DNA of 64,000 nucleotides, taken from Sulfurovum sp. UBA1140. Its GTDB lineage: Bacteria > Campylobacterota > Campylobacteria > Campylobacterales > Sulfurovaceae. The stretch lies in the NCBI GenBank assembly GCA_002311915.1, contig DCAF01000008.1, positions 1,735 through 65,734 of the forward strand, given 5' to 3'. Positions 1-64,000 of the stretch are shown in pieces. Position numbers and translations under genes: made by a program. How positions within the stretch are numbered: position 1 is the first letter of the stretch; every line of letters starts with the position of its first letter. Below the pieces are notes generated by a model. The model saw only the letters and a program-made list of their open reading frames with translations. It did not search any database and was not told where the DNA came from.

Positions 1-96
1 ATGATGGAGACAATGATTGGTTTTAAGAGGGCAGGAGCAGATATTATTATCTCTTATCATGCTAAAGAGGTGGCAAAATTGCTAAATGAAGAGTAG
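1..96 (+). CDS. hemB: Delta-aminolevulinic acid dehydratase, C-terminal fragment (truncated by window start)
   Basis: Frame 1 reads [31 protein letters not shown], matching the conserved ALAD C-terminus (KRAGAD.I.(T/S)Y.A). It lies upstream of argF-hemN, as in other Campylobacterota. Confidence 0.9.
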
Positions 97-102
97 GGGA
101 GT

Positions 103-600
103 TTACTCCTCTTCTCCATCAATCTCTTTTGAGAGTTCAGCGAGTTGTTCAAGATACTTATCCTCTCCTTTCTGAGTAGAGGTTGTAAGTTTCTCTGGGA
201 TAGTGTTCTCTTTTTCTTCCATCTCTTTTGATATTTCTAATTTAATATCATCTTCCATCTTCTGTTCCTCTGTTTTGGAGTCAGAAGTTACTGAATCGAG
301 TGATTTAGAAGCTGGAGGCTGGTTGCCATCTTCATTATCTTCTGTTAAATCATCAATATTATCAATCATTAAAGACTCTTGTGGTACAGAGGGTTCTGTT
401 ACTACTTTTTCACTCTCTATAAAAGTTTTATACCCGTAAATAGAGAGACTTGAAACAATGGCAATAATTAGAAGGGTGATTAAAAGTTTTGCAAGAATAC
501 TCTCATTCTCTTCCTCGTCAGGATCATTCAAAATTTGGGATTTATAAGCTTCTGTAAAACTTGTCTCTTCATCATTATGATTTGTATTGTTATTAAACAC
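103..600 (-). CDS. Hypothetical acidic single-pass membrane protein
   Basis: 165-aa ORF with one hydrophobic helix (ILAKLLITLLIIAIVSSLSIYGY) flanked by D/E-rich low-complexity regions. Confidence 0.7.
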   Translation of the reverse strand: MFNNNTNHNDEETSFTEAYKSQILNDPDEEENESILAKLLITLLIIAIVSSLSIYGYKTFIESEKVVTEPSVPQESLMIDNIDDLTEDNEDGNQPPASKSLDSVTSDSKTEEQKMEDDIKLEISKEMEEKENTIPEKLTTSTQKGEDKYLEQLAELSKEIDGEEE

Positions 601-724
601 AAATATCCTTTATCTCATATTTTTATCATTTGTTAAAAGTATCTTTATTATTCTATCATAATTTTTACTAAAAATCTTTTAAAGCATGTTTTTTCACATT
701 TTTATACACATTCTCACGTTTATT

Positions 725-733
725 TGCTATAAT
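725..733 (+). promoter_or_regulatory. Extended -10 sigma70 promoter (TGnTATAAT) for the SPFH operon
   Basis: TGCTATAAT about 40 nt upstream of the ATG at 773. Confidence 0.6.
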
Positions 734-772
734 TGCATTGATTAATAAAATTTTGGAAGTGAGGGAATACTG

Positions 773-1669
773 ATGTTTGAGTTAGATTTCTTGTATTGGA
801 TATTGGGCATTTTTTTTGTGTTGGCAGTCCTCGTACTGTTCTTTAATACGGTTGGGTTTGATAAAATATTGCCCATTGTCGTGGTTGAGTCTCAAGAAGA
901 GTGGGTGGTTGATCGTTTAGGAAAAGATCGTATACTTACCGAGGGTCTTAATCGTATTTTACCAGGAGTTGATAGAATTGAAGCCAAGGTGAGTCTTAAA
1001 GAGATAACGATTGACCCTCCTGCTCAGAATATTATTACCAATGACCAGATTAAAATTACAGTAGATATGATTGCAACCATTAAGGTTATTGACTCTATGA
1101 AAGCTATTATGGAAGTTGACGATTATAAAAAAGCAGTTGAGAGTTTGGTAATGACAAGCGTATTAAGTAAGATGGCTATACGAAATTTAGCAGATATTCA
1201 AACCCATTTGGATGATATATCCAAAGAGGTTATCGCACATATCGAAGAGGACAGTTTGCGTTGGGGAGTAAAAATGATTCAAGTTAGATTTGAAGATATT
1301 GACTACTCTGATGCGATTAAAGCTACGATGGAGAAAGAGGTGCTTGATAGAACCAAGCAGAAGATGATGTTGGCAGATGCTAAAGCTAAAAGTGAGGCTG
1401 CAGCTACAGAAGCAGAAGGTTTCAAAAAAGCAGCAGCATTTAAAGCTGAAGCATTGGTTCATGAGATTAGGACGCTACAAAATATTATGCCAGATATGAG
1501 TAATGATAAAATTTTAGAGTTCTTAAAGTCGTTGGATTATATCCACTCTATGAAAAATCTCTCTTCTTCAGAAAATGCTAAGTTTGTGGTCTATCCTTCA
1601 GAGAGTCCTCAATCAATGAATAAGTTGATGGGTGCTGAGTATCTATCTCAGGCAATGGGTAACAAGTAA
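773..1669 (+). CDS. SPFH/band-7 (stomatin/prohibitin) domain membrane protein
   Basis: N-terminal TM helix, VVDRLGK..L.EGLNRILPG.D motif, ITNDQIKITVD, RWGVKMIQVRFEDI, and an Ala-rich coiled-coil tail. Confidence 0.9.
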   Translation: MFELDFLYWILGIFFVLAVLVLFFNTVGFDKILPIVVVESQEEWVVDRLGKDRILTEGLNRILPGVDRIEAKVSLKEITIDPPAQNIITNDQIKITVDMIATIKVIDSMKAIMEVDDYKKAVESLVMTSVLSKMAIRNLADIQTHLDDISKEVIAHIEEDSLRWGVKMIQVRFEDIDYSDAIKATMEKEVLDRTKQKMMLADAKAKSEAAATEAEGFKKAAAFKAEALVHEIRTLQNIMPDMSNDKILEFLKSLDYIHSMKNLSSSENAKFVVYPSESPQSMNKLMGAEYLSQAMGNK

Positions 1670-1718
1670 AATTATGTTTTTTTTAAATAATAAAGTTAAG
1701 GAAAAGGGAGCAAGTACA

Positions 1719-2135
1719 ATGTTTTTTATTACGGGAATGTCAACATTCACATGGATTTTATTGGCGTATGTAGGGTTACATATTGGTCAAGACTATATAC
1801 CTATTTTTAAAGATTTAACTTTAAATAGTATCGTGCTAACACACCATATTGGACCAGATAGAGATTTTATTATTCGAGTGAGAGAACTCTTTTTGATTGT
1901 AGGGTCGTTGGCTCTGTTTGTAGAAGTGGCAAAAGCTGCTACATCTAAAGCTTTTGGTGCAACAGAGACACTTTTAAGTTTTGTGGTAGCTATTGTGTTT
2001 GTGGTACTCTTTTTTATGGTAGAGTGGGCTCAAAATGCAACCTTTTTGGTTTTGGCATTGATGTCATTTATTGATGCTACAGGTGGATTTATTATTGAAC
2101 TTAATGCTGCTAAAAGAGATTTTAGCATTGGTTAA
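1719..2135 (+). CDS. Uncharacterised 4-TM membrane protein
   Basis: Four hydrophobic segments and a C-terminal FIDATGGFIIELNAAKRDFSIG. Start placed at ATG 1719 after SD AAGGGAG (ORF track begins at 1632). Confidence 0.75.
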   Translation: MFFITGMSTFTWILLAYVGLHIGQDYIPIFKDLTLNSIVLTHHIGPDRDFIIRVRELFLIVGSLALFVEVAKAATSKAFGATETLLSFVVAIVFVVLFFMVEWAQNATFLVLALMSFIDATGGFIIELNAAKRDFSIG

Positions 2136-2138
2136 TCC

Positions 2139-2996
2139 ATGAAGTTTACTACTTCTCATAAGTATGCTCATCTCTCTTCTTTCGATGAGTATATTATTAT
2201 TGGTGATGTTCATGGGTGTGTGGATGAACTACAACAGCTATTGATACAAAATGGGTTTAGCATTGATGCCAATGGTTTTATAGAGTTAAATTCTACCATC
2301 TGTTCTAAATCAATTGTACTTTTAGGAGATTTTATAGATAAGGGTAATCGTGAGAAAATCATTGAAACCATTAACTTTATCTATAAAAACTATTATCATC
2401 TGAATCAACATCGTCAACAGTTTTATCTACTTAAGGGAAACCATGAAGAGATGGTTTATCGTTATATCTCTAATGACCCAACCTTAGAAATTACGGCAAA
2501 GCGTTTGGAAGATAAAGATAAATATTATAACACCGTAGCTATTTTAGAAAAAGATTTTGATTTAAAAAAGAAATTTTTAGAGCTTTATGACGAGAGTTAT
2601 AGTTGGTTGCAATATCGCTTTAGTCCTAACTTTTCAGCTATTTTGACCCATGCTCCTTGTGAGGTTAAATATTTAGGACAAAATGATGATGAATCCTATG
2701 CTAAAATGATTAAGTGTGCTTCTCGAAGTAAGAATAAAGGTATAAAATTAGATGAGCTATTGTCTTATGTCTACGAAGAGGCAGAAGAGAATCAAAATTA
2801 TCACATTTTTGGACATCTCTCTCAGCCCAATATCCGAAAATATAAGAATAGAGTCTGTATTGACACTTCTGTTATTTATGGTGATACGTTAAGTTGTGCC
2901 ATTATTAAAGAAGACCAACTCACTTTTGACAGTACCCCTTTTCAAAAAAAACAAAAATCTGCTACCCAAGAGTACAATATACTGTTTGATTTTTAG
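2139..2996 (+). CDS. Calcineurin-like metallophosphoesterase (PrpA/PrpE/Pnkp-phosphatase-like)
   Basis: Motifs GDVHG, GDFIDKG, GNHE, THA, GH and IDT occur in the canonical order. Confidence 0.9.
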   Translation: MKFTTSHKYAHLSSFDEYIIIGDVHGCVDELQQLLIQNGFSIDANGFIELNSTICSKSIVLLGDFIDKGNREKIIETINFIYKNYYHLNQHRQQFYLLKGNHEEMVYRYISNDPTLEITAKRLEDKDKYYNTVAILEKDFDLKKKFLELYDESYSWLQYRFSPNFSAILTHAPCEVKYLGQNDDESYAKMIKCASRSKNKGIKLDELLSYVYEEAEENQNYHIFGHLSQPNIRKYKNRVCIDTSVIYGDTLSCAIIKEDQLTFDSTPFQKKQKSATQEYNILFDF

Positions 2997-3100
2997 CATT
3001 AACTTCTTTGTAAAAATTAAATGGTAAAATAGTTTCCTTAAAACAACAATCACTTACATTACATTACTTTTATCTATAAGTGAATATTAGGAAAACCCAA

Positions 3101-4027
3101 ATGAGACACTTTTTAACCCTTAAAGATTTTACAAAAAATGAACTTTTGGAAATGATAGACTTGGCACAGAAAATTAAGAAGCAGACAAAAAACAGAAAAT
3201 TTGTCCCTTATATGGAACATCAGACCTTGGGAATGATTTTTGAAAAGAGTTCTACACGAACACGTGTTAGCTTCGAAACAGGTATTTATCAACTTGGTGG
3301 TGTGGGTCTTTTTTTATCTTCAAATGATATTCAATTGGGGCGTGGAGAACCAATGAAGGATACTGCTCGGGTAATCAGTCGTATGGTTGATATGGTGATG
3401 ATTCGTACTTTTGAACACAGTAAGCTTGAAGAGTTTGCAGAGTATTCAAATGTTCCTGTTATTAACGGGCTGACAGACAGCTATCACCCTGTACAGTTAA
3501 TGACCGATTATTTAACCATGTTAGAGTGTGGAGTTGAAGAACCTGTGGTTGCTTATGTAGGGGACGGAAACAATGTAACACATTCGTGGCTTATACTCGC
3601 GGCTAAACTGGGCTTTGAGCTTAGAGTTGCAACCCCTAAAGGGTATGAATGTGATGCTTCTATTGTTGCAGAGGCATTAGAGATTGCCAAAGAGAGTGGA
3701 GCAGAAATTATTTTTACCAATGATCCAGCAGAAGCAGTAGAAGAGGCAAATGTGGTAACAACCGATACATGGGTTTCAATGGGGCAAGAGGATGAAAAAG
3801 AGAATAGAATGAACGCATTTAAAGGGTTTATTGTCGATGAAGAGTTAATGGAATTGGCTCAACAAGATACCCTGTTTTTGCACTGTCTTCCTGCTTATCG
3901 AGGATACGAAGTGAGTGAATTTGTTTTTGAAAAACATGCTGATGAGATTTTTTTAGAGGCAGAGAATAGGTTACATGCTCAAAAGGGTATTATGGTATGG
4001 CTCGATCAGCATCGAGATGTCAATTGA
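3101..4027 (+). CDS. argF: Ornithine carbamoyltransferase
   Basis: [17 protein letters not shown] and HCLP motifs. Start MRHFL at 3101. Confidence 0.97.
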
Positions 4028-4093
4028 TACCCAACAAGCTAAAATAGATAATTATATGTTAATATGAAAAAAAAAAAAGGAAGTGTACACTGA

Positions 4094-5461
4094 ATGAGTA
4101 ATATTGATTTTGAAAAATTTTCTAAATATTCTAAGCCAGGACCTAGGTATACCAGTTATCCAACTGCATTAGAGTTTAATAGTGATTTTAAGCATGATAT
4201 CTATATAGATTTTTTGGAGAATTCCACAGAGAAAATTTCTCTTTATGTGCATCTCCCCTTTTGTCGTTCAGCCTGTTATTTTTGTGGGTGTAATGTCGTC
4301 TTTACCTCAAAAGAGGAAAAATTAAGTCGTTATATTGAGTACCTAAAAAAAGAGATTGATATTTTAGCAGAGCATATTGATAGCTCTCGTGAGGTGGTTC
4401 AATTTCACTTTGGTGGGGGAACACCTACCTATTATAAAGCATTTGAACTTGACGAAATAGTTACTTATATTAAATCTAAATTTCCAAACTGGTGCAGTAA
4501 AGCAGAGATAAGTTGTGAGATTGACCCAAGATTTTTTAATGAAGATCAGATGAAAGTATTTCACAAGCATGGCTTTAATCGTATCAGTTTTGGGGTACAA
4601 GACCTAGACGATAAGGTGCAAAAAGAGATTCATCGTGTGCAACCACTTCAACTCACTAAAAATGCAGTGGAATTGGCACGAAAATATGGCATTAGCTCGA
4701 TTAATACAGATTTTATCTATGGACTTCCTTTTCAAACCCTAGAGACTTTTAAAAAAACATTAGAACTCTCGACTCAGCTTAATCCTGATAGAGTCGCCGT
4801 TTTTAACTATGCTCATGTACCTTGGCTTATGAGAACCATGCGTAAATTTGATGAAACCACCCTTCCAACCCCTGATGTTAAATTGCAGATTTTTAAATAT
4901 ACCATTGATTTTTTTGAGTCACATGGGTATAAAATGGTGGGTATGGATCACTTCGCAAAACCAACAGATGAACTCTTTGGAGCGATAGAAAAAGGTGAAC
5001 TACATCGAAACTTTCAGGGTTATACCACCCGAGGGGGTTCCAACCTTATAGGAATTGGCTTGACGAGTATTGGTGAAGGTAGTCATTATTATGCTCAAAA
5101 TACTAAAGATATGAAGCTTTACGAAGAGGCTTTAGATGCAGGACGACTCCCTTTTGAACGGGGTGTTGTGCTAAGTGATGATGACTTTTTAAGAAAAGCT
5201 GTTATTATGGAGTTGATGGCAAATTTTCATATTGATATTAAAAGAGTGAACAGAGAGCATGGTATTGTATTTACAGACTATTTTGCAGATGCGTTAGAGG
5301 CATTGCAAGAGTTTGTCGAGGCTGATTTGGTTACCATTGACCAAAATGAGATAAGAGTAAGTACCACAGGAACACTGTTGATACGAAATATCGCCATGCC
5401 ATTTGATGCCTATATGAAAAAATATGCACAGAGTAAGAAATCGTTTTCAAAGACGGTATAG
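4094..5461 (+). CDS. hemN: Oxygen-independent coproporphyrinogen III oxidase
   Basis: GPRYTSYP, radical-SAM CxxxCxxC (CRSACYFC), GGGTP and HRNFQGY motifs. Confidence 0.97.
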   Translation: MSNIDFEKFSKYSKPGPRYTSYPTALEFNSDFKHDIYIDFLENSTEKISLYVHLPFCRSACYFCGCNVVFTSKEEKLSRYIEYLKKEIDILAEHIDSSREVVQFHFGGGTPTYYKAFELDEIVTYIKSKFPNWCSKAEISCEIDPRFFNEDQMKVFHKHGFNRISFGVQDLDDKVQKEIHRVQPLQLTKNAVELARKYGISSINTDFIYGLPFQTLETFKKTLELSTQLNPDRVAVFNYAHVPWLMRTMRKFDETTLPTPDVKLQIFKYTIDFFESHGYKMVGMDHFAKPTDELFGAIEKGELHRNFQGYTTRGGSNLIGIGLTSIGEGSHYYAQNTKDMKLYEEALDAGRLPFERGVVLSDDDFLRKAVIMELMANFHIDIKRVNREHGIVFTDYFADALEALQEFVEADLVTIDQNEIRVSTTGTLLIRNIAMPFDAYMKKYAQSKKSFSKTV

Positions 5462-5476
5462 AAAGAAAAGAGAAGC

Positions 5477-6766
5477 ATGAAAAAAACAGAAGATATTTTT
5501 AATTTTAAAGCAACAGCCGATGATTGTGTGAAGTGTGGAAAGTGTATTCCTGTCTGTACAATTTACCAAGTTAATGCAGATGAAGTTACTTCGCCCAGAG
5601 GATTTATTGACTTATTAGGGCAGTATCAACAGGGCAATTTGGAACTGGACAGAAATGCCAAAGATATTTTTGAGAGCTGTTTTTTGTGTACGGCTTGTAC
5701 CGAAGTCTGCCCCAACTCTCTACCCACCGATATGGTTATTGAAGAGGTTCGAGCCGATATAGCCGATAAATTTGGTATCGCTTGGTTTAAAAAAGCATTC
5801 TTTACCCTTTTGCGTCATCGTAAACTCATGGATATTATGATGAAATTGGGCTATACGTTTAGAACGTGTGGATTTAAAGATGATACCAAAAGAGGGGGAA
5901 TGATTCCTCGTTTCCCGATGCCCCTTATAAAAAGTGGACGACTCTTGCCCTCACTTGGTAAAACAAGCTTTATGAATAAATATCCCGAAGAGATAGCCCA
6001 TGGTGGTAAACGACGTGTGGCGATTTTTATTGGTTGCTTAGCAAACTACAACTATACAGGCATAGGTGACAGTCTTATAGAGATTTTAGAAGAGTTAAAC
6101 ATTGATGCTTTTATCCCCAAAGACCAACTCTGTTGTTCTGCCCCTGCCTATTTTACGGGTGATTTCTATACGGTAGAGACTCTTTCTAAAAAAAATATTG
6201 AGTATTTTGAAACATTTATTGATGATGTCGAAGCGATAATTATCCCCGAAGCAACCTGTTCGGCAATGATAAAACATGATTGGGAGATTTTCTTTAACAA
6301 TCGTGGCATGGAGAATTGGGCAAAACGAGCCAATAAGCTAAATGAAAAAATCTTTATGGCAACCGAATGGCTAGAGCAAAACACCGACTTAAAAGATAGA
6401 TTGGCTAAAAAAGGTCAAACCATTCAAGAGACCATCACCTATCACGATGCGTGTCATGCTAAAAAAGTACAAGGCATTCACAAAGAACCAAGAGCATTAC
6501 TTTCACAAAACTATACGATTACAGAGATGAGTGATAGTGACCGATGTTGTGGTTTTGGTGGGGTAACCATGCAGACTGAAAAGTATCATTTTGCAGAACT
6601 TGCTGGACAACCAAAAGCTGTAATGATTAAAGAGACAGGTGCTAAAATTGTTAGTGCAGAGTGTAGTGCTTGTCGTATGCAAATAGGAAACTCTTTGCAT
6701 CAAGCCGATGTGGATGTGGTGTTTAAAAATCCTGTAGAGTTAATTGCTGAAGCGTTAAAAAAGTAA
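5477..6766 (+). CDS. Fe-S oxidoreductase, GlcF-like (two 4Fe-4S motifs plus two CCG domains)
   Basis: CVKCGKCIPVC and CFLCTACTEVC ferredoxin motifs, plus CCSAPA and CCGFGG domains. Confidence 0.9.
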   Translation: MKKTEDIFNFKATADDCVKCGKCIPVCTIYQVNADEVTSPRGFIDLLGQYQQGNLELDRNAKDIFESCFLCTACTEVCPNSLPTDMVIEEVRADIADKFGIAWFKKAFFTLLRHRKLMDIMMKLGYTFRTCGFKDDTKRGGMIPRFPMPLIKSGRLLPSLGKTSFMNKYPEEIAHGGKRRVAIFIGCLANYNYTGIGDSLIEILEELNIDAFIPKDQLCCSAPAYFTGDFYTVETLSKKNIEYFETFIDDVEAIIIPEATCSAMIKHDWEIFFNNRGMENWAKRANKLNEKIFMATEWLEQNTDLKDRLAKKGQTIQETITYHDACHAKKVQGIHKEPRALLSQNYTITEMSDSDRCCGFGGVTMQTEKYHFAELAGQPKAVMIKETGAKIVSAECSACRMQIGNSLHQADVDVVFKNPVELIAEALKK

Positions 6767-6783
6767 GCCAAATTTACAAAACT

Positions 6784-6849
6784 GTTCGGGTCTGAACACG
6801 CTAATGTTAAAAATACAAATGGCACAGTCGGAACCGATGGCTTCAGCCT
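6784..6849. repeat. REP-like dispersed palindromic element (type C)
   Basis: Its reverse complement aligns ungapped to 13231-13296 (55/66 identical by hand). It is intergenic and contains hairpins. Confidence 0.85.
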
Positions 6850-6974
6850 TGTTCTCTTTAAATGAGTTTTATACCCCTAAAAATCTAGGTACAATAATAA
6901 ATTATTCCAAAAAAAAGATTCAAGAAATCTATAATGCTCCCCCAAATAAGTAATTTCCTATAAAACCTATTTTA

Positions 6975-6983
6975 TGCTATAAT
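6975..6983 (+). promoter_or_regulatory. Extended -10 promoter TGCTATAAT
   Basis: About 40 nt upstream of the ATG at 7025 (SD AAGGAG). Confidence 0.6.
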
Positions 6984-7024
6984 GCCCTTAACTATAAAAT
7001 ATACTTTATACATAAGGAGCAATC

Positions 7025-8212
7025 ATGACCCCCATATTATCCAAATTATCCAAACAGTTTTTAGTAAAAAGAGTCTCATCATTTAGGCGATTTTTATATA
7101 ATGAGATTGATTTCAAAGCCTCTATTATTGGTATAAAAGGTGGTAGAGGTTCGGGGAAAACTACGCTCTTGCACCAATACGCCAAAAGTTTAAAATATAA
7201 ATCTTCACAGATCCTCTATATCTCTTGTGACCATCCATCTATGATAGATGAGAAACTTTATGAGATAGCTGATGAGTTTTATGCTCATGGGGGTAAGCTG
7301 TTGATTTTGGATGAGATTCATAAAGTTAAAAATTTTGCTTCACATATAAAAGCGATGTATGATTTTACAGGGTTACAGGTGCTTTTCTCAGGTTCATCTG
7401 CCATGAAAATAGAGCATGAGTTGGGTGATTTGTCACGAAGGGCTTTGGTCTATACCATGCCTGTGTTGTCATTTCGCGAATTTTTAGCACTTAAAAATAT
7501 TGCCCATCTTTCTACCTATAGTTTAGAAGATATTTTAGAGAATCATGAAGATATTGCTGTTGAAGTCTTAAGTAAAATCAAACCCTTGGAGTGGTTTGGT
7601 GACTATTTGGAGTATGGGGCTTATCCTTTTTTTAAAGAGGGGATAGAGAGTTATAGTAACCGACTATTGGAGGTGGTTAATGTGACGATAGATAGTGATT
7701 TGGCTTCTCTTTTTAGCATCAACAGTGACAAGCTAGAGAGACTTAAAAAAGTTCTTTATATGCTTTGCTGTACCACGCCCTATGAGATAAATAAATCAAA
7801 ACTTTCAGGCGAAGCAGGAGTGGCATGGGCTACGCTCTCTAAGTATCTTGACTATATGGAAAAAGGAACACTTGTACATCTGATTCGAGGAAGCAGAGGG
7901 CATAAAACCCTACAGCTACCCAATAATATTCTACTCAATAACCCCAATCTATTTGCTGTGCTTTGTGCCAAACCTGATATAGGTTCACTTCGAGAGAGTT
8001 TTTTTGTTTCACAACTTAAGACCAAACATCAAATTCATTATCATCATCAAGGAGATTTTCTGTTGGATGATAAGATTGTGGTAGAGATAGGTGGAAAATC
8101 AAAAGATGGTAAGCAGATAGAGGGGTTGGAGAGTGCGTATTTGGCAATTGATGGGATAGAATATGGGTATGGCAATGCTATTCCTCTTTGGTTGTTTGGG
8201 TTTTTGTATTGA
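7025..8212 (+). CDS. AAA+ superfamily ATPase (AAA_14 / DUF4143-type)
   Basis: Walker A GGRGSGKTT, Walker B LLILDEIH, FSGSS, YLEYGAYP, and a C-terminal degenerate PD-(D/E)xK-like segment GDFLL..VVEIGG. Confidence 0.85.
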   Translation: MTPILSKLSKQFLVKRVSSFRRFLYNEIDFKASIIGIKGGRGSGKTTLLHQYAKSLKYKSSQILYISCDHPSMIDEKLYEIADEFYAHGGKLLILDEIHKVKNFASHIKAMYDFTGLQVLFSGSSAMKIEHELGDLSRRALVYTMPVLSFREFLALKNIAHLSTYSLEDILENHEDIAVEVLSKIKPLEWFGDYLEYGAYPFFKEGIESYSNRLLEVVNVTIDSDLASLFSINSDKLERLKKVLYMLCCTTPYEINKSKLSGEAGVAWATLSKYLDYMEKGTLVHLIRGSRGHKTLQLPNNILLNNPNLFAVLCAKPDIGSLRESFFVSQLKTKHQIHYHHQGDFLLDDKIVVEIGGKSKDGKQIEGLESAYLAIDGIEYGYGNAIPLWLFGFLY

Positions 8213-8264
8213 GTAAAGTTGAATTTAAAAATAATAAAATAAATCTGATATAAAGGAGAATAAA

Positions 8265-9116
8265 TTGAAAAAAATATATTTAATGGCACTATTTAGTATA
8301 ATAATCTTAGGTTGTCAAAGTACCAAAAATATAGATAATATTTATACATCTGATTCACGTGCTAAACAAGAGTTTAGTCGTAGTCATGATTGGGTATCGG
8401 CATGGAACAGTTGTAAAGGGCTTGTTGCTCTTAAAAATGATGGTTCTCTTTGGCAGTTTGGAAGAACAGGTGGGTGTGATTGGGGTCAAATAGAAATAAC
8501 CCTTCCTCATTTAACAAAAGAGTATCTCTATCGGCTTAAAGCCAAGAAAATAGGAGAGGGTTTTAATAATGCGAAGATTATCAATGGTGGTTATCGGATG
8601 TATGCCATTAAAAAGGATGGAACGCTGTGGGGATGGGGAGAAGGCTTTAATACCCGACCTACGAAGTTGAGTTCAAGTCGTGATTGGGTTAATTTTGGAA
8701 TCGAATGGGAAGGAAATGGATGTTGTGCTTATGATATTGGATTAAAAGAAGATGGAACGTTATGGGGATTTTCTGATTTTTCTAATTTCTCTAAAAAGAA
8801 ACAGATACCTGAATTAAAACAGATAAGTCAACAGCGTAATTGGGATAAAATTACTTTTGGTTGTTGTATGATTTTTGGTCAAAAAAAAGATGGTTCACTT
8901 TGGGAGTCTTATCATAATGAGAAGAGTAACAACATTAGTTTTAAAAAAGTTACAAAAAAAAGTATGCTAGATGGAGTGATAAGCTATTCAACACTTTTAT
9001 CAAAAATAAAAGATATATCATCGGGGGATATAAGGAGTAGTCATGTTACAGGAGTTGATATAAAAGTCAGAAAAGATGGTACGCTTTGGCTTCTGCCTGA
9101 AGTGGCCCATAAATAG
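8265..9116 (+). CDS. Lipoprotein with RCC1/BLIP-II-like beta-propeller repeats
   Basis: TTG start, lipobox IILGC, and five repeats of K.DG(S/T)LW. Confidence 0.75.
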   Translation: MKKIYLMALFSIIILGCQSTKNIDNIYTSDSRAKQEFSRSHDWVSAWNSCKGLVALKNDGSLWQFGRTGGCDWGQIEITLPHLTKEYLYRLKAKKIGEGFNNAKIINGGYRMYAIKKDGTLWGWGEGFNTRPTKLSSSRDWVNFGIEWEGNGCCAYDIGLKEDGTLWGFSDFSNFSKKKQIPELKQISQQRNWDKITFGCCMIFGQKKDGSLWESYHNEKSNNISFKKVTKKSMLDGVISYSTLLSKIKDISSGDIRSSHVTGVDIKVRKDGTLWLLPEVAHK

Positions 9117-9135
9117 TAAGTTTACTTTCAAACCA

Positions 9136-9158
9136 CGGAGGCAAAGCCTTTCGACTCC
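9136..9158. repeat. REP-like hairpin (partial type A); may also act as a convergent terminator
   Basis: CGGAGGCAAAGCCTTTCGACTCC, nearly identical to part of revcomp 61301-61350 and to 13351-13373. Confidence 0.75.
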
Positions 9159-9171
9159 GAGTTTTGGTAAA

Positions 9172-10992
9172 TTATATAATTTTTTTCGCCAACTGTGCAG
9201 GTAGAATCCCTAACGACTCCTCGACGAGTGTGGTGTTTCCATGGGTAATAAAGTCATCTTTATACTCAAAGGTGGTCAGTTGAACATCGTTAATCTTGGC
9301 ATCACTTAAAAACTCTAAGAGTGCTGAACCGACTCCCCCCATTTTGACGCTATCACTAAAGACGAACCACTTTTTATGGGTTTTTGCCAACTCTACAAGT
9401 CGGTTGGTGTCTAAAGGTTTTACAAAACGTAAATCTAAAATGGTTGGGGTTAAGTCTAAAAGCTTGGCTGTCTCTATGGCTCGACCGACTCCATTCCCAT
9501 AGCCAATAAGTAGGGTCTCTGAACCCTCTTGAATGGTGTCTGATTTACCCAGTTCAAATTCAGATGAGAGGCTCTCTTCTGATCTAAAGGCTCCTCTTGG
9601 GTATCTAAAGGCACAGGGTGTTGGAAAATCTTTGGCAAATCTCATTGCTTTAACCATGGTCTCATTCGAGGATGGGGCAAAGATGGTCATATTGGGGATG
9701 ACTCTTAAAAACGAGATGTCAAATACCCCTTGATGGGTCTCTCCATCCTCTCCTACTAAACCTGCTCGGTCAATGGCAAATACCACGCCCAAGTTCATTA
9801 AACAGATGTCATGAATCACTTGGTCGTAGCCCCGTTGTAAAAAGGTAGAGTAGAGGGTACAGAAGGGTTTAAATCCCTCTTTGGCTAAAGGTCCCATCGA
9901 GGTTACGGCGTGTTGTTCGGCAATGGCAACATCCCAAAATCGTTCAGGGTACTTTTTCATTACGGCACTCATTCCTGTACCACTTGGCATTGCTGCGGTG
10001 ACCCCGACTACTCTGTTATCTTCATCTGCTAAAGTTACGAGTGTTTCAGAAAAGATGGCTGTTGAGGCTTTTGGGGCAGTTTTTTTAACCGAATCTCCTG
10101 TGGTTAAATCAAAAGATCCAACCCCATGCCAATGCTCTTTTCCTACGCCTTCGGCGACTTGATACCCTTTTCCTTTGGTGGTTTGAACATGAATAATAAC
10201 AGGTCGTTTCATTGCTTTGGCAATTTTTAGGGTCTCGATTAAAGAGGCGATGTTGTGTCCATCAATGGGTCCAATGTATTCTAGTCCTAGCTCTTCAAAA
10301 AGAATCCCAGGGGTAATAAGATGAAATGACTCTTCGACTCTTTTTGCCATATAGGTAGCACTCTCGGGTAGAGACTCTAAAAGCTCTTTGGTTTTAGATT
10401 TAAACTTTTGATAAAAAGGAGAAGCCATGGTTTGAGAGAGAATTCGACTTAATGCTCCAATGGGTGAAGCGATGCTCATCTCGTTGTCATTTAGAATAAT
10501 AATGGCTGGATATTTGCGATCGCCTAGTTCATTCATTGCTTCATAAACCATACCTGCACTCATGCTTCCATCACCAATAAAGGCTAACGGAATACGTTCA
10601 CCCTCTTCACCATTTAAGCCAATCGCTTTGGCAGCCCCTGTGGCTAACGAGATAGAAGTTGAGCTGTGTCCTGCCATGTAGTAGTCATTGTCTGACTCTT
10701 TGGGTTTGGTGTATCCACTTAACCCATTAAATTGACGTAGGGTATCAAACTCGTCCCATCGGTCGGTTACCAGTTTATGGGCATAAGATTGATGAGAGAC
10801 ATCAAAAATAAAAGGGTTCTTTTTAGAGTCAAAAACAGCGTGCATCGCCACAATAATATCGGTAGCACCCAGTGTTGAGCTTAGATGTCCCCCATTTTTA
10901 CTCACCACCTCGAGTATTCTCTGTCTCACTTTGTCGGCAATTGCTTCAAGCTCTTCTATACTTTTTGTTGTTAAATCTCCAAACTTATTCAA
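9172..10992 (-). CDS. dxs: 1-deoxy-D-xylulose-5-phosphate synthase
   Basis: [45 protein letters not shown] and GEDGETHQG motifs. Confidence 0.98.
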
Positions 10993-12083
10993 GTGGCAAC
11001 CTTTTTAAATATTTCAAAAAATCTATCATTTTGTTTAGGGGTTCCAATGGTAATACGTACGGCATTCATGCCATAAGATGCTAAATTGCGAATAATCACT
11101 CCCTCTTTAAGAAGGGCATCTGAAATATGGGTAGAGTTCATGCTATCGTCAAAAAGATAGGTAATAAAGTTGGTATAACTCTCGATATACTCAAACCCAT
11201 GGGCTTTAGCAAAAGCTTCATAACGTACAATCTCTTGGGTATGTAGGGCAATAGACTCTTCTACAAACTCCTCATCTTTACACGCTTCAATACCAGCAAC
11301 CAAAGAGAGGGTTGAGATATTAAAAGGTGGACGCATCTTATAGAGTTCATGAATTAATGGAGCATTGGCAATACCATATCCAACCCGCATACCACCCAAA
11401 CCATACGCTTTAGAGAAGGTTCCTAGATAGATAACATTTTCAAAACCGATAAGGTCATTGGGGGTAATACGATAGGCTTCATCTTTGGCGATGGCATACT
11501 CCATATAGGCTCCATCTACCACCACTAAGGTCTCTTGGCTCACTGCATTGATAATCGCTAGAACATCCTCTTTGGTTGTGGCATCACCTGTAGGATTATT
11601 GGGAGTACAGAGATAGATAATTTTAGGTTGGTGTTTGTTGTAGGCTTCAATAAACTCATCAACTTTATGCTGATAGCTTGGGGTTCTAATAATTTTAGCA
11701 CCCATCTGTTTGGCATAAATCTCATACATGGCAAAGGTAACCTTAGACATAAGTACCGAATCATTCTCTTGCAATATAGCCCGTGCAATAAACTCTAAAA
11801 CTTGGTCACTTCCTGCACCAATAATAATGTTGTTATCTTGGACATCAAAGCGACTTGAGAGGGCAGATTTTAGTTCATAAAAGCTATCATCAGGGTAAAG
11901 AAACGCTTTGTGTGCATTGTTGGCAATCGCCTTAGCTACTTTTGGACTGCACCCTTTAGGGTTTTCATTGGATGCCAATTTAACGACATGCTCAGGGGCA
12001 ATACCAAACTCTCTAACCACGAGTTCAATAGGCTTACCCGCCTCATAAGTTTTTATATCTTTTAACGCATTGTTGAATTGCAT
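10989..12083 (-). CDS. hisC: Histidinol-phosphate aminotransferase
   Basis: [19 protein letters not shown] and [14 protein letters not shown] motifs. Start MQFNN at 12083. Confidence 0.95.
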
Positions 12084-12096
12084 AGGATTCCCTTTT

Positions 12097-13155
12097 TTAA
12101 ATATCGTCACTCTCTTTAACATAAGAGCCTAATATTTTTATAATGCTCTTATGTTTTTGAATAATTTGTTGGATATGTACATCATCTTTGTGTCCACTAA
12201 ACTCAATAAAAAAGATAGATACCCCCTCTACAATATGTGATTTAATTTTGGTTAAATTCACATGGAACTTTTCAAAATCATTTAAGAACTCTACCAATGC
12301 CCCAGGGGTATTGGGTAGACGAACCAACATGGATGTTTTGTCTGTTCCTGAAGGGAGGTTATCAAAGTCACTTACAATAAAAAATCGTGTTTTATTGTTG
12401 GCGTAATCTTCTATATTTTGAAACAAAATAGGAAGGTTGTACATTTTTGCAGCAACATCGGCACAAATAGCAGCTGATCCTTCCTCTTTTCTTGCCAGTT
12501 TTGCAGCCTTGGCAGTTGATTCTACAGGAATCTGTTCAATCTCATCGAGTTCACAATCTTCTAAAAACTTCTGACACTGACCAAAAGCAATATCTTTTGA
12601 GTAGATTCTTTTTATCTCTTTCACATCATTACAGGTGGTTGCTAAGGTGTGATGAATATCTACAAAAACTTCGGCAATAATTTTTAGATTGTAATCGTTT
12701 AGGCAGTTGATGGTATCACTTACAATTCCATTAGAGCTGTTCTCGATAGGGATAACTCCAAACTTGGCAGTGCCTCTGCTCACCTCTCTAAAGACCCCTT
12801 TAATAGAACCAATCGAAAGATAAGCACTCATGGCACCAAATTTACTCTCGGCTGCTTGGTGAGTAAAACTTGCCTCGGGTCCTAAATAGGCGATGCGTTC
12901 AGGAAGTTCAAGATTTCTAGCCACGGCAAACATCTCTAAAAAGAGTGCATCAATGGCATCATTGGTTAGCTTTCCTTGGTTTTGTTCTTTTAGACGGGTT
13001 AAGATAGATTGCTCTCTCTCTGGACGATAGATGGGTGCACCCGTTGTCTTTTTTAACTCTCCTACCTGATGGACAAACTCCATACGTTGGTTATAGAGCT
13101 TTAGTAGTGTGTCATCTATGGTATCAATTTCAATGCGTAACTCATCTAGTGTCAT
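12097..13155 (-). CDS. pheA: Chorismate mutase / prephenate dehydratase (P-protein)
   Basis: N-terminal CM domain ([15 protein letters not shown]), [21 protein letters not shown], and an ACT domain. Confidence 0.95.
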
Positions 13156-13192
13156 TGTCTCTCCTTCAATTTATGCTTGGTAAAACTGTTTT

Positions 13193-13373
13193 GGAAACGG
13201 AGAGTTTACTCCAATGCCAATGAATTAGCGAGGCTGAAGCCATCGGTTCCGACTATGCCATCTGCATTTTCGGAATCGGCGTGTTTACACCCGAACTATT
13301 TGTTTCAAAAAAAGCTTAATTCATTGGCATTAGAGTTTACTCCCGAACAACGGAGGCAGAGCTTTCCAATTCC
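13193..13373. repeat. Composite nested REP-like element: a type A unit interrupted by a 15-bp inverted-repeat-bounded insert carrying type C
   Basis: The flanks match revcomp 61301-61350 at 46/50. Direct repeat AGAGTTTACTCC at 13201-13212 and 13332-13343. Perfect inverted repeat at 13213-13227 / 13317-13331. Confidence 0.9.
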
Positions 13374-13389
13374 TAGTTCTACAATATAT

Positions 13390-14610
13390 CTATCCTTGCC
13401 AACTCGTATCACACGCCTCTTCTAAGCGTATTAGATCTTCAAAACTCTCTCGTTGACGAATAAGATAATCTTTGCCATCTAAAATAGCCACCTCAGCAGA
13501 TCTTCCACGGGTGTTATAATTACTCGACATGGTAAACCCGTAGGCTCCTGCACTCTGTACAACTAAAATATCGTTGTGTTCCATCATTGGCAAAGGCACA
13601 TCTTTTCCTAAAAAATCACCACTTTCACAAACAGGACCCACCACATCAGCAAGGGTGGTCTCTCCTTCTTTTTGAATCGCTTCAATTTTATGATAGGCGT
13701 TGTAGAGGCTAGGGCGAAGTAGGTCATTCATGGCTCCATCAACAATAACAAATCTTTTTGTTCCATTCTTTTTCTCGTACAGCACTTTGGTTAAAAATAT
13801 ACCTGAGTTTGCCATTAAATATCGCCCTGGTTCTAAGAGAATGGTAACATCTAACCCTTTAATGGTCTGTGTAATGGCATGTGCATAAGCTTCGGGGGTG
13901 ATCATGATTTCATCATTGTAAGTAACCCCTAATCCACCACCAATATCAAAGAATTTAATCTTAATATCTAGGGCTTGAAGTGAGCGTACCAAGTCAGCAA
14001 CTATGGCACACGCTTCTTGAATAGGAGCCAATTGGGTTAATTGTGAACCGATATGAAAGTGAATGCCTATCGAGTTGAGGTATTCAGACTTTTTAGCATA
14101 AATATACATGCGTTTGGCACTCTGGATACTCACCCCAAACTTGTTCTCATGAAGTCCTGTCGAGATATACCGGTGGGTTTTAGGGTCAACATCAGGGTTA
14201 ACACGAATAGAGATACGTGCTTGAATATTTAAGCTTTTAGCTATCATCTCAACCCGTTTCATCTCGGCTTCACTCTCTAGGTTAATAAGTAGAATTCCTG
14301 CTTGGAGTGCTTGACGTATTTCGTCATCTTTTTTACCCACACCTGAAAAGATAATTTTATATTTACTAACCCCTGCTTTTAATGCCCGTTGAACCTCACC
14401 AATGCTCACACAGTCTGCTCCTGCACCCAGTTTTGCCAAGTGGCGAATAACTGCCAAGTTAGAGTTAGATTTTACTGCATATGCTACCAGTGATTTCTTT
14501 CCATTAAAAGCACCCTTTAGCTCTTCATATTGTTTGGTTATCTTATCAAAATCATATACATAGAGAGGCGTATTGTATCTGTTTGCCAGTGTTTTTATAT
14601 CTAAACTCAT
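13390..14610 (-). CDS. lysA: Diaminopimelate decarboxylase
   Basis: YAVKSN, HFHIGSQ, DIGGGLG, EPGR and GPVCESGD motifs. Confidence 0.97.
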   Translation of the reverse strand: MSLDIKTLANRYNTPLYVYDFDKITKQYEELKGAFNGKKSLVAYAVKSNSNLAVIRHLAKLGAGADCVSIGEVQRALKAGVSKYKIIFSGVGKKDDEIRQALQAGILLINLESEAEMKRVEMIAKSLNIQARISIRVNPDVDPKTHRYISTGLHENKFGVSIQSAKRMYIYAKKSEYLNSIGIHFHIGSQLTQLAPIQEACAIVADLVRSLQALDIKIKFFDIGGGLGVTYNDEIMITPEAYAHAITQTIKGLDVTILLEPGRYLMANSGIFLTKVLYEKKNGTKRFVIVDGAMNDLLRPSLYNAYHKIEAIQKEGETTLADVVGPVCESGDFLGKDVPLPMMEHNDILVVQSAGAYGFTMSSNYNTRGRSAEVAILDGKDYLIRQRESFEDLIRLEEACDTSWQG

Positions 14611-14691
14611 TTTAGTACTGTCCTAATCATTGTTATTGGTCGCGATTTTATCTAAAATTTGGTTATAGGTTGGTGAGTGAAGAGGAGAAGC

Positions 14692-16098
14692 CTACTTTAA
14701 CAGATTAGAAAAGCTCTCTAAAATAACCTTTCTATACTCTTCTATTATCTCTTCATTACACTTATCTTTGTTTCTTAATTTTAGATGCAATTTTTCAAGT
14801 TTTTTTCGCATCTCACTGTCAATTAGCTGTTCGGTGTAAGAGGCTTCATTTTCTAGTACCACACTGTTGCGTAAGGCATGAGAACGTTTGGCAATGACCG
14901 AGGCATGAAACAGTGCGCGTCCTAGTAAAATATAGGGAAAATTAATATTTTGCATGGGACCAATGGTGAGTTGTCGATGACCAATATTTTTACCCATTAC
15001 TTTAACTTCATAGAGGTTGTTAAACCCCAACATGGCACCAATACCACCCACGGTTCCACCAATAATAGAGCCTAGAAAAAAGGTTCCACCACCAAGGGCT
15101 AGGTCAATGCCAAGCCCCCCGATGGCACCTGCTGATGCTCCTGTTATCATTAATGCTTTTTGACTCAGCCCAAAGATAGAAGCACTCTCTTTCGAGAAGA
15201 GTCCCACGTCGTCGAGTACCAAAGCATTTTCTACTTTGTCAATACTTCGATGATTCCATATCTGTTCAATATTTTTTTCACGCTCTTTTTCATAATTGAC
15301 AATCTGCTGTTGATAGGCAGTCTGAGAAGATGATTTCTCTTTTTTGGTTGCAGATTCCCCTTTGATATCTTTACTATAAACAAAGGTGAGTGACTTCTGC
15401 ATACTCTCGACGATGGTATCAACGCTTTGATCTATCTTCTGTTGGTGTAGCCCATTTAAGACATCAATGGCAACTTTAATCGGCTGTGTCCACTCCTCTT
15501 TAAGTTGTGCCATGCTCTCTAGTAAATCCATATGGTTATTAAAGGTGGCTTCAATAGGATTAAAGGTTCTTACCAGTCTAAAGTAGTGTCCTAATGCACG
15601 TTTCCACTGTTCTGTGTAGTCTTCATTTCCTATAAGATTGAGTATTGCCATCGAGGGTTGACCCGTTCGTCTTAAAATCTCCATCTCAATTTCATACTCT
15701 GCCCCATAAGGTTTAGAGGCATCAACCACATAGATAATACCTGCACCCTCCATAATGGGTTCAAGCAGTTCAATCTCATCTCTAAAGCGTGGGTCATCAC
15801 GATGTTTGGCAATGAAAATTTTAAGCAGATCGGCACGTCTGTCTGCTGGTACTGATTCTTGCTCTTCTAGCCACCCCAAGACCCTTCTTGCCCGTTGAAA
15901 ACCAGGGGTATCAAAGAGTTCATAAATAATTTTACCATCAACTTTAAGAGGGAAACCCCTTTTGACCTGTGTGGTTCCAGGGGTGTCTCCTATCTGTACC
16001 GAATCATCGAGTGCCAATGAAGAGACAATACTGCTCTTTCCTTTATTGGGGTGTCCCACCACTGCAAATTTAGGATAATTTTTACTGTTCTGCATCAT
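14692..16098 (-). CDS. P-loop GTPase with a C-terminal glycine-zipper/TM region (DUF3482-type)
   Basis: G1 GHPNKGKSS, G2 TPGTT, G3 DTPG, and hydrophobic GASAGAIGGLGIDLALGG..GGTVGGIGA. Confidence 0.8.
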   Translation of the reverse strand: MMQNSKNYPKFAVVGHPNKGKSSIVSSLALDDSVQIGDTPGTTQVKRGFPLKVDGKIIYELFDTPGFQRARRVLGWLEEQESVPADRRADLLKIFIAKHRDDPRFRDEIELLEPIMEGAGIIYVVDASKPYGAEYEIEMEILRRTGQPSMAILNLIGNEDYTEQWKRALGHYFRLVRTFNPIEATFNNHMDLLESMAQLKEEWTQPIKVAIDVLNGLHQQKIDQSVDTIVESMQKSLTFVYSKDIKGESATKKEKSSSQTAYQQQIVNYEKEREKNIEQIWNHRSIDKVENALVLDDVGLFSKESASIFGLSQKALMITGASAGAIGGLGIDLALGGGTFFLGSIIGGTVGGIGAMLGFNNLYEVKVMGKNIGHRQLTIGPMQNINFPYILLGRALFHASVIAKRSHALRNSVVLENEASYTEQLIDSEMRKKLEKLHLKLRNKDKCNEEIIEEYRKVILESFSNLLK

Positions 16099-17503
16099 CT
16101 ACTACCCATACCCTTTCTACTTTAAGTGCTTGAATTTTTCGTTTCCATACGGCAATGTCTTTGGCATCGCTTTCATAATATCGCCCTACCGTACCCAGTG
16201 GGTAGAGTTGAATCTCATCAATTTCATCATTATCAATAAGCATCTCTAAGAAGTCAACAAAATCCATGGTTGGTGGCTCCCATGATTTAACATAGAGTAG
16301 AACGGTTCCATCAATGCTGTTGGCTATCTGTTCATCTTCTCTGAAACTGTGCCTTCCACCTACAGTCTCTACCGAGAGACCCTCTATTGATTTACTGTCA
16401 TTTGCCAGTTGCATCTCACTACTAGAGTAGTTCCAACCTATAATATGGGGGTATCCTTGATGGGGAGTTTCTGTTATCTGCTCTTCTGTCTCTGGAATAA
16501 TCTCTAAATGCTTCTCAATTTTAGGAGATTTGGTTGAGACATAGGGAGTAGTAAACTCTTTAATAAGTCTTTGAGCACCCTTTAGGGCTAAAAAATCTCT
16601 GTTGAGTTGTCGTTGATACCCATAACGGCTAAATATCCATACAATAAAACGTAAAAAAATAGCATAGACTAGGGTTGTCATGGCTAAAAATTGCCACCAA
16701 GCCCCCAATTTATTGGCATTGTGTATCATTTCGTTGTCCAATCTTTCGCCCAATCTAAAGTAGTGACTAATTTCGACCAGTTCGAGAGAAGGAATGGCAT
16801 TGGGCATTAACGATTGCCAAGTAAAACCAATAGATGCCAAGAGGGTTTGAAATGACTCATCCGAAATCTGAAGGGTGGTACTCCATCCAAATGCAATATC
16901 TTTGGCCATTACCATTAAAATAAGTGCCATGAGTAGCCCAAAAGAGAAGAGCAGAGAGAAGAGTTGAATTCGATGTAAAAACATCCATTTTGTTAATGAG
17001 GAAGAGAGCTTAATCTCTGAGAGTTCTATTTTATTATCAAAGGGGAGAAATTCAACAAATTTTTCTATCCAATGTAAGGGGAAAAAAAGGTTGAAAAATC
17101 GGCTCAATAGACCATCACTTATCATTGAAAGTGTCGAGAGTAAGAGACTAACAACAGGGAGTACCATGGCGACCAAAAGATAGTAAATAATGTTGACAGG
17201 TTCATGACCACTATAGCTAAGTAGCCCAATACCCGTTAAAAAGCCAACAAGTAAAAAGATAAAGGCTAAAACAGTGCTAATGGTCAAGAAATGCGTTAAA
17301 AATGTCTCTGATTTTAGATGACTGGTAACTCTAAAACGGTTTTTGTTTAACCAAAGATAAAGCAGGGTTAAGGGGTCGTTCTTAAACGCTTCATGTTGTA
17401 GAGCAAAGGTGCGATTTTCTTCGTGATTTCCCTTGTACTCCTCTAACAGTTGAGAGAGGTCAAGGTACGATTTAATGGATAGTTGGGTATTCTTTGTCTG
17501 CAT
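16082..17503 (-). CDS. Multi-pass membrane protein, DUF2868-like
   Basis: About four TM helices, LSYSGHEPVNI, F.WSTTL and WWQFLAM..YAIFLR motifs. Overlaps the GTPase start. Confidence 0.75.
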   Translation of the reverse strand: MQTKNTQLSIKSYLDLSQLLEEYKGNHEENRTFALQHEAFKNDPLTLLYLWLNKNRFRVTSHLKSETFLTHFLTISTVLAFIFLLVGFLTGIGLLSYSGHEPVNIIYYLLVAMVLPVVSLLLSTLSMISDGLLSRFFNLFFPLHWIEKFVEFLPFDNKIELSEIKLSSSLTKWMFLHRIQLFSLLFSFGLLMALILMVMAKDIAFGWSTTLQISDESFQTLLASIGFTWQSLMPNAIPSLELVEISHYFRLGERLDNEMIHNANKLGAWWQFLAMTTLVYAIFLRFIVWIFSRYGYQRQLNRDFLALKGAQRLIKEFTTPYVSTKSPKIEKHLEIIPETEEQITETPHQGYPHIIGWNYSSSEMQLANDSKSIEGLSVETVGGRHSFREDEQIANSIDGTVLLYVKSWEPPTMDFVDFLEMLIDNDEIDEIQLYPLGTVGRYYESDAKDIAVWKRKIQALKVERVWVVDDAEQ

Positions 17504-17586
17504 AGATGACTTTGTATTTTTTAGAAGATTATACGATGAATCTGCTTAATCTCTAAGGAAAAGGTTCATCTGTGAAAAAGTAGTAA

Positions 17587-18144
17587 TTAAAGTAACTCAA
17601 TATCCACAACTATTCTTCCTGGATTGGATAAATCAAACACTTTAACGTTAGCATTTGCTCTTAGTTTAATATGGAATTTATAACCATTTTCATCTGGATA
17701 GGTATCAAAATAGATTTTTTCAATAAGACTATTTCTTGAAAATTTTGGTATGGGTGCTGAAAATCCTTGGTAACCTTCTATAATCGCAGTAATGAGTCTT
17801 TGGTCAGGATGATAGATAAAATCATAGGTTCCTGCATGGTCAACCTTTTCTCCTAATGTTTCACTGTTGTAGTCCCATTGATAATTATCAAAAACCAAAC
17901 GGGTGGTATTTCCATTTTGGCTGACCCGAATGGTGCCAATATCAAGCCCCTCATTCACCTCATCTTTTACCTCTTTAACCTTCTCGTCTTCAATATACTC
18001 TTTTTTAATAGGTTTTGAACTCAATGGTATATCGTCGAGTGCTACTTTTGTAGTTGTATTGCTTTCAGAAGGTTCACCCTTATAGCCTGTTTCACAACCA
18101 TTAAAAAGAAAAATAATAGGTAGTAGTAAAAAAATAATTCGCAT
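17587..18144 (-). CDS. Lipoprotein with an AMIN-like domain
   Basis: Lipobox LFNGC, TRLVFD and C-terminal F.LSNPGRIVVDI. Start set at MRIIF (18144). Confidence 0.7.
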   Translation of the reverse strand: MRIIFLLLPIIFLFNGCETGYKGEPSESNTTTKVALDDIPLSSKPIKKEYIEDEKVKEVKDEVNEGLDIGTIRVSQNGNTTRLVFDNYQWDYNSETLGEKVDHAGTYDFIYHPDQRLITAIIEGYQGFSAPIPKFSRNSLIEKIYFDTYPDENGYKFHIKLRANANVKVFDLSNPGRIVVDIELL

Positions 18145-18257
18145 GGAGTTCCCTTTATATATAATAATTTTAATTATAGCTTTTTCTTTACTAAGATGCA
18201 AGAAATTAATTTAAAAAATTAAAAAATAACTATAAAAAATAGAGAGGTAGAGGGGAT

Positions 18258-18278
18258 TTCCAAAGAAAAACTTTGGAA
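18258..18278 (-). terminator. Probable intrinsic terminator hairpin
   Basis: TTCCAAAG-AAAAA-CTTTGGAA just downstream of the OMP stop codon. Confidence 0.5.
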
Positions 18279-18283
18279 GTTAC

Positions 18284-19015
18284 CTAAAAGTCGTAGGTAA
18301 CACCCACACTAACACTGTCTAAATCGGGGGTATCCTCTCTGGCAACGAGTCGTTCATAATCAATAAAAAGACCCACTCCTTTCTCTTGGTCGCCCATTCC
18401 ATCAAAATCTCGGGAGTAGCGAACATCTTTAACACTGTCTGTAGATAAATCAAATTCAAATCCTCCACCTAGTGCTAAACTTTCAGCTTCAATCTCTTGT
18501 GCATGACCCGAAGCAGATGTTTTGGCTACACCAATAAGGGCATAGATATTGGTGACATCACCAATGGGAATCATGGGTTTAATAAAAAGACCTATGTGGT
18601 CGATTTTGGCATCACTTACAATCGTTTTGATGACTCTGGCTTCAATCCCAATATATTGATTAAAATCATATCCAATTCGACCCATGATGGCACTAGCATT
18701 CTTTTTTGAAAGAGAATTGTTTTCTGAAGGAAGGCTTGATGAAACAGAGCAGTCACAGGCTTGGTCGTAGCGAATTCCTGAAATACCTAATGCAGTATAG
18801 AAACCATTAGAAGAGGCAATTTTTTTTGGGGTTGCTTTGACTATTTTTTTGATTTTAGGTTCTGTATAGATGGGTGTAGGAGGCTCTTCATAGGCTTTGA
18901 TGGCTAGATTTTCATCTTCAGTCTCATAAGAGGTGACTTCGGTAAACTCTCCTCCTGCATAACTTAAATTACCGAGAATAAATAGTGCTAAAATAGATAA
19001 ATGTATATTTTTCAT
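18284..19015 (-). CDS. Outer-membrane beta-barrel protein (OmpA-like/porin family)
   Basis: Signal peptide, amphipathic strands (GRIGYDFNQYIGIEAR), and terminal VGVTYDF. Confidence 0.8.
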   Translation of the reverse strand: MKNIHLSILALFILGNLSYAGGEFTEVTSYETEDENLAIKAYEEPPTPIYTEPKIKKIVKATPKKIASSNGFYTALGISGIRYDQACDCSVSSSLPSENNSLSKKNASAIMGRIGYDFNQYIGIEARVIKTIVSDAKIDHIGLFIKPMIPIGDVTNIYALIGVAKTSASGHAQEIEAESLALGGGFEFDLSTDSVKDVRYSRDFDGMGDQEKGVGLFIDYERLVAREDTPDLDSVSVGVTYDF

Positions 19016-19072
19016 CTCTTTCCTTTCGTCAACTAAAAAAATATTATTTAATTATTATATCTAAAAAAATAT

Positions 19073-19864
19073 TTATTTAACTTGTCTTGAATATTGAAAA
19101 TACTTTTTAATAGCATGAAAGAGTTGAATAACAATGAGTGCTACAGCACCAATAAAACCAAAGAGTAGAAGATACAACATATGTTCAATCAGATGAATAT
19201 CATGCCTGTAAATACCCTCTAGCATTAAAACAATGGCAGTGGTTCCAATAAATGTTAATATTTTATTGGCTCTGTTTGATGGGGAGATAAAGAGTCGAGT
19301 TAGGGTACTTAATGGTTTTTCTTTCTTCTCTTCTACTACTTCTATTAGTTGATATCCATGCATCTTTTTTAATCTAAGAACCAATGTATCATATTCAGAG
19401 TAGAGGGTATGGGAGTTTTTTCTTACTCTTCTAAGATAGGGGGTAAACTGTTTGTGGGTTTTAATAAAATATTTCCCCGAGAGTTCATTGAGTATATCAA
19501 TATTAAAAATATCATGTTTAACTCCTACTGCAAACTTATTGAGCAGACTTAGCATTTCTGAAACATCATGCCTTAAACTATTATCACTCATGATAATATC
19601 AATATCTGCTTCGCTGACATGGTCAAACATATCATTAATATTGAGTCTTTTTCGTACCTTTGATGTAATAATACGCAGATCTTTTCGTACCGTGGAGTAG
19701 GCGTTGAGTGTCATCTCGTTTTTCATACGCAGATGTTCTTTTTCGCTCTCTAGTCGTGTAAGGTAGAGTTGGTGCAGTACCAGCATTAAACCGACTATAC
19801 CAATAGGTATAGAGACAATATCTGCTACGTTGGCAAATGTATCTAAGTCCATGTATCCCCTCAT
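19073..19864 (-). CDS. DUF4760-like protein with an added C-terminal TM hairpin
   Basis: N-terminal TM helix, LNKFAVGVKHDIFNIDIL..L.G..FI..H..F.PY motif, and two C-terminal hydrophobic helices. Confidence 0.55.
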   Translation of the reverse strand: MRGYMDLDTFANVADIVSIPIGIVGLMLVLHQLYLTRLESEKEHLRMKNEMTLNAYSTVRKDLRIITSKVRKRLNINDMFDHVSEADIDIIMSDNSLRHDVSEMLSLLNKFAVGVKHDIFNIDILNELSGKYFIKTHKQFTPYLRRVRKNSHTLYSEYDTLVLRLKKMHGYQLIEVVEEKKEKPLSTLTRLFISPSNRANKILTFIGTTAIVLMLEGIYRHDIHLIEHMLYLLLFGFIGAVALIVIQLFHAIKKYFQYSRQVK

Positions 19865-20038
19865 GAATAATATTTATTGGAATATACACTAAATCGTAAA
19901 GCACACTCCTTAAAGCAATATAAAACAGAGGGATTGAAACCAAGAGTGTAACATTTGTTGATAAAATTTATGGATAGAGAAAATTTCTCTTAACTCTTGG
20001 TTTAAGATGTTAGAATGCTAAAAAAAGAGGATTTTTCC

Positions 20039-20908
20039 ATGAAACTATACTACTATGCACACTCTGGACACAAAAATGGGTTAGATAGAGTTAAGAAAGC
20101 CGTGGCTTTGCTAAAGCATTTAAATAGGGCAGGGTTAGATACGATGTTGTTGGTTAATGATTTTAGAGCAGGATTGGTGGCTCGTGAGTTTGGAATTACA
20201 GAATCAGTAACCATTGAGACCATTCAAGATATTGATGCCATTGCAGAACATGGTGATGTAATAATTATAGACAGTCCAGAGAATCATCGAGGACGTTTAG
20301 AGAAGTATTGTACTCAATTCAAAAGGGTATTCCGATTGGCACAGAGCTGTGATGATAAGAGTCAATATGGAGAGGTAATGCTTCATATAAATTGCGAAGA
20401 TGAAGCGTGTATCTCCTCTTTAATTATTGATGATGTCTATTTTGAAGAGCATGAAAAAGTAGATAGAACGCTCTTCTTCTTGAGTGATTCAGATGCAGAT
20501 AAAACCATTCTTTCTAATGGTGATTTTTTTGAGGGTGAAGAGATGGAATTGCTGTTGGGACACTACTTCTATATTAAATATGAAGAGGATTTGGCTAAAG
20601 TCTTTAAAAAACTGCATGAACCAGAGGAGTATATTGAGTTAATTAGCACTAGTAAACGGGTAGTTACTGCTTCATTGCAATGTGCTTTAGAAGCAGGAAC
20701 CAGTGGAGCAGAAGTTGTATATATTTTAACAGAACCTTTGGATTTATGTATAGTAGAAAAGTTAAGAATCATGCAAGTTCGGACAATAGAGGGGTTTGAT
20801 AAAATTAAATATAAACATGTTATGTTGGATACTGCTAAAGGATGTCACTTAATCACCCAAGAGTGTAAAACAATTGCATCGAAAATTATAAATAATCTTG
20901 ATTTATAG
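20039..20908 (+). CDS. Hypothetical protein (possibly a degenerate GT-B/PseG-like fold)
   Basis: Long ORF. Start placed at ATG 20039 after SD GAGGA; extended -10 TGTTAGAAT upstream. Confidence 0.7.
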   Translation: MKLYYYAHSGHKNGLDRVKKAVALLKHLNRAGLDTMLLVNDFRAGLVAREFGITESVTIETIQDIDAIAEHGDVIIIDSPENHRGRLEKYCTQFKRVFRLAQSCDDKSQYGEVMLHINCEDEACISSLIIDDVYFEEHEKVDRTLFFLSDSDADKTILSNGDFFEGEEMELLLGHYFYIKYEEDLAKVFKKLHEPEEYIELISTSKRVVTASLQCALEAGTSGAEVVYILTEPLDLCIVEKLRIMQVRTIEGFDKIKYKHVMLDTAKGCHLITQECKTIASKIINNLDL

Positions 20909-20965
20909 AGAATATTAACGTCTTTTTTTTTATAATGGGTATGAAATTTATTATAAAGGAAAAGT

Positions 20966-21469
20966 ATGAGTAGTAGACGTGATTTTATGGGTATGGCTCT
21001 GGGTGGTTTTACAGCCCTTGGTGGTATCGGTGCATTATATGCAATGAAAAAATCTTGGGATCCACTTCCAAGTGTTAAAGCTGCGGGATTTACAAAAATT
21101 GACTTAAGTTCAATGGTTGAAAATAAACTGGCAGTTGAAAAATGGAGAGGTAAACCAATCTTTATCTTGAAAAAAACAGCAGATATGAAGAAAGATGATA
21201 GAGATCTCATTGTAGGGTCGGATAGATATCATCTATCTATTGGTTTATGTACACACCTTGGTTGTATTCCTGCTTATAAGCCAGATGACAAGAAGTTCTT
21301 GTGTGCCTGTCATGGTGGAGAATTTGATACTGCTGGTAACAACCTTCCTGGTTTACCACCTCCAAGCCCATTAGAGATTCCTCCATTCAAGCTTGAAGGA
21401 ACAACACTTGTTCTTGGTGAAACTGGTCCAGAGTATCAAAAAATGTTTGATGCTGGCATTACGGTATAG
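20966..21469 (+). CDS. petA: Ubiquinol-cytochrome c reductase Rieske subunit
   Basis: Tat-like SRRDF, with CTHLGC and CACHGG Rieske motifs. Confidence 0.97.
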   Translation: MSSRRDFMGMALGGFTALGGIGALYAMKKSWDPLPSVKAAGFTKIDLSSMVENKLAVEKWRGKPIFILKKTADMKKDDRDLIVGSDRYHLSIGLCTHLGCIPAYKPDDKKFLCACHGGEFDTAGNNLPGLPPPSPLEIPPFKLEGTTLVLGETGPEYQKMFDAGITV

Positions 21470-21478
21470 GGGGAATAG

Positions 21479-22696
21479 ATGGCAAAATTTGAAAAAGCAA
21501 GTAGTATAGGTGAGTGGTTAGACCAGCGTATAGCAGTAGAGACACTCAAAAAAGTTATGCAGACAGAGTACTGGATTCCAAAAGATATTAACTTCTTATG
21601 GGCAATGGGTATGGTTTTGGCTGCTACATTTGGTATTCTTATCGTTTCTGGTATTTTCCTTCTTATGTATTATCAACCACATGTTGACCATGCGTTTGAC
21701 TCTGTAAACTATTTGATTATGACGGAAGTTGGGTATGGTTGGTTGTGGAGACACATTCATGGTGTTGGTGCATCATTGGTCTTCTTAATCATTTATATTC
21801 ACATGTTTACAGGTATTTATTATGGTTCGTATAAAAGAGGTAGAGAACTTATTTGGATTTCAGGTATGTTACTTTTTGTACTCTTTTCTGCTGAAGCATT
21901 CTCTGGATATATGTTACCTTGGGGACAAATGAGTTACTGGGCTGGTATGGTTATTACCAACTTATTTTCTGGTGGTTCACTAGAAGCTTATGGTTTGGTC
22001 GAGTGGATTAGAGGGGATTATGTTCCTGCTCAAGCATTCTTGACACGATTCTTTATGTTACATGTATTCTTGATGCCGTTAATGATTATCGGTGCGATTG
22101 TATTCCACTTTGGAACACTTAGAATCCCACATGTTAACAATCAAGAGGGTGAAGATTTTGATTATGCTGAAGCTGCAGAGCTTTATAAAGCAGGTAAAGT
22201 AAAAGAGTCTAAGGTTATTCCATTTAGCCCTGTATTCTTGAGTAAAGATGTATTTGTAATGGGTGTCTATTTTGTTCTGTTTTTCTATCTTGTATTTTAC
22301 AACTTTAGTTTTGCAATGGATCCTGTAAACTTTGACCCTGCAAATGGCTTGAGTACACCAGCACACATCTACCCTGAGTGGTATTTCTTGTGGTCGTATG
22401 AGATTCTAAGACCATTTTCTAAAGATATTGGTTTGATCTTGTTTGCAATATCTCAAGTAATCTTCTTTACACTTCCATTCTTGGATAGAAGTCCAAATGT
22501 TGCACCAGCAAGTCGAAGAGGACTCTTTAAATACTGGTTCTGGATACTGTTGGTTGACTGTCTTATCTTGACATTTATGGGTAAATTACCACCAACAGAT
22601 CCAACATTCGCATCTATCGGATTGGTTTCAGCTGTTATATTCTTCGCATTATGGATAGCGTTGCCAATTATCACAAAATTAGAAAAAAAGCTGTAA
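21479..22696 (+). CDS. petB: Cytochrome b
   Basis: WLWRHIHGVGAS, YMLPWGQMSYW and PEWY motifs. Confidence 0.98.
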   Translation: MAKFEKASSIGEWLDQRIAVETLKKVMQTEYWIPKDINFLWAMGMVLAATFGILIVSGIFLLMYYQPHVDHAFDSVNYLIMTEVGYGWLWRHIHGVGASLVFLIIYIHMFTGIYYGSYKRGRELIWISGMLLFVLFSAEAFSGYMLPWGQMSYWAGMVITNLFSGGSLEAYGLVEWIRGDYVPAQAFLTRFFMLHVFLMPLMIIGAIVFHFGTLRIPHVNNQEGEDFDYAEAAELYKAGKVKESKVIPFSPVFLSKDVFVMGVYFVLFFYLVFYNFSFAMDPVNFDPANGLSTPAHIYPEWYFLWSYEILRPFSKDIGLILFAISQVIFFTLPFLDRSPNVAPASRRGLFKYWFWILLVDCLILTFMGKLPPTDPTFASIGLVSAVIFFALWIALPIITKLEKKL

Positions 22697-22706
22697 GGAG
22701 TAGAGA

Positions 22707-23657
22707 ATGAATAAAGAATTAAAAATATTCGCAGTTGTTGCAGCCTTTACAATAGCACTATACTGGGGAGTTGAGCCATTTGCTCACTCTCAAATGCATG
22801 CACATGTTGATGGTAATGGTTTAGTATATGATGGTAAAGCAGATATTGCATACACATCAAAAGATAAAGTGAAAGCGAAAAAAGCTTTCTGGGCAGATGT
22901 TAAAACCATAGCAGCACTTAAAGGTGATGTAACAGCTGGTGAAGCTGGTTTTGCAACATGTACGGGTTGTCACATGGATGGTGCGGCTAATATGGGTGGT
23001 GTTACTCCACCTATACTTGACCATGCAGGTGCATTGTATGACAAAAATTATCTTATTGCATTGATTAAAGATCCTGCAATGGCGATGAATACTGATCATA
23101 AATTTACAGGTACCAGGACCCATCCAATGGGTAGTATTAAAGCAATGATGACCGATAATCAGCAAATTGCTGACGTGGTTGCGTATATCAAAGCTAAAAA
23201 AGCAGGTGAAGTGACTCCAAAAGAGGCATATGTTGAATCCTGTGGACGATGTCATGCTAACCGTTATGGTAACTCGACTCAATTGGGTGAGACTCCTAAA
23301 TTTAAGTACAAAAAAGATGAGTTGGCTTATCAGATTAAAGTGCTTGAAGAGCAAGACTTAATTAAAGCCTATATGGGGAAAATTCCACCAGATTTGTCTA
23401 TTATCTATAGAGCTAGAAGCCACCACTTCTTGGAGACTTTTATAGAGAATCCACAGAGTCAACTTCACGGTACAGCGATGCCTAGAGTAGGACTTAGTGA
23501 GAATGGTATGCACAAAGTTATGGCATATCTTGAAGAGACAGGTGACCCTAGTAAACCAGCTAGAGATGCACTTGGACCATGGGTACTGCTATTTTTTGTT
23601 ATCTTTACAATTTTAGCTTATCTTTGGAAAAACTCTTTATGGAGAGATTTACATTAA
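22707..23657 (+). CDS. petC: Dihaem cytochrome c1
   Basis: CTGCH and CGRCH haem motifs, PPDLS, TAMP, and a C-terminal TM anchor. Confidence 0.93.
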   Translation: MNKELKIFAVVAAFTIALYWGVEPFAHSQMHAHVDGNGLVYDGKADIAYTSKDKVKAKKAFWADVKTIAALKGDVTAGEAGFATCTGCHMDGAANMGGVTPPILDHAGALYDKNYLIALIKDPAMAMNTDHKFTGTRTHPMGSIKAMMTDNQQIADVVAYIKAKKAGEVTPKEAYVESCGRCHANRYGNSTQLGETPKFKYKKDELAYQIKVLEEQDLIKAYMGKIPPDLSIIYRARSHHFLETFIENPQSQLHGTAMPRVGLSENGMHKVMAYLEETGDPSKPARDALGPWVLLFFVIFTILAYLWKNSLWRDLH

Positions 23658-23670
23658 TCTTTCTCTTTAG

Positions 23671-23700
23671 ATAAGAATAAGGCTTTTGCCTTGTTCTTAT
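23671..23700 (+). terminator. Intrinsic terminator of petABC
   Basis: ATAAGAATAAGGC-TTTT-GCCTTGTTCTTAT hairpin after the petC stop. Confidence 0.7.
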
Positions 23701-23800
23701 ATAACTATACTATTCTTTTCTGTTAAACTAAAATTTTTAATTTCCCTTAAACCATTTTTTCACTATTATTACCTTAAAATTTAAAATCTAGGCAATTCCC

Positions 23801-24350
23801 ATGACTGATTTAGAGATCACCCTTGATGACATTCGAGACAATTTTGACCAAAGAAGCATATTGCGAGGTAATGAGTATTATCTTGATGGTAGAGTGATTG
23901 AACTTAAAAGTTATGGTGTAGATAGAGCTAAAAATTTTGAGCAGATAGAGAAGTATGATATCATCTTAACCACCTATCACCAAACTAACAGGCTCGACAC
24001 AAAAGAGAGAAGAGGCGATAGAAAAATTTACCAAAGGTGATGCTACAATCTTCCTTATTAGCCTCAAAGCAGGTGGAGTAGGGCTAAACTTGGTAGAAGC
24101 TGATACGGTCATCCACTATGACCCTTGGTGGAATCCTGCTGTGGAGAATCAAGCTACGGACAGAGCTTATCGAATTGGGCAAGATAAGGCAGTGTTTGTC
24201 TATAAGTTAATCGTTGAGAACTCAATAGAGGAGCAGATTATAAAACTTCAAGAGAAGAAAAAATCACTTCAAGCAGGGATATATAAGGGCAATAAGGACA
24301 AGAGTGATAAGTTTGATGGTGAGGAGTTGGTGGAGCTGTTGAGGTTGTAA
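23801..24350 (+). pseudogene. Collapsed SNF2/SWIM-family helicase remnant
   Basis: N-terminal segment (RGNEYY..GRV), a mid ATPase fragment (YDIILTTY), then after a frameshift [57 protein letters not shown]. Confidence 0.85.
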
Positions 24351-24423
24351 TTTTTTTGACACATATCATCACACTTTTATCTACTTTTGGTTAATCTAAG
24401 CAAAAATTATTATATGGATTATT

Positions 24424-25395
24424 ATGCTTATAGATGGACACGGAAGAACCGTTGATTACCTTAGAGTCTCGGTGACAGAGAGATGTAACTTTAGATGTCA
24501 GTACTGTATGCCAGAGAAACCTTTCTCTTGGGTTCCACGAGAAAACCTACTCTCTTTTGAAGAGCTATTTTTGTTTATGAAAGTAGCGATAGATGAGGGT
24601 GTTACCAAAATTCGTATTACAGGTGGAGAACCACTCTTACGTGAGGGATTAGATACTTTCATTAGGATGATTCATGACTATAAGCCAGATATTGATTTGG
24701 CATTGACTACCAATGCTTACTTACTTCCTCAAACAGCACAAAAACTTAAAGATGCAGGACTTAAACGGCTCAATATCTCACTAGACTCTTTAAAGCCTGA
24801 AGTTGCTCAACAGATAGCACAGAAAGATGTTTTGGCACAGGTACTTAAGGGGATAGACAAAGCCTTAGAAGTTGGATTAGGAGTGAAAATCAATATGGTT
24901 CCTCTTAAAGGAATTAATGATGATGAGATTTTAGATATTATTGATTACTGTAAAGAGCGAAACATTAAAGTGCGATTTATTGAGTATATGGAAAATGCTC
25001 ATGCCAGTAAATCCATTGAGGGGATGCATGGACGAGAGATACTCGAAAAAGTAAAAGAGCGATATACCATCAATGCCTTAGGGCGTGAGGGGGCTAGTCC
25101 CTCGTTTAACTACAAATTAGATGATGGGTATGAGTTTGGACTCATCGACCCTCATAAGCATGACTTTTGTGAAAACTGTAACCGTATTCGATTGACAGCA
25201 GAGGGTAATTTGATTCCTTGTTTGTATTTTGATGAGGCATTAAGTATCGCCAAAGCTGTTAAAGCAGGAGACATCGAGGGTGCGAGTCAAGTGTTGGCAA
25301 AGGTACTTAAAGATAAACCCAAAGAGAACCGTTGGAGTGAAGATTTAAATGGTGAAGATGTCTCGGCAAGAGCTTTTTATGAGACGGGTGGGTGA
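24424..25395 (+). CDS. moaA: GTP 3',8-cyclase (molybdopterin biosynthesis)
   Basis: [27 protein letters not shown], and terminal TGG. Confidence 0.97.
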
Positions 25396-25396
25396 T

Positions 25397-26080
25397 TTGA
25401 AGTTTGTTAATAAAAAGGTCATAATTTTTGATTTGGATGGCACACTTATTGATAGCTCTCCTGATTTATCACACGCTGTAAACCATATGTTAGAGCAGTT
25501 AAACCTCTCTACTTTTAGTGAATCAACGGTTCATGGGTGGGTAGGAAATGGTGCATCTACTTTGGTTAAACGCGCGTTATCGGGAGATAGTCTAATAGAT
25601 GAGACGATAGACCCTAAATTGTTTGAAAAAGCTCTTGATATTTTTTTAAAATTTTATGCTAAAAACCTCTGTGTGGCGACAACACTTTACCCCAATGTTA
25701 AAGAGACATTAGCATCTTTAAAAAAAGAGGGTTATATCTTGGTTATTGTGACCAACAAACCGTTTGATTTTGTAGCACCTATCTTAAAAGGTTTGGGCTT
25801 AGATGGGTTATTTGAGTTCTATTTAGGTGGAGAGAGTTTAGAGAAGCGAAAGCCTGACCCTATGCCTCTGTTTTATGTGTGTGAGAAGCTTAACGTTACT
25901 GTTGAAGAGTGTGTGATGATAGGTGATTCAAAAAATGATATTATCTCAGCCAATCATGCAAAAATGCAGAGTGTTGGGGTCACTTATGGTTATAATTATG
26001 GTGAAGATATTGCTCTTTATCAGCCCACGATGATGGTGGATGATTTTGCCGATATTTTACCAAGTTTTATAGGACAGTAG
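25397..26080 (+). CDS. gph: Phosphoglycolate phosphatase (HAD family)
   Basis: FDLDGTLIDS, TNK, KPDP and IGDS motifs. Probable TTG start at 25397. Confidence 0.88.
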   Translation: MKFVNKKVIIFDLDGTLIDSSPDLSHAVNHMLEQLNLSTFSESTVHGWVGNGASTLVKRALSGDSLIDETIDPKLFEKALDIFLKFYAKNLCVATTLYPNVKETLASLKKEGYILVIVTNKPFDFVAPILKGLGLDGLFEFYLGGESLEKRKPDPMPLFYVCEKLNVTVEECVMIGDSKNDIISANHAKMQSVGVTYGYNYGEDIALYQPTMMVDDFADILPSFIGQ

Positions 26081-26082
26081 CA

Positions 26083-27498
26083 ATGAATCAAAAAGCAAAA
26101 ATAGCCGTTATCGGTGGTGGTGTGGCAGGTGCTTCAACAGCACTCTATCTAGGAAATTTAGGGCTAGAGGTGACACTTTTTGAAAGAGAGACCTCTTTGG
26201 TCAATGGCCCCCCATTTTGTCATCTTCATGCAGGGGGCAATCTCTATCCTAATATTTCTGATGAGCAGTGTATTAAACTACTCAAACAGTCCATAGATTT
26301 TTTGCGTTTTTATCCTCATGTGGTAGATTATCGCCCCACGGTGATTGCACTGCCCAATTATTGTACTTCTAATGTAAACAACCTGTTTCCTCGTCTTAAA
26401 AAACTACAAAAAGAGTATGAATTACTAATAGAAAATGACCCTAAAAATAGAGTCTTAGGCGAGAGTAAAGATTACTATAGACTCTATAGCAAAGAGCAGA
26501 TAGAGGACTTAAAAGAGGGAAAAATAACCAACAGTTTAGATAAATGGATGGTTCCTGTAGCTCAAAATATAGACTTGACCAAAGTACAGTTTCCCCTCAT
26601 TTTAGTTCAAGAGTATGGGCTTAACCTCTTTCGTTTGGGTGCGAGTATGGCTCTTGCTTTAAAAAAAATAGAAGAGGTTCAAGTTTTGTTCAATACAACA
26701 GTGACCAATGTAGTAAAAGATAAGAACCGTTGGAATATCAGTTATCAAAAAGATGAAGAGATAGCCCAAGAGAATTTTGATTATCTTATTAACGCCACAG
26801 GGTTTAGAACAGGAAAAATAGATGATTTTTTAGATGTCCCTTGTAAAAAAATGGTCGAGTTTAAAGCAGCTTATGTAACCAAATGGGAACAGGCAGAGGG
26901 TACTCTTTTTCCTGAAATAATCTTTCATGGAGAGCGAGGAACCCCCCAAGGAATGGGACAGTTCACCCCTTATCCCAATGGTCACTTCCAGCTTCACGGC
27001 ATGACCAATGAGATTACACTCTATAAAGATGGATTGGTTGCAAGTACGGCTCTAAGTTGTCAACCACAACTCAAACCAAACTTCATCGAAAAGATTGAGA
27101 AGTCGTGGAGTAAGGAGGAGGTGGAGCAGAGAACGAAAAGTGCTATCCAACATCTATCCAAATTTATCCCCTCTTTTAGCCAAGCAAGAGTGGGTTCAAA
27201 ACCTCTTTTTGGAGCGCAACAAATCCCAGGAGATGACCCATCACTTCGTGTGGCAGAGGTCTCATTTCCTACTGAAAAATATGCACGATGTGAGATTGTT
27301 AAAGTCTCCTCAGTCATTGATATGATAGATAGCATTGTTGGTGAATTGATAAAGCTTGGTTATGTAGATAAGCGTTGTAATTTTGAACCGATGATAGATG
27401 AGAAAGAGGCAGATATTACAAAAGTTGCTGAGTTGATTTGTAGAGAACGAGAGTATCCCGAGATGTTGGCTCATCGGAGTGTTTTGGGATTACAATAA
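26083..27498 (+). CDS. FAD-dependent oxidoreductase of unknown substrate
   Basis: Rossmann IGGGVAG and GPPFCHLHAGG motif. Confidence 0.8.
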   Translation: MNQKAKIAVIGGGVAGASTALYLGNLGLEVTLFERETSLVNGPPFCHLHAGGNLYPNISDEQCIKLLKQSIDFLRFYPHVVDYRPTVIALPNYCTSNVNNLFPRLKKLQKEYELLIENDPKNRVLGESKDYYRLYSKEQIEDLKEGKITNSLDKWMVPVAQNIDLTKVQFPLILVQEYGLNLFRLGASMALALKKIEEVQVLFNTTVTNVVKDKNRWNISYQKDEEIAQENFDYLINATGFRTGKIDDFLDVPCKKMVEFKAAYVTKWEQAEGTLFPEIIFHGERGTPQGMGQFTPYPNGHFQLHGMTNEITLYKDGLVASTALSCQPQLKPNFIEKIEKSWSKEEVEQRTKSAIQHLSKFIPSFSQARVGSKPLFGAQQIPGDDPSLRVAEVSFPTEKYARCEIVKVSSVIDMIDSIVGELIKLGYVDKRCNFEPMIDEKEADITKVAELICREREYPEMLAHRSVLGLQ

Positions 27499-27499
27499 T

Positions 27500-27617
27500 G
27501 GTGTTAGAGGTAAATATGCCCAAGTCTATAAAGAGGGTGAATATTATAAAAATAGATACAGATATAATGAAGTTTTTTCCTGATACAAAGTCTGTAAATG
27601 AAGAGTTACGAACTTGA
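27500..27617 (+). pseudogene. Frameshifted relic of a BrnA-like/CopG-type antitoxin
   Basis: One frame reads GVRGKYAQVYKEG and the shifted frame continues VNIIKIDTDIMKFFPDTKSVNEELRT*. Together they resemble the family motif GVRGKY..LDPDV..FPDS.SVNEALR. Confidence 0.55.
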
Positions 27618-27700
27618 TGATGTTTTAGCTCATAAAGATGACAATCCAATGATAGGGCTGATAGAGAGTGAGTTTTTAAATATAGAGGATAATAAATAAA

Positions 27701-28459
27701 ATGTTCTACCTAACCGAAAAATTCTTCTCCATTCAAGGAGAAGGTAAATATGCAGGAATCCCATCGTACTTTTTACGTACGGGTGGGTGTAATTTGAGTT
27801 GCCCAGGGTTTGGGGCTAGTTATGATGTGAATGGTGTGGAGCAGATGGGGTGTGATACTTACTTTGCTGTAGACTCTCATTTTTCCTCTTCTTGGGAGAA
27901 GGTAGAGAAGGCTTCTGTGCTGATTGCTCATTTGGATAAGGAGTTTGAAAAAATTGGTTATATTCCACAAATAGTTATTACAGGTGGAGAGCCTTTAATG
28001 TATTATAAGGATGAGGTCTTTTATAGTGTTATTGCATGGTTGGTATATCAAGGAACTCGTATAACCTTTGAAACAAATGGGACGATAGAGATTGATTTTA
28101 AAAAGTATGGCATGTATACACAGACTACTTTTGCACTCTCTATAAAACTAGCCAATTCAGGAGAGCCAAAAAATAGACGAATTAAGCCACGGGCTATTGC
28201 GAATATAGTGAACTACTCATATGATAGCTTTTTTAAATTTACGATTGATAAAAAATTGGTAGAGACAACGGCATTTGATGAGATAGAGGAGATAACAAAG
28301 GTATTTAAAAAGCCAAATATCTATTGTATGCCTGTTGGGGAGAGTCGTTCAAATATTTGGCACAATGACAGGGCTGTATTTGAGTTTTGTATGAAGCATG
28401 GGTTTAATTATAGTGATAGGTTGCATATACGGGTTTTTGATACGACGCAGGGGGTATAG
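27701..28459 (+). CDS. queE: 7-carboxy-7-deazaguanine synthase
   Basis: [30 protein letters not shown] and RLHI motifs. Confidence 0.9.
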
Positions 28460-28521
28460 CAAAATAAATATTAAGTTTATCTGTATATAATCGAAAAAAC
28501 AGTAAAAAAGGTCTTGACAGT

Positions 28522-29220
28522 ATGCCAAACAGCAAATTAAAAACAGAAGCATTGGAGCTTTTTAATGCAAAAGAGTACCCCAAAGCATTGGAACTTTATC
28601 AATACCTTGCCCAGCAGGGGGATTTTTCTTCTTTGGCAACAGTGGGATATTTTTACCACAATGGTTTAGGGGTAGAAAAGAACTATACAAAAGCAATAGC
28701 TTATTATGAAAAAGCTTCTGATGCGGGGGAACACTCCTCTTCTTATAATCTTGGACTCTTGTATTTAAAGGGGTTAGGGGTTGAAAAAAATAGTGTTAAA
28801 GCTCATGAATATTATCTTAAAGCAGCGACAAAAGGTATGCCCCAAGCTCAATTTGATGTGGCATTAATGTTTGAGAATGGAGAAGGGTGTGAGAAGAACT
28901 ATTCAGAATCAGCTTTTTGGTACGAAGAGTCAGCCAAACGGGGGAATGCAGAAGCTTTTAATAATCTTGGAGCATTATTTAAAGAGGGGATAGGGGTAGA
29001 ACAGAGTGATAAAAAAGCCTATATTCTATTTAAGCAGTCAGCAACAAGAGGTTCACCTCAGGGGCAGTTTAATTTGGGTGCGATGTATGACCAAGGATTG
29101 GGGTGTGAGACCAATCAAGAAAAAGCGATAGAGTGGTGTCGAAAAGCTTCATTTCAAGGGCATCAAAAAGCCAAAGATATTATGCACCGTATGCAACAAG
29201 ATGGGCAGATAGTATTTTAA
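28522..29220 (+). CDS. Sel1-like repeat protein
   Basis: About five repeats of G..Y..G.GVEK/Q...A..(W/Y)Y.KAA..G. Confidence 0.9.
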   Translation: MPNSKLKTEALELFNAKEYPKALELYQYLAQQGDFSSLATVGYFYHNGLGVEKNYTKAIAYYEKASDAGEHSSSYNLGLLYLKGLGVEKNSVKAHEYYLKAATKGMPQAQFDVALMFENGEGCEKNYSESAFWYEESAKRGNAEAFNNLGALFKEGIGVEQSDKKAYILFKQSATRGSPQGQFNLGAMYDQGLGCETNQEKAIEWCRKASFQGHQKAKDIMHRMQQDGQIVF

Positions 29221-29330
29221 TTAAAAGGATGTATTTTGAGCAAAGCCTTAAATACTACGCTGACGCTATGTCAACTTCAGCAGTTGGCTCATGCGACTGG
29301 TCGCATTTTAGAAAAGGAGATGAATAGTTA

Positions 29331-29912
29331 ATGATAATACGAAAACTGTTTAAATTTGAAAATGCCCACATTGTGCGTAACTGTAGTACCACCCGATGTA
29401 GTGAAAATTTGCATGGACACTCTTATAAAGTAGAGGTGCTTTTAGAGTCAAATTATCTTGACCATGGGCAGATGGTGTATGATTTTGGATTAACCAAACG
29501 ATACATTAAAGAGCTTATTGATGGGTTTGACCATGCCATTACCTTGTGGAGTGGTGATGATGGGGAGTATTTGAATGATATGAAAAAACACTCAAGTCGT
29601 TGGATAGAGCTTCCTGTGAGTCCCTCGGCTGAACAGTTTTCTCGGGTAATTTTTTTGTTGGTTGAACGTGTTTTAGAGTGTACAGGTATGGTTAATGGTG
29701 AACGAGAGGTTCAACTACACAGTGTTATTGTACATGAGACTGAAACAGGTTATGCCCAAGGATTTAAAGAAGATGCTCACAGTAAATTGATGGGAAAAAT
29801 AGATTTCAGGGATATTATTTTTTCTAAACAGGTGCAGAGCGAGTGGAGTGATGGGCAGTTATGGGAGAGTTTGTTAAATAAAAACTTAATGGTTAATCCA
29901 TTAAAAGTATAG
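29331..29912 (+). CDS. queD: 6-carboxy-5,6,7,8-tetrahydropterin synthase
   Basis: FENAH, C..NLHGHSY, DFG, FDH, PSAE, and V.VHET motifs. Confidence 0.9.
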   Translation: MIIRKLFKFENAHIVRNCSTTRCSENLHGHSYKVEVLLESNYLDHGQMVYDFGLTKRYIKELIDGFDHAITLWSGDDGEYLNDMKKHSSRWIELPVSPSAEQFSRVIFLLVERVLECTGMVNGEREVQLHSVIVHETETGYAQGFKEDAHSKLMGKIDFRDIIFSKQVQSEWSDGQLWESLLNKNLMVNPLKV

Positions 29913-29998
29913 AGTTGACCAAAATCAATTTTTTAGGAAAAAATAAAAATAATAGAGTATAATTGTACATCATATAATTAATAACATAAAGGAATAAC

Positions 29999-30496
29999 AT
30001 GAATAAAATAACAGTATTATCTGTAATTGTAGCATCTCTACTTTTGCTAGGTTGTGGCGAAGAGGCAACGAAAGAAGTGAGTGCATCTGTAGCTACTGAA
30101 AAAGCTGTAGAATCAGCAACAACTGAAACGGTAGCCGAGAAAGCAACCAAAGCTGTAGACGCTGTTAAAGAGGTAGCAACTGAAGTTGTTGAATCTACCA
30201 AAGAGGTAGCATCAGCAGTGGCTGAAAAAACAGCAGAAGTAGTAACAGAAGCTAAAGAGGCTGTCACAGGTGTTGATTTAAAAGCATGTGCTGCATGTCA
30301 TGGTGCTGATTTCGAGAAAAAAGCGATGGGTGTCTCTAAAATTGTTAAAGATATGAGTAAAGAGGATATTATTACTGCAATTAAAGGGTACAAAGATGGT
30401 TCTTATGGTGGTAATATGAAAGCACTTATGAAGGGTCAAGTTGCCTCTTTTGATGATGCAAAAATTGAAGCAGTTGCTGGTCAAATTGCAAAATAG
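29999..30496 (+). CDS. Lipid-anchored c553-type cytochrome c with a long Ala/Glu/Thr/Lys/Val linker
   Basis: Lipobox LLLGC, a low-complexity linker, CAACH, and axial Met in GNMKALMKGQ. Confidence 0.88.
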   Translation: MNKITVLSVIVASLLLLGCGEEATKEVSASVATEKAVESATTETVAEKATKAVDAVKEVATEVVESTKEVASAVAEKTAEVVTEAKEAVTGVDLKACAACHGADFEKKAMGVSKIVKDMSKEDIITAIKGYKDGSYGGNMKALMKGQVASFDDAKIEAVAGQIAK

Positions 30497-30520
30497 TTAG
30501 AACTCCTGTTTTCTAATTTC

Positions 30521-30543
30521 GTGGGCAGGAATGCCCACACTAC
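30521..30543 (-). repeat. Classical GTAG-footed REP-like palindrome
   Basis: Minus strand reads GTAG-T-GTGGGCA-TTCC-TGCCCAC. It lies between convergent genes. Confidence 0.65.
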
Positions 30544-31760
30544 CCTTTGATAAAAAAATCCTCTTTTTTACTGCTCTGTATCTCAAATTTTATTGGTATC
30601 ATTTTAACCTCTTGATTTTTATTTAAATGATCAATCTCTTTGGTGGTGACAATCATTCCATCTGCCTGTTCAAGTGGTGAGACCATGCCTGGTTTTTGAT
30701 TAGAGAGTGGTTCAAAAGAGTCTCCGTTCCATTTGCCTAAAATAACAGCATATTTTCCTGCTTTAAATTTATAATCATTTCTCATTTTAGTGGTGATAAG
30801 TGGATGATAAAAGCTATTGGTTCCTGTCAATTTTAAGATGCTAGGTTTGACAAACATCTCAAAATTTACCATGGCTGCGAGTGGATTTCCTGGCAGGTTA
30901 ATAACAAAACATTTTCCGAGTTTGCCAAAGGTGGTTGGTTTGCCTGGCTTAATATTCACTTTAGAAAAAAGCGTCTCCATTCCAAGTTCGCTAAATGCTT
31001 GAATCGTAAAGTCTTTATCTCCTACTGAAACGCCACCAGAGGTTAAGATAAGGTCAGCATCCATGGCATGAGAGACTGCTTTTTTAAGCTCTTCTGTTGT
31101 GTCCCCCGAGTTTGATATATAGCTTACATCACACCCCAACTCTTTGGCTCTGGCATAAAACATGGGGGCATTAGAGTTATAAAGTTGGTGGGTATCTATC
31201 TTTTCATAGTGGGCTTTTAGCTCTTCTCCTGTGCTAAAAATAACCACTTTTGGTTTTCGGTAGACCTCGATATGGGTGATGCCTTGTGAAGAGAGTAGGG
31301 CTAAAGAGTAAGCCGTTATTTTTTCGTGGGCATTCATAAAAGTTTTGCCACTTTTTATATCTTCTCCTTGCCAACGTATCATGGCATTGGGATTAATGGT
31401 TGGGGGTAGAATAATGCTCTGTTGTGTTAAAAACTCTACATCTTCAATTGGAACAATCGCTTCGCACCCTTTGGGAATGGGGGCTCCTGTCATAATTTTT
31501 ATCGCTTCATCGTGATGTAAGTGTTCTTGGGGCCTATCACCTGCGTAGATGACCTCTTTTATATTAACGGCTTTTCCTGCATCGGTTAGTTTGACGGCAT
31601 AACCATCCATCGCAGAGTTATCAAACCGTGGTAGGTCAAATGAAGCTTGATAGCTTTGTGCGGATACAGAACCAATACTCTGTTCTATGGGAATAATATG
31701 GGTGCTTTTTTTGGTAACACTATTGTATATAATCTCTAACGCTTCATTAATGGTAACCAT
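30540..31760 (-). CDS. moeA: Molybdopterin molybdotransferase
   Basis: PRFDNSAMDGYA, IMTGAP, STGEEL, SGGVSVGDKD, KPGKP and LPGNP motifs. Confidence 0.97.
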   Translation of the reverse strand: MVTINEALEIIYNSVTKKSTHIIPIEQSIGSVSAQSYQASFDLPRFDNSAMDGYAVKLTDAGKAVNIKEVIYAGDRPQEHLHHDEAIKIMTGAPIPKGCEAIVPIEDVEFLTQQSIILPPTINPNAMIRWQGEDIKSGKTFMNAHEKITAYSLALLSSQGITHIEVYRKPKVVIFSTGEELKAHYEKIDTHQLYNSNAPMFYARAKELGCDVSYISNSGDTTEELKKAVSHAMDADLILTSGGVSVGDKDFTIQAFSELGMETLFSKVNIKPGKPTTFGKLGKCFVINLPGNPLAAMVNFEMFVKPSILKLTGTNSFYHPLITTKMRNDYKFKAGKYAVILGKWNGDSFEPLSNQKPGMVSPLEQADGMIVTTKEIDHLNKNQEVKMIPIKFEIQSSKKEDFFIKG

Positions 31761-31833
31761 AACGTTTGCCTTTTTTATAAATTGATTTGATTATATCAAA
31801 ATAGGGTATAATTCATCTAAAAAAAGGGTTTTA

Positions 31834-32265
31834 ATGTTTGGTGAATTTGATGAGATGATACTCTATCATGCAGTTCTAATAAAGATGCTATTGGGGTTGT
31901 TGGTTGTGGGAATGATGATTCCTTTTTTAAGTAGTGCGTGTGAAAAAATCATAAAACGTACACGAATTTATATGTTTATTTTTCATGGGTTTATGACCTC
32001 GGTGGCTTTTTCAGGATTGGTGGCTTTTGTATTTGTTCAGATGAGTTTTAATGCCAGTATGGGATTTATGATTGTGGCGTATTTGCTGATGAGTGCTATA
32101 GAGAGTGTTAAATATCTTTTAATGCTTCAAACCCAAAAAGAGTCTGATGCTTGTAACAATAAAATGCGTATAATCTCTTTAAAATATACGATGATAAATA
32201 TTGTAATTGTTGCACTGTTTGTTGTGTATAAAATAATGGAGCATTCGAGTACAGTACCTCTGTAA
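31834..32265 (+). CDS. Hypothetical 4-TM membrane protein
   Basis: Four hydrophobic helices; TATAAT at 31807-31812 upstream. Confidence 0.75.
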   Translation: MFGEFDEMILYHAVLIKMLLGLLVVGMMIPFLSSACEKIIKRTRIYMFIFHGFMTSVAFSGLVAFVFVQMSFNASMGFMIVAYLLMSAIESVKYLLMLQTQKESDACNNKMRIISLKYTMINIVIVALFVVYKIMEHSSTVPL

Positions 32266-32303
32266 CGATGAAAATCATAAATTCAACTTTAAGGTAATTA
32301 GAT

Positions 32304-33263
32304 ATGACAATACATTTTAACAATACTTCAACAAAAGAGAGCTATAAATTTATCGACCTATTTGCAGGTATTGGTGGGATTAGACTCGGTTTTGAGCAGG
32401 TATTTCAAGAGAAAAGCTCTTTTGTTTTTGCTTCTGAAATTGATAAATATGCAAAAATTACTTACTCTAGCAATTATGGTCATCTTCCCTCTGGAGACAT
32501 TACCCAAATTGAACCTCAAGAGATACCACCATTTGATATTTTGTTGGCAGGTTTTCCTTGTCAACCCTTTTCGAATGCAGGGCTAAAAAAAGGCTTTGAA
32601 GATACACGAGGTACACTATTTTTTGATATTGCTAAAATTGCAAAAGAGCATAAACCAAAAGTGCTATTTCTTGAAAATGTAAAAGGGTTTAGAAATCATG
32701 ATAAAGGCAATACTTTTAAAGTGGTTCAAGAGACTTTAGAAGAGTTAGGGTATAAAGTTTTTTCAGAGGTTTTAAATGCCAAGCATTTTGGTGTTCCACA
32801 AAATAGAGAAAGAATTTATATTATTGGATTTTTAGATCATGATGTTAATTTTAAATTTCCAAAGCCCTCTGATCAGTCTGTTAAAGTTGGAGATATTTTA
32901 GATAAAGAGGTAGATAAAAAATATACAATTTCAGATAAGCTATGGGCTGGTCATCAGAGACGAAAACTTGAACATAAAGCTAAAGGTAATGGTTTTGGAT
33001 ACTCTATGTTTACTGAAGAGTCTGAATATACAAGCACCATTAGTGCTAGGTATTATAAGGATGGTTCTGAAATATTGATAGCACAAAAAGATAGAAATCC
33101 AAGAAAACTATCTCCACGAGAAGCAGGAAGACTGCAAGGTTTTCCTGATGATTTTCAGATAGTTGTTAGTGATACTCAAGCATATAAACAGTTTGGAAAC
33201 AGTGTGGCTGTTCCTGTAATTATGGAGTTGGCAAAAAATATTTTAAAAGAGTTGGAAGCGTAG
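32304..33263 (+). CDS. C5-cytosine DNA methyltransferase
   Basis: Motif I FAGIGG, IV GFPCQPFS, VI ENV, VIII QNRER, TRD ISARYYKDGSEILI, and X FGNSV. Confidence 0.97.
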   Translation: MTIHFNNTSTKESYKFIDLFAGIGGIRLGFEQVFQEKSSFVFASEIDKYAKITYSSNYGHLPSGDITQIEPQEIPPFDILLAGFPCQPFSNAGLKKGFEDTRGTLFFDIAKIAKEHKPKVLFLENVKGFRNHDKGNTFKVVQETLEELGYKVFSEVLNAKHFGVPQNRERIYIIGFLDHDVNFKFPKPSDQSVKVGDILDKEVDKKYTISDKLWAGHQRRKLEHKAKGNGFGYSMFTEESEYTSTISARYYKDGSEILIAQKDRNPRKLSPREAGRLQGFPDDFQIVVSDTQAYKQFGNSVAVPVIMELAKNILKELEA

Positions 33264-33265
33264 AT

Positions 33266-34297
33266 ATGGATATAAAAAAATTAGATATTAGAAAAGAGAA
33301 GTTTGATATAAATTTAAAGTTTTATTTTTTTCTAAAATATTTGGTTAAAACAAATTTATCGGATAATCAAGCAACATCTATTTTGAAGATTTATAGTTTA
33401 AAATCGTCATTTAAATTAGCTGTTTCACAAATGATAACGCATATCGAAGATAAGATAAAAACAGGTTCAAAAAAACAGAAACTTCTATTTGAGATATTGG
33501 ATGAAGTTGATAGTGAGTTATCTTTAAGACTATTTATTTTTAGTCTAAAACTCTACATGATAAAAGATTTACTTTTAAGAGAGGCTAAACTTAAAGATTT
33601 GTTGAATGTTTCAAAGTTAGAAAATCTTGACCCTTTGTCTTTAGAATATGATAAAATAACCCTCTATAGTCCTTATGCAACAAGGGTAAATGGAGCGTTA
33701 TTATCACTGATATTTTTTGATAAATTAGCAAACAATGAAACCAATTTTATTTCACAAGATGCTGATAATTATATAAAAAGTTTATCTAAAATAGCGATAG
33801 AGTTAAGAGATAATGGTGTTGAGCCAAATCAGATATTTATGTTGATGTTTAGTGAGAGTATTAATCAGTCTATTATTAGTAACAGTGGTTCAAATTATGA
33901 AGATAGAATTTTTTCTGTGTTGACCTCTATTGGAATTAAAGAGGATAAGATAGAGAAAATACATGACAAAGATGATAGCTCTACAGAATTTGATTTTTTC
34001 TTTGAATTGAATGGTAAAACTTATGGAATCGGAGCCAAAAGAACCTTACGAGAGCGATATAAACAGTTTATTAAAACAGCTCAAATGAGTAAAATAGATG
34101 TGATGATAGAGATAACGCTGGGTATTGATTTAAGTGAAGAGAAAGTTCGAGCTATTCGAAATCATGATGTGTTTTTGTTTGTTGCTGATGAAGTGTATAG
34201 CACTCAAAAGTATTTGCAAGAGATAGAAGGAGTTTACTCTTCAACAGATTTGACGATTATTACTTTGGAGGGTTTAAATGCAGTACCTCTACCATAA
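33266..34297 (+). CDS. Putative type II restriction endonuclease (CCGG-family-like C-terminal nuclease)
   Basis: Directly follows the MTase and is AT-rich. Contains EFDFF..GIGAKRTLRERYKQF, resembling the KxTxRER motif of Ecl18kI/SsoII/EcoRII-C. Confidence 0.7.
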   Translation: MDIKKLDIRKEKFDINLKFYFFLKYLVKTNLSDNQATSILKIYSLKSSFKLAVSQMITHIEDKIKTGSKKQKLLFEILDEVDSELSLRLFIFSLKLYMIKDLLLREAKLKDLLNVSKLENLDPLSLEYDKITLYSPYATRVNGALLSLIFFDKLANNETNFISQDADNYIKSLSKIAIELRDNGVEPNQIFMLMFSESINQSIISNSGSNYEDRIFSVLTSIGIKEDKIEKIHDKDDSSTEFDFFFELNGKTYGIGAKRTLRERYKQFIKTAQMSKIDVMIEITLGIDLSEEKVRAIRNHDVFLFVADEVYSTQKYLQEIEGVYSSTDLTIITLEGLNAVPLP

Positions 34298-34946
34298 AGA
34301 GGCAGGTAGATCGACACTTTTACTCAAAGGTGATGAACATCGCTATATCTTTAAAGTGCGTCGTCATCGCGAAGGTGAGGTGATGGCTTTGCGTAATCTG
34401 AAAGATGAAAAACTTTACCATTATAAAATAGAGCATTTAGATAGAAAAGAGGCTCATCTTATTTTAGACCGTACAGAGGTTTTGGTGCTGAAATCCAAAA
34501 AAAAGTTACATATTGGTTGGTGTGTTATTGATCCAAAAAGCATTGAAAAGGTATTGCCAACACTCAATGAGATGGGGGTTGAACGTATTAGTTTTATCTA
34601 TTGTCAACGCTCTCAAAAGAGTTTTAAACTTGATTTTAGTCGTTTTGAAAAGATACTCTTAAACTCCTCGCAACAGTCTGGTCGAAGCGAGATGATGAAG
34701 CTAGATATGCTTAAGAGTTTAGAACTCTTTTTAGAACAGAACCCCAACAGTATGGTACTAAATTTTTCAAAGATCCTCTTAACCAAAGATGATGACATAG
34801 AGACCATGGTTATTGGTTGTGAAGGGGGATTCTCTGAAGAGGAGATGGCTTGGTTTAAAACAGAGCAGATTAAAGGGTTAGACTCACCCCTTATTTTAAA
34901 GAGTGAGTCTGCTGTTTGTGCTGTGGCTTCTAAATTGTTGTTGTAG
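34278..34946 (+). CDS. rsmE: 16S rRNA m3U1498 methyltransferase
   Basis: HRYIFKVRR, EMGV, QQSGR, IGCEGGFS and ILKSESA motifs. Confidence 0.92.
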   Translation: MQYLYHKEAGRSTLLLKGDEHRYIFKVRRHREGEVMALRNLKDEKLYHYKIEHLDRKEAHLILDRTEVLVLKSKKKLHIGWCVIDPKSIEKVLPTLNEMGVERISFIYCQRSQKSFKLDFSRFEKILLNSSQQSGRSEMMKLDMLKSLELFLEQNPNSMVLNFSKILLTKDDDIETMVIGCEGGFSEEEMAWFKTEQIKGLDSPLILKSESAVCAVASKLLL

Positions 34947-36906
34947 TGGTCTCTTTTTTAAGTAGAGTCTCTAGCTTTTCAATAGGTAGAAGATAACTTT
35001 GGGTACTCTTTTTAGAAATTTCTTGATAAATTTTCAATGATTTTTCTAATTTATACTGGGCTTCAAGGGGGTCGATGTTCATATAAAAAGTTCCATAATT
35101 CATTAAAAGGTAGGCTTGTTGTTCTGGTTGGGTATATTTTTTCTCTATCGAGGCAAAGATTTCATTGGTCTCTTGGAATCGTTTTTGATGTGATAATAGT
35201 GTGACATAGAGCATGGCATTATCAAAATTATCGACAAGATTAATGGCTTTTTTGTAGCTATTAATGGCAAGGTCAATCTTCTCTTCGATGGTAGCAATAT
35301 AGCCTAAATTAGAGTACGAGAGTGAGAGTATTGGGTTGTACTGTTTTGGGTTTTTTACGATTAATACGTTATAGAGTTTAATCGCTTCATGCAGTTCTAA
35401 TTTTGCTTTTTCAAAGTCACGTAGTTTGGGCTGTTTGGTGTGTATCCATGCCAAGCTGTTAAGTGCTTTTCCTTGATACTCTTTTACCCTAATGGTGGTA
35501 CTGTTTATCTCTTTAGAGTGGGTAACGACTTCGTGGTAGCGAACCTCTGCTTTTTTATATAGCTCTAGTTGATTATACAAAGACCCTGTGGTGTAGAGTG
35601 TTAATAGTAGATGCTCTGTATACTCTTTTGGGTACTCTTTTTCTAGCTTTTTATAGATACTTAAAGCCTCTTCTTTTGGTTGAACGGCTTGGCTTAGATT
35701 CTCTTCGGGGTTTAGGTAGGTATTGGCTAGGGTGTTAAGTGACCATGCCAAATAGGGTTGGAATTTTTTTGCATCTTTTTTGACCAGTGTTCTGTAAATT
35801 TCAACGGCTTGTTGGTACTGCTTTTGGGCTTTAGTATAAAACTCTTTGGCTTTTGTATGCTTTTTTTGATTCTCATAAAGTTGGGCAAGTTTGGTTAAAT
35901 CCCACGCTTTATGTAGTGCGTATTGGCTTGGTTTCTTGGTTTCTAGTTTTTTATGAATATTAAGTGCTTTTTGATAGGCTTTTTCTGCTTTTTTAATCTT
36001 TCCCTCTTGTATATAAGCATCGCCTAAATTATTGAGTGTTTGTGCCACCCCTTTAAGATGTTCAGGATTTTTTTTACCTGCCTCTTTGCCCAGTTTAATA
36101 AGGTCTTGATAGATACTTTTGGCTTGTGAGATGTTGTTCTCTTTGGCATACTCTAATGCAAACTCATTAAGTGCTTGGCTTGAACCTTTGGCATTGGTGA
36201 GTGTAAATGTAATATTGGGGTCTTGATAGCTCTTTATGATTGCCTCTTTATCTAATGTAACTTTTTCAAAAAGAGGAATCTTTTCTAATATATCTGTTGA
36301 GGTGGTAATCTCTAAAACATTGGCAAGAACCGATTTAACCAGTTTGTTCTCTTTATTGTCAAAATTCTTACTAATAATTTCCATCATCTCGGCATTTATT
36401 TCAATGTTTTTTACTATATTAATTGGTTGTTGAATCGGTTCTGTTTTTGCTTGAGTTTGAGGCTCTTTTTCTGCTGGATTGTTCATTATATAAAAAACTA
36501 TACCTGCAAGAACAGATAATATTCCAATAATCGAAGAGATGCCTGTTTTGCTTTTCCATAAAATTTCTCTGTTTTGACGCGTGGGGTCATCAGATGATGT
36601 ATCTGAAGAGGTCTCTATTTTAGCAAGAAGTATAATATTTTCTATCTCTTGAAATTCGTGAAGAACTTTTTTCCCCCTCTCTACCATTTTTTTATCGGGA
36701 TGTGTCATGACCACAATGGTTCTTTTTACACCGAGTTTGGCTTTAAAGTGAAACCCAAAGAGCTTTTTCTCTTTAAGCACTTTCATCATGTCCCAGATCA
36801 CTTGATTGACCGAAATGGCAATACCATGAATACTTGAACCATACTCTACTCCACCACCTTTAATGACCGAAGTAGCATCATAGGTATTCTTTTTCTTTTT
36901 AAACAC
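34930..36906 (-). CDS. Membrane-anchored tetratricopeptide-repeat protein
   Basis: One TM helix around residues 121-141 and multiple TPRs (AQTLNNLG, AWSLNTLA, KALNSLA). Confidence 0.8.
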   Translation of the reverse strand: MFKKKKNTYDATSVIKGGGVEYGSSIHGIAISVNQVIWDMMKVLKEKKLFGFHFKAKLGVKRTIVVMTHPDKKMVERGKKVLHEFQEIENIILLAKIETSSDTSSDDPTRQNREILWKSKTGISSIIGILSVLAGIVFYIMNNPAEKEPQTQAKTEPIQQPINIVKNIEINAEMMEIISKNFDNKENKLVKSVLANVLEITTSTDILEKIPLFEKVTLDKEAIIKSYQDPNITFTLTNAKGSSQALNEFALEYAKENNISQAKSIYQDLIKLGKEAGKKNPEHLKGVAQTLNNLGDAYIQEGKIKKAEKAYQKALNIHKKLETKKPSQYALHKAWDLTKLAQLYENQKKHTKAKEFYTKAQKQYQQAVEIYRTLVKKDAKKFQPYLAWSLNTLANTYLNPEENLSQAVQPKEEALSIYKKLEKEYPKEYTEHLLLTLYTTGSLYNQLELYKKAEVRYHEVVTHSKEINSTTIRVKEYQGKALNSLAWIHTKQPKLRDFEKAKLELHEAIKLYNVLIVKNPKQYNPILSLSYSNLGYIATIEEKIDLAINSYKKAINLVDNFDNAMLYVTLLSHQKRFQETNEIFASIEKKYTQPEQQAYLLMNYGTFYMNIDPLEAQYKLEKSLKIYQEISKKSTQSYLLPIEKLETLLKKETTTTTI

Positions 36907-37077
36907 TTTCTATTCCTTTGGCTATATATCTAATATTTTATTTTAAAGTTTATTTTATCTTAAATTTAATAGGGAGAAGTTAAAAGGTTGGTAGAGTTCT
37001 TGAGAAAGTTGGAATCGAAGTAAAACTATGACTTCAAAACCAACTCCACAAGTTTCTAATGTGTGGGTAAGTTATAA

Positions 37078-38010
37078 TTATTCTGTTAAGTCTAACAAAA
37101 TTTTCTTCATTCGGGTTTGGGCATCTTCAAGTACCATCATATCCTCTTTGTTATCAATCGCCATGGAACTCATCCAGTTGTAGACAGAGGGGAAAGCAAT
37201 GTTCATGGTCTCTTCACCTTTTTTCTTACTTAAATAGAGTGAACAGGGGGCATAGGCACCTGCTTCTGGTCGTGTTTTTGCAATGGTATAAATAACAGGA
37301 AGTTTACAGATAGAGTAGACTTCGTAGAAATCGAATGCTTCATACTTTGCCTCTTCAAACTCATCTCCTAGGTTGTTGTGTCCTGCAATAACAAATCCAT
37401 TCAGAGCCAATTCTCCCTCGAAGCCCATTTTAAAATCTTCTAGCTCCTCTTCCCAGTCCTCTTTGTCTATCTCTATGCTAAAATTGGTGACCAACTCACC
37501 TTTGGGTTTTTGCATGGTATAAGATAACTTTTCAAATTGACCTTTTGGCATGGCTACTTTGAGTGTTTGAACCACAAGCTCTCCTAGGTCAGTTAAAAAT
37601 TTTTCATCAGAAGGAATTTTCATGATATCCTGCATCGCTTTTACTGTAAGTGATGAGATAGAGATTTTCTTCTCACCTTTTTTACTATAAATAGACATAC
37701 TCATGGGAGCAAAAAGACCAATATGGGGGTATTTTTTGACCAGTTCTAAAACCACATCTTTTTTATAAAAAGTAAAAAGGTGATAGGTGTCAAACCCTGA
37801 CTCTTTAAACTGTTTGGTAAAAGGGAGGTTCATGTCTCGATTAGCAGAGATAAAAAAACCTGCTTTTTTGAATGCCTCTTCAATGGTTTTTGGGGTAATT
37901 TTACCCTCGTTATTTTCTGAACTGAATACCTGAATATCTTGGCTCTCTGTAGCAATTACGCTGGTGAATAGTAATGAAGCAATAAAGATGCTCCGTATGA
38001 TAAGTCTCAT
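37078..38010 (-). CDS. Secreted tandem DUF302-domain protein
   Basis: Signal peptide and two homologous halves (GLFAPMSMSIY / GAYAPCSLYL). Confidence 0.8.
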   Translation of the reverse strand: MRLIIRSIFIASLLFTSVIATESQDIQVFSSENNEGKITPKTIEEAFKKAGFFISANRDMNLPFTKQFKESGFDTYHLFTFYKKDVVLELVKKYPHIGLFAPMSMSIYSKKGEKKISISSLTVKAMQDIMKIPSDEKFLTDLGELVVQTLKVAMPKGQFEKLSYTMQKPKGELVTNFSIEIDKEDWEEELEDFKMGFEGELALNGFVIAGHNNLGDEFEEAKYEAFDFYEVYSICKLPVIYTIAKTRPEAGAYAPCSLYLSKKKGEETMNIAFPSVYNWMSSMAIDNKEDMMVLEDAQTRMKKILLDLTE

Positions 38011-38030
38011 TTTTTCTCCTTTAGTTTGGG

Positions 38031-38477
38031 TTAGGGTCGAATATATATATAGCCACGAAGCTCTCTTTCAATAAGTTCTACAATTCCTGCTGTGACAATT
38101 TCAACATCATCTAACAACTCTTTTTTATCTATTTTATAGGTTTTCATGGTGTTGTTACATGCAATAAACTCTACATCATAGGTCATTAATGAACGTACCC
38201 TTTTTTGTATATCTTTATCAAAAAAGTAAGCTTTTTTAAGAAGAGATTTAATTCCCTGAGAGTAACAAACAATTACCACTTCACACTTGTCTACCCCATA
38301 AAATTTAATAACATTACTTGCAGAAGATAGTACATGAGAAATCTCTTTTTCATCCGCTGAAGTAATAGGAAAAATAAATTTTCTAGGGTTCATCAATGAT
38401 GGTTTGGGTTGAGAGAACTCTGTCTCTGCACTCAAAAAACTTAGCATTATTATCAGTAAGATAAATACTCTTTTCAC
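38031..38477 (-). CDS. Secreted DsrE-family protein
   Basis: Signal peptide, EVVIVCYSQGI, EFIACNNTM and GYIYIRP motifs. Confidence 0.85.
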   Translation of the reverse strand: MKRVFILLIIMLSFLSAETEFSQPKPSLMNPRKFIFPITSADEKEISHVLSSASNVIKFYGVDKCEVVIVCYSQGIKSLLKKAYFFDKDIQKRVRSLMTYDVEFIACNNTMKTYKIDKKELLDDVEIVTAGIVELIERELRGYIYIRP

Positions 38478-38971
38478 TATTTTTCTCCTTCTTCTTTAGC
38501 AGATTTTAAAAGACCTAAAAAGTCCTCTTTTGTCCATGAACCAGGAACAATTGAAACCACATCTTCGTTATTGGTTACAAAAACAAAAGAGGGGGTCATC
38601 ATCTTTCTAAGTTCTAACGGAATCTCATCCATCTCGACATCAATTTCAACCGAGACAAAATCTTTTTTAAGTGCCTCGACTATTTCGGGTTCCTCCATCA
38701 CTTCTATGTCCATTTTTTTACAGTAGTGACAATATTCTGCGGTCATTTTAATCATAATCATCTTCTGCTCTATTTTGGCAATTCTTAGAGCCTCATCATA
38801 GGGTAGATAGTTAATTTTCTCTATTATCGGTTGCTCTTCCATGAGAATCGGTAGCTCTTCGAGAATAATTGGTTGCTCTTCCATAATAATATGTGGCTCA
38901 ATTATTGGTATGCTTTCATTGGCAAGTAGTAGAGAATTGAACAGTAGACCTAGGGTTAATATTTTTTTCAT
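38477..38971 (-). CDS. Periplasmic thioredoxin-fold protein (SoxW/SoxS-like)
   Basis: Signal peptide, CHYC active site, and cis-Pro TPSF. Confidence 0.85.
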   Translation of the reverse strand: MKKILTLGLLFNSLLLANESIPIIEPHIIMEEQPIILEELPILMEEQPIIEKINYLPYDEALRIAKIEQKMIMIKMTAEYCHYCKKMDIEVMEEPEIVEALKKDFVSVEIDVEMDEIPLELRKMMTPSFVFVTNNEDVVSIVPGSWTKEDFLGLLKSAKEEGEK

Positions 38972-39067
38972 TGTTAATCCTTTATGTATTGTATTCTCTA
39001 TTTATACTCAAATTTTAATCATAATGTCTCAACAGCATCAATAAAATTTGATTAATTCCTTACCAAA

Positions 39068-39128
39068 GTGCAGATAGGTACCAAGCGTTGAAAAAATGTG
39101 AAGTGATAACTCTTAATTCTATCTGCAC
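39068..39128. repeat. 10-bp perfect inverted repeat with a 41-nt spacer
   Basis: GTGCAGATAG (39068-39077) and CTATCTGCAC (39119-39128), lying between the porin and thioredoxin genes. Confidence 0.6.
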
Positions 39129-39134
39129 GGTTAT

Positions 39135-40319
39135 TTAAAATTTAAATTGATATTGGGCTAAAACAGTGTTCTCTCTGTAGAATGAGCCTGTTTTACCACT
39201 AAAGTTTTGACCAATACCTTTATTGAATGTTTCTGTGTCTCCACCAGCAAGAACGTAGTTCACCATTACTTTATGTGAATTTCGTTTTCTTTTATTACTT
39301 CTATCCATTTTAGCATTTGCTGGATTTAGATGAAAGTTTACACCAAGGTAAGTATTACTCACATCGGAATCTCGACCATCAAGTTTTTCAGTTCCTCGAA
39401 TGTCTTTAACTGCCAGCTCTATGGTATCAGTCACATAATATGTTCCTGTAATCGCTGTTGTTTTCATATCCCAGCCTTTTCGACCTTGGATATTCTCAAC
39501 ATCATAATATTCAAATTTAACATTTGAGCGACCAAAGTGTGAGTCAACACCAAAGTTTAGAACCTTATAATCTTCACTGTCTTTTGTTCCTCCTGCCATA
39601 GGGCTTGTACCGTATGATAATTCAGTATGCAGTATTTGACCCCAATCGAACATCACACGTCCCATATAAGCATTCCCTTCTGCAGATTTTTTATCACTCT
39701 CTTTAACAGCTCCAGAACGAGTGGTTTGATTGGCAATCATAACATCGTAACCAAAACCTTTCCAAGGTCGCTCATGTCCCATCTCTAAACCATTTACTTT
39801 CCCATTGTTTCCAAAGCCTATATCACGACCAGAAACCATAAGACCTGTACCTCTTTCAAAAGCAAGTTTTTTATCAAAACCTCTTTTAATCACATCTAAG
39901 TTCCAACCAGGAATGGTAAAACCCATACCTACAGGAGTTTTGATAAGACCAGCTTTTACTTGTACGTTATTGTTAAATTTATAACCAATAAAGGCATCTT
40001 TAATAACTCTTCTAAGGGCAACATCTTCTTTGTCATCAGTTGCTTGGTTAAAGTCTAAAAATACTTTACCTACAACATTGCCAGAGAAGTATTTCCAACC
40101 CAGTCTAATACGATCTGCTCCAAATTTAACTTTTGAATCTGAATCTTCATTAATTGAACCATCACCCATACCAGCTCCAATTTGAGAAAAACCAAAGATT
40201 ACAAGTTTTGCATCACTTCCTGCATTTTTATGCTCCCAAGAGATAGCATTTGCTGTGGTTGTTGCCAATAGTGTAAATGCTAACCCTGTAGCGAGTTTAA
40301 TAATCTTTCCTCTGTTCAT
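39135..40319 (-). CDS. Outer-membrane porin (OprO/OprP-like anion porin family)
   Basis: Signal peptide, DRIRLG..GKVFLDF..IKDAFIGY..VKAGLIKTP motifs, and terminal QYQFKF. Confidence 0.75.
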   Translation of the reverse strand: MNRGKIIKLATGLAFTLLATTTANAISWEHKNAGSDAKLVIFGFSQIGAGMGDGSINEDSDSKVKFGADRIRLGWKYFSGNVVGKVFLDFNQATDDKEDVALRRVIKDAFIGYKFNNNVQVKAGLIKTPVGMGFTIPGWNLDVIKRGFDKKLAFERGTGLMVSGRDIGFGNNGKVNGLEMGHERPWKGFGYDVMIANQTTRSGAVKESDKKSAEGNAYMGRVMFDWGQILHTELSYGTSPMAGGTKDSEDYKVLNFGVDSHFGRSNVKFEYYDVENIQGRKGWDMKTTAITGTYYVTDTIELAVKDIRGTEKLDGRDSDVSNTYLGVNFHLNPANAKMDRSNKRKRNSHKVMVNYVLAGGDTETFNKGIGQNFSGKTGSFYRENTVLAQYQFKF

Positions 40320-40353
40320 TTGACATCCTTTGTAATTGTATGTATACTAGTGA

Positions 40354-40370
40354 TGTGATTTTTCATCACA
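40354..40370. promoter_or_regulatory. Palindromic operator candidate TGTGAT-N5-ATCACA upstream of the porin
   Basis: Perfect 6-bp inverted repeat 35-50 nt upstream of the porin ATG. Confidence 0.4.
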
Positions 40371-40436
40371 AACTATTGTCTCTCACCTGTAGAAGTTGGC
40401 GGTAATTGGGTGAGACGTACCTTCACTAAGCACTTT

Positions 40437-42212
40437 TTAGCACTTAGCTCCTTTTTCTGGACAACCACAAGAGTAATCCAATACCTTAACATTAGACTCC
40501 ATGCTAATATCTATCACTTTTTTCGACCGTATATAATCACTTACTACCTCATATACAGCAGGGGTTGCTTTATCCATATTCTCACCCACACTCTGTAGGT
40601 TTCCTCCCCATGAAGAGACACGGTAGGTCTTTTTAATATCAATTGGCTCTCCAGCTATTTTAAATTCAGAGATTCTCTCTCCTGATTTTGCATCTATCTT
40701 AATGCTATAGGTGGCTCCCGTTAAACGGCTCATATCTCCACCCTGTTGAAGCAGTGGGTTTTCATTAAAGACATTGTCTGCAATATCTTCCATTAATTTG
40801 GCAATGACTGAACCTTTTAAATCAAAAGTATAGACTTCAGGATAGGTGATGGCTGTCATCTCATAAACATTGTCTTTTAAAATTTTGTCACCTGGAATCA
40901 GGGTGGTTCCCCAACGGTACCCAGGGGTAAAGACGATGTCACTTTTAACCTTCTCTTGAATCGCTTGACCAATAAGTGCATCAAATGTAGAGTAGAAGGT
41001 GTCTCGTTTATAGAGAATCCCTTTCGTCGTTCCTAGTACCTCATTTAACTCTTTATCAAATGGCTTATAGGCATCTGCTACGAGTTGTTCACCCACTTTA
41101 TCAGCAGGAATAAGATTAGAAGCCACAGGCATAAGTTTAAAGTTGTATCCTGCTACTTTTTTATCTTTAATATCAAGGTCAAGTCGTCCAATATACTTAC
41201 CGTGACTTCCCGAAATTAAGATAACCGTATCATTCACAACAATAGGTTTAGGACTAGGATCATGGGTATGTCCACTTAAAATAAAGTCTACACCTTTGAC
41301 CTTCTTCGCCAACTCTTGATCTACCGAGAACCCATCATGACTTAAGACCACAATACAGTCTACTTTTTTCTCATCTCTAAGTTCATTAACATACTCTTGA
41401 AGCGACTCATGTCTTAGGGCAAAACTCCAACCCTCTGTAAATCGCTTTGGATTGGCAGTTGAGGTAAATGGAAAGGATTGTCCTATAATACCAATCTTAG
41501 CTCCACCAATCTCTTTAATACTATAAGGAGGGAAAATTAGCTCCTCAAACTCATCAGAGAATGGGTCGTTGTCAATAACATTTTGAGAGATAAATTCACC
41601 GTTAAGTTTTTTTATCAACTCCATTACTCGCTCTTTACCGTAAGTAAACTCCCAGTGACCTACCATGACATCGACACCCAAGTAGTTTTGGGCATCAACA
41701 ATCGCTTCCCCTCTGGTTTTTAGAGCCACTGCTGTTCCCTGCCATGTATCCCCACTGTCTAAAAGCAGTACATTTTTTTCACCACGCTCTTTTTTAACAT
41801 GGTCAATAATAGGTTTCATATGGGCAATCCCACCCATCTTTCCAAACTTTTGAGCCAGTGCTTCAAAGTTATTATGGGTATCAAAATATTGGTCAAGAGA
41901 ACCTGACTCTATTCCATAATGTTTCTCAAAACTGTCACCACAAATAAACCCTGGAGTTCCTACCAAATTCTTAGCAGAAATCAATGTCGAGGGTTCACGC
42001 CAATAGAGTGGCTTAATGTGGGCATGAAGGTCACAGATATGAAGAATAGTAGCTTTACCTTTAGCTTCAAAATCGACCACGTCCGAAAATGAGAGTTTGG
42101 TAATTCTCTCTTTAACTGCTTTTGATTCACCTGCAAAAAGGTTGGTTCCCGTTGCACTTAAGAGTCCCAATGCTCCAGCAATATGTAAAAAGTCTCTTCT
42201 ACTAATATCCAT
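40437..42212 (-). CDS. soxB: Thiosulfohydrolase SoxB
   Basis: Tat signal SRRDF, DLHAH, YWREPS, DSGDTWQG, GHWEF, SHDG and SGHTH motifs. Confidence 0.97.
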   Translation of the reverse strand: MDISRRDFLHIAGALGLLSATGTNLFAGESKAVKERITKLSFSDVVDFEAKGKATILHICDLHAHIKPLYWREPSTLISAKNLVGTPGFICGDSFEKHYGIESGSLDQYFDTHNNFEALAQKFGKMGGIAHMKPIIDHVKKERGEKNVLLLDSGDTWQGTAVALKTRGEAIVDAQNYLGVDVMVGHWEFTYGKERVMELIKKLNGEFISQNVIDNDPFSDEFEELIFPPYSIKEIGGAKIGIIGQSFPFTSTANPKRFTEGWSFALRHESLQEYVNELRDEKKVDCIVVLSHDGFSVDQELAKKVKGVDFILSGHTHDPSPKPIVVNDTVILISGSHGKYIGRLDLDIKDKKVAGYNFKLMPVASNLIPADKVGEQLVADAYKPFDKELNEVLGTTKGILYKRDTFYSTFDALIGQAIQEKVKSDIVFTPGYRWGTTLIPGDKILKDNVYEMTAITYPEVYTFDLKGSVIAKLMEDIADNVFNENPLLQQGGDMSRLTGATYSIKIDAKSGERISEFKIAGEPIDIKKTYRVSSWGGNLQSVGENMDKATPAVYEVVSDYIRSKKVIDISMESNVKVLDYSCGCPEKGAKC

Positions 42213-42222
42213 CTATTGCCCC

Positions 42223-42987
42223 TTATCTTTTTAAGCCTGGAATGGCGATTGGTTGTTTCTCTTTTTGAGCCAAAGTTGAGATGTATACTTCAAGTCCAAC
42301 CATCTCTTTTGAACCAATAGGAATCACTTTTAGCAGTGCATTTTTCATACAACCTTGGAATCTTCGTTGAAGTGTTCTTAGGCTAGACTTGGTCATACGG
42401 TACGCTGGCCATGTCGCACCAGCACCTACTTTACCAAGGTCAGGAAGTGGCTGTGTTCGTAGAACCATTCCTATAATATCAGCAGAGTGGCAACTTAAAC
42501 AAGAGAGTCCTCGTCCACCACGGGCTGTTTTAAATGTTTTTTCACCCAAATCGTAAGAGGCTTTGATATGTTCATCGGCTTTTATATTGATGGTAAATTG
42601 CTCTTCGTTAGCTAATGATTTAACATATGCCAACATTGAAAACATCTTTGCATTTTTGAGTTTGTATCTCTCTTTGCCTTGTTCTGTCTGCATCGCTTGA
42701 AGCACTTGGTCAATACCTACAACATTGCCCATCTTTTTGATGTATCGTGGGAAACCAGCAATATATTTAGGTAGCTCTTTTTCTGAGACACCTAAAAATT
42801 TTGCCAATGCCTCTTCTCCTCCAAGGGTCTCTTCAAGTAGCTCTCCACCCTCTTCCACAAAGATATCAGCAGGGTTGTTTTCTAACATTTCAGTATACAT
42901 CGCTCTATCGGCATCACTCATGGCAAACTGCTCTCCAGCAGTTGCCACGGTCACCATAAGAGCCAGTGGTAATAATAGCTTTCTCAT
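42223..42987 (-). CDS. soxA: Monohaem SoxA
   Basis: Single CLSCH, WPAYR and RFQGC motifs. Confidence 0.93.
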   Translation of the reverse strand: MRKLLLPLALMVTVATAGEQFAMSDADRAMYTEMLENNPADIFVEEGGELLEETLGGEEALAKFLGVSEKELPKYIAGFPRYIKKMGNVVGIDQVLQAMQTEQGKERYKLKNAKMFSMLAYVKSLANEEQFTINIKADEHIKASYDLGEKTFKTARGGRGLSCLSCHSADIIGMVLRTQPLPDLGKVGAGATWPAYRMTKSSLRTLQRRFQGCMKNALLKVIPIGSKEMVGLEVYISTLAQKEKQPIAIPGLKR

Positions 42988-42990
42988 GGT

Positions 42991-43329
42991 TTAATCCTTT
43001 GGTTTAACTTTTTTACTTTTAGAGTTCTTCTCACCTTGGTTGTCTGTATAGTCAACCGTGATTTTTCCTTTTCCTGTTACTTTATACATGACTGAAAAAT
43101 AAGGGTTGGTTGAGATCGACTCCCATATCTTCATGGTGGTAAATGGTTTACCATCAAACGAGAAGGTAATGTTGTCAATATAGTGAGCAGGTTTGATTTT
43201 TCCATTCTTTTTATCTTTAATCATCCCTGTATCCATTGGGTGAATAACAATAAAGTCAACTTTGACGGTATCACCTATTTTAAACTTCTTTGGTTTAATC
43301 TTTATCATTGATTTTCTTACTTCTGCCAT
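42991..43329 (-). CDS. soxZ: SoxZ
   Basis: HPMDTG, PAHYI and ISTNPYF motifs. Confidence 0.95.
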   Translation of the reverse strand: MAEVRKSMIKIKPKKFKIGDTVKVDFIVIHPMDTGMIKDKKNGKIKPAHYIDNITFSFDGKPFTTMKIWESISTNPYFSVMYKVTGKGKITVDYTDNQGEKNSKSKKVKPKD

Positions 43330-43411
43330 GGTTAATCCCTTAATTATTAATATTTTTTCTGCCCGTGGGCTACTTCTATTGAAAAACTTACTTTATTGAA
43401 AAAAGTAATTA

Positions 43412-43894
43412 TTAACCACATCCACCAATGGTAACTTTAACACTTTTAGCCATCTGAATAAATGAACCATCACTAAGCTCTACAAGTGCTACAACTTCTT
43501 GTGTTTTACTCAACTTAACGCGTGTTGCAAAGTATCCTTTATCATTAGCAGGAGTCAGCATTACATCAGCACATCTAGCATTTCCATTTCCTTTATTTAA
43601 AATGTGAATTGCTTTAACATAATTTGCCTCTTCCATTGGATGGTCAACATTTATTTTCACAGGAACAACCGCACCATTTTCAGCAATTTCAGGAACACTT
43701 AGTTTGATTTTATCACTCTCTTTGGCTCCTTTTCCATCGGTAATGGCTTTAACAGCTTCATCAAATGACATATCGTTAGGACCCTTTTTTGCAGGTGCCT
43801 TTTGGGTCTCTTCTGCCAATAGTGTTGTTGGTACTGTAATGGTAGCTATAATTGATGTTGCAACCATACCTTGAATAAATTTTCTTCTTTCCAT
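43412..43894 (-). CDS. soxY: SoxY sulfur carrier
   Basis: Tat signal RRKF, PEIAENGAVVP, and terminal VTIGGCG. Confidence 0.97.
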   Translation of the reverse strand: MERRKFIQGMVATSIIATITVPTTLLAEETQKAPAKKGPNDMSFDEAVKAITDGKGAKESDKIKLSVPEIAENGAVVPVKINVDHPMEEANYVKAIHILNKGNGNARCADVMLTPANDKGYFATRVKLSKTQEVVALVELSDGSFIQMAKSVKVTIGGCG

Positions 43895-43912
43895 ATCTCT
43901 TGCTCCTTGGGA

Positions 43913-44485
43913 TTATTTTTTGACCGACATAACATAAGCAGTTAGGTCACAGATTTCTGATTCATTAAAGAGTTTAGTTGTTAAGTTTACCGTCATGTGG
44001 GTCTCTTTGTTATCAACTCTAGGGTCTGCAATCTTTTGATAAACAAACTGTGCATCTCTTACTTTGGTATCAACAAACATCGCTTTATAGCCTGTTAGGT
44101 CTGGACCAATGTTTCCAGCACCTTTAGCACCTTCGATGTTATGACAGGCAACACAGTTACCATACTGCTTGGCTACCTTTTTAACTTTTCCATCTTTGGT
44201 TTTTTTTTCAGTAAATTTTACAACACCTTTAGGTGCATCTCCTTTTACCTTTTTACCATTAAGGTTATGGAAAAAAAATGAGCCTCTTTTAATAGCTTCA
44301 AGGTCATCTAGTTTACAACTTTTTGGCATGGTAAACTTAGTAGCTTCTGCTAAGAGATCTTTTTCTATCAACTTACTCGCATCAGGCATATCATACGCTT
44401 TGGTCAAATCTGTAGCAAAAATTGTGACCGTTGCAGAGACGATTGCAAGGGATACCAAAGTAAATTGTTTCATACTTCTGTTCAT
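43913..44485 (-). CDS. soxX: SoxX cytochrome
   Basis: GNCVACH, GNIGPDL and THM motifs. Confidence 0.93.
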   Translation of the reverse strand: MNRSMKQFTLVSLAIVSATVTIFATDLTKAYDMPDASKLIEKDLLAEATKFTMPKSCKLDDLEAIKRGSFFFHNLNGKKVKGDAPKGVVKFTEKKTKDGKVKKVAKQYGNCVACHNIEGAKGAGNIGPDLTGYKAMFVDTKVRDAQFVYQKIADPRVDNKETHMTVNLTTKLFNESEICDLTAYVMSVKK

Positions 44486-44530
44486 TCAAACTCCTTTTTA
44501 AGTGATACTTCAAGGAGAACTATAACGAAG

Positions 44531-44550
44531 AAGTGTAAATAAAGTGTAAA
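44531..44550 (-). promoter_or_regulatory. Tandem direct-repeat box TTTACA-N5-TTTACA facing soxX
   Basis: Minus strand TTTACACTTTATTTACACTT (11-bp period), with -10 TATAGT at 44524-44519. Confidence 0.6.
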
Positions 44551-44617
44551 AAATAATTATTTTATATAATATTTATTTATTTTAATAAAGAAGTGTGAGT
44601 AATCTATATTTTTCTGT

Positions 44618-44634
44618 TTTACAAATTTTTTACA
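44618..44634 (+). promoter_or_regulatory. Tandem direct-repeat box TTTACA-N5-TTTACA facing dsrE
   Basis: TTTACAAATTTTTTACA (11-bp period), with extended -10 TGTTATGAT at 44642-44650. Confidence 0.6.
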
Positions 44635-44680
44635 ATTATAATGTTATGATGTAGTTGAAATTTAATATCAAGGAGACTTT

Positions 44681-45148
44681 ATGAAAAAAATGATTCTGTT
44701 GCTACTTATTAATCTCTCGATGGTCTCTGCCGAAGATGCTTCGGTTAAAGTGGTGTATGATTTAACAACTAAAAATTTAGCCAGTTTTGAATTAAGAGTT
44801 CTAAAATCAATTGTGGCAAATAAAACCCACTATGAGGGACTGCTTAAAGAGTTGGATGTAACCGTGGTGGTTCATGGTGGAGCTTATAGATTTTTTACCA
44901 TTGACCCTAAAAATTCAACGTATAAAAAGGACAAAGCCCTTATTGAAACACACAAGACATTGGCAAAGCGAATTAAATCTATGGTTGAGACCTATGATGT
45001 AGAGTTTTTGATATGTGGAGTAGGAATGAAGAAGCATGGCTTAAAGAAAGAGGATGTCTACAAATTTGTAAAAATCATACCCAACTCTATGATTGGACTG
45101 ATTGATCGACAAAACGAGGGGTATGCTTATATACCTATTCGAGAGTGA
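44681..45148 (+). CDS. Secreted DsrE-family protein
   Basis: Signal peptide, VVYD, VVVHGGA, EFLICG and QNEGYAYIP motifs. Confidence 0.88.
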   Translation: MKKMILLLLINLSMVSAEDASVKVVYDLTTKNLASFELRVLKSIVANKTHYEGLLKELDVTVVVHGGAYRFFTIDPKNSTYKKDKALIETHKTLAKRIKSMVETYDVEFLICGVGMKKHGLKKEDVYKFVKIIPNSMIGLIDRQNEGYAYIPIRE

Positions 45149-46289
45149 ACGCATATCTAAAGGTTGTTCCCTCTCCTCTTTTGGAGTCTACCTTTAAGGT
45201 AATCTCCTCTTCATCAATAATATCTTTAACGATATTAAGCCCTATGCCAAATCCCCCTTTGGATTCATCTTCACGGAAGTAACGAGAAAATATTTTATTA
45301 ACATTGATAATGCCTACACCATGATCTTTGACTTCAAAGATGATATGCTTATCTTTTTGATAGAAATTTATGATGATATGACTCTGGTCGGAACTATATT
45401 TAATGGCATTAGAGATGGTGTTGTCAATAATGCGTTGTAGTTTTGTTTTAGAAAAGTTATAATTGATTTTGGGCATAATGTTGGTCATGATTTGAATGTT
45501 TTTAAGGTTGGCAATCTCTTGAAAGTAGTCGACTCTATTTTGAATAAACTCTCCCATATCTATTTTTTGAATTTTGTGTTCTACACGACCTTGCTTAATG
45601 AGGTAGTCCATATCATCATAGATGGTGGCTAATGTTTTAGACGCAGATTTCATTCTTTTCAGATATTTATTGTTGCCATACTTATTAGCAAAAAGATCTG
45701 CATTTAGATTAATAATACTCAACGGAGTATTAATTTCATGCATGGAGTCTTTAATAAAATTATCAAGTTGTCGGTTCATGTTCTCAAAGGGGGCAGAGAA
45801 ATTTTTAAGCAACAGCAACGAGAAGATAAAAAGCATGATTAAAATACCCAAAATGGTTAAAAGAGCAAAAAAGTAAATCTCATTGGCCGTATGAATGGTA
45901 GAGACCAGTAGATATTTGGCTCCAAAATAGTATTTATCAGGAAGAGGATAGATAAGATAGTAGTGTTTCCCTTCGTTATAAAAGCCTTTACTAAAAGAGG
46001 AGGGCTCAAAATCTAACGAAGAGAAGACCTCTTTGTACTGATTGGTATAGAGTGCGGTACGATACTCTTTGTAGCGTGGGAAATGGTAAACTTTGTCACT
46101 ATTGTTGTAGCGTTGCATCGAGGAGATGACTCTTTTTGCCTGTTCTTGTAAAGAGAGTTCTACTTTGGCTTCATCTATTTGTAGAAGTAACATCACATAG
46201 ATAATAAGAGGAGTGATTAATATAACTGCTAAAATAGAGGTGTAGATGGTTGCATATTTAAAAGCAAACTTTTTAGAATCAAAGGTCAA
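45135..46289 (-). CDS. Two-component sensor histidine kinase
   Basis: Two TM helices, H-box SMHEINTPL, N box SNAIKY, DHGVGI and GGFGIGL. Probable TTG start at 46289. Confidence 0.93.
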   Translation of the reverse strand: MTFDSKKFAFKYATIYTSILAVILITPLIIYVMLLLQIDEAKVELSLQEQAKRVISSMQRYNNSDKVYHFPRYKEYRTALYTNQYKEVFSSLDFEPSSFSKGFYNEGKHYYLIYPLPDKYYFGAKYLLVSTIHTANEIYFFALLTILGILIMLFIFSLLLLKNFSAPFENMNRQLDNFIKDSMHEINTPLSIINLNADLFANKYGNNKYLKRMKSASKTLATIYDDMDYLIKQGRVEHKIQKIDMGEFIQNRVDYFQEIANLKNIQIMTNIMPKINYNFSKTKLQRIIDNTISNAIKYSSDQSHIIINFYQKDKHIIFEVKDHGVGIINVNKIFSRYFREDESKGGFGIGLNIVKDIIDEEEITLKVDSKRGEGTTFRYAFTLE

Positions 46290-46938
46290 TACTGTACCCC
46301 ACACCACGAATATTTTTGATAAAATCTTGCTTTAATTTTTTACGTAAGTTCCCCACTTGTACACGAATATTGGTAGGTTCTATCCACTCCCCCCAAATTT
46401 CTTCCCAAAACATCTCGTAACTGACCACAGAGCCTCGCTGTTTAATAAGAAGTTCTAAAATTTTTGTCTCTATTTTCCCCAGTGTTATGATTTGCTTTTC
46501 TAATATAAGTTGCATTTTTTTGGTATTGTATTGATAGTTAAAAGCCAACTCTATGAGATTCTCTGAAGAGTTAAAACAGTGCAGTTTAATGACATGTTCA
46601 ACACGAAGTTTTAGCTCGGCTAAATCAAAAGGTTTCCGAATATAGTCACAGCCTCCACAGGCATACCCTTGTATTAAATCTTCTATATCAGTTAATGATG
46701 TGATAAAAATGGCAGGGGTACAGATATTGACCTGACGTAAAGAGGAGAGAAGTTGAAATCCATTCTGCTCACCTGCTACCCTAACATCTAAAAGCAGAAG
46801 ATCAAAAGGTTTATTATAAATAGCATCGAACGCACACTCTCCATTGGTGTAGTGTTCGACCTCATATCCTGAATCTTCTAAAAACTCCTGCATACTGATT
46901 GCTAATATGGTCTCATCTTCTAATATAAGTATTCTCAT
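46279..46938 (-). CDS. OmpR-family response regulator
   Basis: Receiver LLLLDV..DYIRKPF and winged-helix tail IRVQVGNLRKKL..IRGVGY. Confidence 0.95.
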   Translation of the reverse strand: MRILILEDETILAISMQEFLEDSGYEVEHYTNGECAFDAIYNKPFDLLLLDVRVAGEQNGFQLLSSLRQVNICTPAIFITSLTDIEDLIQGYACGGCDYIRKPFDLAELKLRVEHVIKLHCFNSSENLIELAFNYQYNTKKMQLILEKQIITLGKIETKILELLIKQRGSVVSYEMFWEEIWGEWIEPTNIRVQVGNLRKKLKQDFIKNIRGVGYSIDL

Positions 46939-48041
46939 TGTATCTCCCCTACCTTTCTCTCTTTATAGTTATTCTCTAAGACAATATCTATTAACTCATT
47001 TTTTGTGTATCTCTCTAAAATCTCTTTGGCCTCTTTGGTTAGAGAGATTTTATCTTCTTTATGAAGTTTGGGTAACCATTCGATTAAACGTTTATCGTAA
47101 ACGGTTTTATAACTGCCCGATGGATGCTCCCAGAGTTTAACAACTTTATAAACATCTTCATTCGAGAGTCGGGTAAAGGTAGAGATGTCTTGGTATCTTT
47201 TTTTATAATGCTCAACGGTCTCAGGAGGTAGAACAATAAGATATTTTCCTATCTCTTCTTTTGCTCCATTGTACATCGGTTCAAGGATATAAAGTATCTT
47301 CTCTTTATAGTAATAACCAAGAGTGCTAAGTTCTGCCCAATCAATAAAGTCAGCTTTTCTTTTTAATTTATTGTTAAAATTCTTATTGGCAATAATGTAT
47401 TCGTTTAAAAAAGGAAACTCTTGCATTAATGAGGCTTGTTGCAGATATTTAGTATCCATCAGTGCAAAAAGTTCAACTCCTTGTTCATGTAGCTTTTTAG
47501 AGAACTCATCCACAAATTTAATAACCTCTAAGTAGCCAATATACTCTGCGCCATTGCGTATAGGAATGGTTGCCTTAAACGTTAACATCCGACCTGTCTC
47601 CATACCAACTTTGGGTCGTTTGTTATGTTTAAGCTTCTCTAAATCGTCACGAAACCACCACATGGGCATCCCTGCCGAAGTATTTCCCCAACTCTGTGCA
47701 AAAATAAAAAAATCATTATCAAAAACTTGTAGGCGAAGAGTTTTAATGTGTGTGTACTCTTTAAATCGCTTGGTTATGGCACTCAAAATTTCATAGGCTT
47801 GTTGTTGATTATCTGCTGTTAAAGCATTTTTTAAAGCACCATCTTCTGAGAGCGCTAATGAAAAAGAGAGTAAATCAGCATTTTCATAGGCTAAATCTTT
47901 TTGAAAATCATCAATCACATAGCGACTTAATGCTTGGAGTCTATCTTTATTGCTCTCTTTTGAAAAAAAAAGAATAGAAATAGATAATATAAAAAGAACA
48001 ATAAAAAGAATAGTAAGATATAAGCCTGATATATATTTCAT
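46935..48041 (-). CDS. Stand-alone membrane-anchored Cache-domain sensor protein
   Basis: Single N-terminal TM helix and a double-Cache-like region (KVGMETGRMLTFKATIPI..IGYLEVI). No kinase or second TM. Confidence 0.7.
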   Translation of the reverse strand: MKYISGLYLTILFIVLFILSISILFFSKESNKDRLQALSRYVIDDFQKDLAYENADLLSFSLALSEDGALKNALTADNQQQAYEILSAITKRFKEYTHIKTLRLQVFDNDFFIFAQSWGNTSAGMPMWWFRDDLEKLKHNKRPKVGMETGRMLTFKATIPIRNGAEYIGYLEVIKFVDEFSKKLHEQGVELFALMDTKYLQQASLMQEFPFLNEYIIANKNFNNKLKRKADFIDWAELSTLGYYYKEKILYILEPMYNGAKEEIGKYLIVLPPETVEHYKKRYQDISTFTRLSNEDVYKVVKLWEHPSGSYKTVYDKRLIEWLPKLHKEDKISLTKEAKEILERYTKNELIDIVLENNYKERKVGEIQ

Positions 48042-48091
48042 CGGATAACTATAGTTAAAATATAATTAATAGTTAATTAAAAATTTTCCGA

Positions 48092-48216
48092 TATAATACG
48101 CCCTAAAATTGTTGTCTCGACCAAGAGCGTTGCAACAGCCCCGATATTTTGGGAAGAGCCAAAGTGCTAGAATAGGTTGGTTACCTATCAACTAAAAATT
48201 ATTTAAAGGTCTTATA
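48092..48216 (+). promoter_or_regulatory. rpmE promoter (-10 TATAAT) and structured ~110-nt leader
   Basis: TATAAT at 48092-48097. Stems TGTTG/CAACA (48110-48137) and ATAGGT/ACCTAT (48172-48188). Confidence 0.5.
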
Positions 48217-48414
48217 ATGAGAAAAGATATACACCCAGACTATAAACTATGTTCTGTTACTTGTGCATGTGGAAACAGTTTTGAAGTGAGAACAGACAAA
48301 GAGAAAATGACCATTGATATTTGTAATGAGTGTCACCCATTCTTTACAGGTTCAGAAAAAATTGTTGATGCTGCTGGTAGAATTGACAAATTTAAGAAAA
48401 AATATAACCTTTAA
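48217..48414 (+). CDS. rpmE: 50S ribosomal protein L31 (Zn-binding type A)
   Basis: [23 protein letters not shown] and GRIDKF motifs. Confidence 0.98.
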
Positions 48415-48467
48415 CGGTTATTTTTTCTTGTTCCTTCATTTTATGAGGGAACAGTGAAATATATTGT

Positions 48468-49277
48468 ATGCTTACATTTATTCCCACACCCATTGGAAAC
48501 CCCCAAGATATTACTATTAGAGCTTTAAAAGAGTTTGAAAAAGCCACACTATTTTTATGTGAAGATACCCGTGAAACCAAAAGATTGTTACGTATTTTAG
48601 AAGAGCGTTTTGATTTTGCCTATCCTAATGTTGAATTTTTATCTTTTCATGAGCATAATGGAGCCAAGCGACTTTTAGAAGTTGCTTCAAGACTCTCTTT
48701 AGAGAATGTGATTTATGTAAGCGATGCAGGAATGCCAATTATCTCTGATCCTGGACAGATATTGGTAGAGCATTGCCAAGAGCATGAGATCGAGTATGAT
48801 GTTTTACCTGGGGCAAGTGCTGTGACAACTGCGTACGCTGCGAGTGGCTTTCCCGAGGGCAAGTTTACCTTTTTTGGTTTTTTGCCTCATAAAGGAACGT
48901 TAAGGGCTTCTGCTTTGAGTGAAGTGATGAACAGCCAAGAGAATGTTGTGTTGTATGAGTCTCCTCATCGAATTTTAAAACTTATTGAAGAGTTAGCCGA
49001 ACTTGATGAAGAGCGAGAGCTATTTTTTGCCAAAGAGTTGAGTAAAAAATTTCAGAATTATTATAAAGGAACGGCCAAAGTATTACTTGAAAAGTTTAAA
49101 ACACTCAACAGTAAAGGGGAGTGGGTGGTGATTGTTCGGGCAAAAAAACAACAGTGTCAGGTACTCTATTTTGAAGATATTTTAGCATTAGATTTGGCTT
49201 CTAAGGTAAAAGCAAAACTTTTATCAAAAATAACAGATAGAAATACAAAAGAGTGGTACAATGAACTTATTGGTTAA
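48468..49277 (+). CDS. rsmI: 16S rRNA C1402 2'-O-methyltransferase
   Basis: TPIGN, CEDTR, SDAGMP.ISDPG, YESPHR and KGEW motifs. Confidence 0.96.
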   Translation: MLTFIPTPIGNPQDITIRALKEFEKATLFLCEDTRETKRLLRILEERFDFAYPNVEFLSFHEHNGAKRLLEVASRLSLENVIYVSDAGMPIISDPGQILVEHCQEHEIEYDVLPGASAVTTAYAASGFPEGKFTFFGFLPHKGTLRASALSEVMNSQENVVLYESPHRILKLIEELAELDEERELFFAKELSKKFQNYYKGTAKVLLEKFKTLNSKGEWVVIVRAKKQQCQVLYFEDILALDLASKVKAKLLSKITDRNTKEWYNELIG

Positions 49278-49360
49278 CTCCTATCTATTTTTTTAATTTT
49301 ACTTAAAAACCCTCTTGACTTCAATGAAACAATACAGCAAAAATTTGATAAAATCATTTT

Positions 49361-50047
49361 ATGATTATTTATGGAAAACAAGTATGCCTTCATGCTATGC
49401 AGTCGCATGAGACATCAATTAAAACAGTATATATTGCAAAGAGGGGGATTTTACCCCAAAAACTTTATGACCAATACAAATTACGTATTAAATTTCTTGA
49501 GAATAAGTGGGCTCAGAGTATGGCAAAAGGTGGAAATCATCAAGGTATTTTACTTGAGATGGAACCTTTTGCTGAATCCACGTTATCAGCAATGAAAGAG
49601 AACAGTTTTGTGGTTGTTTTAGACACCTTGACCGATACAGGAAATATTGGAGCGATTGTTCGTTCTGCTTATGCCTTGGGTGCAGATGGCATTATTGCCA
49701 CAGGAGTAAAAACTTTAAACTTCTCCTCTATTGTGCGTACTAGTTCGGGAGCTTTGTTGGATATGCCCATGGTGATTATCCCCAACATTTTAGATGTGAT
49801 GAATGAGTTAAAGCAGGTTGGCTTTAGAATTTATGGTGCATCAATGGATGGTAAAGTCATTGATGGTTATAATTTTAATGATAAGAGGGTATTGGTACTC
49901 GGGAGCGAGGGAGAGGGTATCTCTAAACGTGCCAAACCAAAAATAGATGAGATGGTCTCTATTGAGATGCAACGAGAGTTTGATTCGCTCAATGTCAGTG
50001 CAGCGGCAGCAATATTAATATATAGGATGAGAAATGCAACTAAGTGA
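49361..50047 (+). CDS. rlmB: 23S rRNA Gm2251 methyltransferase
   Basis: NHQG, D.GNIGAIVRSA, LGSEGEG and SLNVS SPOUT motifs. Confidence 0.93.
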   Translation: MIIYGKQVCLHAMQSHETSIKTVYIAKRGILPQKLYDQYKLRIKFLENKWAQSMAKGGNHQGILLEMEPFAESTLSAMKENSFVVVLDTLTDTGNIGAIVRSAYALGADGIIATGVKTLNFSSIVRTSSGALLDMPMVIIPNILDVMNELKQVGFRIYGASMDGKVIDGYNFNDKRVLVLGSEGEGISKRAKPKIDEMVSIEMQREFDSLNVSAAAAILIYRMRNATK

Positions 50048-50981
50048 GATTATAGAGAAAAATGGCGTAATGAATATGAGCCAACGAACCAATATATCTA
50101 TTGATAATTTAGAGAGACTCAATAAGGGAGAATTTGAAAAGTTTAATCGTGTAAAAGCTTTGGGTTTTTTAAAAATATTGGAACGAGAATATGAAGCCGA
50201 TGTAGAGGAGTTACGGGCGACTATTAAAGAGTATTTTAAAGAGCATCATACTGTTCAGGATGATGAGGTGGTGATGTTAACAAAGAGTCAAGAGGCAGGT
50301 GTCTCTTCTAGTTCAGGTTTCTTTAGATGGTTAATTATTTTTGGAATTTTATATGGGCTTTGGTTTCTTTATAGTAATGGTAAACTCGATAGTTTTTTTT
50401 CGGTAGAGAGCAAAATAAACCTTTTAGATGATACTACGGCATTAGAGAGCAGTGTAAGTGATGCTGATGCCCAAAAAGTGGTTTTGAGTGAGAGTAATGA
50501 TAGTCAAAAAAAAATTGAAGTGAAGATCGAAACCACTAAAACAGTGCCTGAAAAGGCGTTAGAGACGACAGAAAGTAACAAAACAGGTGGAATTGGCTCT
50601 ATTTTTGATAAAAATGGTTCTCAAGTGATAGAGAGTGTTCCGCTTATTGATACAGCAGAAAAGAGGGTAGATGAAGAGGATCAGGCTCAAATTATTTACA
50701 ATTTAACGGTAAATCCAACCAAAGGTATGCTTTGGTATGGGTTCATTAATTTGGATACAAAAGAGAGAAGAGAGTTCATGAACAAGAAATCAACACCATT
50801 TGAGCTTGATGGAAATCGTTGGATTTTGGTCACAGGACACGGTTACGTGGATATTGTTTCGGATGCAAAAACCATAAACATCTCGGATAGAAAAAAACAC
50901 TATTTTTATCTGGACAGTACCGAGATTAGAGAGATTGATAGAAAAGAGTTCAGAAGTTTAAATAAGGGAAGGGGTTGGTAA
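50034..50981 (+). CDS. RodZ-like HTH/TM protein
   Basis: N-terminal HTH-like region, one TM helix, and a periplasmic C-terminal domain. Confidence 0.6.
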   Translation: MQLSEIIEKNGVMNMSQRTNISIDNLERLNKGEFEKFNRVKALGFLKILEREYEADVEELRATIKEYFKEHHTVQDDEVVMLTKSQEAGVSSSSGFFRWLIIFGILYGLWFLYSNGKLDSFFSVESKINLLDDTTALESSVSDADAQKVVLSESNDSQKKIEVKIETTKTVPEKALETTESNKTGGIGSIFDKNGSQVIESVPLIDTAEKRVDEEDQAQIIYNLTVNPTKGMLWYGFINLDTKERREFMNKKSTPFELDGNRWILVTGHGYVDIVSDAKTINISDRKKHYFYLDSTEIREIDRKEFRSLNKGRGW

Positions 50982-52216
50982 TGTTTGACGAGATTCAATT
51001 TGAAAAGATAAATAGGTTGCCAAAATATATTTTTGCAGAGATTAATGATCTGAAAATGGGTGCAAGACGCGAGGGTAAAGATATTATAGATTTTTCTATG
51101 GGGAATCCAGATGCCAGAACGCCTCAACCAATTATTGATAAATTGTGTGAAACAGCACAGCGTGATAAAACACATGGGTACAGTGCAAGTAAAGGTATTT
51201 ATAAATTACGGTTAGCCATGTGTAAGTGGTATAAGCGTAAATATAATGTGATGCTTGACCCCAATACGGAAGTGGTTGCGACCATGGGAAGTAAAGAGGG
51301 GTATGTACACTTGGTTCAAGCCATCTCTAACCCAGGGGATGTGGCAATTGTTCCAGATCCTACCTATCCTATTCATTCACAAGCTTTTATTTTAGCTGGA
51401 GCGAATGTTGAAAAGATGGAGCTTGAGTTTAATGAAGAGACTTTTGAACTGGATGAAGATGCGTTTATTAATAATGTAAAACAGGCATTGAGCAACTCTC
51501 TGCCTCGTGCAAAATTTTTAATACTTAATTTTCCTCATAATCCAACAACGGTAACGGTAACACCTGATTTTTATAAAAGAATTGTAGCTTTAGCAAAAGA
51601 GGAACGGTTCTATATTATCTCGGATATTGCTTATGCTGATATTACTTTTGAGGGGTATAAAACTCCGTCAATTTTAGAAGTAGATGGGGCTAAAGATGTG
51701 GCTGTTGAAGCGTATACTCTTTCCAAATCTTATAACATGGCAGGTTGGCGTGTTGGGTTTGTTGTGGGAAATAAAAAAATGATTGGTGCGTTACAGAGCA
51801 TTAAATCATGGCTTGATTATGGAATGTTTACCCCCATTCAAGTAGCAGCAACCGTGGCACTTGATGAGCATGGATATGTACCTGATGAGCAGATTATTCC
51901 ACGATATAAAAAACGACGGGATGTAATGCTTGAATCATTTGCCAATGCAGGTTGGAAAATGAGTAAACCGAACGCTTCGATGTTTATTTGGGGTAAAATC
52001 CCTGAAAATTGTCGAGCCATGGGGAGTTTAGAGTTCTCTAAGAGATTGTTGGTTGAAGCCAGTGTAGCCGTAAGCCCAGGGATTGGCTTTGGTACGTATG
52101 GTGATCAATATGTGCGTATTGCATTGATTGAAAACGAGAACAGAATACGACAAGCAGCACGAAATATTAAGAAGTTTTTAAAAACAGTTGACGCTGAAAA
52201 TTTAAAGGATAAATAG
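50975..52216 (+). CDS. PLP-dependent class I aminotransferase (AlaC/YfdZ-like, often labelled LL-DAP aminotransferase)
   Basis: DFSMGNPD, GSKEG, NFPHNPT, DIAY and SKSYNMAGWRVG motifs. Confidence 0.92.
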   Translation: MVMFDEIQFEKINRLPKYIFAEINDLKMGARREGKDIIDFSMGNPDARTPQPIIDKLCETAQRDKTHGYSASKGIYKLRLAMCKWYKRKYNVMLDPNTEVVATMGSKEGYVHLVQAISNPGDVAIVPDPTYPIHSQAFILAGANVEKMELEFNEETFELDEDAFINNVKQALSNSLPRAKFLILNFPHNPTTVTVTPDFYKRIVALAKEERFYIISDIAYADITFEGYKTPSILEVDGAKDVAVEAYTLSKSYNMAGWRVGFVVGNKKMIGALQSIKSWLDYGMFTPIQVAATVALDEHGYVPDEQIIPRYKKRRDVMLESFANAGWKMSKPNASMFIWGKIPENCRAMGSLEFSKRLLVEASVAVSPGIGFGTYGDQYVRIALIENENRIRQAARNIKKFLKTVDAENLKDK

Positions 52217-53479
52217 ATGGTAAAAATAGGAATACTAGGAGTTGGAACCGTCGGGGCAAGTGTTGTAAATATTTTAGAGAGCAATGCCGATATAATCGAG
52301 GCACGAGCAGGTAAAAAAATTATTGTCAAATCTGGTGTGGTACAGAATCTCTCTAAAGATAGAGGGGTAACAATTAAACTCTCTGATAATCCTATGGATA
52401 TTATTGATGACCCTGAAATAGACATTGTTGTTGAGCTTATGGGTGGGGTTGAAGAGCCTTATGCCTTGGTTAAAAAAGCACTCGAAAATGGTAAAGCTGT
52501 GGTGACGGCAAATAAAGCACTTTTGGCATATCATCGTTATGCACTCCAACAGATTGCAGGGGATATTCCTTTGATGTATGAGGCAAGTACAGCAGGGGGA
52601 ATTCCTGTTATTGGAGCGATGAAAAATGGTTTGACTGCAAATCATATAGAGTCGATTCAAGGAATCATGAATGGTACAACCAATTATATGTTGACCAAAA
52701 TGATAAATGAAGGGGCTAAATATGATGAGATTCTTAAAGAGGCTCAAGATTTAGGCTACGCAGAGGCTGACCCAACTTTTGATGTGGGTGGTTTTGATGC
52801 GTCGCATAAACTGCTTATTTTGGCAAGTATTGCGTATGGTATTGATGCCAAACCCGAAGATATTCTTATTGAAGGGATTGAAAATATTACCCAAACCGAT
52901 GTGGCATTTGCCAAAGAGTTTGGTTATGAGATAAAACTGCTAGGAATTGCTAAAAAAGTGGGAGAGGGCGTTGAGCTTAGAGTCCATGCCACCATGATAC
53001 CTGCAAGTAGTATGATTGCCAAGGTGGATGGTGTAATGAATGCTGTTTCCGTAGTGGGTGACCGAGTGGGTGAGACCATGTATTACGGAGCAGGAGCAGG
53101 TGGAGATGCCACAGCTTCAGCGGTGATTGCCGATATTATAGACATTGTTCGTGGAAATCATGGACCAATGTTGGGTTATAAAAAAGGGTTAAAGAGTCAT
53201 CTAACACTTCTTCCAAAAGGGGAGATAACCACACACTACTATCTTCGATTAGAAGTAGATGATCGTTCAGGTGTGTTGGCTTCAATCACCAAAGAGCTTG
53301 AAAAATTTGACATTTCGATAGAGTCAATGTTGCAACAACCACACGCTACCGATACCCGTGTTAAACTGCTCTTTACAACCCACGAGTGTCAAGAGGCTAA
53401 AATACAAGAGGCGATGGATGTATTAAAGGCTTTGGATTGTGTACATGGTGAGATTGCTATGATGAGGATTGAAAAGTAA
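52217..53479 (+). CDS. hom: Homoserine dehydrogenase with ACT domain
   Basis: GVGTVG, VVTANKA, GIMNGT, GYAEADPTFD and GAGAGGDATASAV motifs. Confidence 0.97.
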   Translation: MVKIGILGVGTVGASVVNILESNADIIEARAGKKIIVKSGVVQNLSKDRGVTIKLSDNPMDIIDDPEIDIVVELMGGVEEPYALVKKALENGKAVVTANKALLAYHRYALQQIAGDIPLMYEASTAGGIPVIGAMKNGLTANHIESIQGIMNGTTNYMLTKMINEGAKYDEILKEAQDLGYAEADPTFDVGGFDASHKLLILASIAYGIDAKPEDILIEGIENITQTDVAFAKEFGYEIKLLGIAKKVGEGVELRVHATMIPASSMIAKVDGVMNAVSVVGDRVGETMYYGAGAGGDATASAVIADIIDIVRGNHGPMLGYKKGLKSHLTLLPKGEITTHYYLRLEVDDRSGVLASITKELEKFDISIESMLQQPHATDTRVKLLFTTHECQEAKIQEAMDVLKALDCVHGEIAMMRIEK

Positions 53480-53480
53480 A

Positions 53481-53505
53481 AAAAGAGGTAGAATATACCT
53501 CTTTT
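53481..53505. terminator. Bidirectional intrinsic terminator between hom and cobD
   Basis: AAAAGAGGTA-GAATA-TACCTCTTTT. Confidence 0.75.
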
Positions 53506-53510
53506 ATTCA

Positions 53511-54524
53511 TTAAAGATTATCTTTTAATGCCTCTTCTAAAACCTTTAAAGCCTTTTTACTCTTTACAGCAATTCTAACATACTGCTCATCTAAAAAATC
53601 AAAATTAGAGCAGTCTCTTATCATTATTTTATAGGGGATTAAAAGCTCTTGAAACTCTTTTGCTGTTAGATTATTGAGTTGAACTAAAATATAATTGGCA
53701 GAAGAGGGAAAGAGCGTTTTAATATGTTTTGACGCTTTAAGCATATCGACCAGATAGGCTCTATTTTGCTGGTTAATCTCTTTAGATATTTTTGGAAACT
53801 TTTGGTCTTTTAAAACGGCTTGAAGATAGTGGCTGTCAAAATCTGAAATTTTCCACAAAGGTTCTTGCTTTTTTAATCTTTTAATATTGTTTGAGTTTGA
53901 AAGAATGGTTCCCACGCGAATTCCTGCCGAGCTGTAAAACTTGGTCATTGACTTTAAAATATAGAGTTTATCGTACTGATTTATATATTGAATCGCCGAT
54001 TGAAAATTGGTAAAATCCAAAAAAGACTCATCAATCAAAATGGTACACTTCTGCTCTATCCAGCGTTGTATCAGTTTTTCTATATTATAAAATTTACCAT
54101 CAGGAGTTGAAGGGTTTACAAAAATAACCAGTGAGTTTGTGGGTACTTTTTGCTCTAATTTTCCAAATCTATTAATGGTGGTTGTTCTGTAATTAAAAAG
54201 TTCAGAGGCTTTTTTGTATTCTAAATAAGCAGGTGAATAGATTACCGATGTTTGCAGATTGAAAAATCTAAAGAGCGAAAAGATAGCCGAACTTCCCCCA
54301 TTAAATAGCTCAATTTGATTGGTATTTACCCCATAGAGTGTGGCAATAGAGCTGTATAGTTTGTCATAATTAGGGTAGTTGGATATGTTTAAATGGTTAA
54401 AGTCTATATTGGTTTTAGGTTGAATAAAATTGATATTAGAAGAGAGGTCAATTACCTCTTCTACGGGGCATTTTATACGAGAGGCAAATTGTAAAATATC
54501 CCCACCATGTTGAAATTGGGTCAT
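53511..54524 (-). CDS. cobD: L-threonine-O-3-phosphate decarboxylase-like PLP enzyme
   Basis: HGG, DLSSNIN, NP.TPDG, DESF and SMTKFY..G.RVG motifs, in cob context. Confidence 0.8.
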   Translation of the reverse strand: MTQFQHGGDILQFASRIKCPVEEVIDLSSNINFIQPKTNIDFNHLNISNYPNYDKLYSSIATLYGVNTNQIELFNGGSSAIFSLFRFFNLQTSVIYSPAYLEYKKASELFNYRTTTINRFGKLEQKVPTNSLVIFVNPSTPDGKFYNIEKLIQRWIEQKCTILIDESFLDFTNFQSAIQYINQYDKLYILKSMTKFYSSAGIRVGTILSNSNNIKRLKKQEPLWKISDFDSHYLQAVLKDQKFPKISKEINQQNRAYLVDMLKASKHIKTLFPSSANYILVQLNNLTAKEFQELLIPYKIMIRDCSNFDFLDEQYVRIAVKSKKALKVLEEALKDNL

Positions 54525-55015
54525 TTTAATTGACTATTTAATCCCAATTTTACTTCATAAACTTCGTCACATATTTTGGCTAAATATTGCCCAATAATCC
54601 CTGTTAAATCTACAAATTTACGACTTTTGGCATCTATTGGAATAACTCCTGAACCAACATTGTTGAGTACAAAAACAGTATGAGCATCTATTTGGGCTAA
54701 AGTATCCAGTTGTATTAAAAGTTCCTCTTCACTTTTATCAAGATTGTTGAGTATCCACATCGAGATACAGTCAACCAAATAGGTCTGATTGGGCTTAATA
54801 ACTTTAGATAAATCAGATGGCTCTTCAATGGTAATAAACTTTTTTTGGCGTTGTGACTGATGCTTGTTTATTCGTTTTTCCATCTCACCATCTCCATAGC
54901 TATTGTTGTAGGTGGCGATATAGTAGGGCTTATTCTCTGTTGATAATTGTAAAGCTTTCTCTTCTGCCAATCGACTTTTACCCGATTTTTGTCCTCCATA
55001 ATATAGAATTTTCAT
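54521..55015 (-). CDS. cobU: Adenosylcobinamide kinase / cobinamide-phosphate guanylyltransferase
   Basis: GGQKSGKSRLAE, YIAT, HQ.QR, DCISMW, N.VGSG..P and F.D..G motifs. Confidence 0.92.
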   Translation of the reverse strand: MKILYYGGQKSGKSRLAEEKALQLSTENKPYYIATYNNSYGDGEMEKRINKHQSQRQKKFITIEEPSDLSKVIKPNQTYLVDCISMWILNNLDKSEEELLIQLDTLAQIDAHTVFVLNNVGSGVIPIDAKSRKFVDLTGIIGQYLAKICDEVYEVKLGLNSQLK

Positions 55016-56074
55016 CTATCTTAAAAATTCTTCAACTTGTGCGGTAATCTCTTTTTGGTTTAATCCATTTAAAAATCCATACATCAATGCCCCACCAGCA
55101 CCCACACCCTCTTTGGCTTCTCCTTCGTCGTAGAGTTTTAGGGCAGGGTGTTGGGTTAAAGAGAAATCAAAATCAGCGTAGTAAGCATTAATAGGAAAAG
55201 ACAACATCGCTAAGAGTGCTTTGATATTGCTCTGCTCATCAACGGCAACCCACTTGGTGGTACATAGTGCCAAGTTCGAGGTCTCTATCTCCCCACCCAT
55301 ATACTCTAAAATAGAATTAATAATCAGCAGTACCCCTGCCATCTGTGTGCCACCTGCCAACACCACTTTAATACGATTGTTTAGTCCCAAGATAAATCCT
55401 GCATTAAAAATAAGCATATTGTCCGAGACCGAACCTAAAATATCAAATAGGTCGTTTTTATCTATAATGTTTTTGAGTGCCAAGTTGATGGTTTTTTCTC
55501 GTATACTATTAGGAACCTCTTTGAAGCTACTGCTAAAATACTCTTTGGCATCATACCCCAAAGCCAAAGCTGTAGCCGTAGCCGTGGTGGTTCCACTAGG
55601 AACCGACTCTCCTAAAATAATATAATCACTCTGGCACTCATAGCTCTGCCCAAAGGTAACCCCTTTTTGAAAAAGAGTCTCGGCATCAATATTGGCTCCC
55701 GTATCAATGGAGTCACTAGAATTTATATCAAAGGTGTGCTGTTTAAAGTAGCTTATTTGGGGGGTGATTTCAATACCTAAATTGAGTAGTTCTACAGCAT
55801 GGTAAGGTTTTAAAAGGTGTACGGCTCGGGTAATAAGAGCAGGGGTCGGAACCCCTTTGGGCGTTTTAGCAATACCCTCTAGGCTTCGTACCTCTCCTGT
55901 ACAGACAAACTCACTATCAAGCGTGGGTGTTAAGTGAATCATATTGGGGATTCCTGCTTGGGTTATCCCCTTAATATTGGTTGTTTTGGTATTGCTTAAA
56001 GCCAACATAAAAGTAGCTCTTTTACCCCGTAGTGACTCTATAAAATCAATGTTTCCTGTTAATATTTTTATCAT
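55016..56074 (-). CDS. cobT: NaMN:base phosphoribosyltransferase, archaeal/cyanobacterial-type CobT
   Basis: ITQAG, PTLD.E, PTPALIT, GESVP.GTTTA, AGGTQM and KEGVGAGG motifs. Confidence 0.85.
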   Translation of the reverse strand: MIKILTGNIDFIESLRGKRATFMLALSNTKTTNIKGITQAGIPNMIHLTPTLDSEFVCTGEVRSLEGIAKTPKGVPTPALITRAVHLLKPYHAVELLNLGIEITPQISYFKQHTFDINSSDSIDTGANIDAETLFQKGVTFGQSYECQSDYIILGESVPSGTTTATATALALGYDAKEYFSSSFKEVPNSIREKTINLALKNIIDKNDLFDILGSVSDNMLIFNAGFILGLNNRIKVVLAGGTQMAGVLLIINSILEYMGGEIETSNLALCTTKWVAVDEQSNIKALLAMLSFPINAYYADFDFSLTQHPALKLYDEGEAKEGVGAGGALMYGFLNGLNQKEITAQVEEFLR

Positions 56075-56182
56075 AATAGTCTTTTTTAGTGCGTAGTATA
56101 GTAGAGTGCATCTAATAGGTTGCTTATTAAAAGTCCCACCACTCCTTTAGTATTTTTAATTTTAATTTCTCAAAGAAATTTA

Positions 56183-56971
56183 TTATAATAATTTGTCCAA
56201 TCTGTCAAGTAGTTCTTGGTAGTTTTTATGGTTTAAATACCGAGTTGTGGCGTAGTATAGTAGGGCATATCGAATATATTCATTAAACGCTTTTAGCTCC
56301 ATGGAGCTACCATAACTTTTTAGTAGACTCATTACTTTTTGGGGGTTTAGCATCTTTTTGTTATAGCACCAACTGATGGCAACCACGGCGAGTTCAAAAT
56401 GAAAATCACCACTACAGGCATCGGTAAAATCATATACTCCCGATAATTTTCCATTTTTAAACTTGGCATTGTCTACAAAGAGGTCACCGTGAATAATTCC
56501 CTCTTCTTTAAGTTCAATGTTTAAGTTCTGAAAATACTCTTGGAATATTCTTTGTTGGGTTAACTCTATCAGTTTGCCCAAGCGTTTGGTGGTAAAAAGA
56601 TTTTTGTTTGATGAGGTGAGTTGTTTACTCTTTTGATGAAACAGTTTTAAAAAAACTCCTATCTGTTCAATCTCGTGAGTGGAAGGGTTTTCTAGGCTTT
56701 TACCCTCTATTTGGGTGGTAATGACAACTTGATGATTTTTGATTTTAAAATGTTCAATCACTTTAGGAATGCTTAATGGTTCAAGTTGATTTAAAAGCAC
56801 TATCTCTTGCTCTACGGTCTCTGTTGAGACATCCTCTTCAAAGAGTTTCAGAATATATTGGTCATCTAAAAGATAGACCGAAGCCATTACTCCATCGGTG
56901 GTAGAAAGAAGTTGATGGTGTTGGTAGTGGGGTGGTAGTTGTTCATGGCGAATGGCAGTTTTAATGCCCAT
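56183..56971 (-). CDS. APH/type II homoserine-kinase-like phosphotransferase
   Basis: Brenner motif HGDLFVDN, GVYDF, and N-terminal GVMASVY..YILKLFE. Confidence 0.85.
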   Translation of the reverse strand: MGIKTAIRHEQLPPHYQHHQLLSTTDGVMASVYLLDDQYILKLFEEDVSTETVEQEIVLLNQLEPLSIPKVIEHFKIKNHQVVITTQIEGKSLENPSTHEIEQIGVFLKLFHQKSKQLTSSNKNLFTTKRLGKLIELTQQRIFQEYFQNLNIELKEEGIIHGDLFVDNAKFKNGKLSGVYDFTDACSGDFHFELAVVAISWCYNKKMLNPQKVMSLLKSYGSSMELKAFNEYIRYALLYYATTRYLNHKNYQELLDRLDKLL

Positions 56972-56980
56972 GGTTAATCC

Positions 56981-57922
56981 TTAAGTTTTTTGACGAATAA
57001 GCAGGTAGACAAAAAATGGTCCACCTAGAAATGAGGTAATGACCCCAATGGGAATATCGGAACTGGTTCCTAAATTTCTTGCAATTAAATCACAAAGTAC
57101 CAAGAAAACTCCTGAATAAAAAAAGGTTGGAATCAGCAGTCTATCGGCACTCTGTTGATAGATATTTTTTATAATATGGGGGATAATTAACCCCACAAAT
57201 CCAATGGGTCCTGTTAGGCTAACGGCGATACCCACAGCGATAGAGACGGCTATAAGTAGAACGGTATTGACCCTTTTAACCTCGATGCCTTTTAAAAAAG
57301 CATTATCATAAGAGGTTAGCAGAAGTCTGATGGCATCTTTATAGTAGATAGCTAGAAGAAGCAGTAAAATACTAGAGAGTATCAGGGGAAAGGTATCCCC
57401 AAACCCCACCACATCAAGCGAACCCATGGTAAAGCGTATTATCTCATAACTTTGTGACTCATCACTCAGATAAAATAGCACCATTAGTGAAGCTGAATAA
57501 AAAAATGAGAGGGCGATTCCAACCAATAGCAGTGAGTTTGTCTCATAGCCACTCAGTCGTGAAGTAATGGAAAATAGCGTTATTACGGTCATCATGGCTC
57601 CTAAAAAACCAAAGAGAGCGACCATTGAAGTTAATCCAAAAACAATGGCAAATGCCGTTCCAAGGGTGGCTCCACTGGCAACTCCTAAGGTAAAAGGGGT
57701 ACTCATGGGGTTACGAAAGAGCGATTGAAAAAGCAGTCCACTCAATCCCAATAAAGCCCCTGTAAAAAAAGCTACCACAATACGGGGCAGTCGAATCTTC
57801 CAAAAGATGGTATGTTCCATGCTGTTGGGGATGTTAATTTGGCTTATCTCTATGGGTATTTGTCCTAAAAAGGGGGCAATGAGTATGATAGCAATCGAGA
57901 GTAGGGGGAAGAGGTATCTCAT
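56981..57922 (-). CDS. btuC: FecCD/BtuC-family ABC permease
   Basis: RLPR, QSLFRNP, LGVASGA, GPIGFVGLI.PH and G.PFF motifs. Confidence 0.85.
   Translation of the reverse strand: MRYLFPLLSIAIILIAPFLGQIPIEISQINIPNSMEHTIFWKIRLPRIVVAFFTGALLGLSGLLFQSLFRNPMSTPFTLGVASGATLGTAFAIVFGLTSMVALFGFLGAMMTVITLFSITSRLSGYETNSLLLVGIALSFFYSASLMVLFYLSDESQSYEIIRFTMGSLDVVGFGDTFPLILSSILLLLLAIYYKDAIRLLLTSYDNAFLKGIEVKRVNTVLLIAVSIAVGIAVSLTGPIGFVGLIIPHIIKNIYQQSADRLLIPTFFYSGVFLVLCDLIARNLGTSSDIPIGVITSFLGGPFFVYLLIRQKT

Positions 57923-64000: not shown

Follow-up and report, generated by a model that had tools for sequence, protein, structure and literature searches.

The 234-bp spacer between lysA and pheA in the source Sulfurovum genome is made up almost entirely of two nested mobile elements. 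The inner one, at positions 13212-13332 of the window (the whole 64,000-nucleotide stretch of DNA analysed here), is very probably a 121-bp MITE, mobilised in trans by an IS4-family transposase into the apex of hairpin 1 of a short dispersed repeat, termed type A. The evidence comes from the anatomy of the spacer, from copies of the MITE with their own target duplications in sister species, from an autonomous insertion sequence (IS) with the same ends and from a marked preference of these elements for the tips of hairpins.

Anatomy of the lysA-pheA spacer

The features of the locus, together with two reference units located elsewhere in the window, are as follows (window coordinates; features without a strand were read as unstranded).

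6784..6849, minus strand: free-standing type C unit without terminal inverted repeats, used for comparison with the cargo
12097..13155, minus strand: pheA (chorismate mutase / prephenate dehydratase), an ORF with the Pfam families CM_2, PDT and ACT, downstream of the spacer
13166..13192: outer arm of type A on the pheA side, TTATGCTTGGTAAAACTGTTTT (sequence reading)
13193..13201: left part of the type A core, GGAAACGGA, as far as the insertion point (sequence reading)
13202..13211: left copy of the 10-bp target duplication, GAGTTTACTC, at the hairpin 1 apex of type A
13212..13227, plus strand: MITE terminal inverted repeat, left end, CAATGCCAATGAATTA, the same sequence as that found at either end of the 1459-bp IS of genome G001
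13228..13316: cargo of the MITE, a type C module plus an A-rich tail (89 bp, non-coding)
13317..13332, minus strand: MITE terminal inverted repeat, right end, TAATTCATTGGCATT plus A; six other assemblies have G as the final base
13333..13342: right copy of the 10-bp target duplication, GAGTTTACTC (sequence reading)
13343..13373: right part of the type A core (CCGAACAACGG, hairpin 2, CCAATTCC; sequence reading)
13374..13392: outer arm of type A on the lysA side, reading TAGATATATTGTAGAACTA on the minus strand (sequence reading)
13390..14610, minus strand: lysA (diaminopimelate decarboxylase), identified by its ORF and Pfam families, upstream of the spacer
61301..61350, minus strand: intact type A core, the uninterrupted reference for the target

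On the plus strand the order is thus GGAAACGGA, GAGTTTACTC, the MITE (CAATGCCAATGAATTA, 89 bp and TAATTCATTGGCATTA), GAGTTTACTC and CCGAACAACGGAGGCAGAGCTTTCCAATTCC. The original prediction, which described a type A unit split by 131 bp, was borne out: positions 13193-13211 joined to 13343-13373 give a 50-mer that agrees with the reverse complement of 61301-61350 at 46 of 50 positions. The 131 bp consist of the 121-bp MITE and one copy of the 10-bp duplication, and taking out these two parts restores the type A 50-mer. The duplicated sequence GAGTTTACTC, at 13202..13211, is composed of a 3-bp stem, a 4-nt loop and a 3-bp stem, and forms the apex of hairpin 1. Within the cargo, hairpin 2 is followed by a spacer with an ATGC..GCAT palindrome, by hairpin 1 and by the A-rich tail; as had been proposed, a type C unit lies inside the insert, since the inner 89 bp align with the free unit near 6784-6849 at 58 of 71 positions (82%). 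The MITE is small and has no coding capacity, the sole ORF across it being an 82-aa mechanical frame which covers the entire spacer. The type A outer arm on the pheA side appears weakly similar to the type B outer inverted repeat (flank consensus TAATAGACATCTTGCAAAACTCTTT, by-eye comparison), and the arm on the lysA side, whose first three bases on the minus strand are the lysA stop codon TAG, may likewise be similar to the type B outer repeat TAGACATCTTGCAAAACT. As the MITE interrupts type A, and the duplication is made of type A sequence, type A would have been in place first and the MITE second, an order that is read from the anatomy and not from an observed intermediate.

The lengths of the repeat and of the duplication required revision. 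A perfect 15-bp inverted repeat (AATGCCAATGAATTA / TAATTCATTGGCATT) and a 12-bp duplication had been described, and both can be read in the sequence, with AGAGTTTACTCC standing on both sides of the insert; the true terminal repeat, however, is 16 bp long, and the true duplication is the 10-bp GAGTTTACTC. The earlier 12 bp represent these 10 bp plus one chance-matching base per side. The first base of the repeat (C) equals the base next after the target, and position 13332 is A in this MAG and G in six other assemblies of the same clone, in which the apparent duplication is 11 bp. This position is the sole difference inside the element between the MAG and the six assemblies, and it may represent a real variant or a consensus error. 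Compared with the 16-bp repeat, the window copy matches at 16/16 positions on the left and 15/16 on the right. In the window the boundary between repeat and duplication is ambiguous because the target is itself palindromic, and it is resolved only through other copies: in three copies from sister species (L091, L093, L094) the bases just outside the 10-mer differ between the two sides, so that the duplication is exactly 10 bp and the element reads C-AATGCC...GGCATT-G.

Identical PheA and LysA sequences are found on many public contigs. Six independent metagenome contigs, deriving from different samples and assemblers (JGI and ENA) and 99.94-99.97% identical to the source over 5-7 kb around the genes, span the spacer and have the same 234-bp structure. 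A local misassembly of multi-copy repeats might be suspected in an 80-contig MAG, the more so as Logan contigs end inside the element (L019-L022, L024) and base 13332 differs from other assemblies; but such endings are expected of a multi-copy repeat and the six longer contigs agree throughout the spacer, so that an artefact of this kind can practically be dismissed.

In the other Sulfurovum species examined, most lysA-pheA spacers measure 11-61 bp, and in a minority there are unrelated inserts, 70-184 bp long, of which many contain GTAG-headed REPs or REPINs; neither type A nor the window MITE was found in this spacer among these species. The GTDB species of the genus have pheA at most ~81% identical. 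The closest relative (L153), with a 96% identical PheA, has a spacer of 100 bp, formed by a different GTAG-REP pair inside another palindrome and devoid of type A. The search for an empty allele with type A only, which had been suggested as a check, returned none across the relatives, and all assemblies of the clone (~99.95% identical) carry the insert. Given the unrelated inserts in the spacers of many species, the lysA-pheA spacer is a recurrent landing site. Independent invasion by unrelated repeats was observed at L029-L057, L005, L006, L009 and L153; the repeats include GTAG REPs and REPINs (e.g. CGTAGGGTCGGTAACACCGACC...GGTCGGTGTTACCGACCCTACG) and an element of the GTTCCCA type of roughly 160 bp, and several of these spacers have the GTAG head next to, or overlapping, the stop codon of lysA.

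As an alternative to selfish DNA, a dedicated regulatory RNA, such as a pheA leader or attenuator, was also considered. Transcribed from the minus strand, the spacer folds strongly (-76.5 kcal/mol, z = -4.9) and it occupies the 5' region of pheA, but the folding energy derives from the terminal repeats and the hairpin repeats. No Rfam match was obtained in 12000-15000 at E <= 1, the scan of the spacer returned no terminator-like site, and promoter-like sites were at chance level, not above the shuffled expectation. Moreover, the other species examined, including the 96% relative, have 11-61 bp or unrelated repeats at this position. A dedicated RNA is therefore highly improbable, and a side effect on the coupling of lysA and pheA expression is possible.

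The MITE family and its probable IS4-family partner

A pattern search across 40 genomes of the genus recovered the 16-mer CAATGCCAATGAATTA in 26 of them; G031 has 145 copies, G003 has 151 and the source genome has 14. The reversed control pattern occurs 0-1 times per genome in the same 40, and the abundance of the 16-mer is far beyond chance. The inverted repeat thus exists with many other flanks, one of the checks that had been proposed. The 15-mer has 11 exact copies in the source genome, in many contexts which first suggested a shuffling of modules; the genus-wide search for the 16-mer settled against it. In G031 and G034 the 16-mers occur as inverted pairs ~105 bp apart, each pair enclosing the cargo seen in the window (type C plus A-rich tail) as one unit of ~121 bp. 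In the source genome the copies other than that of the window are truncated or miss one repeat, and the window copy is the best-preserved member of the family there.

Exact 10-bp duplications surround full ~121-bp copies at 8 sites in G031 and G034, for example cgaGGCTAAAGCC / element / GGCTAAAGCCatcgg (L091, L094) and ggaGACTTTAGTC / element / GACTTTAGTCccgaa (L092). A 134-bp version in G003 has exact 10-bp duplications at L143, L145 and L146, as well as in a recurrent composite described below. In total, exact duplications were found at 13 independent sites (the window and 12 in sister species), the element being multi-copy with its own duplication of ~10 bp at each; the relatives compared are all MAGs, in which the flanks of multi-copy elements may be chimeric. 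As the duplicated sequences and the flanks differ, a single inherited ancestral composite is excluded as their source. Inverted or non-matching flanks, or flanks from different hairpins, were observed at MITE copies L089, L102, L104, L138, L142 and L147 (G031, G034, G037, G003), which fits recombination between dispersed copies with exchange of flanks.

These data bear on a different origin of the locus, namely a BIME-like mosaic built by recombination or template switching between hairpin modules, in which no transposition would be involved and the 15-mer would be a linker. The A, B and C modules do occur in many combinations: a complete type A is joined to the left part of C in three places (C15:20085, C16:28286 and C67:39273), the junction between the left part of A and the inverted repeat recurs at C49:38486, C49:47853 and C58:15392, and some copies have exchanged or inverted flanks. 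Such a mosaic does not account for exact 10-bp direct duplications at 13 independent sites, nor for an IS that has identical ends and codes for an IS4-family transposase, and the recurrence of junctions is explained by a strong target preference. We consider this reading very improbable, the duplications and the autonomous IS having effectively refuted it.

The IS was reached from a Pfam DDE_Tnp_1 search, which identified a fragment in the source genome at C7, 13 bp from a copy of the 16-mer. This remnant (C7:957-1459) comprises one repeat and the C-terminal 157 aa of a transposase, 92% identical to the G001 protein. A shorter remnant of the IS is present at C30 and another decayed piece at C15, and the 93%-complete assembly of the source genome contains no intact IS4-family transposase or IS copy. 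Searching the genus with the C7 fragment yielded two full-length elements, in G001 and G046. In G001, a sister Sulfurovum, the IS (C127) is 1459 bp long, with perfect 16-bp repeats and an ORF of 464 aa, whose frame is preceded by an A9 run and has an ambiguous start codon. The copy in G046 (C90) measures 1493 bp, with a frame of 483 aa and repeats off by one base (CAATGCCAATGAAATA). The G001 protein matches NCBIfam NF033592, "IS4 family transposase", with 151 bits (cut-off 115) and Pfam DDE_Tnp_1 with 57.8 bits, and the Y-(2)-R-(3)-E-(6)-K signature can be read in it (LYFKRWEVEIGYDVLK). A transposase with the same terminal repeats, for which a search had been recommended, is thereby identified, CAATGCCAATGAATTA being present 16/16 at both ends of the G001 IS. 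The intact copies in G001 and G046 have no clean 10-bp duplication in their MAG contigs.

For the IS4 subgroup, the ends are reported to follow the consensus -AATR--------WTW----, and the direct repeats to measure 10-13 bp (PMC2266710, Table 1). The repeat described here matches this consensus at every specified position, and the 10-bp duplication falls inside that range. MITE and IS have in common only the terminal 16-18 bases, which identifies the MITE as a repeat shell with a foreign cargo and not as a deletion derivative of the IS. Other candidates for a partner were discarded in G031: the genes between distant repeat pairs (C42, C152) are ordinary and include no transposase, and the DDE matches at C177 and C213, which by eye look like IS1634-like and IS1182/IS5-like elements, lack the 16-bp repeat.

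A trans-supplied IS4-family DDE transposase would thus move the MITE by cut-and-paste, a chemistry which is established for IS10 and IS50 of the same family. Insertion would have occurred into the apex of hairpin 1 of the type A repeat between lysA and pheA, where target cuts staggered by 10 bp, followed by gap repair, would leave the apex GAGTTTACTC duplicated. With no intact transposase in the source assembly, the window copy is presumably immobile at present.

Hairpin repeats as targets and the number of nested layers

The source genome is a 2.0-Mb MAG with 35.9% GC. Its self-comparison revealed ~220 short repeat islands, roughly 22 kb in all, belonging to three related families. Type A, with 34 near-full-length copies, is formed by GGAAWCGG, hairpin 1, CGAAYAACGG, hairpin 2 and CCGATTCC; type B (~13-16 copies) follows the same plan with other hairpin sequences, and in type C the same two hairpin units follow the opposite, head-in order and are separated by a spacer. 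Variation in the hairpin stems takes the form of paired changes (GCG/CGC, GAG/CTC, GTG/CAC, GAC/GTC), which indicates that structure is the conserved feature. In hairpin 1 of type A the paired substitutions give GCGTTTACGC, GAGTTTACTC, GCATTTATGC and GTGTTTACAC, and the shape of the stem is kept across subfamilies. Outer inverted arms of ~21 bp resembling TAATAGACATCTTGCAAAACT were observed in type B copies and in some type A copies, including that of the window (e.g. C35:13288-13382, C67:35799-35896); the 50-bp double-hairpin cores may thus be the centres of MITE-like elements of ~95 bp.

These repeats are the preferred targets of the MITE. In G031, where 40 further repeat ends were picked in listing order, 36 adjoin a 10-mer that differs from GRCTWWAGYC by no more than one base (29 are exact matches), and in 30 of the 40 target 10-mers the 3-bp ends are perfectly complementary. 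Such 10-mers form the tips of type A, B and C hairpins, with a loop of 4 nt between two 3-bp halves of the stem, and in the source genome 11 of 15 repeat ends adjoin such hairpins. In G003 an unrelated REP, GTTCCCAT-CCGTCCTCGG-TGGGAAT, also carries the element at its apex, and the duplications are exact at L143 and L145. Two sites, the window target GAGTTTACTC and GTGTTTACAC in G031, depart from the consensus at positions 3 and 8, where the changes are paired; symmetry hence seems to matter alongside sequence in the choice of target. The expectation that the locus would record the target preference of the element proved correct, the preference being for the 10-mers at hairpin apices. In the proposed mechanism the transposase would favour palindromic 10-mers (GRCTWWAGYC) at the tips of REP-like hairpins, small repeats would in consequence serve as landing pads, and nested structures would accumulate.

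The number of layers at the locus was reconsidered in the light of the cargo. Successive nested insertions had been inferred, and one of them, the insertion of a MITE into a type A hairpin with target duplication, is upheld by the data. For the other, of type C into a palindrome, the data give no support: what was taken for a palindrome is the pair of repeats belonging to the MITE, and type C is its cargo. Across species, shells with the same terminal repeats carry at least four unrelated cargos, mostly of REP type, namely type C, a GTAGGGACAA-type REP pair (L095, L097), a GTAGGTTCGAT REPIN (G003, with a similar one in G012, L103) and another in G037 (L104). Capture or exchange of cargo consequently does happen, and the cargo has been acquired or exchanged somehow. 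This diversity of cargos, together with the existence of free type C units without terminal repeats, could favour a three-step history, where a cargo-less shell of inverted repeats first entered type A and type C later entered the shell. The source genome, however, holds no cargo-less shell, and no duplication surrounds type C inside the shell. Furthermore, the repeats, type C and the tail recur with identical internal junctions in G031 and G034, so that the cargo was in place before the element spread and type C is the cargo of a single MITE. The three-step history is accordingly judged unlikely, and the insertion of a ready-made MITE into type A is preferred.

Deeper nesting was observed in the sister species G003, in a 271-bp composite of four layers (L129-L141, e.g. 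L129 26-296). A 134-bp MITE with the IS4-type repeats described above carries a GTAG REPIN (a GTAGGTTCGATTTCATCGAAC pair) as cargo, this MITE lies inside a type B hairpin with the duplication GACTTTAGTC, and the type B unit is in turn enclosed by an outer element that extends from GGCATGTTTCATAAGTAGTTTACACTTT to GATGCC. The composite occurs on at least 11 contigs with unique flanks; of its 10 evaluable copies, 6 are bordered by exact 8-bp AT-rich duplications, which indicate that the 271-bp composite itself has transposed.

Relation to known elements and significance

The original prediction spoke of a MITE/REPIN-like element. The first term is appropriate, in view of the 16-bp repeats and the 10-bp duplication, but the mechanism is very probably IS4-family DDE transposition instead of one of the REPIN/RAYT type. 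With REPINs, RAYTs and BIMEs the locus shares short dispersed hairpins, which often form inverted doublets within mosaic clusters; in sister species the same spacer is occupied by REPs and REPINs with a GTAG head, and Y1 transposase genes are present in the source genome. Types A, B and C, however, start with GGAAWCGG and contain no GTAG head. On the question of a BIME-type mosaic, their clusters combine alternating head-out and head-in units with hybrids, but the supposed linker 15-mer is a transposon end. Inverted repeats at the termini and a 10-bp duplication distinguish the inserted element from REPINs, of which insertion without target duplication is expected; Y1 (IS200/IS605-type) transposition is not known to give such a combination. 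A link to RAYTs was also rejected on the basis of the Y1 genes, which are not flanked by A, B or C repeats: Y1_Tnp has three matches in the source genome, none with such repeats beside it, as far as can be read for the one that borders an N gap at the end of its contig.

Two observations concern these Y1 genes in their own right. L025 (C40:67020-68963) is a tnpA of the IS200/IS605 type (Y1_Tnp, 144 bits) at a contig end, and its end sequence resembles a hairpin repeat of roughly 50 bp, TTATCACATTATAGCGAAAAACCACCTCTCTTTAGGGGGTGGAGTTGTCAA, present in 15 copies (e.g. C18:3593-3647), which look like solo ends or mini-elements of this IS. In L026, at 1471-2877 (C49:32559-33965), a 468-aa ORF has a weak Y1_Tnp match at its N-terminus (41 bits) and a long unrelated C-terminal region; no flanking repeats were found around it.

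Insertion sequences that target REPs are well documented, and include ISRm22 (IS4 family, Sinorhizobium meliloti), IS1397/ISKpn1 (IS3 family) and IS621 (IS110 family) (PMC1525189, Tobes & Pareja 2006). All 10 of 10 ISRm22 copies lie in REPs (PMC1525189, Table 2), and IS1397/ISKpn1 insert into the palindromic units of E. coli BIMEs (PMC1525189). As in these cases, a transposase picks short extragenic palindromic repeats, and ISRm22 belongs to the same IS family. The present case differs in that the inserted element is a 121-bp non-autonomous MITE which itself carries a REP-like module, the sequence targeted consists of the 10 bp at the apex of a hairpin, the host belongs to the Campylobacterota (Sulfurovum), and the repeats are not classical GTAG REPs.

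Mobile insertion cassettes (MICs), which occur in the IS4 family alongside MITEs, are mobilised in trans. MIC231 of IS231 (Bacillus cereus group) resembles the element described here in having only its terminal inverted repeats in common with the parent IS, the interior being unrelated, and in a duplication of roughly one helical turn. The IS231 subgroup has duplications of 10-12 bp and CAT... ends (PMC2266710, Table 1), whereas the repeat reported here fits the ends of the IS4 subgroup (-AATR...WTW); the cargo is a hairpin repeat and not genes, and the host phylum is another. A further parallel is that of a symmetric target with GCT...AGC half-sites, here G-GCT-WW-AGC-C. In Tn10/IS10 the hot spot NGCTNAGCN is symmetric with these half-sites, and the duplication is 9 bp. 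The duplication found here is 10 bp, the target lies inside a dispersed hairpin repeat, and GAGTTTACTC (window), GTGTTTACAC and CCGTCCTCGG are used despite their differing half-site bases.

Further precedents exist for the single components of the locus. In Geobacter uraniireducens the MITE named Chunjie lies between the genes of an operon and leaves the coding sequence uninterrupted (PMC10969869), but it belongs to another family and is not nested in another repeat. Elements of the IS4 subgroup with highly conserved target arms are known (PMC2266710); REP dimers nested inside other palindromes, and GTAG REPs donating TAG stop codons, have been described (PMC3733652), and CGTC-tagged REPs have been reported for Sulfurovum sp. 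NBC37-1 (PMC3733652). In a 2024 review of prokaryotic MITEs the word "nested" does not occur (PMC10969869). The ingredients of the nesting event are all known already, and the locus reveals no new mechanism.

The nested elements explain why the spacer measures 234 bp in the source genome, whereas in most of the other Sulfurovum species it does not exceed a few dozen base pairs. They also bring to light a previously unnamed pair in deep-sea, hydrothermal-vent Sulfurovum, an IS4-family IS and its MITEs, with an unusually clean target rule, the 10-bp hairpin apex. In MAGs with ~150 copies many contigs end inside the repeat. In practical terms, these repeats can be regarded as assembly breakpoints and as strain markers. 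In addition, an example from the Campylobacterota is added to a known theme, that of REP-like palindromes as insertion hot spots for IS elements.

A more speculative reading, which we hold to be rather doubtful but worth stating, is that the IS4-family transposase reads the geometry or symmetry of the hairpin apex instead of a fixed sequence, and cuts 10 bp apart, centred on the loop. This recognition may span unrelated REP families, as GRCTWWAGYC, GAGTTTACTC and, in a GTTCCCA...TGGGAA REP, CCGTCCTCGG are all used. If this were true, dispersed hairpin repeats would be harmless landing pads and nested composites would still be mobile; the growth of repeats within repeats would be self-reinforcing in Sulfurovum, and the enzyme would be a naturally site-selective DDE transposase.

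Follow-up and report, generated by a model that had tools for sequence, protein, structure and literature searches.

The stretch of DNA analysed here (the window, 64,000 nucleotides of Sulfurovum sp. UBA1140) contains the soxXYZAB operon, a divergently transcribed gene for a DsrE-family protein, and a regulator operon encoding the orthologues of the response regulator SulR and the kinase SulS of Sulfurimonas hydrogeniphila. The genes and the predicted promoter elements between soxX and dsrE are as follows.

40437-44485, minus strand: soxXYZAB operon, first predicted target (Pfam)
43913-44485, minus strand: soxX (Pfam)
43412-43894, minus strand: soxY (Pfam)
42991-43329, minus strand: soxZ (Pfam)
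42223-42987, minus strand: soxA (Pfam)
40437-42212, minus strand: soxB (Pfam)
44519-44524, minus strand: predicted -10 hexamer of soxX, TATAGT, 9 nt (CTTCTTCGT) 3' of the proximal box
44534-44550, minus strand: predicted soxX-side operator, TTTACA-CTTTA-TTTACA, two direct repeats in tandem with a period of 11 bp
44618-44634, plus strand: predicted dsrE-side operator, TTTACA-AATTT-TTTACA, two direct repeats in tandem with a period of 11 bp
44642-44650, plus strand: predicted extended -10 of dsrE, TG-T-TATGAT, 10 nt (ATTATAATGT) 3' of the proximal box
44681-45148, plus strand: DsrE-family protein of 155 aa, second predicted target (Pfam PF02635)
45135-46307, minus strand: sensor histidine kinase, SulS orthologue (Pfam HisKA and HATPase_c)
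46279-46938, minus strand: OmpR/PhoB-family response regulator, SulR orthologue (Pfam Response_reg and Trans_reg_C)
46935-48041, minus strand: stand-alone dCache_3-like membrane protein, first gene of the regulator operon (weak Pfam match)

A first-pass annotation of this DNA had noted an OmpR-type gene 1.6 kb from the promoters, and Pfam confirmed an OmpR-type regulator at 46279-46938. In NCBIfam, there was no equivalog assignment for the regulator or the kinase and no match for the Cache, DsrE and DUF302 proteins; PhoB models were among the best matches of the regulator, which scored 117 bits against cut-offs of 270-296 and is not a PhoB equivalog. The dCache_3 match of the first gene (E 1.6e-5, 25.0 bits) lies just under the curated cut-off of 25.7. 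A Cache protein is encoded upstream of the regulator and kinase in each of the 19 extended loci and in the majority of the 80 named loci described below, and the S. hydrogeniphila counterpart is 31% identical to that of the window. The N-terminal hydrophobic stretch of the DsrE protein, whose orthologues are 57-71% identical, looks like a signal peptide. The AT-rich gap between the Cache gene and rpmE (48217-48414, plus strand) contains a G+C-rich stretch, ggctcttcccaaaatatcggggctgttgcaacgctcttggtcgagacaac on the minus strand, at 48100-48165.

The region between soxX and dsrE is 195 bp long and holds two exact copies of TTTACA-N5-TTTACA, one per strand. The first-pass annotation had described tandem TTTACA repeats of 11-bp period that face each divergent gene and end 9-10 nt before a -10 hexamer, and both descriptions were confirmed: the exact copies lie at 44534-44550 (minus strand) and 44618-44634 (plus strand), both periods are exactly 11 bp, each pair is oriented to its own gene, and the spacers to the -10 read as N9 for soxX and N10 for dsrE. 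The N10 of dsrE is N9 in every relative. On the minus strand, the soxX ATG (44485) lies beyond TATAGT, and the soxX box spans approximately -38 to -22, counted from the predicted start of transcription. On the plus strand, the dsrE -10 consists of TG at 44642-44643 and TATGAT at 44645-44650, followed by the ATG at 44681. A perfect TATAAT is also present at 44637-44642, only 2 nt past the proximal dsrE box, a position that does not fit the conserved geometry.

When the sequences were read, a -35-type hexamer at 17±1 bp was absent from both promoters. A distance of 20 bp separates the distal TTTACA from the -10, which is more than a normal -35 allows, and promoters of this layout, lacking a usable -35, fit dependence on an activator. 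The dsrE promoter further contains GTTATGAT followed by TTGAAA, which is the conserved core of the soxX promoters of relatives. The two mirrored boxes are 84 bp apart in the window versus 26-57 bp in relatives; because this phasing is not conserved, we propose no looping model.

The boxes are statistically exceptional. In the window, two exact boxes were observed against 0.06 expected, none of 100 shuffles reached two, and a search allowing at most one mismatch found no site in the window beyond these two. The first-pass annotation had called for a genome-wide scan, which returned three exact N5 copies in the 2.0-Mb genome (36% G+C), two of them in the soxX/dsrE region. When a box with at most one mismatch was required together with N9 and TAnnnT, three sites were found genome-wide, and the intergenic rate was 0.0055 per kb per strand. 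Promoters of Campylobacterota are known to carry periodic T-rich tracts upstream of an extended -10, and TTTACA is one base from TTGACA, so the repeats could be regarded as generic AT-rich promoter features (a -35-like hexamer with periodic T-rich elements) instead of sites of a specific regulator. This explanation has been largely refuted, and we consider it extremely unlikely. The counts above speak against it, with only three exact copies and three sites of the full N9 architecture at one mismatch or fewer in 2 Mb, and the spacings to the -10 are 9 and 20 bp instead of 17. Box presence also tracks the SulRS orthologue perfectly, as described below, and EMSA and footprinting have been published for the orthologous regulator (PMC12936845).

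The first-pass annotation had made its proposal depend on the conservation of the boxes in orthologous promoters, and they were found to be conserved in two samples. SoxX orthologues were found in a further 31 genomes from three genera of the family, and 29 of the loci were read. The tandem box TTTAYA-N5-TTTACA was present in 26/29 of these soxX promoters, at a constant distance to a -10 that was usually TG-extended, while the flanking intergenic DNA had diverged around the boxes; the consensus of the 29 relatives' soxX promoters is tTTTTACAcTTtTTTTACACTTCTTtGTTAtnAT. A kinase scan of named genomes then gave 80 loci, selected by the kinase and not by the box; the nearest were from uncultured Sulfurovum MAGs and those farther away from Nitratiruptor, Hydrogenimonas, Sulfurospirillum and Sulfurimonas. 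All 63 kinase-soxX junctions in this set, from several Campylobacterota families and including Sulfurovum, Sulfurimonas, Nitratiruptor and Hydrogenimonas, carried the box (57 exact, 6 with one mismatch), down to a kinase identity of 45%. The N5 spacing was invariant in all 63, and TAnnnT followed at N8-10 in every one, at N9 in nearly all of the junctions listed and usually preceded by TG.

Box presence also followed the presence of the kinase orthologue, with boxes in 26/26 genomes that have it and in 0/4 that do not. In the four genomes without tandem repeats at soxX (G015, G017, G102 and G132), the best kinase matches were only 35-38% identical, so these are paralogues. Six genomes had boxes but no kinase at the soxX locus, and each of the six encodes an orthologue of 63-83% identity, either in another part of the genome or at the edge of a contig. 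The soxX promoters of G015 and G017, which belong to the window's own genus (L046 and L043), retain degenerate box remnants, TTTAGG and TTTATA, together with a perfect consensus TGnTATAAT, which looks like a compensatory strengthening of the -10 after loss of the activator. The co-losses should be counted as at least two independent events, not four. We believe that this natural joint loss of regulator and boxes amounts to in vivo genetic support for the link between them.

The order Cache protein-regulator-kinase-box-soxX-soxY was found on one strand in 19/19 extended loci. This adjacency bears on the possibility that the boxes belong to another OmpR-family regulator; candidates would be the other regulator-kinase pairs, such as those encoded on contigs C44, C65, C66 and C68. 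Sites of OmpR-family regulators look alike and the window's genome (G000) has several paralogues of 31-39% identity, but the pair is adjacent to the boxes in every lineage, the boxes were lost together with this same regulator-kinase pair, and binding data are published for its orthologue (PMC12936845). We therefore regard binding by another regulator as very unlikely.

The system is no longer an unknown one, as an orthologous two-component system, SulRS of Sulfurimonas hydrogeniphila NW10, was described experimentally by Zhong et al. (iScience, February 2026; PMC12936845). SulR belongs to the OmpR family, and phosphorylated SulR shifted in EMSA and protected from DNase both Px, the promoter between sulS and soxX, and another promoter, Py (PMC12936845). 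SulS binds thiosulfate with a Kd of approximately 124 uM, thermophoresis data were published, and SulR binding was also reported at the soxCDYZ promoter in Sulfurimonas, with no motif given (PMC12936845). In an E. coli dual-plasmid reporter, SulRS repressed Px without thiosulfate and activated it at high thiosulfate, exceeding the control only at 100 mM (PMC12936845). The authors defined the operator as two direct TTACA repeats 13 bp apart, and noted that homologues arranged in the same order occur in Sulfurovum and further genera; their data were all obtained in vitro or in a heterologous host and concern a single species (PMC12936845).

Both published footprint sequences match genome G537 exactly and within the coordinate range of the paper, which identifies G537 as S. 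hydrogeniphila. Compared with its proteins, the window regulator is 53.7% identical to SulR (reciprocal best hit, 227 versus 147 bits) and the window kinase 46.6% identical to SulS (reciprocal best hit, 350 versus 179 bits). The phospho-acceptor D51 is conserved in the receiver domain of the regulator (DLLLLD51V in the alignment), and the recognition-helix region IRVQ..NL.KKL is common to the window regulator and SulR. In the kinase tree, all sox-linked kinases fell into one group with 100/100 support and the window lay inside the Sulfurovum clade, and a non-sox Sulfurimonas paralogue clade was not cleanly separated from the sox-linked group. The window element is therefore predicted to be the Sulfurovum counterpart of the known SulR operator. 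Four Sulfurimonas genomes (G537, G535, G533 and G288; L135-L138) also have a second Cache-regulator-kinase operon that is not beside sox, with a kinase 42-45% identical to that of the window, and no TTTACA boxes were found near these paralogous loci.

We propose that the SulR orthologue, whose gene lies 1.6 kb away, uses the two boxes as its operators and that they serve thiosulfate-driven class-II activation of the soxX and dsrE promoters, and we consider this probable with good confidence. The claim of the first-pass annotation that the boxes form the operator of a dedicated sox activator is in line with this, and is supported by the conservation, the co-occurrence with the kinase and the SulRS orthology. 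The PhoB-like geometry suggested there, with an 11-bp tandem over the -35 region approximately 10 bp before the -10, is the feature that has been conserved, and a 17-bp box that ends 9-10 bp from the -10, as here, is the layout established for the pho box of PhoB. The kinase, perhaps aided by the Cache protein encoded with it, would sense thiosulfate in the periplasm and phosphorylate the regulator on D51. A head-to-tail regulator dimer would then occupy TTTACA-N5-TTTACA at approximately -38 to -22, replace the missing -35 contact as PhoB does, and recruit RNA polymerase to the (extended) -10, presumably by touching region 4 of sigma-70, so that soxXYZAB would be activated leftwards and dsrE rightwards.

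The boxes could instead act mainly as a repressor operator, at which unphosphorylated or low-level SulR blocks polymerase over the -35 to -10 region until thiosulfate relieves the block. The published data offer some support for this, since SulRS lowered the reporter output in E. coli when thiosulfate was lacking and the DNase footprint reaches over the -10 region (PMC12936845). However, the same reporter rose above the control at high thiosulfate, and TTTACA may not be read by the sigma-70 of E. coli as it is by the native polymerase. The lack of a usable -35 also fits a promoter that depends on an activator, and in the lineages without SulRS the boxes have gone and the -10 has become a better one, TGnTATAAT, as expected after the loss of an activator. 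We consider a mainly repressive function rather unlikely.

The definition of the operator needs comment. In 19 Sulfurimonas promoters, the conserved signal was again TTTACA-N5-TTTACA-N9-TAnnnT. The second repeat of the published pair, GTTACACT, sits where sister species have GTTAAACT, GTTATACT or GATAAACT, among which only T, A and the final T are conserved; this is the pattern of a -10 hexamer, so the published second repeat looks like a -10. Py fits the same architecture as TTAACA-CAAAT-TTTATA-N9-TACAAT. The published consensus TTTAYATTTAKKAGWTACAMTTA matched 1/401 genomes of the order, and we set it aside as an operator definition because it is too species-specific. The published DNase footprint starts inside the N5 spacer, so that the proximal box and the -10 region are covered and the distal box lies outside, and this exclusion of the distal box is in disagreement with the 11-bp reading. 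Judged by the alignments, the 11-bp pho-box-like operator is nevertheless the more likely model compared with the published 13-bp pair.

The footprints were placed at -51..-17 (Px) and -57..-14 (Py) relative to the reported starts (PMC12936845). These reported starts lie approximately 30 nt 3' of the conserved TAnnnT, near the ribosome-binding site (L117, L249), which is an unusual distance from any -10-like element, and they may be processed 5' ends instead of primary starts.

Whether dsrE is a second target was judged from its relatives. In the sister genus, the dsrE orthologue (57-68% identity) is divergent from the Cache gene, and 7/7 loci carried TTTAYA-N5-TTTAYA with N9 and TAnnnT toward the dsrE operon. 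Among named Sulfurovum loci with dsrE divergent from the regulator operon, a dsrE-facing box with at most one mismatch was found in 9/11, against the background of 0.0055 per kb per strand. Mirrored boxes thus recur in the family, in the dsrE/Cache-gene intergenic regions: at L157, L162, L163, L175, L177, L179 and L190, back-to-back boxes face dsrE on one side and the Cache-regulator-kinase operon on the other. This implies positive autoregulation, as a prediction for the lineages with a box facing the Cache operon and not for the window, where the region upstream of the Cache gene (48042-48216) contained no box and autoregulation is therefore without support. A published transcriptomic study reported that Sulfurovum indicum grown on thiosulfate up-regulates soxABXY1Z1 together with the upstream dsrE, soxW and soxH1, with a 2.2-3.8-fold induction of the dsrE upstream of sox (PMC10045233), and these transcriptomic data independently support the co-regulation of dsrE.

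It could still be that only the soxX box is functional and that the dsrE box is weak or a by-product of rearrangement. Its N10 spacing deviates from N9, its flanks are TTTACAAAT and TTTACAATT (AAT/ATT) instead of TTTACACTT, its PWM score is 18.2 compared with 29.5 for the soxX box, and the DsrE orthologues of three same-genus genomes, which stand in unrelated contexts, have no clear tandem box. On the other hand, both hexamers on the dsrE side are exact, the core of GTTATGAT and TTGAAA matches the sox promoters of relatives, the dsrE box TTTACAAATTTTTTACA is identical to the box that Nitratiruptor-like genomes have at soxX, the dsrE promoters of the sister genus carry boxes, and dsrE is induced by thiosulfate in S. 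indicum (PMC10045233). We consider a soxX box acting on its own to be unlikely, and we retain dsrE as the second predicted target.

The rearrangement itself has left a trace. A 26-nt relic of the sulS 3' end (TTACTCACACTTCTTTATTAAAATAA) is present at 44577-44602 (minus strand), just upstream of the soxX boxes; it duplicates the kinase terminus (...YTF...K and the stop) and aligns with the kinase 3' end and the intergenic region of relatives, whereas the real kinase ends at 45135. The relic marks the old sulS-soxX junction and the insertion point of a dsrE cassette. Taken with the dsrE boxes of the sister genus and with the GTTATGAT and TTGAAA that the dsrE promoter has in common with sox promoters, these comparisons point to the secondary insertion, between sulS and soxX, of a dsrE cassette that brought its own box promoter; this insertion would have created the mirror image.

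In complete genomes of the sister genus, a further box is found before a DUF302 gene downstream of soxB, as an internal promoter; the homologous junction in the window (38011-38030) lacks one. One complete Sulfurovum-family genome (G083, contig C1) has identical box promoters at 1764633, 1768516 and 1772399 (L086, L091 and L092), downstream of soxB and exactly 3883 bp apart. Each of them precedes a DUF302 gene of approximately 333 aa, which points to a tandem triplication of a unit driven by the SulR box.

The first-pass annotation had also supposed that the boxes define a sulfur-oxidation regulon, and this was supported for soxXYZAB and dsrE and not for a wider set, as soxCDYZ has no box and sites are few genome-wide. 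In the region upstream of soxCDYZ (contig C45, upstream of 18954), no box was found and the best PWM score was 5.7 versus 29.5 for soxX; a consensus-like sigma-70 promoter, TTGACT-N18-TATAAT, is present there. This absence agrees with the literature, in which soxCDYZ expression is reported to be thiosulfate-independent. The predicted regulon in this genome is thus small: it consists of dsrE and the soxXYZAB operon, and nowhere else in the genome was a convincing site found. If the downstream porin-like, thioredoxin-like, DsrE-paralogue and DUF302 genes are co-transcribed with soxXYZAB, the regulon would take them in as well.

The remaining sites were not convincing. The third exact copy (C77:14242) was rejected as a SulR site; it lies at the promoter of a PpiC-type isomerase gene and fba, where relatives conserve a different motif, TTTACAAATCATTTAyy; the second hexamer is not conserved in them, and the motif is also present in G015 and G017, both of which lack SulRS. 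Family-wide, this promoter of the PpiC-type peptidyl-prolyl isomerase and fba reads TTTACAAATCATTTAyy-N7-9-TAnAAT (L224-L236), with TTAAYRAATGATTTA in more distant relatives, and it is probably the site of another, SulRS-independent regulator. Other PWM matches (C65:13538, C1:42, C65:4334, C72:20463 and C24:20290) were T-rich, and none adjoined sulfur genes. The second-best PWM score in the genome (26.9) belongs to a box-like element at C65:13541, TCTACA-TTTTT-TTTACA-CTTTTTTGA-TATATAAT, between tolB and an NlpC/P60 gene. The approximately 290 nt 3' of it contain no ORF of at least 90 aa, and the element may belong to an unannotated small gene or RNA or be a chance match.

Putting these comparisons together, we lean towards a joint reading, with somewhat better than even confidence: the true SulR operator would be TTTACA-N5-TTTACA, with the second TTACA of the published pair being the -10; this architecture would be nearly invariant across at least four named Campylobacterota families, at a fixed 9 bp from an extended -10; and the regulon would extend to a DsrE-like protein that seems to have a signal peptide and, in some lineages, to DUF302 and the regulator operon. 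If the wider regulon is real, it would point to accessory components of thiosulfate oxidation that have gone unrecognised. In sulfide-rich vents and sediments, Sulfurovum and Sulfurimonas are the dominant organisms, and the switch for their thiosulfate oxidation was unknown before the SulRS paper of 2026. What this study adds, as predictions from comparative sequence analysis, is the operator in Sulfurovaceae, dsrE and the sister-genus DUF302 gene as regulon members, the secondary insertion of dsrE between sulS and soxX, and the PhoB-like 11-bp reading of the operator. All the kinase-soxX junctions examined, from several families, show the architecture, which gives a sharper and testable operator definition, while the promoter evidence ties the DsrE-family protein (and in the sister genus DUF302) to the thiosulfate regulon in agreement with published transcriptomics. 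No new kind of mechanism is revealed, and the added value, in regulon members, operator definition and rearrangement history, is modest.

Among known systems, SulRS of S. hydrogeniphila is the closest, with the same gene order in both: first a Cache-like gene, for which the annotation in Sulfurimonas is an ABC substrate-binding protein, then the OmpR-family regulator, the EnvZ-like two-TM kinase and soxXYZAB, with TTTACA-containing direct repeats over the -35 region before soxX in both, and with D51 in both regulators. In contrast, the window belongs to Sulfurovaceae and has dsrE wedged between sulS and soxX with a second, mirrored operator; soxCDYZ here has no box in a sequence test, whereas SulR binding was reported there in Sulfurimonas in a paper that gives no motif, and dsrE and DUF302 are not mentioned as targets in that paper (PMC12936845). 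The likeness to the Pho box bound by PhoB in E. coli lies in the two direct repeats of 11-bp period that replace the -35 approximately 10 bp before the -10, and in the regulator superfamily; the half-site is TTTACA here versus CTGTCAT, and the signal, by analogy with SulRS, would be thiosulfate here versus phosphate. The F and C boxes bound by OmpR at ompF and ompC of E. coli have a half-site, GTTACAnnnn, that resembles TTTACA, as the SulRS authors noted (PMC12936845), and are bound in tandem, head to tail, as we propose for the window. They differ in forming arrays of at least three 20-bp units farther upstream with hierarchical occupancy, whereas here a single 17-bp unit abuts the -10. Similarly, SoxR (ArsR family) of Paracoccus pantotrophus and TspRS of Acidithiobacillus caldus have an adjacent regulator gene and thiosulfate-responsive control of sox, but SoxR is a repressor with palindromic operators and TspRS is a two-component system with a sigma-54 enhancer-binding regulator, and both are unrelated to SulRS in family and mechanism (PMC12936845).

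Follow-up and report, generated by a model that had tools for sequence, protein, structure and literature searches.

A candidate L-threonine kinase of the APH fold encoded in cobamide operons of Campylobacterota

The operon and its genes

The window, that is, the whole 64-kb stretch of DNA that was analyzed, carries on its minus strand an operon for corrinoid uptake and cobamide synthesis, in which a kinase gene is embedded. The open reading frame list and the family searches together give the gene order btuB-btuF-btuD-btuC-kinase-cobT-cobU-cobD, with the following features:

59421..61262, minus strand: btuB, a TonB-dependent receptor for corrinoids that opens the operon (Plug and TonB barrel domains)
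58595..59419, minus strand: btuF-like periplasmic binding protein (PF01497; BtuF and IsdE families matched)
57919..58614, minus strand: btuD-like ABC ATPase (PF00005)
56981..57922, minus strand: btuC-like ABC permease (PF01032 FecCD, 257.8 bits)
56183..56971, minus strand: APH-fold small-molecule kinase P0001, 262 aa, candidate L-threonine kinase (PF01636, 72.6 bits)
55016..56074, minus strand: archaeal-type cobT, NaMN-dependent phosphoribosyltransferase (TIGR00303, 243.1 bits, cut-off 240)
54521..55015, minus strand: cobU, cobinamide kinase and guanylyltransferase (PF02283, 139.6 bits)
53511..54524, minus strand: cobD, L-threonine-phosphate decarboxylase-type PLP enzyme (best family TIGR01140)
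53481..53505, minus strand: terminator-like hairpin ending the operon and common to the convergent hom gene (10-pair stem, then a T run)

The genes are tightly packed: 9 nt separate btuC from the kinase gene and 108 nt the kinase gene from cobT, while cobT and cobU abut, and cobU and cobD overlap by 4 nt. The location of the kinase between btuC and cobT-cobU-cobD, in the same orientation, had been claimed in the original prediction, and both the reading frames and the families bear it out. Several assignments fall below family cut-offs: the best NCBIfam match of btuB (TIGR01779 TonB-B12, E 1e-79), all the BtuC and FhuB family matches of btuC, and the match of cobD to TIGR01140 (E 7.8e-65, 219 bits for a cut-off of 290). 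The cobT product, for which a Pfam profile search returned no match, also matches NF003372 (373 bits, cut-off 306). No cobalamin riboswitch was detected in the window at the gathering score, nor upstream of btuB at E values up to 1, nor among nine Campylobacterota loci scanned. The host of this operon is a sulfur-oxidising bacterium.

The kinase and its relation to type II homoserine kinases

The product of the kinase gene matches PF01636 well above its cut-off (23.2 bits), and the HGDLF.DN and YDF motifs previously claimed for it are both found in the translation, as IIHGDLFVDN (residues 160-168) and VYDF (179-182). The HxDxxxxN catalytic loop, the Mg-binding Asp of DF(G) and the beta-3 Lys are all present, and K42, H161, D163, N168 and D181 are invariant among kinase-family members (30/30 and 32/32). 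An AF2 model (pLDDT 94.7, pTM 0.91) has a bilobal kinase fold, and its top Foldseek matches are 2PPQ followed by APH(3') and APH(2'') enzymes. The closest solved structure is 2PPQ (TMq 0.83, E 1.8e-14), to which a profile search against the PDB also led (E 4.8e-24). A Pfam scan of P0001 revealed no GHMP domain, which places the protein outside the PduX/BluE type of L-threonine kinases, defined by GHMP motifs I-III and L-Thr-kinase motif IV. We read the protein as an ATP-dependent small-molecule kinase of the eukaryotic-protein-kinase-like (APH) fold, with L-threonine as its predicted substrate. In such an enzyme D163 would be the catalytic base, K42/E56 and N168/D181 would be ligands of ATP-Mg, and D167/R244 would be ligands of the amino acid; conservation is what suggests the ligand-binding roles of D167, R244, Y220 and H112.

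The 2PPQ structure is that of ThrB_alt (TIGR00938/NF003558) from Agrobacterium tumefaciens, a type II homoserine kinase (ThrB-II) with the same fold. The two have in common the IHxDLFxDN catalytic loop and the DF motif, residues H112, D167, Y220 and R244, and a small hydroxy-amino acid as substrate, a predicted one in the case of the kinase. Type II homoserine kinase models are the best NCBIfam matches of the kinase, and JGI labels several of its homologues 'homoserine kinase type II'. It is conceivable, then, that the gene simply adds a second homoserine kinase to threonine biosynthesis and lies by chance beside hom, the homoserine dehydrogenase gene convergent to cobD (52217-53479). Several observations make this reading highly improbable. 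The scores are far below the cut-offs (96.8 bits against 271 for NF003558, and 61.1 against 255.9 for TIGR00938), and the kinase family forms a clade apart from ThrB-II, with SH-aLRT values of 100 and 95. At about 260 aa, its proteins are some 50 residues shorter than ThrB-II (about 310-320 aa), and seven residues nearly invariant in ThrB-II are not kept (N30, N32, T42, D188, N199, E225 and R239); position 42, a Thr in ThrB-II, is the beta-3 lysine in the kinase. These seven alterations fit a changed substrate. Moreover, the host genome has a GHMP thrB on contig C72 (TIGR00191, 262 bits for a cut-off of 168), so that the kinase is not its sole homoserine kinase; indeed, unlike ThrB-II, the kinase gene is found in cob clusters of genomes that already possess a GHMP thrB. 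The adjacency of hom and cobD was itself considered as a meaningful association and rejected: the genes converge with a terminator between them, and of 27 cob-linked loci just one has hom no more than 3 kb away from the kinase, there on the opposite strand.

The kinase most probably descended from the same stock as the type II homoserine kinases. A search of genome contigs with the pattern IH[GA]D[LI]FxDN retrieved mostly type II ThrB loci of Pseudomonadota, which constitute the outgroup clade, and five true members of the kinase family. The designation 'type II ThrB/APH fold' in the original prediction thus holds for the APH fold, but not for type II ThrB.

Linkage to cob genes and the missing kinase step

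We identified 27 cob-linked kinase loci, spread over at least five Campylobacterota families and at least six gene orders; its recurrence in relatives shows that the arrangement seen in the window did not arise by chance. The gene that accompanies the kinase most constantly is cobD, found no more than 3 kb away in 26 of these loci; cbiB (16) and cobT (15) come next. Four loci are minimal kinase-cobD-cbiB modules (L040, L058, L059 and L060). Among 301 Campylobacterota genomes, 25 possess the kinase and 28 possess cbiB; the two occur together in 24 and are both missing from 272, related genomes being non-independent samples in this count. In the sole genome with the kinase only, the gene lies beside cobD at a contig end. 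The family is also found elsewhere: five homologues (L050, L051, L053, L062 and L139) are outside cob clusters, and no cob genes were found near the 280-300-aa relatives P0149, P0164, P0175 and P0156; the broader kinase clade is therefore not uniformly cob-linked. An aminotransferase beside P0156 was considered as a possible CobD and rejected, as it is aspartate-aminotransferase-like.

The direct neighbor of the kinase is more often cobT than cobD: 11 loci, the window among them, have it beside cobT in the same orientation, and only 8 have it beside cobD. Together with the corrinoid import genes alongside, this proximity could suggest a different B12-related substrate, namely a lower-base alpha-riboside, in a CblS-like salvage beside cobT, or cobinamide; a regulatory kinase could be envisaged as well. 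We regard such roles as improbable. Cobinamide kinase is already provided by CobU, CobT gives a phosphorylated riboside directly, and cobT is not near three of the minimal modules (L040, L058 and L060).

The partner to which the kinase is fused is likewise CobD, not CobT. Full-length CobD is joined to a kinase of this family in three proteins, P0172 (637 aa), P0270 (658 aa) and P0325 (634 aa), which represent three clusters labelled Spirochaetota. Identity to P0001 over the kinase half is 31% (E 2e-38), and the CobD half of P0172 is 47% identical to the CobD of the window (E 2e-106). The fused kinase domains group with the cob-linked clade of the family (SH-aLRT 95). P0172 and P0270, although 74% identical, are in different gene contexts; the P0172 fusion is preceded by an AdoCbl-II riboswitch and also by a btuB-like gene, and among the loci scanned this Spirochaetota fusion locus alone has a riboswitch. 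Neighborhoods, co-occurrence with cbiB and fusion to CobD all agree with the association between homologues and cob genes on which the original prediction depended.

The constancy of CobD also bears on a further alternative. Choline and ethanolamine kinases have the APH fold, as does the mycobacterial (S)-1-amino-2-propanol kinase, and the operon is built around btuBFDC corrinoid uptake, which suggests salvage. The enzyme might thus phosphorylate (R)-1-amino-2-propanol or ethanolamine and give the linker phosphate directly, instead of acting upstream of CobD. We find this unlikely: with direct synthesis of aminopropanol phosphate, CobD would be redundant rather than coupled to the kinase, as it is in nearly all loci and in the fusions. 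Furthermore, the nearest characterized relatives are homoserine kinases and not choline or ethanolamine kinases, and R244 and D167, common to type II ThrB, are kept.

Does the host lack a kinase for this step? Its genome contains an anaerobic de novo cbi cluster and cobQ-cbiB-cobS, and hence it needs aminopropanol phosphate. A genome-wide PF00288 search revealed, apart from thrB, two copies of ispE as the only other GHMP kinases, and no PduX- or BluE-like GHMP kinase. Eight of ten relatives checked have two GHMP matches, taken to be thrB and ispE from ORF size alone; a third match is present in the other two (G159 and G277). In the genomes G010 and G268, cobD and cbiB are present, but this kinase and a PduX-like GHMP kinase are both missing; possession of the kinase is thus not a universal feature of the lineage.

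A proposed L-threonine kinase and the cobamide linker

Our preferred reading, to which we assign a probability of roughly 0.7, is that the gene encodes a non-orthologous L-threonine kinase, from which CobD receives L-Thr-phosphate. It would phosphorylate free L-threonine to L-threonine-O-3-phosphate (EC 2.7.1.177), which the co-transcribed CobD would decarboxylate to (R)-1-amino-2-propanol O-2-phosphate; CbiB would then join the latter to adenosylcobyric acid, as the linker in the nucleotide loop of the cobamide. The enzyme would in this way stand in for the GHMP-fold kinases PduX and BluE, absent from the host lineage. The original prediction of a non-GHMP kinase feeding CobD gains support, as a candidate, from the separate thrB and the cob linkage of the homologues. 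Genomic coupling to CobD and CbiB, a property of the L-threonine kinase class, is found here in 26/27 loci, in 24/25 genomes and as a fusion. Judged from sequence, the kinase is the best candidate for the phospho-threonine enzyme of the B12 linker in a lineage without the known ones.

For the conversion of L-Thr to L-Thr-P that feeds CobD, a review names only PduX and BluE (PMC7242693). These characterized L-threonine kinases of cobamide synthesis, from Salmonella enterica and Rhodobacterales, respectively, are encoded with B12 genes, like the kinase, for which the same reaction and pathway position are proposed; their GHMP fold is however unrelated to the APH fold of the kinase, whose activity is a predicted one. 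PduX, BluE and DabA all carry GHMP motifs I-III, and an L-Thr-kinase motif IV is described as well (PMC10906522). A parallel in reasoning is offered by Dehalobacter restrictus, whose genome lacks pduX and encodes, in a nucleotide-loop operon, CbiU (Dehre_1608), for which L-threonine kinase activity has been proposed (PMC4285132). There too a homologue of homoserine kinases was put forward as the L-Thr kinase, and there too it is a candidate, but the homoserine kinases that CbiU resembles are of the archaeal, phosphoglycerate-mutase-like type (TIGR02535), whose fold is unlike that of the kinase. As for the fusions, MM2060 of Methanosarcina mazei is, according to a title listed in PMC6461909, a bifunctional kinase/decarboxylase CobD. 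By that title, rather than by sequence, it is likened to P0172, P0270 and P0325, in which a single chain likewise holds both a kinase module and CobD. The kinase activity of MM2060 is not known to reside in a domain of the APH fold. We found no description of an APH-type Thr kinase in the literature.

It is fairly probable that the family represents a further independent origin of the B12 L-threonine kinase, and that it supplies the absent kinase step across cobamide-producing Campylobacterota and, fused to CobD, in Spirochaetota. If true, each of the known homoserine-kinase folds would have been put to use in building the cobamide linker: GHMP in PduX and BluE, the phosphoglycerate-mutase-like fold in the proposed CbiU, and the APH-like fold in this family. 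The candidate would also exemplify the repurposing of a homoserine-kinase-like scaffold for the isomeric substrate threonine. In practical terms, knowledge of the family would sharpen the prediction of B12-making genomes, and engineered B12 pathways would gain a compact 260-aa L-Thr kinase, as well as a natural kinase-decarboxylase fusion. For Campylobacterota, the candidate would close the L-Thr-P gap. Members of this phylum account for a major share of primary production at vents, at seeps and in sulfidic waters. A bolder variant of the proposal would have the preference for Thr, Ser or homoserine vary among subclades of the kinase, diversifying the cobamide linker.

Such a role in the choice of linker bears on norcobamides. 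The CobD homologue SMUL_1544 of Sulfurospirillum multivorans reportedly uses L-Ser-phosphate. It governs norcobamide synthesis, as worded in a title cited in PMC6461909. The kinase might accordingly act on L-serine, or on both Ser and Thr, in an organism that makes norcobamides or mixed linkers, and the below-cut-off score of the window CobD with TIGR01140 is compatible with this. We nevertheless consider an L-serine kinase, or one acting on both, improbable. The CobD of the window matches S. enterica CobD (1LC5) over its full length (E 1.4e-24) and SMUL_1544 (6OUX) more weakly, over half its length (E 2.7e-15), with 25% identity to the SMUL_1544 orthologue; by these comparisons it is nearer to the canonical enzyme than to SMUL_1544. 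Serine biosynthesis, moreover, already passes through phosphoserine, and a dedicated kinase would be unneeded. Finally, no homologue of the kinase was found in a Sulfurospirillum genome that carries a near-identical SMUL_1544 (878.7 bits to 6OUX). The idea that the specificity of the kinase decides between cobamides and norcobamides, part of the original prediction, is thus unsupported. The absence of the kinase in Sulfurospirillum may reflect a separate origin rather than the use of Ser-P, as the norcobamide cluster of that genus is distinct in further respects, such as its DBI_PRT-type CobT.

A candidate kinase in the btu-cob operon and its host genome

From its sequence and genomic setting, the APH-family kinase encoded in the window is probably a non-GHMP L-threonine kinase acting upstream of CobD, a reading to which we assign a probability of roughly 0.7. 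The gene itself is real, and the functional prediction is well-supported and testable. By ORF reading, it belongs to eight tightly spaced minus-strand genes (61262-53511), whose intergenic spacing ranges from a 4-nt overlap to 108 nt and which are followed by a terminator-like hairpin directly 3' of cobD:

btuB, first of the eight genes, minus strand: TonB-dependent receptor, top NCBIfam match of the B12 type
btuF, btuD and btuC, after btuB, minus strand: assigned with Pfam and NCBIfam
kinase gene, 56183-56971, minus strand: 262 aa, APH phosphotransferase family (PF01636, 72.6 bits)
cobT, 55016-56074, minus strand: archaeal-type, TIGR00303 score above cut-off
cobU, after cobT, minus strand: assigned with Pfam and NCBIfam
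cobD, last of the eight genes, minus strand: CobD-type PLP enzyme, top family TIGR01140 (L-threonine-phosphate decarboxylase)

IIHGDLFVDN and VYDF are read in the kinase, which bears out the original prediction of a kinase with such motifs inside a cobamide operon. No cobalamin riboswitch was found upstream of btuB (61263-61636), nor in the Campylobacterota btu-cob clusters scanned (L039, L041-L044, L048, L055, L059 and L061).

The host assembly (2.0 Mb, 80 contigs, 93% complete) carries cobQ-cbiB-cobS on contig C53 and an anaerobic-type cbi cluster, cbiM-K-L-C-D-ET-F-G-H-A, on contig C15. Judging by these genes, the organism appears to make cobamides de novo and to require aminopropanol phosphate for CbiB. 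A search of this whole genome for GHMP domains returned one thrB and two ispE genes, and no further GHMP kinase as a candidate PduX or BluE. The thrB is canonical (262 bits on TIGR00191, whose cut-off is 168), so that the window kinase is not the sole homoserine kinase of its genome. Apart from the window kinase, the APH-family genes of this genome encode an AmgK-like kinase and a methylthioribose kinase. Among ten relatives checked for GHMP genes, eight had two matches of ORF sizes that fit thrB and ispE, and G159 and G277 each had a third.

Two features of the host contigs deserve mention. On contig C42, the two ispE genes (6053-6880 and 14219-15010) are spaced by about 8 kb, a pairing that could have arisen by duplication or be an artefact of assembly or binning. 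The cbi cluster is split between cbiG and cbiH by ORFs of 329, 278 and 496 aa (C15:34317-37809; L156:7818-11310), the first and last of which open with FxGxG-type motifs resembling those of DNA cytosine methyltransferases; the interruption may be an inserted restriction-modification module.

Association with cob genes and fusion to CobD

Homologues of the kinase bear taxon labels that include Sulfurovaceae, Sulfurovum, Arcobacteraceae and Campylobacterota, which places the host genome in the Campylobacterota, probably among the Sulfurovaceae. For 32 homologues, a surrounding region of about 19 kb was annotated with the host's own Btu and Cob proteins. The expected association with cob genes proved strong: 27 of the 32 loci are cob clusters, with cobD no more than 3 kb from the kinase in 26 of these 27, and other partners being cbiB (16), cobT (15), cobU (14), btuC (13) and cobQ (13). 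At least six distinct gene orders occur, namely btuC-kinase-cobT, cbiB-kinase-cobS, cbiB-kinase-cobD, kinase-cobD-cbiB, cobT-kinase divergent from cobD-cbiB, and cobD-kinase-btuC. Several loci consist of kinase-cobD-cbiB alone, a set that corresponds exactly to the pathway's linker arm.

An exhaustive HMMER search also recovered P0172, a 637-aa protein with an N-terminal APH domain and a full-length C-terminal CobD (TIGR01140 positions 1-330). Its halves match the entire window kinase (31% identity, E 2e-38) and the entire window CobD (47% identity, E 2e-106, SK(F)Y PLP-lysine region included). An assembly artefact is unlikely because two further clusters, P0270 (658 aa) and P0325 (634 aa), repeat this architecture, P0270 being 74% identical to P0172 and coming from another assembly and context. 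The fusions, 634-658 aa long, come from Spirochaetota-labelled assemblies (P0172, L150:10001-11914; P0270, L155:8001-9977), a label shared by P0271, a partial cluster mate of P0325. In the tree, the kinase domains of the fusions are placed within the clade that includes the cob-linked Campylobacterota proteins (SH-aLRT 95), apart from the type II homoserine kinases. Upstream of the P0172 fusion lie an AdoCbl-II riboswitch (L150:6814-6888, above the Rfam gathering score), a btuB-like receptor gene and a 187-aa ORF (L150:9244-9807). What these data show is a coupling of the kinase to CobD at the genomic level.

Kinase family and its predicted substrate and reaction

The family is small: at E <1e-30, a set of 1.84 billion proteins yields 40 representative clusters, and family members are publicly named 'phosphotransferase' or 'homoserine kinase type II'. 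The confident AlphaFold model (pLDDT 94.7) is closest to 2PPQ, the type II homoserine kinase of Agrobacterium tumefaciens (TMq 0.83), followed by aminoglycoside kinases (0.6-0.68), and 2PPQ is also the best match of the family profile by sequence (E 4.8e-24). Membership of type II ThrB, as first proposed, is nevertheless ruled out by scores, length, phylogeny and residue differences: scores on both curated ThrB-II models are at most one third of the cut-offs, family members are about 50 residues shorter, and they group as a separate clade (SH-aLRT 100). The two families have in common the catalytic set H161, D163, N168 and D181, as well as H112, D167, Y220 and R244, but diverge at seven residues whose conservation in ThrB-II is 79-99%, including the beta-3 lysine K42, where ThrB-II has threonine.

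We propose that K42/E56 and N168/D181 would hold ATP-Mg, that D163 would serve as catalytic base, and that D167 and R244, common to homoserine kinases, would grip the amino acid. The hydroxyl of the presumed substrate, L-threonine, would be phosphorylated, and L-threonine phosphate would pass to CobD and then to CbiB.

The suggestion that kinase specificity sets cobamide versus norcobamide production found no support. Phosphoserine is already supplied by serine biosynthesis, and the window CobD is nearer the Salmonella L-threonine-phosphate decarboxylase (full-length match, E 1.4e-24) than SMUL_1544, the Sulfurospirillum multivorans homologue, which it matches more weakly and over only half its length (25% identity to the SMUL_1544 orthologue). 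CobT is archaeal-type (TIGR00303, without a Pfam DBI_PRT match) in the Campylobacterota cob clusters of the window and its relatives, and of the bacterial DBI_PRT type in the Sulfurospirillum norcobamide cluster (L142:4113-5147). In the Sulfurovum-like genome G291, a 569-aa CobT (L039:3586-5295) begins with a nitroreductase-family domain, of the kind found in the BluB DMB synthase family, fused to the phosphoribosyltransferase, suggesting both a BluB-CobT fusion and synthesis of a cobalamin-type lower ligand in such relatives.

This step has been assigned to PduX or BluE (PMC7242693), which have GHMP motifs in common with DabA (PMC10906522), and most genomes of verified producers are without a pduX annotation (PMC6461909). 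For Dehalobacter, a phosphoglycerate-mutase-like protein named 'CbiU' has been proposed (PMC4285132), and a title cited in PMC6461909 reports a bifunctional kinase/decarboxylase CobD in Methanosarcina. Full-text searches of the open literature yielded no description of an APH-fold L-threonine kinase. The well-supported prediction is of a known reaction performed by a new enzyme family.

Distribution among Campylobacterota

Among 301 Campylobacterota genomes, each at least 90% complete and related rather than independent samples, the kinase occurs in 25 and CbiB (PF03186) in 28, with both in 24 and neither in 272; by genus, the counts are 14/58 and 16/58. In the sole kinase-only genome, the kinase adjoins cobD right where a contig begins. 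Four genomes have cbiB without the kinase. One, G277, has a more distant homologue, picked up with the family profile. A second, G070, carries reductive dehalogenase genes and the order cbiB, cobD-like, cobU, cbiP, cobT, in agreement with the published Sulfurospirillum organohalide-respiration region (PMC7755780); its CobD homologue scores 878.7 bits against structure 6OUX and is thus near-identical to SMUL_1544, and neither the 301-genome search nor the family profile found a kinase homologue in this lineage. In G010 and G268, cobD and cbiB are present and neither the kinase nor a PduX-like gene was found, which is genuine counter-evidence to universality of the kinase.

In sister genomes of G010 (genus g14, Sulfurimonas-like), the kinase gene separates cobD from btuC; in G010 itself, that position holds a Cys-rich 147-aa ORF and a Tat-signal metallophosphoesterase (L143:12726-14018). 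In the kinase-less cob cluster of G268, unrelated ORFs of 428, 235 and 188 aa lie between cobQ and cobD (L144:11637-14170), and may represent a mobile or defence module.
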